Source: the human T2T-CHM13v2.0 reference genome, Homo sapiens. Taken from it: DNA of 64,000 nt. The stretch lies in NCBI RefSeq assembly GCF_009914755.1, contig NC_060942.1; one strand, given 5' to 3'. Numbering within the stretch: the first letter of the stretch is position 1; each line of letters begins with the position of its first letter. The translations under genes were made by a program, and so were the position numbers. Below, piece after piece: positions 1-64,000 of this stretch. The notes beneath the pieces are model-generated. The model searched no databases and was not told the DNA's origin. It saw only the letters and a list, made by a program, of their open reading frames with translations.

Positions 1-382
1 GAGTCTGTGCCCTTGCTATTCCATCTGCCTACAACTGTCATCTCTGCCTTCAGGACGGACAGACTCCTTTGTCTAATTCTAATCTCAACTCCAATATCGC
101 CTCCCAGGTTGGCTTTTCTCAGCACCTCATTAACACAGAGCCCTACCCCCATCAGTCTTTCTCACACCAGCCTGTTTTATTTTATTTCTAGCATTTGTTG
201 TCATCTCGGAGTATTTGGTTTGTTTGTTTACTTGCTTAATCTGCCTTCTCCATGAGTTTAAGCTCTATGGGAGCAGAAGCTTTGTCTGATTTGTTCATTG
301 TTCCTACATTAAGTTGTTAGAGAAGCACCCAGCCCATAGTAGGTGCTCAATAATTATCTTTGCAACAAATGAACGAATGAAT
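1..382 (+). mobile_element. L2 LINE 3' end fragment
   Basis: Ends in a typical L2 3' terminus: catagtaggtgctcaataa...aatgaacgaatgaat. Confidence 0.75.
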
Positions 383-1721
383 CTGAGCATCACCCCTAAT
401 GCACCAAACTCAGTTTAATGTGAACAAACTCAGTCTCTGTTGTGTTAAGGGATTTACCTGGATTCTGGTTCAGAATTCTAGAAGGCAGTTTTATAAATAT
501 AAAACAATAGAATTTAGTTGAACGTGATGTCAGGAAGAGAGGTGAATTTTCATGAGATCACAGAAGGGAGAGAATAACCCACATGATTATAAAAGACTGC
601 AAAATAATTTGGTGTAATTGAAAAAGGCATGCTACTGAGCAGAATTTTAATAAATATTATGTCTGCTTATTTCTCTACTTAACAAAGAGAAAAGCCACCT
701 TGATGCTTGTTTGATGTTCAGCACTTAAAAAGTTCAACACTGAAAATCAGCGAGAGAAATGTATTCCTGCCTATTCATTTGGAAATGCTCCTGTGGAGAA
801 TTTCCTGTTCATGGTTTTACTGCTTAGAACACATTTTAGTTCTTTCCTGAAGCAGCTTTACTTTCTCTTTTCTTATTTTAAGGAAACATAATCAACTGTG
901 CTGCTTCTCAAATGCCTCAATTGAGTAGCCATGACCAGAAAGACCCATTCATCCTTACAGTTTCAGCTTTGCCCTGCTTCAGAGCAAGTTCCTTACTTAT
1001 TTCTGTTACTTGGACTCCTGGTCTTTTGGGGGGTTCCATTTATTCTCTTGCTTCCAGGATATCTAAGTCCTGTCTACCCTTGAAATTGAACGCACCCAAA
1101 TAGCTCGTTGTCTAACAGTCAGAATCAACACCCCTTCTCAAATTCCCAAATTAACTTCAGAAATTCCCCTTCTCACTTAGTCTCTGGGAAGTATGATCTG
1201 GGGTCCCTTCTCACTCCTTTTCCCTCAGGAGCGTGTTATGAACAGTGTCGAAGGCCTCCTGCTTTTTGTGGGGCTGGAAGGCTCCTAAGGCCCTCCTAAT
1301 TTTCCTTGGGCCTATTGCTATTCCTTTTATGTCACTCCATGCCCGCTAGCATCTGCCCTTCTCATTCACAGCCTGGGCCTGAGCCTCTGCACTTGGGCTG
1401 GTCGATGAGAATTATTGTTGTGCCTAAGCTGTTCTGTTTCTGTACCACTCTCCTTAGCCTGTCCACTCAAAGGAGCAGATCTACCATTAATGGGGATGCT
1501 GGCCCTAAGATTTCTTGGCAGGATCTGCCCTGCCTTGCATGCATGTGTCTGTGATACCTCGACCTGTGGTTTCAACCTCCCCAGTCCCTCATTTATGCAG
1601 GAACAGTCAAAGCCAGGTATACACTTCATGCTTATAACTTCTGAAATGCTTTACTTTTAAAACTATTAATACTTAAGAACAACAAGACTTGCAAAAATTC
1701 CTTTAAAATAGGCTACTTCTT

Positions 1722-2024
<303 letters not shown>

Positions 2025-2056
2025 TCATTCTCAATATCTAGGACAGGTTTAGATAG

Positions 2057-3270
<1,214 letters not shown>

Positions 3271-3394
3271 AGTATGTAGTTTGTCTTGATCTACACGATG
3301 TTAAATAACTGGTCAATTTTATCAGTAAATAAACAATTTCATTTTGGCTTGAATTATCTGTTTAACTAAATTGACCTGTTCATCTGGTAACACT

Positions 3395-5190
3395 AGGAAC
3401 TTCTGATATAGACATGGCAGCATAAATTAACATTTCCCCATTCCTTTTTTGGAACTGGTCTCCTATAACAATACAGAGAAAGAAAATTAGTTTAACTGTC
3501 TCTTTTTTATGTTGTTATTGTTGTTGTTGTAAAACTAGAAGACAGAGGCAGTATTTGGACTCCAAAATACATAAAAGAGCTGCCGAAAGTGACTCAGATA
3601 TAGCAGAAGCCAAGTGGAAGAAAGAGAAGAGAAACACGGAGAATACAGAGAAGGTCTCGAGATATCAGGTCTCAGAAAGTACCAGAAAGAAAACACTTCT
3701 TGATACCAAGGGGCTCCTTCTCAGTAGTATACATTTACATGTTTTCACTTGGGATCTTATTTGGTCCAGAAAAGCAGAGGAGGTGGGACCCTAGAAAGAA
3801 TGACACAGACGTGTCATACCGGCAGGAAGCCGCCATATCTATGGCAGTCGAGAAGAAAGGCCTTTGGGTTCTAAAACCTGCCAACTGGAGGATGGCCCTG
3901 ACTTCTCTCTCACCTACAGGAAACTCCTGGATAGAGTTGGTCCAGGAAATCTAACTCATTCAATAATGAGCAATCAAAATACATTAGAACAACATTGATA
4001 TAGAGACTATTAAAGATACAGGAGAAACAAGTAGCAGTAGAAAAAAAGATCCATCTAAAACCTGTTCCTATAGAATTCATAAAAATTTTGAGTAAACATT
4101 TTGCTCTGAATTAAAAAAAAGAGAAATAATTGCCTTTATGAATAAAAACCCCAAAGGAAGCATGTGAGAAATCAGAGAAGCTAGGGTAACACAACAGAAG
4201 GAGACGATGTGTGAGCTGGCAGGAAAGAAATAGAGAAACACCCTCGAAACTGTCACGGAAAAAAAGGGCAAAATTGTAAAGAGCATAAAGAATTGACAGC
4301 ACTGAAAATATAGTAAAGAACATAGAACATAGAAGGGAGGAACACTAACAAAATAAATGCAAACAAAATGAGAGTCTAAAAGGAGTAAAGAGAAAAAAAA
4401 AAGATAGCGGTGGAAGACAGAAGGGGGCAATCCAAAATTCACAGGGGCAGAGTCTCCAAAGACAAAAACCCAAACAATGAAACTTTGAAAATGAAAAACA
4501 TACTTAAAATGGCAGAACCAAGATTGCTATATTAATCAATATAAATGAGCTTAACTCTCCTACTTAAAAAAAAATCCAGCTTAATTTCAAAAGGAACACC
4601 TGATTGTGGACAAGAGATAATCCTGAAACAAAGTGACTGAAAAAAGGTTGGAAATAGACAAATAGGCACAAATACACCAGCAAATGACAGCAATAAGAAA
4701 GCAGAGGTTGAGATCTTAATATCAGCCTAGGCAGAATGCAGGGGAAAAAGCATTAATGGAATCAAAAAAGGAATTTGAAGATACTAATGTGTGCAGTAAT
4801 GTGTAATGAAGATACCACACTGATGAAATCTGCACACTGACTAGCGTAGTCTCAGTATTCATCAAGCAGAAATAACAGAAAATAAAGGAGAAAAGATGGA
4901 AACACATTAAAAATAGGAGACTTTAAAATTTTTTAATTGGACAAATTAAGAAGAACAGCCAACTAAAGTTAGCACTGAAACTTAAAAAACAAAAATCTTC
5001 CATTAGAAATTTAAAAATTTGCTCCTTAACAATTCTTGAGTCAACAAGGAAATGAAAACCCAAGTTAGAAAACAGTGATAATTAAGGAATTACCTATCAG
5101 CATCTAAGGGACACAGCAAAGCAGTGTTCAGAAAAAGACATAAATACGTTAATCAATCAAAAAGAAAGAGTGAACATAAATGAATTCAGG
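3395..5190 (+). mobile_element. Old, highly decayed L1 (L1M-type): 5' region, ORF1 and endonuclease remnants
   Basis: Very A-rich strand; aatataaatgagcttaactctcctacttaaaa resembles NVNGLNSPIKR and aaagcagaggttgagatcttaatatcag resembles KAGVAILISD of the ORF2 endonuclease. Confidence 0.7.
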
Positions 5191-5547
5191 AGTGGTATCT
5201 GTAAGCTCCATCAACACGTACTCTCAGCCTCCTGTCCAGGTAGAATGATGTCAAATTCAGCCTAAGTATTTAAGTGAAAGCCAATTTTACTCTCCCACAG
5301 ACACTAAGTACATAGGTACATGTTTCTCATTTTGAAATATCGGATAGCCTCTCTTTTGCCACTTTTTGGAGAAATGGGCTTATCAGGCTTGCAGAAAGAA
5401 TTCACTAAACAGTTCTCTCCTCCTCTCTCCCCCAGATGAACATGAAATGAAGAGGTAAAGGGATGTATGGGTACGAAAAATGATGGTATACTCAAAACAG
5501 GACAATTGTGGAAGGAGTATTTCTGTTCACACAGGTGTGGGTGAGGG

Positions 5548-5870
5548 CAGTGATTGTCAACCTTGGCTGACTTTAGAATTATCTAGAGAGCTTTTAGAAA
5601 CTATCAATGACCCCAGTCTTTCCTTTTGTAGCATTTTATAGCAATTTGTGATTATTTGATCAATGTCTGTTTTTCTGAAGACTGTATGTTTTGTGGGAAC
5701 AAGAACCGCATCCATTTGGACCAACCCTTCCTGCCCTACCCTGGGTCTAGTTCAGTGCCTGCTCAGTCACTTGGGAATTTTTAATTGCATTGGTCTTAGG
5801 CAAAGGCCTGTAATTGGGATTTTAAAGAACTCCCCTGCGGTTCTACTAAGCAGTAGGGTTGGGACTACTG
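5548..5870. mobile_element. MER5B-like hAT-Charlie MITE split by an L2 fragment (~5620-5770)
   Basis: TIR-like ends cagtgattgtcaacc / ggttgggactactg; MER5 internal motifs on each side of an L2-like stretch. Confidence 0.6.
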
Positions 5871-6214
5871 GTGTCAGGGATCCTATAGTAACGTGGAGAT
5901 GAGTACAGTCACCTGGGGCGAGGAGTAGCCTGGCCGTGACTACTCCCCCAAAGGGATCAGCAGAGGGAATGGTTATGGGAACCTGAAGTATAGACCAGGC
6001 CACCTTGAGGGGAGCAGTAACATTTGATCAAGGAACCAAACCAAGAAACAGACGTACAGGGAGAGAGCCCAACCTCGTTCTCCTCTCTCCTAGGATTCTG
6101 TTCCTCATTAGCTGAAGCCAGCTGGAAGCCTGAGGGGACAGAAGCATCAATGCTGTTGGCACCATCAGTTTTGGTGGAGTTACATGTGGCATTCACTTCA
6201 CATTGGCCAAGTAG

Positions 6215-6370
6215 CAAATCCTGGCTCTACCGTTTACTGGCCATGTAACCTTAGACAAATCATTTGGACAATTTCCTCATCTGCAAAATGGGGGTAATAA
6301 TTCCTTCAGAGGGTTGCTGTGAGGCTATGATGAGATAAGATATGCAGGAGGAAAGATGTCTGGTTTAAGA
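6215..6370 (+). mobile_element. MIR SINE
   Basis: Core tttcctcatctgcaaaatggggg. Confidence 0.8.
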
Positions 6371-6516
6371 TCTTAGCTAAAAATGAATCACCCTGTATTT
6401 TGGCAAAAAAAAAAAAAAAAGGGTAACTTTCAGGGTGAATGTTACCTGAATAAATTCTCCTTTCCCTCACTAGAATTAATTCACTTTTGGGCAATGGTTC
6501 TCAGACTGTTTGGAAA

Positions 6517-6762
6517 GGCAGCAGGCTTAGCAGTTAAGGGCTCCAGGCCCAAAGTCGGAGTTAGAATTTGAGCTCCGCCACTGACTAGCGATGTAACCTT
6601 GGGGATTTAACTTAACCTCAGTCTCAGCATCTGTAAAATGGGGATGGAAATAGAATCTTCCTCATAAGGGATTTGAGGATTAATTAACATCATGCATGTA
6701 CAGGGCTTACCATACTACCCGGCATTTCATAAGCACACAATAAATTTTAACTACTCTTATTA
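6517..6762 (+). mobile_element. MIR SINE, near full length
   Basis: tRNA-like head, catctgtaaaatggggat core, aataaattttaactact tail. Confidence 0.85.
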
Positions 6763-7363
6763 AGTTTTGGAGAACAACGGAGCCTGATGAGCTACATTTT
6801 GTGCTTCAAAATTAATAAATACAGTCAGATTCATAAATAGAACATTCTCAATTTTGTTTTTCCCTTCAGTATATTTAAAATCTTTAGTGATAACTAGTTT
6901 GTTGTCAAATGTGTGGGGAAAGAGAGGATGCTGCTTATTCCAGTGGTTTTAGCTTCCCACAGACTGAACTTGAAGAGTATTTTCTGGGTGAGCCATATGG
7001 AGAGTTTTAACTTTATTGAGAGACTCATAGTGCCGAGAATTTCCTGAGTGCTTCTTGTGTGTATCTCACAACTACCCTATGAGGCTGAGGTTCCAAATCC
7101 ATATTTAAAATCTCTAAGGTTGTCCATATATTATCCATCTTTTAATAAATTATTCAAAATAAATAAGTAATAAGTTAATATGATAGAATAAAATCTCAGT
7201 ATTTTGTTGTGTTCTATAATCTCCCCCATCTTTCATTTGGTCACTTGAATGAACACACTGAGAGTTATTATTTGATTATTTCCCATGCCGTACTGTTAAA
7301 TCGCCCATTATGGCAATAGGGCCTGGAGTTTTGCTATTATATATTTTTACTTAGCAAAGGGCT

Positions 7364-7415
7364 ACACACACACACACACACGTACGCATGCACACAGGCA
7401 TGCACAGGTATACAC
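7364..7415. repeat. (CA)n / purine-pyrimidine microsatellite
   Basis: acacacacacacacacacgtacgcatgcacac. Confidence 0.85.
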
Positions 7416-8569
7416 TTCCTAAAGTTAATATTAAATGACCGGAAAGTTTTCAGAGTACATGAATAAGTGTACTGTTCTTCCTACCAGTCCTATCTTGCTT
7501 CTAGCACAGTGAAATTTGGCCTGCTATCTGCTTAGCACAAGGCTCAGCAAATCCTTGTTGAACAAAAGGAAATTATGTTGAATTCTCCAACATCCTTGCA
7601 ATTGCCCAACAGTTAAATCTATCCCGGTTTCTCTTCTTTCTTTCTTTCTTTAGGGATCTCCTAACCAGTTTAGCATTGCTGACCTATGTTTCCCTGTTCT
7701 GACCACTTCCTCTCTCAGCTCATTGATAAAGATTTTTCCATAGGAGGCCAACCCGGGTATGCCTAACTATTATGACCGAGGAAAGGGTCTAGTCTCCTTT
7801 GTTTATGAGCTGTCTGAGCCTACCAGGGAGGTCATGACTTTAAAAATATTTTCCCTACTCTGAATGGTGGGTGGAATCAATCTAGGCTTTTGGCACAGAG
7901 GCCTAGAGGAGTCTTTGAAGCCGACTTTGCCTGCGGTAAGGAAGCCTGTCTCTTGCTTTCCTATTCCCAGTCTGTTGAGCGTCTTCTGATGGGGCCACTG
8001 TTGTGTGGGGAGGGGAAGAAGCCTCCCTGATTCGAGGAGAAACTGGAGTGTTCGCACCACCCTGATGAGGGATACAAATATATTTGCCCCTGGTGAGCTG
8101 TTTGTAATTAATGCGTGCTTTGTGGTTTTAATCTTTCTTTAATCTGTAAAGCTATAAAAATTTACAGCTCAATTTTAGAATCAAGAAAAAAGCTAAATTG
8201 CACAGCTCAGTCCTTAAAGTTAACCATTTCACAAGATCACAATTGCAAGGAGAGTGTCCGCAGAGGCTCTTCCCGTGCTGTTCCATTATCTTTTCTCAGT
8301 GGTCTTGTTTTGTCCCTTATCCAGAAGTCACTGGAAACAGGAGAACCATCTCTCTACCTGTTTCTGTCTCACAAACACACACAGTGCCCCAAAGAAAATA
8401 AACAATACAGTACATGGTCTATAAAGCAAAGGGAAGAAAAGAACATCTTAGGTAAATACCAGACTACTTATTTTATGATTTTTAAATGTCATTTTTGCTC
8501 CAATATTGACTTTTTTTACGGAGGATGAATTATAGATCCTGCAGCACTGGGAGAGACCAGGGTTTCCTT

Positions 8570-8925
8570 TCTTCGACACAGCTGGTCAAGTTAAGAATTG
8601 AAGTCGTGGTAATTAGTTACGAGTTTCTTAGTATGGAAGTCCAGACTGCTGAGAGAACCCTGCGAGGTGACCCCTCCGGGGAAGACAATACACCCGGGAA
8701 AGGACCGGAATGGGCAACGAAGAAGCACAAAACAACATCCCAATCTTGTTGCTACAAACAGATGTTGCCGCGGGCGCTCGCTTGCAAGAACGAAATACAA
8801 TACAATCCCTCATTTGTCTGACCAGGTTTCTCTCTCCAAGAATTGGTTTCGAGGCAAATTATTTCAGGGTTGCACAGGCTGGTAAAAGGCAGTGGAATTG
8901 GAAGCTATCGTCCTTGGCGACCTCA
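8570..8925. promoter_or_regulatory. CpG-enriched non-repeat patch, candidate promoter/enhancer
   Basis: About 16 CpGs in ~350 bp against a depleted background; several RFX-like half sites. Confidence 0.4.
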
Positions 8926-9565
8926 AGTCTCAGAAATGATGCTGTGAAAGTGAAAGGGGTTGATCAGGGGTCAGGGGGAGACTTGGAGCCAGAAACCAGG
9001 TCACAAGGAAGGAGGGGGCGGCCAGACTTCCAAGAAGAGGTTTTGAGAAACTAGCTAGAGGGAGCGGGTGTGAATTAAGATTCCTGGAAGGAGGTCATGG
9101 GAGGCTAAGGGGGAAAGAAAGAGAAAACTAAGTTAGTATCAACCCTGCCCTTCCCGAGATTTTGATTGTTCTCTCAGTGCCTATACAGACAGAGAAATGC
9201 AGGCTTAAAGAAATGGAGATTGCATTAGGGAAATTCAATTTGCCAAGACAAAAAGAAGTTCATTCAGATGAAAAGGGGTTAGGATTTGGTGAGGGGAAAG
9301 CCCTTTTGTTTTGTTTAGAAGAGTTTGTTTTTTTGTTTTTGTTTTTGTTTTTTAATAAAGTGTATATTAACTTGCCCTATTTTCCAACTTGCTTGTGAAG
9401 CCAAGTGAGTCAACTGTATTCTTATATGTTTTGCCAAAAAACATTATTATTCTATTAGAAGTTAAAGGCAAACACTACTACAAACCTGTAATTACTTAAA
9501 TCTTGAATTTATTGCTCTCCATCTATTTTCCTTAATCTAACTGCTTCTATAACAATAAGCCATTA

Positions 9566-9878
9566 TTGTTGTTGTTGTTGTTTTAGAGATAGTGTCTCGC
9601 TCTGTCACCCAGGCTGGAGTGCAGTGGCACTAACATACCTCACTGTAACCTTGAACTCTGGGGCTCAAGGGATCCTCTGGCCTCAGCCTCCCACGTAGCT
9701 GGGACTACAGGCATGTGCCACCACACCTGGAGAAAAGTTTTTAATTTTTTTAAATTAATTTTTTAGCTTTTTGTAGGAAGGAGGTCTTGCTATGTTGCCC
9801 AGGCTGGTCTTGAATTACTGGCCTCAAGCGATCCTCCCACCTCGACCTCCCAGAACACTGGGATTAAAAGCATGAGCA
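9566..9878 (-). mobile_element. AluJ
   Basis: Antisense Alu with J diagnostics (ggctcaagggatcc, ttgcccaggctggtcttg), (TTG)n tail, flanking aagccatt repeat. Confidence 0.93.
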
Positions 9879-9963
9879 TAAGAAGCCATTTTGAGGGCAA
9901 GCAATACTACTGAGAATAGATATTTGTTGAAAACCAATTGTATGCCTAGCACTGCATTTGTAA

Positions 9964-9993
9964 CAATAATACTAACCAGTGCCTATATAGCAC

Positions 9994-10040
<47 letters not shown>

Positions 10041-10285
10041 CATCTATCTACCTATCATCATATATCTATGCTAGGTGCCAGGCTTATTTTATGAGGTCTA
10101 CATGTAATATTAACCCCATGACAACCCTATAATATAGGTACTATTTTTACCTGCTCTTTACAGATGAGAAAACCATGGCTCAGTGAAGTTAATGACTTGC
10201 CCCAAAATTATGTAGCTAGCGAGTGACAGAACCAGTGTTTCGGTCAGACTGCTGGGTTTCAGAGTCTGGGCTGCCAACCATGACA
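9964..10285 (-). mobile_element. MIR carrying an internal (TCTA)n STR
   Basis: ttacagatgagaaaaccatggctcag core; the MIR 3' end is split by the STR. Confidence 0.8.
9994..10055. repeat. (ATCT)n / GATA tetranucleotide STR
   Basis: About 11-12 perfect ATCT units (9994-10040) plus a degenerate tail. Confidence 0.97.
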
Positions 10286-10319
10286 CTCATTTCTTTTCAT
10301 GGTAATTTCATGCCTTTCA

Positions 10320-10445
10320 AAGTAGGTAGTGTTATCATCATTCCCAGATAAAGAGATTGAGATTCAGAGATTAAATAATTTAACCAAGATTGCCTAGTAA
10401 GTGGGAAAGCCAGAATTCAAATCCAAGCCTATTGGAATCCCATCT
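10320..10445 (-). mobile_element. MIR fragment
   Basis: cagataaagagattgagattcagagattaaataatttaaccaag. Confidence 0.65.
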
Positions 10446-10477
10446 TGGAGGGAGAGCAGTAGCTGAAATGCTTTAGA

Positions 10478-10645
10478 CCTGTGCGTTTTAAACTTTAACG
10501 TACACACAGATTGCCTGGGGATCTTGTTAAATGCAGGTTATGATTCCATAGGTCTAGAGTGGGGCCTAATATTCTGCATTTCCAACAAGCTACCAGTTGA
10601 TATTGATGTTGCTGTACCATAGGACAACACTTTGCAAAGTAAGGC
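10478..10645. mobile_element. MER5A/MER5A1 DNA transposon
   Basis: cctggggatcttgttaaatgcag...ctgcatttccaacaagct hallmark. Confidence 0.85.
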
Positions 10646-12256
10646 TTTAAGAACTAGGAGCCATAAAACAGAAGGTGTTTCTAAGCTGTTCCCCCATCCT
10701 TGCTCTGGTGAACATGGAGGTGGCAAATTTAGCTTGGGATTCTGCAGTTTAAAATAAACTCACTATTTTCTTTCCTTAATCATCATATACTGCCATTGAG
10801 ATTCAGGGAGTTTCTTTCATAAGTGTAACCACTTACACTCTTTTTGATTTTAAAAAAAACCATGTCATTATTAGATTCATCCTAAATGTCACCACTTTCT
10901 TCATAAAATATCTCTTTAAATTTCTTTTACATACATGCATTCCCCTTCGATTTGCATTTATGTCCTTTTGTTCTGATCTACCTAATAAACTCAAACTGAT
11001 CATCAACCAAAAATTTATGACATGTTGAATTTAATACTTCATTCAGATTGTTTCCTAATCACCTACTTTTAGAACTAAATCTGGAATCCAATTTTGTCCA
11101 TTTCTCTTCAATCAGAAGATCCTTCATTTGGTTAGTTATCTTGAATTTCCTGTGGAATTTGTACCCTCCAACTTATGTCTGTCTTTCTTTTCTCTATAAA
11201 CACCATAACTAGATTCTGAACCTCAAATCTATATGTCAACTGTGGCCTACCCAACCCCCTAGAAGGCAATAGAACAATATCTTGGAATTTATGATTTATG
11301 CCAAGCCCCCTTGTCAGCCTCACTTCTACTGCCAACTGAGCTGAAAATTGAAATTCTGGTTCAGTCTGTAGAGTCAGACTCTGTTCTTCTGTTGTGTTAA
11401 CTAATTCATTGCTAACCTTAGCTGCAGTGTTGTGCTTACTCAAGAGCATCTCATACTAAAGACTTTAAATGTCATTTACAATCTCTTTATTCCTTTCCCT
11501 CATTGATCAAACTTATCCAGAGCAACAATTATTTCCTTCTGGGTGCTAATTTTTTCCTCCATTTCATGGCACTTTCAAACAAAGCTTGCAGGCACACTGC
11601 AATCCTTCATTAACTGAAAACATGCAAAGTGCACAAGCCCTTCCAATGGAAAGTGCAATGCAAAAGCCAAATGAGGTAAATTGCATTACTTGACCGGCCC
11701 TGGGACAGTTTAAAGAGTGTTACATATTAATACGCTGCCAAGTCTCAAGATGATGGGAAGATTCTCATCAGAACCCAAGGCAGTTATTGAAGAGGAGACC
11801 ACCCCTGCTGCACACAAATGCAGTCTTGCTGATAATCACTGATGGACTTATGATGAAAAATAATAAAAAATATTGTTCAATGGGGGAAAAATGATAGAAG
11901 AGGTCAACCAGGGTCACCATGGCTAGGCATCCCCTCAACTAATTTCTAATTAATACATTCATGATCTTTATTTATAGCCACTCATTTCATTTTATCATCA
12001 TGCCTAGTATATGTGTAACTGTTTGTATTTGAAATTATTACCCTTGCTATATTGTGTACCTTACTATATTCTGTCACCTAGAAATTCTGTCTCACCATAA
12101 TTTATTTCTCTGGCCGTAATATGTTTGAATTACAGTTATCCTAGGGAGTTTCTTTTGGTTATGCCTACAGAGGTGGAGCAGCAGTACGGGAAGACAATTG
12201 CAGACAAAAGTCACAGCTTTTAAAAATCCATCCACGGTATTAAGAAAGGAGTTCCT

Positions 12257-12623
<367 letters not shown>

Positions 12624-12634
12624 TCAGTTCCTGA

Positions 12635-12991
<357 letters not shown>

Positions 12992-13297
12992 ATCCTTGGA
13001 ACAGTTTTGCCCCTTATTGGGAACTCCCAAAACTAATTGCTCAGCTCACTGCCCAAGCGGCTGACTTTTCTGGATTGCAGAGCACACATGATCGTGTAGC
13101 CCTCACAATTGAATGTTCATGTCCCTGGACTTTGGCTCTGTCCAGGCTCCGTGATCACACTGGGTGCAACAATTTGGTTATTTTAAAAATGGAAAGTACC
13201 CCCAAAACTTTAAGGTTAGGTTGACTTCTACAATATCAATTCATCTTCATTTAGGAAATGTCTGCTAAGTTGTCTTACCATGTTAAGACTAATCTTG

Positions 13298-13590
<293 letters not shown>

Positions 13591-14381
13591 AGACTAATCT
13601 TGTTTGGGTGCATCTTGCCTGCTGGAGTTGTCTGAGTGACCACCAGCATTGCCCTCAGCCCTCTGAATGACTGATTCACATCACCGTTCTGCTCTTCTGC
13701 ATATGCAAACCTCAGGAAGGAGTCCCAACGTGGGGAACTAAAGACGCATTAAATGCCTTCATGGGGTCAGGGAAGAGTGGCCAAGGTTAATGTGCTCAGG
13801 TCCCTGCTCTCTTTTCACGCCTCTTCTCTATTGTGCTGCAAGCATCATGTCTGCAGGAATGTGTTGTGACCAGAATACACAATACAGATCCCACAGCATG
13901 TGACTGACAGCGTTATTTAGTCAGTGGTCCAAAAAGAACCCTAGCCAACATCTCTAGAGCCCAGGAAAGCCATGAGATCCTGGAGGCAATTATTACAATC
14001 AGTGTGTTCCTCCCTCCTGTAGATGACAGTAAAAATGGTATTTAGAAAACACCTTGGCTATTGCTTCTGAATTGAGAAAGCCCCTCTACAGATATCTCAA
14101 AGGGGCTGTGAACTCTGCCCCAAATATCCCTCTGCCCCTCTCACCAGAACCTGTTAAGTTCTCCATGTCTCCAAGTTCAGCAGTGACAGGAGAGTGGTGC
14201 ATCCCTATTGTCACCTTTTGACTGATTCTTTTGTCTACAGAAGGCCTTCTATGAACTGGGATAGTTTGCAAGATGCTGTTTTCTTCACCAAGATGGGTGA
14301 TGATGGTTAAACTCACACATGGACATCCAGGCAATGTTCCTCACTGGGGAGACATATAGGCAAACACATTAATGTATATAT

Positions 14382-14551
14382 TTAATTGGGTTATAATCTA
14401 TTGACCATAGATACTAAGGCACTGAGCAATCAATTAACAAAACAACTTTGACTAAATATAGTTAGCACTAAACATAGTTGGTTAATTGGTATTTAATATG
14501 CTTATTAAATGTCAATTAAGTATCTTTAGCAATGAATTGGTACCTAATTAA
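14382..14551. repeat. Compound imperfect inverted repeat (possible ancient MITE)
   Basis: Outer arms 14382-14417 / 14516-14551, inner arms 14431-14443 / 14477-14488, small hairpin 14491-14510. Confidence 0.6.
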
Positions 14552-16354
14552 CTTACTATAGCTATCCTGTTACTTGACATTTGAACAGCTAAATATTCTT
14601 TACAAGTTTAATGTTTTAATAAGAAACAAATTATCTATGTATTGCTCATGAATTTTTCAGTTAGTTTAATGGGATTTAAATATATCTCCCAACTTGGATT
14701 CATGCTTTTCTTATAATCAACGTATAGTTTACATTTCAGATTTCTTTTAAACTTGGAGGGCTGATTATGTGAGAGAAAAAAGCTATAGAAGTAGCTTATA
14801 AGAAGTGTTCTAATGTTGTTTCTACCACCGGACAATCTGTGTTTATCTTAGACATATTATTTCACCGCATCAGAGGCTCAATTTCCTCATCTGCTATGTG
14901 GCATTAAGAATAAATGTTGGAATTGTTGAAAACCCAAATTCTATAAAACACATGCAAGCACTTAAATAAGCAAGATATCTTCTTAAAAATAATGATGAAA
15001 AATTCTTAGGAAGCTTTAGTGTGTAATCATTATAATAACTAAATCTTCATGTACAAAACCTTAAGATAATTTATTATTGGAATAGAAATCCAATGGCATC
15101 ATTTTCTGAGTTGTCCCGAAATAATATAAACTTGCTTTTATTAAATCCCCGGTTGGGAGGGGCATCTGAGCTGTGAGGTGCCTGGGTTGCTCTTCCAAAC
15201 ACACATGCCTTTCTCTTTATCTCGTCATCTCTTTATTGGCTCTTACTCACGATCCCGTTTACTTTATTAGTTTGAGAGTGTAGCAAACTGTTGGTCTTTT
15301 AGCCAGAAATTGTTGGCCTGTGACTACGGCTCTATCATCTCAGATATGTTATATTTAAAATTTTTTATTTACTTAGTTTATGGTCTTAACTGACCTCTGT
15401 GTTAATTCCTCTATTTACTTGTACTCAATGGCTTCTTGATGATTCATCATCTTAGCAGCTTTTCTCAGGGCTGTTGGTAGCATGCAGCAATGAAAGCATT
15501 TTGTCTGCATTTACGTTCACTTGTTTACATCTTCTTCACTACATAAACAAGGGCTCTTTTATTAAACCCTTGCAATAGTTTTAGTGCCAATTATCCTATC
15601 TTGGCTCACTACACCAGAGTCTTCACACTCATCAAACATTTGCTTTACTTAAGCTATAACTATGATAAATTAAAAAAAAGAAGTACTTGGTGTCTCTCCC
15701 TCAGCCTTTGTTGTTGGGTCTTTCCTAAATGATTTCATGGCTTGTACTTATTCTATTTTTCAAAGTCTTTATGGTTTCAAACTATGGCCATTATTACTGA
15801 CTAATTTATAGAGGTTGCAGTCAGCCTTGTCCTAGCGGCTTAACCCAGTTTTGTTTCCAGGGGCAATATACATTGTTGAAGTTAATTGTTCCCTAACCAC
15901 TTTTTCCATATGGCAGAGTGAGTCTCTCTGTAATAGCTTTGGAATGATTTATCCAACGTGTGTCATTATGCCTTGGATATTGCTTGGGAAGTCTCTTGAA
16001 TCTTTGTTGGGCCATAACGTATTTCCAAGTAGATATGTTGAAACTGCTACCTTAAACCCACCAATTGCCTTAATTTTGTTGCCTGCATTAAGATCAGTTT
16101 GTAATATTTTCTCCACAAGTGAATTAAATGTTATTATCCTTATTATCATTATTGATGCTATCATTGTACAGGTGCAAAAATATTTCTATTTCCACTGTTT
16201 CTGAATCTTCCTCTATGGATCTACAGTTAGTGATTAGTACTATATTAATCATTCATTAACATATTTGGAGTTCCCTATTCATGCTGGAAACTAGTACAGG
16301 CTTTCAGTAAAGTTAGAAGCGACAGAGGATTGTGTGCTACCTCAATAGGCTTAG

Positions 16355-16600
16355 ACAGTGTAGTACAGTGTTTAAAACCAGGCTCAAAAGAGAGAGATAC
16401 AGTCTCTCACCTCCACTCCACTAGTGGTGGGAACCTGGAAAAGTGTCTCCTAGCTGTGATTTCTGCCTCTACATAGGAGAGAAAAAAATAGTACTTACTA
16501 TATAGGGCTGGTAAGGATTATAGGGGGTGGTGTGCTTAAGGTATCAAGTATGACACCTTGCAAATGACAAGCTCTCAATAAAAGGTCAACTATTATTGAC
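16355..16600 (+). mobile_element. MIR SINE
   Basis: agtgtagtacagtgtttaaaacc head and ctcaataaaaggtcaactattatt tail. Confidence 0.65.
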
Positions 16601-17429
16601 CAACATTAAACAATATTAAGTGTGATTTAAGCAGATAGAAGAACAAGAAGACACTTTAAAAAAATATCTATGGCTTTATTAACATCCAAGGAAAAAGATA
16701 ATAAATGACAGTGAGGCCAGATGCTGGGTGCATAGATCATGAAAACATTAGCCACCAAAGCACCTGGCTGCTTTACTGACACTTCCTTAGTCAACTGCAG
16801 AAGAGCAAAAAGAAAAAAAATAATTTATTTCCCTATCTCTGTATAATGAACTCTCTTGGCTGCATTGTTTGAAACAGTGAAGAAGTTTTGGTATTTGCAG
16901 CATACTTCATGGTTTGAAAATGTTGATATATATGTATTCTAACTTGATTATGTCAGGCCAGTAGAACAAAGACATTCCAATTTCCATGTCAAGGTGATAA
17001 CTGGATTATTTAGGTGTCAAAAGTACAAAATGTGTATTAAACCTCTCTCTGCCTTGGTGTAATGATATTCTGTATGGGAGACGTATACACAATAGTCCTG
17101 TACAAGTCAAACAAATAAGCGTGATCTGCACCAGGGCAATGGAGTGGGACAAGCGCTTATGAATCAGACACTTAACATTCAAAGAGAGATGGGCTCACTA
17201 AAGCTGACTGCTAAGATGGAGTCTTTAAAATGTGCTTAACTGCATGTGTCAGTTCATTCACGAAGGTTTTTACATTAAAAAAGAGAGCTACTTTATGAAA
17301 CCAGCTATCAAGTAGAATCTACACCACTTCATCACGTTTCACTCTGAGTTTATAGCAGAAAAACACACACACACATAGAGACACACACACACATGCATGC
17401 ACACACAATCCATCCTGGGAGTAACATTA

Positions 17430-17660
17430 AAGCAATTCAGTCACTGAGTGTTGAGCATCTGTTGTGGCCAGGCAGGCACTGTGCTAGGCTCTGGGGAGCC
17501 ACGGATGAAGAAGACAAGGAGCTTGTGATCTAACAATGGAAACAGAGGCTTATGTTTATTTCTTCCCACAGTGATCCATGCAATACCAAACAAGGGGCTT
17601 TGGGAACACAGAGGACGTAGTAAGAAATTCTGCTATGTGGTGGGTGAGGGATACAAAGAG
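17430..17660 (-). mobile_element. L2 3' end
   Basis: ttgagcatctgttgtggccaggcaggcactgtgctaggctctgggg. Confidence 0.7.
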
Positions 17661-18229
17661 AGAGGGGAACATATTGGTAAAGAATGTATACAATTCTATC
17701 TTTTAAAACTTAATGCTATTTATATTTCTAAATATATGAAATTTCAAAACCAATACCTGTGGAATTGAAACCTTCAGTATAGTCTGCCACATGTGCCAGC
17801 ATATCTGTCATAATGCCACCAAAAGTGATTATAGGTTACAGTGAAGATTAAAATAAGATAGAACCGCATTGAAAAGTCATTTTGACAAAACTCTACTTCT
17901 CTCTTCATATTGGTTGGTTGTTCAATCAAAATGAGCAGTTATTTTGGTGTTAAATGAAGAAAGATATTTGCAACTGAGAAAATTACCTGGTATCACATGC
18001 TTGTTATAATATTAACTAACTTCTCACCACCTCTCAGAAAATTTAATTAGCATTGACATGAATTGACAAGCTCTCGCCCTAAATCTGCTTCCATTAAAAA
18101 ATAATTACATTTATTAGTGTTATTGAACACATAGTTTATCCAATACAATCCTTCTGACTTCCTGAAGCTTGTCGGGTACCTGAGCTACTGCAATGGCATG
18201 CCTACTCAGCTATCCGTTTCCAAATGTTT

Positions 18230-18865
18230 CCCATTGTAACCATTCACTACACTGCCTTTGGGGTATGCTTTCCTTCCAAAAGACGGATCCATTCATATCA
18301 CCTCCTTGCTTCAGAACCTTCTGTGATTCCTGATGTCTAATAGAATAAAGCCTAGATGTGTTATCCTGGCATTCAAGACAATTCATGTTTTGATATCAAC
18401 CTAACTTTCCTGTCTCAAGTTCTGCCAATCTCAGTGATGCACTCCTGTCACCACTAACTACTTACTGTCCTTTGAGCCCTTTACTGTTCTTGCCCCTCTA
18501 GCCACCCATGCTTGTTGACTTGCTTCTTTATGGGAAAGCCCTCTTGTCTCATTTTCTGCTGCTGTGTGACCTTACACTTTAAGACCCAGCTAAATTGTTA
18601 CATTTGGGACATTTTTTCTGACCCTCCCTCTCAAAAGTTAATTGGATATGACCTTAACATGGTGCACATATTTCTGTAGAAGCTCATGTACATATCTCTC
18701 TCGAAGCAGGTATTCCTTCTTTGTGTTGCAGTTATGCATTTGTGGACATCTCTCTCTCTCCTTAATTAGAATCACCTTATACATCTCAAGAATAGGGACA
18801 ATGTTATTCATTTTTATATACTCAGAGCCTATCAGGTTCCTCAGGTTTTCTTCTATAAATAAACA
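18230..18865 (+). mobile_element. L2 LINE fragment
   Basis: catatcacctccttgcttcagaaccttctgtgattcc...cctggcattcaag...aagacccagctaaat, typical L2 3' body. Confidence 0.75.
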
Positions 18866-19079
18866 TTATATAGTCCAGCATCATTATCCTTACGTCACAA
18901 AAGAGGGATCCATGCTCAGAGAGGTTAGCGAACTTGGCTGAGGTCATACAAGTCCTGAACCCTTGGCCACACTTCACAGTGTCAACTGTTCACCATCATG
19001 TCTACAGATTTAAGGTTTTCTAGGAGTGCTCCTTTATCATCTGATTGACTTTTTTTCACATAGTACACAATTGTAGGCA

Positions 19080-19478
19080 TTCTGTTAGTTTGTTAGGGCC
19101 ACCATAACAAAGCACCATAGACAGGATGACTTAATTAAAAGGTATTTATTTCCTCACAGTTCTGGAGGCTGGAAGTCCAAGATCAAAGTGTCCGAAGGGT
19201 ATTTTTTTTTTCTGAGGCCTCTCTCCTTGGCTTATAGATGTAGATGGTCATTTTCTCCCTGTTTCCCCACATGGTCTTCCTCTTGTGTGTGTCTATGTCC
19301 TAATCTCTTCTTTTTATAAGGACACCAGTCACACTGTATTTAGGTCCACCTTAACAACCTCATTTTAACTTAATTATCTCCTTAAAGACTCTGTCTCCAA
19401 ATACAGTCACATTCTGAGGTACTGGAGATTCAAACTTCAACAGATAAATTTTGGGGGCACGCAATTCAGCCCATAACA
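19080..19478 (-). mobile_element. MLT1B-like MaLR solo LTR
   Basis: cacagttctggaggctggaagtccaagatcaa...tccaaatacagtcacattctgaggtact...ttcagcccataaca. Confidence 0.88.
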
Positions 19479-20605
19479 GATACCTCATTTATGCCAGGCA
19501 TCACGTTAAATGCTAAACTGAGCAATCTTTGAGGCTGACCCTACCGATGTTCATAAAGTTGGTAACAAATCACGTACTATCATTTTCATTGACCCTTAAG
19601 TATTTATGGTAGGGGAGGGGGCACAATAGAAACTGCAGATACAGTTTTCTTGGAAATTAATTAACTGGAAAAATGATTTTTTCATCTCATTTTCCCTTTG
19701 GCACTGTCAGAATCTCCAACCACCCTGGAGTCCTTTGCTCCAGAGAGAGGTCAGAGAAGGTGCCCTGTTCTAATTGTCAGAAACCCCATATTAGAATGTC
19801 TTGACTGACAACGCCACAAGTATGCTTACCACCTCAGTATTTATGATTTTCCTTGTAATTCTTGCTCTGACTGCAAATGGTTAATATTGTAAAATCACCA
19901 AAGTAAGGGAAACTGCTAAAATTTACAGAGCAAATTAGGAGTGCAGCATGAATTGGAAATCTCTTTCCCTAAGTGCCTGAGTTCTTTCCTTAATGCTGTG
20001 AATCATGGAATAAAGGACTTTAGGTAAAAGGCTGGAAAGTTTTCTCTTCCTATAGTCAAAGGGGCCAAGATTTCTCATGCCTTCTGAAGGCAACATATCC
20101 TGTAAATGATGACAATACTGGTCACAGCCTTAATGCCCACATAAAAGAGCAATTGTGAGAGAGTCACCTTCCTCCAGTCGTCTCTTTAAGTCCCTTGCGT
20201 GTCTCGATCACTTTTAAATCACCACACTCTTTCTTCTCTGCGGCAACGGTGAACCCAGAAGGCCCAAACATCTAAAACATCTTCTCCCCAGGGCTTCTTC
20301 TAACTCAATAAGAAAGTTTAAAACTCCTGACAAAGTCTCCTGTCTTTTTCTCCCTTCATGTTCCCTCCAGCGTCTTCCGTTTCTATTTCCCTCTGTGATG
20401 TGAAGTATTACAGATTCAGAAATACAATGTTTTGTGAATACTGGAGAACTCAAAGACCAAAGAGGCAATGAGCAAACACACAACACACTATCTGAGACAA
20501 TAAAGCACTAGACAAGGTTTAGAGGTGTGACCTTGCACAGCTGGGCTCAGGGTGCAAAAATCAGGCATAGGAAAGTTTTACCAGGGGGATCCAGGCATAA
20601 ATAAG

Positions 20606-20946
20606 TGTCTTAGTCTATTTTGTGCTGATATTACAGAATACCTGAGAGTGGGTAATGTATAATGAACAGAAATTTATTTCGCTCATGGTTCTGGTGGCTG
20701 GAAAGTCCTAGATTGAGGGATTGCATCTGGTGGGGGCCTTCTTGATGCATCATAACATGGTGGAAAGCATCACATGGGCAAGAGAGAGGGGTCCAAACTT
20801 GCTTTTATAACACACCTACTCTTACAATAAGGAAGGCAGAGCCCTCAAGACCAAATTCCGTTTTAAAGGTTTTACCTTGCAACATTGTTGCATTGAGGAT
20901 TAAGTTTCCAGCACAGAACTTTGAGGAGTACATACAAACCATAGCA
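20606..20946 (-). mobile_element. MSTC/MSTD-like MaLR solo LTR
   Basis: tgtcttagtc...aaaccatagca ends with 5-bp TSD ataag. Confidence 0.88.
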
Positions 20947-21368
20947 ATAAGTAAGACCTATAGTGTTTTAGAAATGTCCAGCCAATACCTGCATGCTTTA
21001 CGACTGTCTCCATAGCTTTATTTTCCTTGGACTTTTTCATATACTTACAACTTATATGGAAACCTTCCGTTGCTTAATAAATGTCTCTACTTTATAAAAC
21101 ACTGTATTTCTGAGCCAGCTTTGTCATTTTTAGTTGTTTCGAGAAGTCCTTGACTATCCTTTCCTTTATTCTGCTTTCTCTATTAGTGGGACTACATTTC
21201 TTCCCTTCTTGTGGGAATGTCATAATTAGTTACTGGGCCTTCTAGTATCAGGTTAAGAGAAGATAGGGGGAGGGGATAACAATAGAGTTGGTAAACCCAG
21301 TGAGGGCTACTGGCAGGAGACTAACCTTCACAGAGTGAGATATATGTGTTTGCTTGTGGATTTTACTA

Positions 21369-21448
21369 TTGAGTTGGTGCAAAAGTAATCAATGGTTTTT
21401 GCCATTGAAAGTAATGGCAGAAACCACAATTTTTTTGCACCAACCTAA
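21369..21448. mobile_element. MADE1 (Hsmar1-derived MITE)
   Basis: 80-bp palindrome gttggtgcaaaagtaat...ttttgcaccaacctaa flanked by TA. Confidence 0.95.
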
Positions 21449-21989
21449 TATTTTGAAAAGTAATCTGGGACTACCAATATGAAACAAGTTTTGTATGAAG
21501 GAAACCACAACCCAGTGTTCAGAATCCTCCTAATTTCTTTATCTCCCTTCTTTTCCTGCGTACGAAGCTTTCCACCTCCCTCCACTCAGCTTGAGAAATG
21601 TCTGAAGTGGGAATAACTGGAAAGGACCACCTGTGGGAATTTAAAGGATCCAAGAGAAGGCTTAAGCCTTGTCTACTGCCATGTAGGTCAGAGGCAGGAG
21701 CAGCTTCAGGAAAGGGCATGGGGATAAGGGGGCAACAGGAGAAACAAAGGGACTGTCTTTGTTGTGCTTTCCTGCCTGGAACGTGTCCACATAGGAATTT
21801 CCAGAGAGTCTGGGCCCAGGGCTCCTGCCTGGTACAAAGCGATAGGCTGGCTTGACCAGAGGGAGAACCGCCCACATTTTTACATTTCCTTCCCTGCTCT
21901 TCCTCTCCTATCTGGTATGGTATAAATGGAAATCTTGAGTCATAAACTTCTTGTGTCTTCTCTGTAGTTCTGATCCCAGCTGGCTGCAA

Positions 21990-22165
21990 ACCAGATGTTT
22001 GATCTTAAATAGGTAGTTTTTACCTCTCAGGGCTCCAGTTTCCTCATTTGTGAAATTGAGCTAACAATACTTACTTTGCAGGTTTGTCGTGAGGATTAAA
22101 TTGAAAAGCCACAGGAAAGAACCTAAAAGCTTGTCTGGTATGCAGTAGGCACTCACTGTGTGTCT
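21990..22165 (+). mobile_element. MIR SINE
   Basis: cagtttcctcatttgtgaaatt...gtgaggattaaat. Confidence 0.8.
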
Positions 22166-22439
22166 ATTGTTGAGGGCAGAGATGGTTTTCCTCTCAATCC
22201 CTCCAGGCCACAGCATGTCAGACAGTTCCCTGTACAAAGCAGGTGCTGGACAAATGTTAAATAAAGTAGGTCATAAAGCTGTGCCTTTGAGGAACCATGG
22301 AGCTCCACATGTGGGTTTCTCTGTTCCCTGATGCTCTCTCTGCCCGACCCCACACACACCCTTCCCTCAGGCCACTGGGGAACAACAACTTTGAACTTAG
22401 CTGTGGTTTCATTACTCTATGCTTCTTCTATGCAGCTAT

Positions 22440-22660
22440 GCTGAAATGCACATCTCCTTCTTTACTCAGTTCCACACACACCCTTTTAAATTCAGCTTGA
22501 ATGTCCCTTCTTCTGGGAAGCTTTCCCTGACTCCTGCCACCCGTTCAGGGTGTCCCTTTTCTGTGCTGCCACAGCACAAATGACACTTCACTGTCCTGGT
22601 CAAGGGAATTGTCTTTTTGCCCCATCGGCCCAAGGGCACTCCTTGTGCTCTGCTGAATGA
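22440..22660 (+). mobile_element. L2 fragment
   Basis: cagcttgaatgtcccttcttctgggaagctttccctgac. Confidence 0.6.
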
Positions 22661-23319
22661 ACATCCCCAGGGCTAGAGCCAGGGCCGAAAACAGAGAGAG
22701 AACCTTAAAAAGGACCTTTCGTGACCAAATGCAGGGCCAAACGAATGAACGTGACAATGTGGCTCTTTAATAGTGATGGAGTTTGAGTCATAAGCTGAAT
22801 CACATTTCAGCAGATTGGGCCATCAACACAGCCCAGTGGCCCTGGAGGACAAGAAGTCTGTGGCCACAGGAAGGTGGAGAAGTTTCTGAAAATGCATTCC
22901 TCCTCTCCTCACAAACACACACTATGCCAGAGTTATGCAGAAAAAGGAAATGTTCAACATGTTGCAAATGGAAGAAACTAGAGGAAACGATGTTCTCCAT
23001 TCCACCCAATACTACCTCCCTTAGTACTATTTGTGGGAATAATGGATGTGGCACTGTCAGAGCCAGATGGATGCGTCCCTAAAGGACGTGCAAGCTTGGC
23101 TGTGGGTCCGCAAATCCCTCACTGTTGAGAACTACCCAGGGCATACCTTGCTTTCAGGAATCACTGCAAATGGAATGTTATGGACTATTACGATAATCAA
23201 TTAATAATCAATTAGTTTAGTAATCTTCTCTTGTAGAAAACCTGCTTAAACAATGATGAATCATGCAAACTCACTCAGGGCTGAAAGATGATAGAGTGGA
23301 GGAAAAAGTAGCTTTGCGG

Positions 23320-23322
<3 letters not shown>

Positions 23323-23361
<39 letters not shown>

Positions 23362-23395
23362 GAAAGAAAGAAAGAAGGAAAGAAAAAAAAAAAAA
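23323..23395. repeat. Compound microsatellite (AC)18-(GAAA)n-poly(A)
   Basis: Read directly from the sequence. Confidence 0.97.
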
Positions 23396-23665
23396 CTTAG
23401 AAAACAAATCCCCAAGCTTGACTGTCTCTGGAAAATGAATTCCACAGGCACTGACTCCAAGATGTTTTATCGAATGTGCTTTAGACTTGTAGGTGATGCA
23501 TTGTCCCTCAGAGTCATTAAAAGAAACCCAGATAGCTGTAACGCAGCTTAGCTTCCAAGAAGTGCAGACTGTCCACACTTGTACTTCCGCACAATATATG
23601 GTTATTGTTAGATGTGAACATCCCCACATGCTGCCTGGATGGGGGTCTCTTTGTCTTTTATTCAG

Positions 23666-23817
23666 ATGTGGGATAAGGATGCTTTCAGCACAGCAAGATG
23701 ACAGCCATGCCTCCCCACTCAGAGCAGCCTCACAGTCCAAGCACAAGACAGAAACGAAAAGTTCCTTTGTTTGTAAGGCAATGCCCATCTTTTGTCATTC
23801 AGGCCCCCAAAGCTAAG
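23666..23817 (+). ncRNA. Candidate non-coding internal exon (152 nt)
   Basis: Acceptor tctctttgtcttttattcag|A, donor AAG|gtatgt; all three frames hit stops. Confidence 0.35.
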
Positions 23818-26146
23818 GTATGTGCGGATCATTTTAGAATAATTTCAGTACTTTCTAAAAGACACAATCTCTACTAATTTTTTGGTCAGGAATGATGTTA
23901 GGAAAGCTTTATAATCTATTGTTGTGGGCAGTATACACTGAAGGCATTTAGGGCTGTGCTAAGAAAAAAAAACGTGGGTTTGTATTTCACTGGAAACAGA
24001 ATGGTCATTATCCAGAATCCAGATGACGGCTCCCTTTGTGACACTGCTTTGGGTGGGGGGCGGGGGTGGGGGGTCCAACAAAAACCCTGCCCTTTCTACA
24101 AAAGACACTGGCCGAGAAATCCTCAAGGGAATGCTACACTGACTTCTCAGACTTTGGGGAGGCAGCCTCAGGCATTTTGTGTTCAGGATGCTGAACCTCA
24201 GAGCAGGATCTCACTTCATTTTTTTGGCAGAGAGGGCAGGGAATGTTGATGACTGAAGATTTGCCCGAACGGAAGCCAACAGGGTGGCAAAGTTTATTGA
24301 TCCCACTGCAACCCTGGCCCCCAGGGAGTGCCTGATTACATCTTAATGTTTTTCTAATGTATCTCAGCATCACAGCAGTAGACATTTCTTTGCAGAGAAA
24401 CCGTGCAAGACGTTGTACATCCTGGGCGGGGAGGGTAATTCCTGTCCCCTGGAACCTCAGCTTCTTCTAGAGCATCTAAAGAGGAAGCCAATATTTTAAG
24501 ACTCAGAGATACTTTTGAGTAGAACATTTTTATTTTCCATGCTTCCCTTTTCTCCTAACTGACCTGTGGTGTGTGGGCGTGGGTGATTGTGTACTAAAAT
24601 GATGATGTGAGTGGTCTTTTCCATTCCTGTTATGAACAATGGTGGAGTAAATAATTTTCACCTCCTGCTCCCAAGAATTGTGTTTTCTCATTTGCAACAT
24701 ACTGATTAAAATGGTTGAACTGAATACATTTTTATATAAATGCACATTTTAAGGATTTATTTTAAGCCTGAGATTATCATTATTTTCTTTCATCACTCAT
24801 TTCTGGTGACACTTAAACCAACAACTCTATGGAAGGGACCAGCAGATGTCACTGTAGTTCTGTTCATTCATCTCTTCTCTTGACGGGATTCAAGTTCTAT
24901 CCTTTTGGGCACAGCCGATCACATTTCTTATTTAATCAAAGCATAATGCATCATAACATTTGTAATTTTGTGTTGTTATTGTTCGTTCATTGTGTGTGGA
25001 ATCGGATACATATCTTTGCAAACAGAGATACAAACTATAAAGTAGCCCAGATACCCCCAGTGAGGTGTAGAAATCAAAGGCCCTGCTGGGGAGCCATGAT
25101 AAGGCGTAGGGACAAAAGAGCAGTGAGGGGCATGTGCACAGTGACCCCCATTCCGATGGACAGCCTCAGGACTGAAGAAGGACACATTCTGTCCATTCTT
25201 ATGAAGGGCTTTCAGGGAGAGGCAGCTGGGTGCCAATGCTGGGTACAAGGGAAGATCTCATGTCCAGGGATGGCGGAGACCTGCTCATTAGCAGGGAGGA
25301 GAACAAGAATTGGAAACCTGGTGATTCTTAAGGGATGAAGTTTCTGGGGTCCAGTGTTCTCTTCTCTGAATTTAAAAAATCACTGCAGAGTCGTGTGTAA
25401 AGAAAGATTCATGTGTTAATTTCGAGTCTTGGTTCAGTGGAAGGTACGGTATAGTGTCTGGGAAAGTCAGTGTTTGAGGAAGAGAGGCTGAGCACAAAAT
25501 GAAGAAAGCAAGACTATCTGCTTGACTTTGCCTTCCACATAACAGAAAGAAAGTCAATGTTGAGTTAAAAAATCAGAAAGGGCTTTGTTTGGAAAGTAAT
25601 CACATCTCTTCTGCTAAAGAGAAAACTCTTTTTTTTGGCCCTTACTTTTAGTAACTTTATGTATAACAGGTGAAGAACATGGATGAACCATGATATGTTA
25701 CTTATTCACAGAGGCTGGCCTTATGCCAAGATCACTTAGGAATAAGTCAATGGAATCCTAGAGCCTGTGACAGGAGCTGTGCTAATGGGATGAGCCCTCT
25801 TAACAGAAGTCATCATACCCCCCTATTGCCAAATCATTCAGCTCCCCCATTAGCAAAAGCTGGGCTTTTATGAACTGATGTCCTTTCTAGATGGACACAT
25901 TTGATGGAAGGTGTGTGTCTTGGATGAGGTCTTCCTGCTCACCCCATCAATCAGCATCTCCCACACATATATGCAGCTGCTGAGGAAGGGGTTGGATTAT
26001 CCAATAATATAGCCAGTCCTAGTTCTACCTTACATGTTGCTATTTTGATTTAATTTTTCCAAGAAGTTTGAGCCAAAGTCATCTTTTGAAAACCAGATTC
26101 TCTGCTAGGCATTTTTCTTTCCCTTCCTCTCCTCCTCCTCCATCTT

Positions 26147-26783
26147 TGTAGTACTAGCCTGCAAAATGACTTCCAATGAATGATTTCTCATGCCTTTGTG
26201 TCATCTCCTTCTACACTGCATCAGGCTTGGTCTGTATTACCAGTGAAATATGGTGGAAACAATGGTGTAAATTTCTAAAGCTAGATCATAAAGGACATCA
26301 TAGCTTCCACTTTTCTTCCTCTCGGTTCACTCATTCTGCGGGAAGTCAGCTGCCATGACATAAAGACACCCCAGCAGCATATGGAGAGGTCCATGTGAGA
26401 GGAACTGATGCCTCCTGCCAACAGCTATCACCAACTTTTCAGCCATGTGAATGAGCCATCTTGAAAGTGGTCCTTCAGCCCCAGTCAAGCCTTCAGATGA
26501 CCATAGTTCCATCTGACATCTTGACTGCAACTTCATGAGAGACTCTGAGCTAAAACCATCCAGTTGAGCTGTTCCCAAGTCCCTGACCCCCTGAAACTGT
26601 GAGAGATTATAAAGATGTTTTTCTTGTTTTAGAGATCCAGGACTAGGGTGAAGTAAGCCAGGTACCTAGGGTACAAATTTAAGGAATCAATCATTCTCAA
26701 GGTGATGGACATGCAGGGTCACTAGCCTCACCTGTGTTTTAAGTCATTAAGTAATTTGTACTAAGCTATAGATAAGTGATACA
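26147..26783 (+). mobile_element. MLT1F-like MaLR solo LTR
   Basis: tgtag...gataca ends; agccccagtcaagccttcagatgac and ttgactgcaacttcatgagagac motifs. Confidence 0.85.
26632..26734. mobile_element. MER96-like hAT MITE (internally deleted) inserted in MLT1F
   Basis: caggactagggtga...cctagggtacaaatttaagga; flanked by a tgtttta direct repeat. Confidence 0.7.
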
Positions 26784-27879
26784 GTCGGTCTTCTTCTCCT
26801 CTTCCTCCTCCTTCTTCTTCTTTCTTTGCCCCTTTGTTGTATTGCATTCATCTAGGCTCATTCTGACCTCCTAGAGTTTTGTCAATTATTTCTCTTCAGG
26901 CTTCCTGCTACCAGAAGCTGTGCTGTAACTAACCTCCTAGAGATACCTCATTTGATTTAGGGTCCAATAGTGTAGTCTTTTATGTTAACCAATTAATTTA
27001 GAAAACAAAAGAGCCACAACCATCATGCAGTCTCTACGTTTCTAGTATTGATACATACTAATGGCATCTTTATCAGGTGTTATCATATCAAGAAGATATT
27101 AATGCCTCTCTCCTACCACAAGTCGTGATAGTAGAGAACATTTTTCATGATGTGAAACAATGGGTTTGTGGTTTAGAACACAGCCTGGAGTCACTGGGGG
27201 GATGAAGTAATAGCTAAAGTTAATGTAGGTCAATAAGAACCAGAGGCTTTTCAGTAAAGACAGGGTGGCCAAAGACAAAGACTTTCATGAGAGGATCAAG
27301 GACAAACATCTAATTCAAAACCATAGAGCAGCTAATGTCAAATGCTTGCTCAAACTTTAGTTGAGCAGAGATTGATAGATGCTACTGCAAGACTAACATT
27401 TTCTGATCACTTCCAGAATGTGTCTACATACTCAACGATAATAAAATACACATTTTCAGCCCACTTTTTTTTTTCTGATTCCAAAAGATTCATGTGACTA
27501 TAGAGCTGTAAATGAAAGCGGGCCATTTATTTTATTCTTTTGCCTTTTGGCAAGTTTGAAGTTCTTTCTACGCTTTTGTTAAAGATCATACTTCCAGCAA
27601 ATCCAATGCAGTTCGGGAGCCCTTCTAGGTTCACCTACTCTACCAAGGTGGTAAGGAATCATCAACATCTTATTCAGTTGAATGATTACTCACACAATGT
27701 ACCCTGGAAAAGTGTTTTTAACAAAGATATGCTCAGATGTGCTGAGAGTTGATGAAAATAAAATGAAGGGGACCAGCGTGCTCTTATTCCCCTTGAAAGA
27801 TTTAGTACCACTGGTGTATTATTAAATCTGAAGACAAAGCAAACTCCTAGCAAACACTGAAAGGAACCAGTATTTAAGT

Positions 27880-28130
27880 ATAATAATAAGTAATAATAAT
27901 AGTAACAAGAAGAAGGAGAACAAGGTGAGTAAAGAACAATAGCACCAGCCACATCTATTGAGCATCAACCATCCAGGCACTGTCTTGTGTGCTTTGTATG
28001 GCTTTACCTATATAATGGTCACAACAACCCAGTGAAAGACCCCACTGCTACGTACCCTGAGAGAGGACACTGAGACACACACAGAAATAAGGTAATCAGA
28101 GATCAGACCTGCCAATAAGAGGTAGATTCA
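27880..28130 (-). mobile_element. MIR SINE
   Basis: tattgagcatcaaccatccaggcactgt...cacaacaacccagtga. Confidence 0.6.
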
Positions 28131-28779
28131 GGAAGGACTGTGATGTTTGAGGCTACCAATGAGACAGTTATTTTCTTTAGATGTTTTGTTATTTTCTCTT
28201 GATTCTATTGTTGAAGTTCTTGAATATAATCCCTTCTAAAGTGATGCCTTACTCAGCACTACTCAATGGCTGGCAGCAGCCATAACCATAAAGGCCAGAG
28301 TTGGGGAATTACAGAAGAACCCTTGATCAGGATGGGCAGAAGAAAGACAGCCCACCACAGAGATTCATTGACAATAGCCTCAAGCAACATGCAACAGATA
28401 GCTTAGAGAACTTGATAATTAGCAGCGACAAAAAGATTGATTTGTCATCAGAGACTGATTTGTGAGGAAAGGACACAGTCAATGTTCTTTTTGACACCCA
28501 TAGCTAAAGCCACCAGTCAAAGAGAGTCTTTGCATATGACAACATGGGGAAAAGGTCATCCTTTTAGTTTCTTCATGTATTTTAATAACAAATTCAGCAT
28601 CAGCACCCCCACCACTAGAGTGTAAGCTCTTTGAAAGGCTGAACCATTTGATCTTCAGCACCAAACATAATATCTAGCACCCAATAGCCATTTAAATATA
28701 TTGGCTTGATATTTGAGTGGGAAAAATAATAATATACTCACAGCCAATGAACCACAACTAACCCAAGATGGCCTATGGC

Positions 28780-29320
28780 CTCTAGGCTTTGGCACCAGAA
28801 AGGCCTCGGTTGAAATCTAGACTCTGCCACTTCCTGGATGTGCAACTGGAGAAATGACTGAACCATTCTAGACCTCAATTTTCTTACTTATTAAAAAAGG
28901 GGGTAATTGCAGTATATATTTCATGGACATATTTTGAAGGTGCAATTATGAAGAAATGATTGAGAACATGGACTTTGGAACAGACTGCATGGAATTGAAT
29001 TCTTGCTCTGTCTCTTAATCAGACATATATAGGCCCAGGCAAATTATTTAACATTGCCATGGCTCAGTTTCCTTCTCTGTAAAACAGTGAAAATTATAAT
29101 ACCTACCTCATGGTTGTTGTGTTTGTTTTGGAGAAGCAATACCTCATGGGGTTTACGAGGAGTAAGCTAATGAATACAAAATGCATAGAAATATGTCTGG
29201 CACATAGTAAGTTCTATGTAAGTGTTCACTATGATAGTTAAGTCACAGGATGCTTTTAAAGCTCATGGCACAGTGCCCTGCACGCTGTAAATGCTCAATA
29301 AATTGTTGTAACTGCATATT
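28780..29320 (+). mobile_element. MIR inserted within a MIR
   Basis: Outer MIR 5' part ~28780-28945, complete inner MIR ~28950-29240, outer MIR tail gcacagtgccctgcac...gctcaataaa. Confidence 0.7.
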
Positions 29321-29827
29321 TTACTCATAATAATTAACATTAGCTGAAAGGAGGGGGTTGTCTAATGTGAAACGAGAATGAATTGCAAATTGCTATACTG
29401 TTGCAACTTTAATAAAACTATTATCTATTTCCTGGGAGTGACACTGTAAATTAAACTATTCGCTCATCAAGTGGCTGTTTCCTGGGATTTTTCAAGTTTC
29501 TTTTAACATCCACCATTTCTTCTGGCTAATGTCACATGTTGACTTGTTAGAGATGATCATTTTAGTGATGATCAGTGTTGAACCTTAGACGCAGCACAAA
29601 TACCCTCTATATTTTATGAGTCATATCTCTGAGACTTTAGCAATACTTATCTGGGGGACTCTTCCTTAAAGGCATACATTCTTATTTTATTGTGCCCATT
29701 TTTCTCAAAAGCAATTTTAGACTGCAAAGCCAATGCATGCAGAGGTATTGCAGAATTAGAGTGGTATGGCACATTTGGACCCTGCAGAGAAGCCTGTAGG
29801 ACCAGAACTTTGTCTCTTCTTTTATAG

Positions 29828-30290
29828 GAAGAAGCAGTTTACCAGGTTCTTATTCTTATTCTCAATGGACCAGCTGGGCCAGGGCCGGTTTTCAATGCAG
29901 ACTCTCTCTTTTGCTCTTGCTGTGTATCGGAAGGATTCCCCCCTGGTTGCTTGTCAGGTGCAGGCTCTTGGCAACCTGGAGCCAAGCTCAGTGGAAGCGC
30001 ATGTTTCCAGCCACGGCATCGCCATTGACAGGAAGGGCTGGCATGTATCACTTTTCAGCATCCAACCAGGTGATTGCTTCCCCAAAGGTGGGAACAGGTG
30101 CTTCTCCAATCTCTCAACTGTGCCTCGTTTCCTCCAGTCAGGCTGTTTGGTGGGCTGCCCTTTAGTAAAATCCACTTAGATGGCACCTGGCCGGCATTTT
30201 ATTTCACCTATGTGAGCTGGTCTTTGCATTGTAGAATATGTCACCAATCACGCCACTTTCTTGGAATAAACAAACAAACGTTTCACTTAA
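29828..30290 (+). other. Candidate terminal exon with a 104-aa ORF (29865-30179)
   Basis: Acceptor tttgtctcttcttttatag|G, in-frame ATG at 29865, AATAAA at 30265; no protein homology recognised. Confidence 0.25.
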
Positions 30291-30841
30291 ACTAGCCCAT
30301 GTTATAGAAAGTCCATCATCATTAGAGGATTTTTTGTAAAAAAAAAAAAAAAAAAAAAAGAATCGTGCTCAAAAATGCAATTTCTTTGGGGAGGGGAAGT
30401 ATTTTAAAAGTCATTGCCAGCCATGGAGAACTTAATGTGAATTAACTATCAGGGTTAAGAGTGTGGGCTCTGGAGCCAGACCATCAAGATGTGGCCCTTC
30501 CTACCTATGTATTTGTTGAAGAAATGCCCAAGGGGACACCTGCTTCAGGAAGAACAGTGGGCTCTTGTTCAGCTTCCATTATTCTGCAGATACTCAGAAG
30601 CCAAATTTCCCCAGGATCATAAAACAGCACTGCCTTCATCCTGACTGCAGTCTGTACTGGCTTCTTGAATGAGGGGTCATCGAACAAGAGGGACGCACAT
30701 GGGCCTTGCTCAAGGGGTAGTCAGAAGGGTTTACTTGATAAGCTCACCCTCTAGAAATCCAAACAGGGAGAGGCTAAGATCCTTAGCCTATAAGAGTTTT
30801 AGGAGAGAGAATGTGAGCGTTAACATTCTCTCCTTAAACAG

Positions 30842-31109
30842 GAGACTTTTATAATGGCCCCACAGGGTGACTGTTTGATTTGCCTGTTTGTTTCTGCTGG
30901 GTGGTTTGGAGAAGAGCTTTTCAAATGTAGGGGCCTTGTGCTGGTTTTTAGGGTTTGTAAGGCAGAGGGCTCCTGGGAAGACTGTGTTCCACTCTGCCAT
31001 CCAGCTCTCGTGGAGGATAGCCCCAGGGACAGAGCACGGAGGCAACAGTCAAGCAAAGAGGAAGGTTGGTGTAGAGACAGGAGAAGGCTTAAGTTCCACA
31101 GCAAGAAAG
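30842..31109 (+). other. Candidate exon (268 nt) with an ORF open across the donor
   Basis: ttaac branch-like motif, cattctctccttaaacag| acceptor, AAG|gtgagt donor, ataATGg at 30854. Confidence 0.35.
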
Positions 31110-31284
31110 GTGAGTTCAAGCTGGACCCCATAGCATAGGTTGGCACCCTGATTGTCACTTGCTTCTTCCTTTAGCTCCATGTTAGCGTTCAATTTGCCTA
31201 AGGATCAATCATTCTTAGCTGCCCAAGAGAGGAACTCATTGTTTCTTCAAGGAAATTCAGTAGACATAAAGAATATATATCTCT

Positions 31285-31350
31285 ATGCACATACACATAT
31301 GCACACATATATACACACATACATATATATATATATGAATACACATATTT
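31285..31350. repeat. (CA/TA)n low-complexity repeat
   Basis: gcacatacacatatgcacacatatatacacac. Confidence 0.8.
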
Positions 31351-31919
31351 ATTTATAAAAAATACGTGTCATTGACAGAAGCCCTTTTATTTCCCAGGAA
31401 AATTGTATTTTAAAAGATTATTAGGTAATAAGAAGCCAGACTCATGGGTCTGGCTCTAGCTTGAGACATTTCAGGCATTAAAGCCTTAAGGAGGAACTAT
31501 TTTATTTGCAGAGAAATTGCAAAAGAAGAGGGAAAAATATGAGTCTGTTTGGATGAATCCATTCTCTAGGAAGATAAAACGCAGACCAATACAAAGCTGT
31601 TGTGTTGAGCTGATCCCCTCTGCCAATTGATGTACATTGTTGTGGCCTTCCTAAGACCCTTCAAACAGCACCACAGAGGCTGCTGTCTCTTTTATCTGAA
31701 AGGCCAGCCTTGTGTGCAGCCGGCTGACCATGAAAAACTAAACATCCTTGACAGACAGTAAATTCCATTAAGGCAGGAACTATACCCATCCTTGAGCATA
31801 AATTCCAAATGTTTAGTTCAGAGCTCTGTGCCTCATGGTCACTTAATAAATATTTGCTGAGTTGTTGACATACTACTAGGAAGAGATGTGTCCATGAAAA
31901 TAAGCATGCACAGCATTTA

Positions 31920-32190
31920 TCTATGTAACCTTGGGCCCATTCATGAGCTTTTTGGATTACTGTTTCCTCATCTGTAAATAATATGGTGCTTAACATTTAT
32001 TAGGTTCCAAACCTGTGCGAGGCATTGAGCTAAGCATTTTATAGTCATGATCTCATTGAATCCTTAAAACATACCTATAGAGTATAAACTATTATTATTT
32101 TACAGATGAGAAGACTCCAGCATAAAGAAACTCCAGGTCATTGAGTGGGTAATTAGTAGAGTGATGAGATGAAGGCAGGAGTCTGGCTCA
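31920..32190. mobile_element. Two adjacent MIRs in opposite orientation
   Basis: tttcctcatctgtaaa (+) followed by ttttacagatgagaagact (-). Confidence 0.7.
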
Positions 32191-33059
32191 TGAGTTCATG
32201 ATTTACCTGATACACTGCAACAGGGATAGCAAGGCCTCCTGTAACTAATTTTTTTATGTACCCAGTCAACATATTTCTGGGAAGTGCCTTCTTGGCTCCA
32301 GGGTTCCCCAGAGGCGTGAGGTGAATTCAGCAAGAGAAGGAGGGCAAAGGTTCTTGGGTTAGGAATGCTCTTGGCTGCAAGTAACAGAACATCTAACTGA
32401 CTATGCCTAGCGGGCAGTAGGCTTTCCAGAAATGGTGGTCCTGCTGCTGCATCTTTGGGCATTAACCACCCTGAGAATCTTTGGCTGTCTGAACTGCACT
32501 TTCTTAGGCCTTTTCAGGGGCGGCAGCAATAGTGGTGAAAAGCAAGAAGTATGAGTCTCCTAGCTTTGGCGTGTGCTTTGAATCCTTGCTGAATCCACCA
32601 AGGCTGACCAGGTAAAGTCTTTTCTTCCCTCCCACCCTCATGAGAAATGCCTCCCTGTGGGTGGAAAACACAGACATCCTCTGAATGGTGAAGTCAGAGG
32701 AGCCCTGGCTCTTCTAATAATAACTTTTCATTTCCTGAAATGCCTGCAGCCCATTTCTGTGAAACCAGGCCAGGAGTAACTAACTAGAAGAGCAATGATT
32801 TGAGATTTTTTAAATTACTATTGGTGAAACCTCCTGATGGTTCCCTTCATTATTTAAAATTAATTTTTTTCAGGTTACCATGCAAAATAGGGACTGTGGT
32901 GATTGAATATTTGGCTGCTTGTAAGGACCTATGTTTTTCACTATTGCCTCTATTGTGTTCTATTGGGCTATATTCTGAAAGGAGGTTAAAATATCTCTGC
33001 TAGCCACCCCTTATACCCCATTTTTATGGCCAGTGATAATGTTCTCATTGAAGCCTCCA

Positions 33060-33660
33060 TCACCCCATGGGCATCACAATAGCCTCCCACCTTATCTCTC
33101 CCCCTTTAATCTATTCTGCTCCCTACCACCGAATTAGTCTTTCTAAAATGCTGCTTTCCTTATGTCATTGCTTTGCTTATAAAACTTTGTGGCTCCTCTC
33201 TTCTTGATGAATAAACCCTAGACTGTTCAGCCAGGCATTCTGATCCTCCACTCTCAGTCCCTTCTTTCCCCCTCATTCCCCAGTGAGAGCTCATTCCTCC
33301 CACTAAGCAGATCCTCTGCCCTGAATACACCGTGCGTAGTTCTATTTTTGCTCCTCTGCACATCTCTTCACTTGGAGTTCTTTTCCCTTCCTCTCCCGCT
33401 CTCCTATTCAACCTATGGTTGAAAACTCTCTTCAACAGTGTAGAACTGTAGACTACTCTGGCCAGTCTTGATCTTCTTCAGCAATCTCTCTTTCTTACTC
33501 ACAGATATTCTATAGTCCTTCTTGTCCTGGGACATTTTCATGGCCAGTGATGATTTAACATATGCTGAATGAACTTATTACTTGTATCTCCTGGACTACA
33601 CTATATAATTTTCCCTGTTTCTTGTCCCCAGATTAATTGATGATGCTTGTCATAGTATTG
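33060..33660 (+). mobile_element. L2 LINE fragment
   Basis: caatagcctcc...tctttctaaaatg...atgtcattgctttgcttataaaactttgtggctcc...ccaggcattc. Confidence 0.7.
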
Positions 33661-33696
33661 TGAGTAACTACAGAGATAGTTTTTGAGTTAGACACA

Positions 33697-34245
33697 CGAT
33701 GGCAGACATTATTAATTGCCTATTCAGTCCCCTTCCTTACTGATGGAGTCTGACTTTATTCAGTGTAGCAGCATGCCCCACCTGGGTGGTTTAATCTCAA
33801 GCAAAAGCTAATTGCAATACTCATAAGTATTTCCTAGCTTCTTTTGCAGCTAGGAGTGGCCACACAACGTTGTAATGGTAAGTATGCTAAAGGTCTCTGG
33901 GAAGGGCTTTGTTTCCTGATAAAGGGCACAGTGTTTGAGGAGAATGTTATTGATGCTGAATATTTCACTCTACCTGCTTTGGTTGTGATTTGGATGTTTG
34001 GGGCCTATGCTAATCATTTTGCAACTATGAGGCAATGAGGCTGAGAATGAAAATTCAACACACTGCTCATGGTAAACAGAGAAACAGGAAAAACCTAGGT
34101 GCTCAGAGTCTTTGTTGAACCACTATGTCAACATGCAACCACCTCTCAATTTCCTGCATGTGAGATAATTAAGTGTCTTTAATACTTAAGCCATTGTTAG
34201 ATAGATATTCTATTACTTGCAGCTGAAAGCATTCCTAACTTGTAC
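33697..34245 (+). mobile_element. MLT1J/K-like MaLR LTR
   Basis: ttgcagctaggagtggccac...ttacttgcagctgaaagcattcctaact 3' end. Confidence 0.75.
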
Positions 34246-35209
34246 TACCAACTTAATATTTCTAGAGCCTTGAAGAATGCATGAACATTATAAATCTAAT
34301 CAAATGCTTTGAACCCACACAGGAGAAGATACTGTGATATTTTATAAAAAGTAATCTTCAAGAAATTAACATCATATGCATATACATCTAGGTATACTCT
34401 ATTGGCAATGTAAATAAGCCTTTTCAATGACAATCTTAAAAATATTAAATCATAACCATAAGAATCTATTAGGTAATAGGTTAGCTGAGCAAGGGGAAAC
34501 AAACAGTGTAGTAGAATGAATGCATTTAAAAAAAATTTTGAACTCACTTTTTTAAACACCAAATTCTTAGCTCTAAAAAAACTCACTAATACTTACACAT
34601 TAATTTATTTTACTATTTGTTAGGGAAACCAGCATTCCCTTGGTCTCATGTTTTTTCAGAGGGCTTCTGCCAAAATAACACTTCTGGCCTTTCTTTATGC
34701 CCTTAATCATTTACTTTCATGGAAAGAGTGAGTTACCTGATAGATATGTTTGGAAAAAAAATTCTGGGCATACTCCATCCACCATATCTCTTGGCCTCTC
34801 TGTTTCTGGTGGGGCAATTTGATGACTGGATATGAACATCTCTGCCAATCCACACAGTAAAAAGTTTCATGAGTCTTGATCTGCTTCTCCATAGGTGAGG
34901 CCAGCAGTTTGAATGGACAAGTTCAAATCCAAGGGGATGTATTAGGAAACCCAGTTGTGGCCATTAGTCAAGCATTACTCGCTGATTTAGCTTTATTAGT
35001 AATTAAGTTGATATTTTGATCTCCATCAATTTCTATCCTGTGTCGACTTTGCAACTGTTTCCAAACATAGGAAGGGAAAAGAAATTTATTATTAATTGGT
35101 GACCTGGAATGCCAACCTAGAGCCACAAGTGTTGTATTCTTCTAGGATGTTTCTTACTTATCAGAGAAGTCTATCTTCTCATTTTGGAATAATAATATTA
35201 CTTTATCTG

Positions 35210-37460
<2,251 letters not shown>

Positions 37461-37611
37461 AAGCATAGCTACTTTTTAAATGTATGTCTAAAAACTCTAT
37501 TGCCTACAGGTTTGTTTATATTGCCTTTAAGATAAAATCTTGGTTGTTGGTCAAGTCTTGTCTCCTCATATGCCTAGTATTTTTGGTTGTGTGTCCAGTT
37601 GTTTTTTATTT

Positions 37612-37900
37612 TAACAATGAACATTTATTATCTCACAGTTTCTGTTAGGAGCAGAGTTGAAGTGCAGTTTAGCTGGATGGTTCTTGTTAGGCTCTCCCTT
37701 GGGCTTGGACTCCGGTATCAGCCCGAATTTCACCACCTGAAGGCTTGACTGAAGCTGCAGGAGTTAGTTCACTCCTCTGGCCATTGGTAGAAGGCCAAGG
37801 CCTCAGTTTCTCCGTACATGGATTCTCCATAGGGCTTGCAATTTCTCTGACATGCAGCTGACTTCCCCAGTATGCGTGATGTAACAGAGCAAGAGAGAAG
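37612..37900 (-). mobile_element. MLT1F-H-like LTR fragment
   Basis: catttattatctcacagtttctg...gaaggcttgactg...gcagctgacttcccca. Confidence 0.7.
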
Positions 37901-38217
37901 TGAGCGCTCAGTTACTTTTGATTAAATGTTTGCCATTGCTACTGGCAGGTGCTGGGTTGAGGGGCTAGCAAGTCCCAGGAATTGAGAGATAAGAAACTTT
38001 GGTCCCTGTGAGGGCTCCTATATTTCCAGTTCACTTTTCCTTCTTTGGTGTGGTCTTGGGGTCCCAACTAATATCCTGGGGTGTTTTCCAGGACACCTCC
38101 TTCTCGACAGAGCTTGAACCCCTATTTCAGACTCCCCAGAGCCTCAAGACTATCAAAATCCCTGCCCAGCTTCTCAGGGTCTCAGCTGTGCCTTCAGAAT
38201 TTCAGGTGCCTGTAGCT

Positions 38218-38397
38218 TGCTGATCTCAAACCTTAGGGTCATCACAATCCACTCAAGGGTTTGTTAAAGCATAGCTTGCTGGGTCTCGCCCAGAGGTTCT
38301 GATTCAGTAGATCTGGGGTGGAACCTGAGGCTCTGCATTTCTAACAAGTTCCCAGGTGCTGCTGCCTGCTTTGTGTCCACTTTCTGAGAACTACTGT
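38218..38397. mobile_element. MER5A DNA transposon
   Basis: ttctgattcagtagatctggggtgg...ctgcatttctaacaagttcccaggtg. Confidence 0.88.
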
Positions 38398-38625
38398 CCC
38401 GGGGAAAAAGCAGTCTTAAGTGGGCTTCCCTCTTCTCTGGGATCTTGGCAGTGTGATTTCTCACTGCCTTGGTGACTTTCTAATGTCCTCAACCCAGTGT
38501 TTCTTTTCATATATTATCGTGTGGTCAGAGAGAGTTGATTTGAACCACCTACTTTGCTGTTGCCAGAAGAAAAACTTCCAAACTAATAATGATAGCTAAT
38601 ACTTAGTGAGAAGGTATTCCATGTC

Positions 38626-39053
38626 AGACTGTGGCTGGTGTGGCTGGCATGGCTGTTGAGTTGCATAACTCCAGGGGGCATTATTCAGACTGTGTTCATT
38701 TATTTATTTTTGAGACGGGGTCTCACTCCAACACCCAGGCTGGAGCACAGTGGTGTGATCATGGCTCACTGCAGCCTCAATCTCTTGGCCTCAAGCGATC
38801 CTCTTACCTCTAGCCTCCTGAGTAGCTGGTACTACAGGCACAGGCCACCACACTGGCTAATTTTTTTATTTATTTATTTTTTTTTTTGTAGAGATGGGGT
38901 TTCATAATGTTGCTCAAACTCCTGGGCTCAATTGATCCACCTGCTTTAGCCTCCCAAAGTACTGGGATTACAGGCGTGAGCCACCCTGCCCAGTCAACTT
39001 TGTGTGTGGTATGAATGTGCAGCTGCCTGGAGTTGTGTGGAGCAGTAGCCCTG
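38626..39053. mobile_element. MER91-like hAT-Tip100 MITE split by an AluJ
   Basis: Palindromic halves aactccagggggca / cctggagttgtg...agccctg. Confidence 0.65.
38698..38995 (-). mobile_element. AluJ
   Basis: catggctcactgcagcctc, ctcaagcgatcctc, cctgggctcaa. Confidence 0.93.
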
Positions 39054-39811
39054 TGGAGCTGGGCACTGTGTAGTGATCTTTATATGTGTTGTCTCATTCA
39101 CTCTTACAAAATTCCTATTGATATGATTGTCCTTATTTATAGATGAGGAAATAGAAACAACACATAACTTTCCTAAGGTGACAGGGTTTGTACATGACAG
39201 CACTTAGAGGTAAACCAGGTTTGTCTCATTACTAGGACTCTCTTGATTTGTGGAAACAAAGTTTGCATTAAGCCTTTGACCTTCCCAGATTCCCTATCTG
39301 TAAAATGGGCACAATAGTATTTATTCTCAACCTCATAGTCTGGGTAGAATGACTTAACAAAGCAGTGGACTTAAACTCTTGAGAGTTTTTTGGGATAAGA
39401 TAATTAGCTTGCATTATCACAGTTCTGTTCAGGAAAGTGGTTTTCTTACGAAGGTATAAACACCCCCAGTTGTTAAGCAAGCAAATGAAGACAATCAATG
39501 GAGCAGAGCTAAGGCCAAGGCAGGTGTTTCAAATAGCACTGCAGAGTGACAGTAAGTGGCATCCACCTTTCCAATGGTACCATGCTTTAAAAAGCAACAG
39601 CTTTAAAAAGTAACAGCTTCATCTATTGAGTCGTGTAAGACCAAGTTTCTCCTCTACTAGTTTTTCTCTTTCCCTTAAGGAAATCAGGTATTCATGTCTT
39701 CTTTCATTTACTCTCTTCCCTCAGTGACTAACTACAAAAGTGTTAATTTAAAAAGTTAGGATTTTGAGGGCTTCTAGACCCTTTAGGCATTAATATTGCA
39801 ACCTAAAACTG

Positions 39812-40065
39812 TTTACCTAGAGGTCACAGGTTCAAGTCCAGGCTGGGTCAGTAGTGACTGAAAGTCTAATGACTGGTCATCTGTTGGCTATTTTATGGTT
39901 TATGTGAAATGAAGCGATGGTCTCAGCTCACTGGCCAGTCCACATCAGAACAGGCATTGCCAGACATTGGTTGGCATTTTCAGCACAGAGGCCAAGAATT
40001 CAACTGGAAGCTTTATCCCTGAGGTTGCCTTCTGTAGAACATAGGCATGGGGCAAGGGAGGAAGG
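39812..40065 (+). mobile_element. LF-SINE (LFSINE_Vert) ancient SINE copy
   Basis: Collinear blocks matching the remembered LF-SINE consensus: aggtcacaggttcaagtccaggctgggtcagtagtgactgaaagtc, catctgttggct...tatgtgaaatga...tggtctcag, gtccacatca, gttggcattttcagcacagaggccaagaatt. Confidence 0.85.
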
Positions 40066-40789
40066 TCACAGTCAATTGGGAAAGAAGAGAGCCATTGTCT
40101 TATCTTTCTACCTTCTTGACAAAAAGAAGATACCTCTTTTCAGACCCATGAAAGAAGTTGACTTCCTGATTTGTCATTCACTTTTGCAATTTCACTCAGC
40201 AGAAGAGAAAAGACGATTTCCAGCAGTAAACGATGCAGGCAGTGTCATGCAGAGGAAACCACTGTTGTTTTCTGGGCTAAAGAGAGCCAGACCGGAGAAC
40301 AGACAGGAAGGGGAGCAGGACAGAGGAGAATGGGCATGATTATATGTAAAGGTAGAGGCCTCTGTTTCTTCTTCGTACACATAAGCAATCATGTGAGCCT
40401 GGAAGACCCAGAGAAGCAAGTGGTAGAATGGCCTGTGCTTTCTCTTTTGCCTATTTCCCTCCCAGCTTGTTCCATGCTCCCTGCAGAAAGGCAGGATCTC
40501 AGACCCACTTCTCTTGTTATCTCTCATGGGGTCAGTGTCAAGGACAGACGTGAACACTGTCAATGCCCCAACTACTACCCACCACTGAGGTGTGTCTAGG
40601 CATCTCTGGATCTAGGCATTTCCCGACTTGTTTTGACTCAGGAAACAGACAAAATCATTTTATTTTTTCCCTAAAAGGGGGAAGTTGAATTTTAAGAATT
40701 TTTTTTTCAGTTGCTCCCATTGTCCTTATTACTAAAGTCCTTGCCTGAATCCAAGGGCCTTCCCTGACTTTTGTCTGAGGCTTGAATCT

Positions 40790-41330
40790 TTATGACACTG
40801 TCAATAGAATGGAATATGGTGAGATGCAAATTGCAGTGGATCAAGATGTGAATGAAGTTGAGAAGGTTGAAGCAAAGAGTATGGACTCTTCTTTCCTGAA
40901 ATCTGGTGGTGGTGAAAGAGACAGATAGAGCCTGGGCAGGGAGTTTGCAGGGAACTTTGTTAGAATGAAGAAGGAATTTTGCATGCATCTGTAGTCTGAG
41001 AAGATGAAGATCTTCTCAGATGAAGCAGGTGAAGAGAGGGAGAAGGAAAATGCACAGGGAGAAAGGGGGCAATAATTTCTAGACAAATGCCAGAGAAGGA
41101 ACAAAAGGAAAGGAGGAACTGTGTAGAAGAAGGAGATGGTCCTGAAGAAGAGACGATGAGGAGGGAAGAAAGGGTTCTGTTATGGATGCATTTCAGGCAT
41201 GGAGTGGCAAGTCACTGGGCTCTTCATCAATAATGAGCTCTATTTTGTTTGTGAGGTGGAAGGCAAGGCTCTTCATTGAGAGGTGGCTGGGAGCCTGAGG
41301 AATGTGCTAAAGATTTGTGGGAAAAGGGAA
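40790..41330 (-). mobile_element. L2 (L2c/d-like) fragment
   Basis: attgcagtggatcaagatgtgaatg...gagtatggactcttctttc antisense L2 pattern. Confidence 0.55.
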
Positions 41331-42357
41331 AGGAAGCCACGAGGGAACAGAAGTGAAGGGCTGCTGGCAGGGCTGGGCTCAGATGGATTTACATCCTCTA
41401 TCTGTATATTAGTGTTATCTTTAAAAGTCGTCTGCCATATCCTGGCTTTCAGTCATGCAGAGGATCACTGCTTTATATTACACAAGGAGGCTTGGCATGA
41501 GGAGAAAAAACAGACTGCAAAATGTCACCCAATCTAAACATGGAATGGGGAGAAAACCACAACAAATGGGGCTGTCAAAAAAGTTTTCAAAGAACTTTAC
41601 AAAAAAAAACCTTTTCTTTTATTTAAGTCAAAACAGCAAGGAAAATAATATTCTGGTGTTCAAGCTCTATTCTCTCTGTTGGGGGTGACGCTTGAAGAAA
41701 AAGAAAAGTGTATTCTGCGGTTAGTGATATTTTAATTGGTCACAATATGAAGTAAAAGTTCAAAACTAAATACTAGAAATATGTCCCCTCTGGAACATTC
41801 AATTAAAATCTGTGGGGGGAAAAAGCCTCAAAATGACAGCCAGAGAATAACAACAATAACAAAAGTTATTGTAAACCAAGACTTCAAGCAGCCAGATGAC
41901 ACTGAGTTGAGTCAAGTATGTGTGTGTGTGTGTTTGGAGGTTTATCTCGGCCACTCCTAGGTGAAGGTTCAGCCCCAGACTCAGCTTACCCCCCTTGCAA
42001 GGGTGTTTTGCTCTGAGCAATATTGCGATATGGGCAGGATTCACCTGAGGCCTCTGCAGTCCCACCTTTCCACACTGCAGTTCTTGCTTCCAATCCTTGT
42101 GAATAGCCAGTGTCCTGAGGACCTGACTCATAAAGGGTTTGAAATGCCTCCACACTGAGGCGAAAATAACTGAGGATAGAAAAGACCTCGGAGTATTAAC
42201 GTTTTAATAGGGCAGGTCTTAGGCAAAATAAATGTTACTGACCTCTGCAATTGCATCACATGGATAGGAGCCTACTCTTCTTATTCACAAAAGCCATCTT
42301 GAGACTATCCCATGTTCCTGCCGGCAAGAAGCCTAAGTGAGATAGCTCATGAAATTA

Positions 42358-42585
<228 letters not shown>

Positions 42586-42859
42586 TTACTGTATTGATTA
42601 AGATAATGTCAAAATCATCATAACAAAAACTAAGGGTTACTATAGACAAAATGTTCTTTGAGCTCTTTAGCATTCCATTTGGAAATTTAACATGTCATTT
42701 GACAACTTTATTTTTTGTGGGGTTCTTTTTACCTCAAAGGAGAAAATTCATGTCTTACAGGCAGGGCACACATGTGTGTACATGCATGCACATCTGTGCC
42801 TATAGGTTTGGCAAAATCTTTCTGTAGCAAACATACCACAAGAAGTCCCTGTGCAGAGT

Positions 42860-43040
42860 CAGTCACTGTCACTTATTAGCCCTCCCAGCCACCCAGGGAA
42901 GTAGACATTATTATCCCACATTACAGAAAAGGGAGCCAAGGCATGGAATGCTGAGTGATGGCCATGCTCACACAGTACGCAGGTGGCGATGCTGGGATTT
43001 GAACCTATGAGTGTAACATGGGTACAGTGTCTGGGCTCCC
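42860..43040 (-). mobile_element. MIR SINE
   Basis: attattatcccacattacaga...gctgggatttgaacc. Confidence 0.65.
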
Positions 43041-43573
43041 ACCACTCTGCAAACTGGCTTTGAGAACTTGAGATGAGTTCTCAGACTTGGACTTGAACAT
43101 AGACTTCACAGAGACAGTCATTTTTCTTTTTAACTAGGCGTTGAGGGATGAGTTTTTAAATTTGGGATGGGGTGGGTGGGGTTTGGTTCGTTTTCCACAT
43201 GCATAAACAGGCATGGTAGGTTTGGGGAAATGCAGTAACTTGCAGGGTGGGTGGTTTAGGATGGACCTGGGGGTGGTGTAAGCATACAGCCGGTTAGCCC
43301 ATGACAATCAGGTTTTCATTTGTAGGTCTAGCATAATAATGGCATCCACTTTTTCTCTTTGAAGAGCCTGGGTCTGGCTGGTGTTACACGGTCCCTTCAA
43401 CTACGGAGGCCTGCTCATGCGGGGCCCTGAATGACATGCTACGGAGTCTGGATTTGATTCTCTGGGTGGGGAGGTGAAACATGTTTGATGACTCAAATTG
43501 CTTGGAAAAAGAAAGGAGTGCAGGAAGGAGACCTGTCCTTATAGGAACAAAGGACTTACTTTGTAGGATTGCT

Positions 43574-43732
43574 ATGAAAATGAAATGAAATGAAATGAAA
43601 TGGGTTTAGAACATGTAGTAAAATGCTCAAGAACTATTAGGTCCTCCTCTCTTTCCTTTTTTTTTCTCCTTATTCCTTTTTCTCCTTGGGCTCTTCCTTC
43701 CCCCCTTCTCCTCCTCCTCTTTTTTTTTTTTG
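43574..43732. repeat. (GAAAT)n repeat followed by a ~90-nt polypyrimidine tract
   Basis: Read directly from the sequence. Confidence 0.8.
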
Positions 43733-44349
43733 AACCATAACCACTCTCTCTGCAGCTCTTATTCCCTGATGTCTCTGTCTGTGTAAGCAAAACCTGGGGA
43801 GCTTGCAGGGGGGCAAGCACAAGGGAGGGATAGTAGATTTGCCCTCAGAAACAGAATTCATGGAGCACCCAAGGTAGCCTGGAGGTGGGGAGGCAGCCCA
43901 TGTCCCTAAACCCTGTTTCTAGCATTTTTGAAGCTCAGCAGACCCAGCTGAAGGCTGTTACATTGTATGATTACTCAACCTCAACCTGGCAGTAGGAAGG
44001 GAAAAATGCCCAACGACTGAAAGTCCACATTTTAATTCTTCCAGCTGGGATTCTGGTTAGGGTCATGTTACCAATATAAACAGCACAAAGCCTGGAGTGT
44101 AATATTAATATCTGATAGACTGAGCATCACACATCAGCATCACATATCAAACACAGTGTGTTTTTGAAGCCGATATCAAATAATGTTTCTCCTCTTCATT
44201 ATGTTCCCTTTGTTCTAGGGCAGTAGAAAAGAAACGAGTGAAGCGTCCCTGGTCACATTACTTTGGGAGTTGGTAACAGCAGGCCAAACAGCGAGCCAGA
44301 GAAGGGCTGGGGAAATTATCATTCATAAAGCACCGTCGGTGTAGCAAGG

Positions 44350-44500
44350 ATATGGTACACACTAAGTTCATCCTTCCAACAATCTTATGGGTAGGGATTA
44401 TTATGCCCATTTTACGGATGAGGAAACTGTGCCAAGAGATTAAATAGTTAATGGCTGTACCAAGAGTGAGTGCTGGAGCTGGGATTTAACCACAAATGCT
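44350..44500 (-). mobile_element. MIR SINE
   Basis: cccattttacggatgaggaaactg core. Confidence 0.8.
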
Positions 44501-44778
44501 TCATAAGAACAGCCGTATTTTTGCAAGTACCAACACCCAAATGTCACACAAAGAACATCCATAGGTAATTTCATAGTGATGGATGAGCCTGATGTTGGAA
44601 CTGTTTATGGCTTATTGTAAGTGAGTAGGAGGGACATAGTCACCATGGACTCAAAATGCAGAGAGAGGAGTAGTGAAACCTAAAATGAGTGGCAAGGATT
44701 GAAAACCTGGAGGGAGTAAGATACTAAGTAAAATACATAGGCAAACAATGTAGTATGATAGCCACTGGTAAGTGCTAC

Positions 44779-45345
44779 CGTCAGAGGCGTTGGAACCAGA
44801 GCAACTCCATCTTGAATAGGGGCTGTGTAAAATGAGGCTGAGACCCACTGGTCTGCATTCCCAGGAGGTTAGCATTGTTAGTCACAAGATGTTTACAGTC
44901 AAGGGAACAAGTTAATAATGTTTACTGAACAGATCCAGGACATAACAGACCCAGGAAATGTCCGGATGCTTGAATATCTAAAGAACAAAAGAGTTCTTAG
45001 TTTAAGTTTCACTTTAAAGATAATAATATAGATTATTGCAGAAGACAGTAGTTACACAAACCTTAACAATCCTTTATCACGAGCCCTTGTAGTAAAGCAC
45101 ATCTTCCCCATGATTATTTTTGCCTTGCCAGCTTATGTATAAACAGGCATTGCACCTAAGGTGGGCATGCTTCTCCTCTTGCTTTTGGGAATGCCTTGCT
45201 GTGCCTATGGAGTAGCCATTCTTTTGGTTCTTTACTTCTCTAATAAACTTGCTTTTACTTTACTCTGTGGCCTCACCCTGAATTTCTTGTGTGAGATCTA
45301 ACAACCTTCTTTTGGGGTCTGGATCAGGACCCCTTTCTGGTAACA
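44779..45345 (+). mobile_element. MER41 (MER41C-like) ERV1 solo LTR
   Basis: gtcagaggcgttggaaccagagcaactccatcttgaatagg start, aataaa signal, ggggtctggatcaggacccctttctggtaaca end; 4-bp TSD ctac/ctat. Confidence 0.92.
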
Positions 45346-45409
45346 CTATGGAAAAAAAAAAGAGGAAAAAAGATGGAGAGTTTTGGAGAAAACTTGGTTT
45401 TATTTGAAA

Positions 45410-45575
45410 TTAATTAATTGTGTCAATATTAAGTGAACTTCTCTGTTCTTCCAAACTGTAAGCTCCATGAGGCCGTGGTTGTGTTTATTTTGTTCACCAG
45501 CTACTTTCAGTGTCTCTAGCAGGGTTTGGCATGTAGTAGGTTTTCACTTCGTATTTATTAAATGAACAAATGAAT
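45410..45575 (+). mobile_element. L2 3' end
   Basis: actgtaagctccatgagg...ggcatgtagtagg...aatgaacaaatgaat. Confidence 0.75.
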
Positions 45576-45963
45576 GTGCACAGGAATTCTGGTGTATAGA
45601 TGACTTCAGAAGTGGATGCCCCTCCTCTCGTCATTCCGCCATGTTTGGAACTCAGCCTCCCTTTGAATTTGGCTCAGCTTCTCCTCTTCCCACTTGTTTA
45701 GTTCTCTAGTCAGTTTACTCCCCCACTCTGTGCCATGATTGTTTTAATCCTTCTCTGCAAGCCATTCTTCCCCTCACTCTCCTCTTAGCAAACACACACA
45801 CCCTACTCACACCAAATAAATACAATTGTCCTTTCACTTCTCAGAGAAAACACATGGAATTGGAAAAGAATTCCTCCAGGTTTCTGACAGTACATCTACA
45901 AAACTACATACTCCATTGCTATCTCAACTCCTTGCCTCCTGCTATGTCAAAAGAGTCCTTTCT

Positions 45964-46308
45964 TGAGTCCATGTCCTTTTCAGGGACATGGATGAAGCTG
46001 GAAACCATCATTCTCGGCAAAATAACATAGAAAAGAAAACCAAACACCGCATGTTCTCACTCATAAGTGGGAGTTGAACAATGAGAACACATGGACACAG
46101 GGAGGGGAACATCACACACTGAGGCCTGTCAGAGGGTGGGGGGCTAGGGGAGGGATAACATTAGGAGAAATACCTAATGTAGATGACAGTTGATGGGTGC
46201 AGCAAACCACCATGGCACGTGTATACCTATGTAACAAACCTGCACATTCTGCAAATGTATCCCAGAACTTAAAGTATAATAAATTTAAAAAAAAGATACA
46301 TGAGAAAA
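45964..46308 (+). mobile_element. 5'-truncated L1PA (L1PA7/8-like) 3' end
   Basis: ORF2 end plus 3'UTR (gtagatgac, gcaaaccaccatggcacg); TSD aaaaga(g/a)tcctttct. Confidence 0.93.
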
Positions 46309-46349
46309 AAAAGAATCCTTTCTGTCTGGATCAGTTCCCCACTGTGCTA

Positions 46350-47063
<714 letters not shown>

Positions 47064-48521
47064 TTCATCTCCTCTTACCTCTGAGAAACCTTAGATTAGC
47101 ACTTCTTATGTTTTTCAACCTCCTTTCTTTCCAGGACTTTTCCTAAACACAAGTTCAGACTTCTCTCATCTTTAAAAATCTCCCCCTTTCATCTCTCTCT
47201 CTCCTTCTTTCCCAGAAGACATCTATATGTGTAAACTGTCTCCATTCCTTCTCCCGCTTCTCCCAGTCAATATTTGAACACCCAACCCAGTCTGACTTTG
47301 CAAAGTCAAAGTCACCAGTCACTGGGATTCTACTAAATCCAATGGGTGCCACTGGGCAGCATCCAATGTTTTTGACCATTCCTTCCTTCTGGAAAAACAT
47401 TCTTTCCTTAAGGTTGGTCTCCTGACCCTTCCAACTTCTCTGGTTACTTCTCAGTCTCTTTGGCTAGTTCTTCCTTCCCTTTGGGAATTTTAAAAATTCT
47501 TCAATCTTCTCGACCCAGTTCCAAGATGACCGAATGGGAACAGCTCCAGTCTACAGCTCCCAGCGTGAGCGACGCAGAAGACGGGTGATTTCTGCATGTC
47601 CAACTGAGGTACCAGGTTCATCTCACTGGAGCTTGTTGGACAGTGGGTGCAGCCCACGGAGTGTGAGCTAAAGTAGGGGAGGGCATCACCTCACCCGGGA
47701 AGGCCAAGGGGTCAGGGAATTCCCTTTCCTAGAAAAAGGAAGCCATGACAGACAGTACCTGGAAAATCAGGACACTCCCACCCTAATACTGCACTTTTCC
47801 AACGGTCTTAGCAAATGGCATACCAGGAGATTATATCCCACGCCTGGCTCAGAGGGTCCCACGCCCATGAAGCCTTGCTCACTGCTAGCACAGCAATCTG
47901 AGATCAAACTGCAAAGCAGCAGCAAGGCTGGGGGCGGGGCGTCCACCATTGCTGAGGCTTGAGTAGGTAAACAAAGTGGCGGGAAGCTTAAACTGGGTGG
48001 AGCCCACTGCAGCTCAAGGAGGCCTGCCTGCCTCTGTAGACTCCACCTCCGGGGGCAGGGCATAGCGGAACAAAAGGCAGCAGAAACTTCTGCAGACTTA
48101 AACGTCCCTGTCTGACAGCTTTGAAGAGAGTAGTGGTTCTCCCAGCATGGAGTTTGAGATCTGAGAATGGACAGACTGCCTCCTCAAGTGGGTCCCTGAC
48201 CGCCAGGTAGCCTAACTGGGAGACACCTCCCAATAGGGGCTGACTGACACCTCATACAGCCAGATGCCCCTCTGAGACGAAGCTTCCAGAGGAAGGATCA
48301 GGAAGCAACATTTGATGTTCTGCAATATTTGTTGTTCTGCAGCCTCCACTGGTGACACCCAGGCAAACAGGGTCTGGAGTGGACCTCCAGCAAACTCCAA
48401 CAGACCTGCAGTTGAGGGTCCTGACTATTAGAAGGAAAACTAACAAACAGAAAGGACATCCACCAAAACCCCATCTGTATGTCACCATCATCAAAGACCA
48501 AAGGTAGATAAAACCACAAAG

Positions 48522-49532
48522 ATGGGGAGAAACCAGAGCAGAAAAGCTGAAAATTCTAAAAAACAGAGTCCCTTTTCTCCTCCAAAGGAATGCAGCTCCT
48601 CGCCAGCAACAGAACAAAGCTAGATGGAGAATGACTTTGACCAGTTGACAGAAGTAGGCTTCAGATGATTGGTAATAACAAACTTCTCTGAGCTAAAGAA
48701 GGATGTTCAAACCCATCGCAAAGAAGCTAAAAACCTTGAAAAAAGATTCAATGAATGGCTAACTAGAATAAACAGCGTAGAGAAGACCTGATGGAGGTGA
48801 AAACCGTGGTGCGAGAACTACGTGACGCAGGCACAAGCTTCAATAGCTGATTCGATCAAGTGGAAGAAAGGGTATCAGTGACTGAAGATCAAATGAATGA
48901 AATGAAATGAGAAGTTTAGAGAAAAAAGAGTAAAAAGAAATGAACAAAGCCTCCAAGAAATATGGGGCTATGTGAAAAGACCAAATCTACGTCTGATTGG
49001 TGTACCTGAAAATGACGAGGAGAATGGAACCAAGTTGGAAAACACTCTTCAGAATATTATTCAGGAGAACTTCCCCTAGCTAGCAAGGGAGGCCAACATT
49101 CAAATTCAGGAAATACAGAGAATGCCACAAAGATACTCCTTGAGAAGAGCAACTCCAAGACACATAATTATCAGATTCACCAAAGTTGAAATGAAGGAAA
49201 AAATATTAAGGGCAGACAGAGAGAAAGGTTGGGTTACCCACAAAGGGAAGCCCATCAGACTAACAGCAGATCTCTTGGCAGAAACTCTACAAGCCAGAAG
49301 AGAGTGGGGGCCAATATTCAACATTCTTAAAGAAAAGAATTTTCAACCCAGAATTTCATATCCAGCCAAACCAAGCTTCATAAGTGAAGGAGAAATAAAA
49401 TCATTTACAGACAAGCAAATGCTGAGAGATTTTGTCACCACCAGGCCTGCCTTACAAGAGCTCCTGAAGGAAGCACTAAACATGGAAAGGAACAACCAGT
49501 ACCAGCCACTGCAAAAACATGCCAAATTGTAA
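48522..49532 (+). pseudogene. L1 ORF1p, disrupted
   Basis: ATGGGGAGAAACCAG start, several in-frame stops; C-terminal fragment MPQRYSLRRATPRHIIIRF...QKHAKL. Confidence 0.93.
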
Positions 49533-49595
49533 AGACCATCAATGCTAGGAAGAAACTGCATCAACTAACGAGCAAAATAACCAGCTAACATCATA

Positions 49596-53377
<3,782 letters not shown>

Positions 53378-53599
53378 ACAATAAGAACACATGGACACAG
53401 GGTGGGGAACATCACACACTGGGGCCTGTCGTGGGGTAGGGGGAGGAGGGAGGGATAGCATTAGGAGACATACCTAATGTAAATGACAAGTTAATGGGTG
53501 CAGCACACCAACATGGCACATGTACACATATGTAACAAACCTGCACATTGTGCACATGTACCCTAGAACTTAAAGTATAATAAAAAATATCCTTCAATC

Positions 53600-54265
53600 T
53601 ACCTACTTCTCTCCACCTGTACTGCCACAATTTCAATCCAAAGCATCAACTTCTTCCATCTTGACTAGTTCAATATGCTTCTGAACATCCTAGGCAAGAC
53701 CACTCTTCAGAGGCATGCTACACACTGCCAGGATTATTTCTCTATGTGAACTCCTTTAATGAGTTGCCAGTATGCTTAGATTAAAAATGAATAGCAGCAA
53801 TGGTCCTAGTCATGACCTGGCAGGCTCTGCATGTTCTCTATGGCTTCCCTCTTCAGTTTCATCTCAGACGTCTCTATCAGCTACTTTCTGCTGTGGACTA
53901 TACTGGCTTTCTCTTAGTCCCTCAAATAATCACATTTCTTTCAGCATCAAGGCCTTTGCGTAAACTTGTCTCTTTGAATGTTCCTGCCTCCTCTCTTGCT
54001 AAACTCCTGTTTATCCTTCAGGAACAAACATCCTTGAGAAGTTCCCCAGAACCTCTCAGGACTGTATTGAGTCTTTCTGTTCCAGGCTCCCATGGTACCT
54101 GGTCATAATAGTTATTACAGTGGTCTATTTGTGTAGTGTTGGTTTAATCTCTCTTCTGCTAGTTTGTAAGTCCACAAGGACTATTTTAAGTCTCATTCTT
54201 TCACCTCTATGCTCCCAGCATCAAGAACAGTGCCTAGGCCAAGTAGAAACAATGAATGAGAGAAT
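53600..54265 (+). mobile_element. L2 3' portion (continuation of the L2 at ~45700-47490)
   Basis: L2 body motifs ending agaacagtgcctaggccaagtag...aatgaatgag. Confidence 0.7.
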
Positions 54266-54589
54266 AAACTAACTTCAATTTTCAAAACCATTATCTCCAA
54301 GGTAAGTCTGTAAGACTGTTGTACATGATATTAGTATACTTCTGAGGTTTAAACCCAGGCCCTTACCTTATCTAATTCCTTCTTCATCTCAGCTCCCCTT
54401 CCCAACTGAGTTTGGGACTGTTTATGCAGATATCCACTGTCACCACCCACCTCTACAAGTTCTGTTTTGAGTATGTTTCCCTCCCAAATACTCTCTAGTT
54501 CTCATCTTCTCCATTTCAGCTATTGGTGTCACTGTTTTCTTTACCTCTTTAATGCTAAAGCCAAAGAAACCTTAAAAATAGCTTTCAGA

Positions 54590-55740
54590 GTTCTCTCTTG
54601 ATTACAAAAATGATATATGTTCATTGTAGAAATTAAAAAATATATTTTTTAAAACCAAGAAAATAAAAACGACTTACTTTCTAAGGAGAAATAATCATCA
54701 TAAATATTTTGGTATATACAATTTCCAACTTTGTCTATGCATACATCCACATTATTTTGAAAATGTGGTAGAGTTTTGCTTTCCTTTTTTTAGTCAACAT
54801 TTCTGTTACAGGAATTTTTAAAATAGAGAACTGTATAATGAATAATTATCAACATTTTGTCATTCTTGTTTTACATGATTCCTTTACTTTTGAGCATTGT
54901 AAAGCAAATCCCAAAGTTCATATAATTTTATCCTTTAAGATCAATTCAGTATATATCTCCAACACAGAAAACTTTTAAAAATTATAACTAAAATGTCATT
55001 ACTATTCCTAACAAAAGTGACATTAAATCCTCACTTTCATCTAGTACTGAGTCCATATTTTGTTTTTCTGATCATGTCAATAGAGTCTTTTTTCAGTTAA
55101 TTTTTTTGAATTAGAATCTAAAGTCATCTACATATTGCATTATATATATGCAGATTTTTAGAAAATTAGGAAGATATTGTGCAAAATGTTTATAATCTCT
55201 TTTTACTTAAAAACATATTATGCACATGTTCCCACATGTTAAATATTTTTCTTCAGTGATTCTAATTTCCATACAGTAGTCTCTACTTTTTACATCCAAC
55301 ATCTTATTATTGAGCATTTAGCTTATTTTCAATTATATCTCCCATGAGTAAGGCTTTGATGTGCACACTTAGACATGAGACCTGGGCCCAGGGTGAATAA
55401 ATATATTGGTTAGTTTTTGATACTGCTAAATTGCTGTCCAGAAGGGTTACATTAATAACCTTCCCATGAGCAGTGTATTAGTTGTAAACACTCATTATCA
55501 TTGAAGAATCATTATTATTTTTACCCAAATCAACAAGCAAAAACAGCTTGTTATTGTTTTTATTTACATTCCTTAGTGTGGTGAAACATGACTTCATATA
55601 TTTAATAGCCATTCAGATTTCCTTGAAAAATTGCATGTTCATATCCTTCGTCGTGTTTTTAATTTGTTTTTCATTTTATTATTGATTTGTATGGGCTTTG
55701 TACTTTACTGAGGCTGTTATAAATGTTGCAAATATTGTAT
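54590..55740 (-). mobile_element. Old L1 (L1ME/MC-type) 3' fragments
   Basis: atatgttcattgtagaaa, ctaaattgctgtccagaaggg, catatatttaatagccatt antisense L1M motifs. Confidence 0.6.
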
Positions 55741-55749
55741 TTCTGGAGT

Positions 55750-56520
55750 TTCTTGTCAGCCCTTTCTAGAATTATGTTTCTTCCTCCCTCTCATATCTTT
55801 AATCTACCCTAATTTTTAATCACTTGTTCTTTCACAAATTCTTCAATATGTCAACTTCTTTCTGATATCACAATGCTGTGACTCTAACTGAACTTCTTGA
55901 TGGCTCTTCCTTCTGATTGATTTGTGTGTTTTTTTAACTCCATTCTCTTTCCTAGTCCATTGTGAAGGCTGCTGCCTAATGAATATTTCTCTGATCACTT
56001 TCCTCATACTGCTCCTCTATTCACAACTGGACAATGGCCTTTTATTGTACATCAGATGAAATCTAAACCCCTCAGCTCAGCATTTAATAACATCTACAGT
56101 TTGACTTAAACTCTCCTTTCTAAACTTATTTCTCATTCTTTTCCACAGGGGCCATCCATGGAGGGCTGGATGGTGTCCTCACTCTCCCATCACACAGCTC
56201 TTCTGATGATGTTTTTGCTTGTCTTTCTGGAAGTTCGCTCTGATCCAAAATTACATCTGCAAGGGGCAGCTGAAGTCCATCAGTTCTGTGAAGTCTTCTG
56301 GGAGTTGCCTCAGCCTAGAGATCTCTTCCTCCATTTCTCCAAATATTTCAGTTAGCTCTAAATGAACAATTAGCATCTCCTAATTGTGCAACTATTTAAT
56401 TTTGGTTTCCTCAACCAAGGAGTTAATCCCTTTCTGAGGGCAGGTACTGTCAACTTCTTTTGATTTTTCTACACTGCATGTGGCCATCCCAGATAACTCA
56501 CTAACAATAAATTCTTGATG
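55750..56520 (+). mobile_element. L2 fragment
   Basis: ctgatcactttcctc...aatctaaacccctcagctcagcatttaa...gagggcagg. Confidence 0.6.
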
Positions 56521-57579
56521 ACATGACTCTACATGGTAAGACGGCACTACTCACTTGCCAAGAGCCAAACAGATATTTTGGAATCATTTCCCAGATAGTG
56601 ATAAAAAATGGGCACAGACCATTTGTAATCTTTCATCCCATCTTCCTTTTGACTAGTGTCATCCCTGTAAACCATGAGTGATCAGGATTACATCTCTACA
56701 TTCAGCAGGAGTAGAATAGAATTTCCATTTGCACACAAAACTGACTCACTGAGAGCAATTTAGTGATCTCAGTAGATGGGCCTGCTGCATGGAAAGGCAG
56801 CCAACAGATGGGGAGTGTCCCTATCTTAGCCAGAGGAGGGGAAAGTATGGGATTCAATCTGTTTCTTTAAAAGCTGAAGGATAAACTGAAGATGATGTTC
56901 ATAAAAACTGTATTTCCATTGTTAAGGAGAAAAATAGATAGGTAAGCTCAGCCCTCTTTTGATAAAAGTTGAACAGAGAGGTGAAAAAGGGAATCCATTT
57001 GTTTATGCACTTATCCTAAAGAGAACATTGAAAGTCAAGGGGGTATGTCCAGTGGTTTGCAAAGTGGTGTCTCCAGGGGACATTTACAGTCAATGTCATC
57101 TACAGAAAGTTGCTGTCTTTGCTATAGTGAAGGGCAAATCATCTCCCAATTGCGCTGCTTTTCAAGATTCCATGAGGAGCTCTACTCTTGAAAATTTCTG
57201 AATCAAAATAGAATCTTAAGGAGTCTAATTCTAAATACAAACTTCATGTGTAAGATTCTCGCCATGGCTGTATGGCAGCTTTTTAAAGAAAGTATGAGAA
57301 TGGTGTATTTTATCCAAGTGCTTGTTGCTGTTTTGCTCACTGGTGTCCTAAGCACCTAGAAAAGTCCTTGGCAGTTTTTAGGTGCACAATAAGTATTTAA
57401 TTTTATTATTCCTAAATTATTGGTTCGATGATTGGGTGTATACAAGTGCATATGTGGATATGTGCATTTGAATGGAGAGAAAGAAAAAGTACATGCTTAC
57501 TCTCTGTGCTATAATGTCTCAAATATTAAATCATGACATATGATAATAATGGTCATTTTTAAGTTACAAAGTTCTTTCA

Positions 57580-57830
57580 CCATTCATTCATTCAGTTGTT
57601 ATTTATTGGGTGCCAAATTATGTACCAGGCAGTGTGGTGGGATACCAGGGATACAGACATGCGCCTGCCTGTATATGTTTACAAATCTAGGTGGAAAAAA
57701 TAGGTAAATAAATAGACTGCTACAGTGCGTTGTGAAATACAATGGTAATTAAAGGGGGCGTAGGGCATCAGGGATGGCTTCCCCAAGGAAGTGCTGCTCA
57801 AACTGAGATTGAAGGTGGAAAGCCCTACCT
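57580..57830 (-). mobile_element. L2 3' end
   Basis: cattcattcattcagttgttatttattgggtgcc...ccaggcagtgtg. Confidence 0.75.
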
Positions 57831-58459
57831 AAGGGTCTGGCCCAGATGGAAAAAAGACAGAGGTATGTCTGCTCTCCTGTGCAAGGAGGGTCCCTTTCCT
57901 GTTCTTTCTTCAAGAATCTGCTGCCCCTACTCCCCACTCTCAACTGGTAAATTCTGCCAATGCCCTTGCTAGTTTGGCACTCCCAGTTCTGGGCAGAGGA
58001 GGGTACTGACTGAGGGTGGCTTGGTATATCTGTAGTCTGCCGCTATCTCTCCATCCAGCGCCCAAGACCAGTGGCCATGGCCTGCAGGACTCCTCTACAT
58101 GCTGGTGGGCAGTGCCACTGTTCCTGCCTAAGTGCTGTCCCTGGGCTCTTGGAGCACCCTGGTGCCATCGTTTTTTAGAATAGTTTGCTTTCTGCTTTAG
58201 CCTCCTGAGTAGATGCAGGCAGGACAGTGTCACTAGTGAGATCCTCATCCTTTTCTCTACTTCAGGAAGAATGGGGAGACTAATGTATTGTGCTGAGCTC
58301 ATTTGTTTGAATTTGAGGGGCCTAGAGTTCTTTCCTGGTCTTCCTTCCCCTCAGGGGTCAATTGAAGCTCTCATATGGCCTCTCTTCTCAGCTGCTATGT
58401 GGAGGAACAATTAAGCAGAATGTGGTCCCTGACGTACCATCTGTCAAGTGAAGGAAATA

Positions 58460-58640
58460 TAATAATAAGGACCGTGATTTAGTGAGCACCTACTATGTGC
58501 CAAAAACTTTGCAATCATGAGCTCTAATGATATCAACAACCTAGCAAAGTAACTGTGGGTATTAGGTGAGACTCAAAGAAGTGTAATCATGTGTCCAGGG
58601 CGATACTGGGGATTCAAATTCTTCTGCATCTTGCTCTAAG
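58460..58640 (-). mobile_element. MIR SINE
   Basis: gagcacctactatgtgcca...ggattcaaa. Confidence 0.65.
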
Positions 58641-59429
58641 GCTATGGTCTTCGTAGAATGTCATGAGACTACTCACACACCTCATCATACTCCTAATACC
58701 TCTTTGCAATGTAGTATAGAAAATGCAACAATAGAATTATGTGTTAGGGACAGTGATAAAAGAGATGCAAGACTAATTATGCCTAGGGACAGTGGAGAAT
58801 TCACTAAGAAGATGATGCTTGAGTCAGACCATGAAGTATGAGTAAGAGTTTGAGGAGCAAATAAAGGAGAGACAGAACATTGGAGACAGAGTTAGAGTAG
58901 AACTCAGGGTCCAGTCCTGGCTCGGCCAACATGGTTTGTATATACAAGAATAAGATACTTGGCTGTTTTGGGTCTCCATCTCCTCTTCACAGACAAAATG
59001 TTACAATAGCTACCTACAGATCTTCACTAAGGTCCCTTCTGGTTTGGAACATACGATGCTACATCAGAAAACCCTAGGCCGGTTTTCTTGTTTCCACAGA
59101 TAAGCATCAAACTCCTTGGCCCTACTCTTCTCTGCAGTGGGAAGGGCATTTACCCTTTCAAACTTCCAGAAGCCCATTTAGTAAATTAATGCTGGAGCTA
59201 CTGTGGGATTGAATCACAGCTTGCTGTTGTCATCAGCTTAGCACTCCTAGAGACAGGCTCACACCCAGGCTATCCGGCAGCCAGCTCAGGCGAGAGGGGC
59301 TAATTGTCTTTCCCATTTCCTCCTCTGATTATAGGGATCCTCTTAATGATGAAGGTGGGAAATGCAGCCATTCAAAAGGAAGGAGCATTTAATGTTGTAA
59401 AGTAACATTTCTACATCTAATGGCAAAAG

Positions 59430-59830
59430 CTAAAGATTTTCACTGTAGAAATGGATGAAAAGTAACAGCGAAGAAAAGATCACTTGTCACTTCTTTACTA
59501 TGAGATGATCATGTCAATATCCTATTTTTCAGGCATGTATTTTAGAAAAACATACAGAGAACAATAGTGTGTGATACAAGCTGTTTGTAACCTCTCTTTT
59601 TTCACTTGAGAGTATGATGAAAAAATCCCATCATTAGTGCTCCTCTGAGGCAGTATTTGGAATGCCTTCATAACGTTCTATACCTTATATGGTTTGCTCA
59701 TGATTTGTTTAACCAGTCTTCTATCACTGGGCACGAAGATTGGTTTTGAACTTTTCACAGTCATAAACAACACTGTGATGAACATCTTGCAGCTAAATCT
59801 TTGGGTCCATAAATGATTACCCCTAAGCCT
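59430..59830 (-). mobile_element. Old L1 (L1ME4-like) fragment
   Basis: tttaaccagtcttctatcactgggcac...ataaacaacactgtgatgaacatctt. Confidence 0.6.
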
Positions 59831-60984
59831 AGGAAGGGTGTTAGGCAGGAAGGCTGGATTTAGAAAAAGCCTTGTGTGAGGCTGCAGGAACAGCAGCTTG
59901 GTTTAGAAAGCATTGTTTTTCTGGTTGCATGTGCTTAGGATGATTGGCCAACCCAAGACCCATGGCACACCCCACTGAGCTGCGTCAGTCCTGCCACCTG
60001 GCACCTCCCATGAGCTCTGAAACCCTGCCAGGGGGCTGGTGCCTCCCAGTTGAGAGTGCAGCCTCGCAGGGTGGGAAGGCACCATGGGGAAAAGCAGGAG
60101 AGGGCCCTCAGCAATTTTTTATGACACCAGGCTTCTGTTCAGTGCTTTGGATAATTAAAAACAGACCCCCACCCAGGCCACATCTTTAGTCTAAAACGTA
60201 CTGCGTGTGGATTTTGGAATTGGCTCCTGAGGGACAGGGCGGAAGCACGTTCCTCCGGGACATCTAAACCAGGCTGGAAAGAGTGCTCCTAGAGTATTGT
60301 GTGGAGATGAATCCTCCTCAGGCAGTGCTGGGAGAGATGACCTCATAGGTCCTTCCCATCTGTAATTCCTGTGATGATCCGAACAGATTTTACAGTGTGA
60401 CCAGATTCAGAACACAGGCATTTAAAAAACAAACCAGCCCCTGTGGAGTTACAGACAGATCTTCCTTCTCTATATTTTCAGCCCGAAAATCACCTCTGCT
60501 CTCCCTGATATCTGGGGCTGGCAGCATTCCTTCCTTGGCTTTGTTGGTGGGAGAAGCACTGTCTTCCTGCAGAGATGGCAAAAACACTTTCTAGAGTCCA
60601 CCCTCCCCGGGCCATGGGGTTTACAATCACTTCCTACTGTAGTCCTTCCTGAACAAGGGAGGAGGAAATGAATCCACAGCCCACCATGGCCACCATTGAT
60701 AAACTGGCCCCTGATATAACTAGGGCAGTCAGGGTGGGGCTGCAGACTTCCTGCTTCTCCCTCTTGGAGGCTTGATAACATGTCCTTGGCTTTTTTTTTT
60801 CTCTTGGAGTGAAAACCACAGCAGGGACACACATGTGGTTGTGAGATGGTAGTGATGATGCTGCAATAATAATATTGGTATAGGCCTGGGCTGCGTTTGT
60901 CCAAACTTCATTCATTTGACAAATATTTCTCACTAGAATAGTATCAATTCATCTATGTATCACTAAAGTCTTCGAAGGTAAGAA

Positions 60985-61250
60985 TCTTTAATTTGCTTAC
61001 TGCTGTATCCCCAGGCTTGTAATTTGCTCTCAGTAAATATTTGTTGAATGGATGAGTGAGTGAATGAGTGAACCATGTCCTATGGCACACTGTTTTGGGT
61101 TTCACTCTAGGTTCTGAGCCTTCATTTCCTCTTCTGAGAAATGGGAATAACAATGCCACCTCCTCGGGAGGTGGTGGTGATGAAATCCCTTGGTCACGTG
61201 CCTAGCACAGCACCAGGACTCAGGAGGCCTTGACTGAGTCCTTATCGTCC
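60985..61250 (+). mobile_element. L2 3' end followed by a MIR fragment
   Basis: actgctgtatcccca...ctcagtaaatatttgttgaatggatgagtgagtgaat; then tttcctcttctgagaaatgggaataa. Confidence 0.7.
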
Positions 61251-62997
61251 TTCTCCTGATGCGCATTCTGGACTGTGCAGCTCCCGGAGGGTTGAGCCAG
61301 GCTGGGAAGACACAAGAAGGGACGGCTGGCTGTTGATGTGTTCCGCCGTCCCTCCCTTGTACCTGGTGGAGGAAGCTGGCTGTGCCTATACTAAGTCATC
61401 AATCTTTTTTCAGGCCACACACCTGGAACTGTGTGCACTGAGAGGCATCCGCTCCAGCAGCAGCTGGTTCATCTTATAGCTACAGCCCAGACACACAGAG
61501 AATTTAGAAACAGGAGGAGGAGGAGGAGGTTTTTCTTCCTCTCCACAAAGTCTGAAGCCCCCACTTTTATTATGTGCACTAGCATATTGGCTTGGCAACT
61601 GATGTGTTTCTTTTATAGCATTGCTCTGCATAAAACTGCATGATTCCAACTTATGGTACACCAGAGTTTGATTATATTTAAAAGTCAAACATGCAAGATG
61701 TCCATTGTCCACATCAGGGAGGAAGGATAAGCAGCACCATGAATCACTATTCTTTGTACACTTTTATTCCCCAAACTAATTGCTCATTTGCTTAAATAAG
61801 AGGCTCCACTATGAGTGTCTGTCATTAGCAAATGAAAGCTGATTATATTTCATAAGAACGTCGGAACTTCTTAAACCTTATATTTCATACCAGAAACCTA
61901 AGCTGAAATATTTCCATGTAGTGACACTTCTGATGGAGGAAAAATAATTTAAACAAATAATTAGTCTTGAGAATAAAAGTGTACACAAAAGTACAATTAA
62001 TGAATTCACTAATTGTTCTTCCCTGCTGTGGACATAGCTCAAAGTTGAATTTTAAGCTCTTGCATAAATATAAACTACTGTACAAGCCACAAAACGGGAT
62101 GACTCACCATCAGTCATTAATGTTGCCTTAAAGACAAACTCGAGCTCTCGGAGAAAATGCATTCACCTAGGCAGACATAATTTTGAAAATAAAGCAAGTT
62201 TTAGATGATAAACTGGTCTTTGAGTCTTTGGGAAAAAAACACACACACGAGAGATTTGCAAGTTTTAATGCCCTATGTAAATATCAGACAGGCAACATTT
62301 ACCTTACTCAAAATTCCCCATTAGCTGAATAGGAATGAATTTGGTCTGTCCTGACCATGTAGTCAAATGTGTCTACCCTTCCTCTCTATCCCACCCTTTG
62401 CTGAAATGGAAGTAAAATGTGAATTGCAGTGCCTTTTGTCTGTGATATTCTCTATATGTGATGAAGGCAGCTTCTTCCTTTTCCTCCCTGTCCTCCTTTT
62501 CTTCATCTTCATCTTTTCTTCCTGCTTTAATTCCCACATAAGTAGTGTTTTGTGGATTTGCCTAGAAGGCTACAATGTATGGATTGTAAAATAGAAATGG
62601 TTCTCATTTTCCCAGCCTGGGAACAAAAGTAGGAGAAGGCAATAGAGAGATATTCCAGTTAAATTCCTAGCAGAACTGTTGTATATTTTCTTAGAACAAC
62701 AGCAAAAACTTGTATGATGGTTATTTTTTAAATATGGCTCCGAAAGATTCTTATTTCTAATTGTTATATTTTATGTTAAGAAACACCGGAGCAATCATCT
62801 ATAAGCAATGCACTTCAAGGCAAACCTACTTATATATAGAATTGCTCACTTATATCTATGACTTTGACATCTTAAAGGACTCCATGTTGACATCAACCCA
62901 TAAAATGGAACATCCAGACACCCATCACATTGTAGATTTTTCTTTCCTCTCATCTAAACTTTATAATGTAATGAACTGATCTATAATTATAGTCTGA

Positions 62998-63417
<420 letters not shown>

Positions 63418-63909
63418 TGAATGGTCTAAAAAGGAGTTCAACTACTAAATATTATTTGAAAACACTGCTTTGTGAGATTTCGTGGGGTGGGAGGGTGAAG
63501 GCTGTAGAGTAGCAGGGAATGAGAGGAGGGCACAGGGTGGTGGGCAGGAAGTGCCTCTTCTCTCTCCAGCCAGAGCAAATCTCCATGTTGTCTTAGACTA
63601 CCGTGGTCTGGTTCCATGAGGCTGGGGCAGGGAAGTACAATGTAGTAATGCAATTTGCGGGGCTTCATGAAGGGCCCTCTCTCCCCACCAGCATGAGGTT
63701 TAGATTAAAAAGTTTGTTCACCTCTCCCGCTTCTCCCATTGGCTCAGAGCAGAGAAGGGAGGCAGGGAGGGAAAGGGGAGGGAACCGAGGAGAAGGAGGT
63801 GCTCTTGCCTAGGTCTTTACCAGTGACAATGTCAATGAGGTCAGGATCTCTTCAATTTTGTTTGTCCAGACAGTACAGTTCTGGTGATTTTGGTAATTTC
63901 AGCAGAAAA

Positions 63910-64000
63910 GAGGGCCTGCATGATGTGCACGGGAGGAGGCAGGGCAGGGGAGGAAGAGGAGGGCCTGCATGATGTGCATGGGAGGAGGCAGGGCAGGGGA
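63910..64000. repeat. 49-bp G-rich tandem repeat, truncated by the window end
   Basis: gggcctgcatgatgtgca(c/t)gggaggaggcagggcagggga starts at 63912 and 63961. Confidence 0.9.

What the first reader, a model, noticed from the sequence alone, without database searches (positions are those of the whole stretch)
39812..40065. Surviving LF-SINE copy: candidate exapted ancient enhancer or exon
Seen: ordered blocks aggtcacaggttcaagtccaggctgggtcagtagtgactgaaagtc / catctgttggct / tatgtgaaatga..tggtctcag / gtccacatca / gttggcattttcagcacagaggccaagaatt, and a tRNA-type B-box-like GGTTCAAGTCC at 39829-39839. These match the LF-SINE consensus as I recall it. Known: LF-SINE was active in the lobe-finned fish/tetrapod ancestor, is rare in human, and some copies act as an enhancer (ISL1) or an exon (PCBP2). 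Inference: a copy still readable by eye has probably been under purifying selection, so it is the best candidate for a functional regulatory element here, possibly acting on a developmental gene outside the window.
Basis: partly seen in the sequence, partly recalled or inferred. Interest (0 to 1): 0.8.

Follow-up and report, generated by a model that had tools for sequence, protein, structure and literature searches.

The report
Half of an ancient LF-SINE relic
This stretch of a human chromosome 18 gene desert is a real leftover of the very old LF-SINE mobile element, of which only the front half survives, and whether it now regulates a gene could not be tested here.

Summary
All five quoted blocks and the B-box-like GGTTCAAGTCC (39829-39839) are in the window in the stated order. 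A profile built only from other human copies, never from the window, hits the 64-kb window once: 39823-40003 (+), E=2.8e-13. Variant profiles give E=7.5e-9 to 1.5e-10. The reversed window gives nothing better than E=0.008.

That repeat family is the one that gave the PCBP2 31-residue exon and a copy about 0.5 Mb downstream of ISL1. Several copies carry both halves of the unit in one piece. So the LF-SINE call is supported, indirectly, because no Dfam or Repbase model was available.

The relic covers about 39817-40016, not to 40065. It keeps a decayed head and the central Deu-domain. It lacks the 3' half that forms the PCBP2-type exon. It is one of the more diverged copies, 54-65% identical to others, with three internal deletions.

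The claim of purifying selection or enhancer function was not testable: no other vertebrate genome, conservation score or chromatin data was at hand. This is an ordinary member of a known family. The enhancer reading is plausible but unshown, and exon use is unlikely.

The parts
39817..40016 (+). LF-SINE relic in SINE sense: decayed head plus Deu-domain, ending at the first ~40 bases of the PCBP2-type half
   Evidence: Profiles built without the window: 39823-40003 E=2.8e-13; 39879-40003 E=7.5e-9; 39817-40015 E=1.5e-10 and 39896-40016 E=1.1e-10; 39888-40014 E=4.4e-10 with a 21-copy profile. Reversed-window controls: best E=0.0081; none at E<=1.
39829..39839 (+). B-box-like 11-mer GGTTCAAGTCC, a remnant of the tRNA-type head
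   Evidence: Present. Not significant alone. It lies in columns that align with the head of two other copies, L025 and L039. No A box was seen, and ARAGORN and Rfam find no tRNA.
39848..39889 (+). Head-to-body segment (tcagtagtgactgaaagtc ... catctgttggct)
   Evidence: Matches in 17 of 18 positions with copy L025 (C1:83.24 Mb). The second block is shared with L025, L039, L041 and L042.
39901..39947 (+). First part of the Deu-domain (tatgtgaaatga..tggtctcag ... gtccacatca)
   Evidence: Shared with L039, L041 and L042, the ISL1-linked copy L047 and the PCBP2 copy L006. The window copy has a deletion of about 10 bases here relative to the profile.
39970..40007 (+). Junction block where the Deu-domain meets the PCBP2-type half
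   Evidence: Best hit in the whole window of the profile of 10 PCBP2-exon-like copies: 40007..39970 on the minus strand, model positions 191-228 of 233, E=0.016. The 5'-half profiles also cover it.
40017..40065 (.).
   Evidence: No hit at E<=10 for any of four profiles in 40000-40450.

Best explanation
Window 39817-40016 (+) is a relic of the front half of an LF-SINE, a tRNA-headed member of the DeuSINE superfamily. It keeps a decayed head with a B-box-like motif and the central Deu-domain. It stops about 40 bases into the segment that, read on the other strand, forms the PCBP2 exon. The 3' half and the A-rich tail are missing or decayed beyond recognition. Identity is shown at about 0.9 for an LF-type DeuSINE and about 0.8 for LF-SINE proper. 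The function is inferred, not shown. A family this old should be unreadable after neutral decay, and annotated human copies are reported to be mostly conserved and enriched in open chromatin. On that basis the most likely role is a constrained distal cis-regulatory module, an enhancer-type platform for transcription factors in the Deu-domain. It would act on a distant developmental gene; ZNF521 is the nearest candidate by my recollection of the map. I put that functional part at about 0.45.
For: 1. The PCBP2 31-residue exon was located. Its DNA finds 13 other places in the genome.
2. A profile of 10 of these copies has its best window hit inside the element, E=0.016, on the minus strand.
3. 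Copy L025 carries that profile (positions 85-232, E=3.8e-10) and continues into sequence aligning with the element, E=2.4e-5.
4. Chained searches from L025, not from the window, gave L039, L041 and L042. Their profile hits the window once, E=2.8e-13; without L025, E=7.5e-9.
5. A copy at C5:52702151-52702367, about 0.50 Mb downstream of the ISL1 LIM exons, carries both halves in the right order and orientation, E=1.1e-5 and 4e-7.
6. Iterated profiles unite 16, and then 21, independent copies, including the PCBP2 and ISL1 copies. They still hit the element at E=4.4e-10 to 1.5e-10. Six further copies matched a profile built without them; three of them (L052, L053, L059) span both halves.
7. For the function, passages only. 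There are more than 200 conserved noncoding human instances (PMC3649676). LFSINE_Vert is among four old SINE subfamilies enriched for DNase peaks in more than 30% of epigenomes (PMC6904449). It is also enriched for Lhx2 binding in mouse cortex (PMC10257727). In the sister family AmnSINE1, most predicted factor sites lie in the Deu-domain (PMC3234267).
Against: Identity:
- No comparison with the Dfam or Repbase LFSINE_Vert model, or with sister models (LmeSINE1b/c, AmnSINE1, AmnSINE2, DeuSINE), was possible.
- The Deu-domain is shared across the superfamily, and the window copy lacks the LF-specific 3' half.
- BLAST of the genome with the element finds only itself.

Function:
- The copy is 54-65% identical to other copies, while those are 42-80% identical to each other.
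- It has three internal deletions, one of which removes the CTAATTGG-type stretch present in L025, L039 and L041.
- My rough estimate of about 0.27 substitutions per aligned site is no lower than for old neutral repeats, if the copy were younger than the family.
- No RefSeq functional element or transcript overlaps it (hub annotation).
- A preprint argues that many more weak relics exist (10.1101/2025.03.14.643233), so being recognisable need not mean strong constraint.
Confidence: 0.5

Rival explanations
1. It is a true LF-type SINE relic with no present function. Either it was constrained earlier and has since been released, or it is a later insertion of a long-lived subfamily that is decaying neutrally.
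For: It is one of the more diverged copies, 54-65% identical to others, with three internal deletions in the Deu-domain. The 3' half is unrecognisable. No annotated functional element or transcript overlaps it (hub annotation). A preprint proposes about 100 times more weak relics than were known.
Against: The family is reported as older than the tetrapod radiation and its human copies as mostly conserved (passages). Neutral decay over that time should erase it, yet the profile E-value is 1e-10 to 1e-13.
Confidence: 0.38
2. It derives from a sister DeuSINE family (AmnSINE1, AmnSINE2, LmeSINE1b/c or DeuSINE) rather than from LF-SINE proper. The shared Deu-domain would then produce the match.
For: Only the head and Deu-domain survive, and that domain defines the whole superfamily (PMC3234267 passages; PMC4824008 abstract in a search listing). 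By eye the AmnSINE1 consensus printed in PMC2315648 supplement 1 shows related stretches.
Against: The nearest relatives found (L025, L052, L053, L059, the ISL1 copy) carry the PCBP2-type 3' half joined to the same Deu-domain. The junction block 39970-40007 matches the PCBP2-type profile. By eye that block is much closer to LF-type copies than to the printed AmnSINE1 consensus. Rfam finds no 5S-like head at E<=10 in 38500-41500.
Confidence: 0.1
3. It is used as an exon or as part of a noncoding transcript.
For: LF-SINE gave 19 coding exons in tetrapods (PMC9148063 passage). A stop-free frame of 143 codons runs through 39908-40339 (+).
Against: The PCBP2-type exon with its flanking splice sites comes from the other half of the SINE, read antisense, and that half is absent here. 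The open frame has no Pfam match, and by my rough estimate its length is about what chance gives in 64 kb. The nearest annotated transcript starts at 60327 (hub annotation).
Confidence: 0.02

Closest known systems
ISL1-linked LF-SINE enhancer (Bejerano et al. 2006; paper not held; known here from passages in PMC9148063 and PMC3649676)
   Same: It belongs to the same repeat unit, in an intergenic desert far from any coding gene. The copy I take to be this enhancer (C5:52702151-52702367, about 0.50 Mb downstream of the ISL1 LIM exons) shares the Deu-domain blocks tctcagctca and gtccacatca with the window copy.
   Different: The ISL1 copy keeps both halves of the unit, while the window copy keeps only the head and Deu half. 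The ISL1 copy has a transgenic reporter result and reported conservation to chicken and frog; the window copy has neither. A direct pairwise search between the two finds nothing, and only the family profile links them. That the chr5 copy is the published enhancer rests on position and my recollection, not on published coordinates.
PCBP2 alternatively spliced 31-residue exon (LF-SINE derived)
   Same: Same family. The PCBP2 copy extends into the Deu-domain and aligns with the window copy over 90 profile columns at 59% identity.
   Different: The exon lies in the 3' half of the SINE, read antisense, with conserved splice sites in many paralogous copies. The window copy lacks that half.
AmnSINE1-derived enhancers (AS021 for SATB2, AS071 for FGF8)
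   Same: They are DeuSINE relics in deserts around developmental genes, with the Deu-domain as the part carrying predicted factor sites (PMC3234267 passages).
   Different: AmnSINE1 has a 5S-derived head and a different 3' part. No 5S match is present here, and the nearest relatives are LF-type.

Membership tests
LF-SINE (LFSINE_Vert) | Significant similarity to bona fide LF-SINE derivatives (PCBP2 exon copy, ISL1-linked copy) | tested here: met
   Profiles that include these copies and exclude the window hit 39817-40016 at E=4.4e-10 to 1.5e-10. The profile of four 5'-half copies gives E=2.8e-13. Reversed-window controls are weak.
LF-SINE (LFSINE_Vert) | Best match to the curated LFSINE_Vert model rather than to sister DeuSINE models | not testable with these tools
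   No Dfam or Repbase library was on hand, and a consensus read in a paper may not be typed into a tool. There is only a by-eye comparison with the AmnSINE1 consensus in PMC2315648 supplement 1.
LF-SINE (LFSINE_Vert) | tRNA-derived head with A and B boxes | tested here: inconclusive
   A B-box-like 11-mer is at 39829-39839, but the motif alone is at chance level. No A box was seen. ARAGORN and Rfam find no tRNA. The head columns align with two other copies.
LF-SINE (LFSINE_Vert) | Central Deu-domain | tested here: met
   39879-40003 aligns with the Deu part of 11 other human copies plus the PCBP2 copy.
LF-SINE (LFSINE_Vert) | LF-specific 3' half (PCBP2-exon segment) and A-rich tail | tested here: not met
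   Only model positions 191-228 of 233 are matched. Nothing in 40000-40450 matches at E<=10. This shows a truncated or decayed copy and is not evidence of another family.
LF-SINE (LFSINE_Vert) | Orthologous copy present across tetrapods (insertion older than the amniote radiation) | not testable with these tools
   No other vertebrate genome or alignment was available.
AmnSINE1 | 5S rRNA-derived head upstream of the tRNA-related part | tested here: not met
   Rfam finds no 5S match at E<=10 in 38500-41500. This is weak, because a decayed head could be missed.
MIR | Similarity to MIR core sequence | tested here: not met
   The element and the LF profiles find nothing at E<=10 in 42700-43300, which holds a MIR-like copy. 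This is one copy only, not a family model.
Developmental enhancer (exapted conserved noncoding element) | Cross-species constraint, enhancer chromatin marks, reporter activity | not testable with these tools
   No conservation or chromatin data were available. The RefSeq functional elements in the window lie at 8894-9395 and 13238-13419, not here (hub annotation).

The most novel reading that the evidence does not exclude
The relic is an undescribed, deeply conserved distal enhancer in the ZNF521 desert, in which only the head and Deu half of the LF-SINE was exapted. Other human copies found here also keep the Deu half without the PCBP2-type half (L039, L041, L042, L050, L056, L058). Together they would define a second reusable regulatory module of LF-SINE, separate from the antisense exon module of the 3' half.
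Probability: 0.15. Interest if true: 0.5.

Novelty: new member of a known kind. Interest (0 to 1): 0.3.

Why it matters
LF-SINE is the textbook case of a mobile element turned into an enhancer and an exon before land vertebrates radiated. One more verified copy adds little by itself. It does give one concrete candidate regulatory element in a desert that holds only lncRNA genes within 100 kb (hub annotation). It also shows that such relics can be confirmed from the human genome alone, by chaining through paralogous copies. The side observation may be worth a proper genome-wide count with Dfam models: human copies tend to keep either the Deu half, the exon-type half, or both.

Tried and rejected
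- BLAST-type search of the genome with the element (254 and 801 bases) found only itself.
- Direct comparison of the element with 20 kb of PCBP2 found nothing significant. The link appears only through profiles and bridging copies.
- Searching the genome with 10 kb of PCBP2 was swamped by Alu.
- A 26-base head pattern with up to 3 mismatches gave two other places, whose similarity does not extend beyond about 40 bases. I judged them uninformative.
I used DNA and pattern searches instead.
- The PCBP2-like copies do not continue into the 5' half, so they could not test the head.
- Searching the genome with the ISL1-linked copy found only itself.
- A full-text search for a 15-base string of the element found no paper.
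- Searches for LF-SINE and LFSINE and for ZNF521 with desert and enhancer terms turned up no paper on this copy. I saw listings and passages only.
- The B-box as stand-alone evidence is rejected, because it is at chance level.
- A weak second profile hit at 58353-58431 (-) has E=0.84 at best and is not accepted.

Full report
**What is at the coordinates.** The window is T2T chr18:25,048,001-25,112,000 (hub note). They run from aggtcaca...gaaagtc at 39821-39866 to gttggcat...agaatt at 39970-40000. GGTTCAAGTCC is at 39829-39839. ARAGORN finds no tRNA in 39000-41000. Rfam at E<=10 finds nothing relevant in 38500-41500: only Alu-related hits around 38710-39036 and chance-level hits. The B-box-like motif alone is not evidence. 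GGTTCRANNCC occurs twice in the window, 0.60 occurrences are expected, and 16 of 100 shuffles reach two.

**Why an indirect test was needed.** No Dfam or Repbase library is among the tools. Bejerano et al. 2006 is not held. A consensus read in a paper may not be typed into a tool. The human assembly itself can be searched, so I tested the element against genomic copies of LF-SINE. The two archetypes are the PCBP2 exon and the ISL1-linked enhancer (passages in PMC9148063, and PMC3649676).

**The PCBP2 copy and its relatives.**
- KH-domain hits placed PCBP2 at C12:53.425-53.438 Mb.
- I fetched the gene and mapped its exons with the PCBP1 reading frame. A 31-residue exon lies at about C12:53,430,790-53,430,882. 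That this exon has 31 residues in the original paper is my recollection.
- A genome search with 551 bases around it gave 14 places: the exon region itself, two exon-only places that look like processed pseudogenes (one lies beside a KH hit), one unrelated 33-base match, and 10 usable paralogous copies plus one short one.
- A profile of the 10 copies (233 positions) was run over the whole window. Its best hit is 40007..39970 on the minus strand, model positions 191-228, E=0.016.
- In the PCBP2 sense the copies begin with T-rich runs. So the SINE's A-rich tail lies on the other strand and the PCBP2 exon is antisense to the SINE. The window copy is therefore in SINE sense on the + strand, with its head at the left.

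**Bridging copies.**
- The PCBP2-like copies stop at that junction.
- A 26-place pattern for the junction, with up to 2 mismatches, found 12 other places against 0 for the reversed-pattern control.
- One of them, L025 (C1:83.24 Mb), has a 98% identical twin, L032, on C7 over 3 kb, so the two count as one copy. L025 carries the PCBP2-type profile at positions 85-232 (E=3.8e-10). It continues into sequence that aligns with the element over window 39838-40004 (E=2.4e-5).
- Searching the genome with L025 gave L039 at C2:198.84 Mb. L039 aligns with the element at E=2e-7.
- Searching with L039 gave L041 (C6) and L042 (C4). None of these three was found by using the window.

**The unbiased test.**
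- A profile of L025, L039, L041 and L042, with the window excluded, gives exactly one hit at E<=10 in the 64-kb window on both strands: 39823-40003 (+), E=2.8e-13.
- Without L025, whose discovery used a pattern that the window also fits, the hit is 39879-40003, E=7.5e-9.
- On the reversed window the best hits of five profiles are E=0.0081 to 4.1.

**The ISL1 copy.**
- The ISL1 LIM exons lie at C5:52,203,741-52,206,851.
I therefore fetched 30 kb at the distance I recalled, about 0.49 Mb downstream.
- These 30 kb hold one copy, C5:52,702,151-52,702,367. The 5'-half profile matches on the + strand (E=1.1e-5) and the PCBP2-type profile matches next to it on the minus strand (E=4e-7). That is the order and orientation predicted above.
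- I take this to be the published enhancer from its position only.

**One family.**
- Iterated nhmmer from L025 over 16 independent copies, window excluded, joins the PCBP2 copy, the ISL1 copy, the exon-type copies and the 5'-half copies in one profile. The window hit stays at E=1.5e-10, 9.1e-9 and 1.1e-10 over three iterations.
- A search with L041 gave eight further places. Six of the eight matched a profile built without them, at E=5.5e-10 to 1.2e-21. Three of the six (L052, L053, L059) span both halves, and two of the eight did not match at E<=0.01.
- With 21 copies the window hit is E=8.7e-8, 4.8e-8 and 4.4e-10 over three iterations. The reversed window gives none at E<=1.

**Anatomy of the window copy.**
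- It covers about 39817-40016.
- To the right, 40000-40450 gives no hit at E<=10 with four profiles. To the left, neither does 39500-39830.
- So the copy keeps a decayed head and the Deu-domain, and it lacks the 3' half and the tail.
- Over 157 profile columns it is 54-65% identical to nine other copies, while those are 42-80% identical to each other. Cells with fewer than 20 compared columns are included in that range.
- It has three internal deletions of roughly 8 to 18 bases. One removes a CTAATTGG-type stretch that L025, L039 and L041 keep.

**Which Deu family.**
- The order tRNA-related part, Deu-domain, 3' part is as described for AmnSINE1 (PMC3234267 passages).
- The AmnSINE1 consensus printed in PMC2315648 supplement 1, read whole, shows related stretches by eye. 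Its 3' part differs, and its version of the junction block is much less like the window than the LF-type copies are.
- No 5S-like head is detected.
- I cannot exclude LmeSINE1b/c or AmnSINE2 without their models.

**Function.**
- Nothing here measures constraint or activity.
- The argument for constraint is indirect. The family is described as older than tetrapods, with more than 200 conserved noncoding human instances. LFSINE_Vert is among four old SINE subfamilies enriched in DNase peaks in more than 30% of epigenomes (PMC6904449), and it is enriched for Lhx2 binding in mouse cortex (PMC10257727).
- Against this: the copy is diverged and carries internal deletions, and it lacks the homeodomain-type stretch. 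No RefSeq functional element or transcript overlaps it.
- A preprint proposes about 100 times more weak relics than were known (10.1101/2025.03.14.643233).
- My rough estimate, an inference from about 62% pairwise identity, is that about 77% of ancestral bases are retained in aligned columns, or about 0.27 substitutions per site. That is far too few for neutral decay since the tetrapod ancestor. It is not lower than for old neutral mammalian repeats, if this copy were a late insertion.
- Exon use in the PCBP2 manner is excluded, because that half is absent. A 143-codon open frame at 39908-40339 has no Pfam match.

**Verdict.** The functional claim remains open. For all papers I saw only passages found by term search, except supplement 1 of PMC2315648, which I read whole. 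Bejerano 2006 was not seen.

Noticed in passing
window 42900-43010 (-), B-box-like GGTTCAAATCC at 42995-43005: The second B-box match in the window sits in what looks by eye like a MIR-type SINE on the minus strand. The family name is recalled, not tested. It shows no similarity to the LF-type element.
   Followed up: partly
window 38689-39036: Rfam gives sub-threshold SRP RNA, mir-3135, mir-1268 and mir-619 matches here, at a stretch the hub lists as masked. This is the usual signature of an Alu.
   Followed up: no
window 58353-58431 (-): Several LF-type profiles give a repeated but non-significant hit here (E=0.84 to 7). It could be a second, almost erased relic or chance.
   Followed up: partly
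L025 (G000:C1:83236947-83239972) and L032 (G000:C7:78132025-78135050): The two loci are 98% identical over the whole 3 kb held. This is a recent inter-chromosomal duplication that carries an LF-SINE copy with both halves.
   Followed up: partly
alignment A1 (copies L006-L018): In copies similar to the PCBP2 exon, the bases at both exon borders (the ...ccacag acceptor side and the gtgaga-type donor side) are among the best conserved columns in 10 independent copies. Several of these copies may also serve as exons, and the exon is antisense to the SINE.
   Followed up: partly
loci L006-L059: Human copies fall into three groups. Exon-type 3' half only: L007, L008, L010, L011, L013-L018. Deu half without the exon-type part: the window copy, L039, L041, L042, L050, L056, L058. 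Both halves: L006/PCBP2, L025, L047/ISL1, L052, L053, L059. This hints at two separately retained modules.
   Followed up: partly
window 39821-39834 and 40063-40068: AGGTCA followed two bases later by GGTTCA overlaps the B-box-like motif, and a further AGGTCA lies at 40063-40068. They resemble nuclear-receptor half-sites; that motif is recalled and was not tested.
   Followed up: no
window 39908-40339 (+): A stop-free frame of 143 codons runs through the right part of the element and beyond. It has no Pfam family at E<=1.
   Followed up: yes
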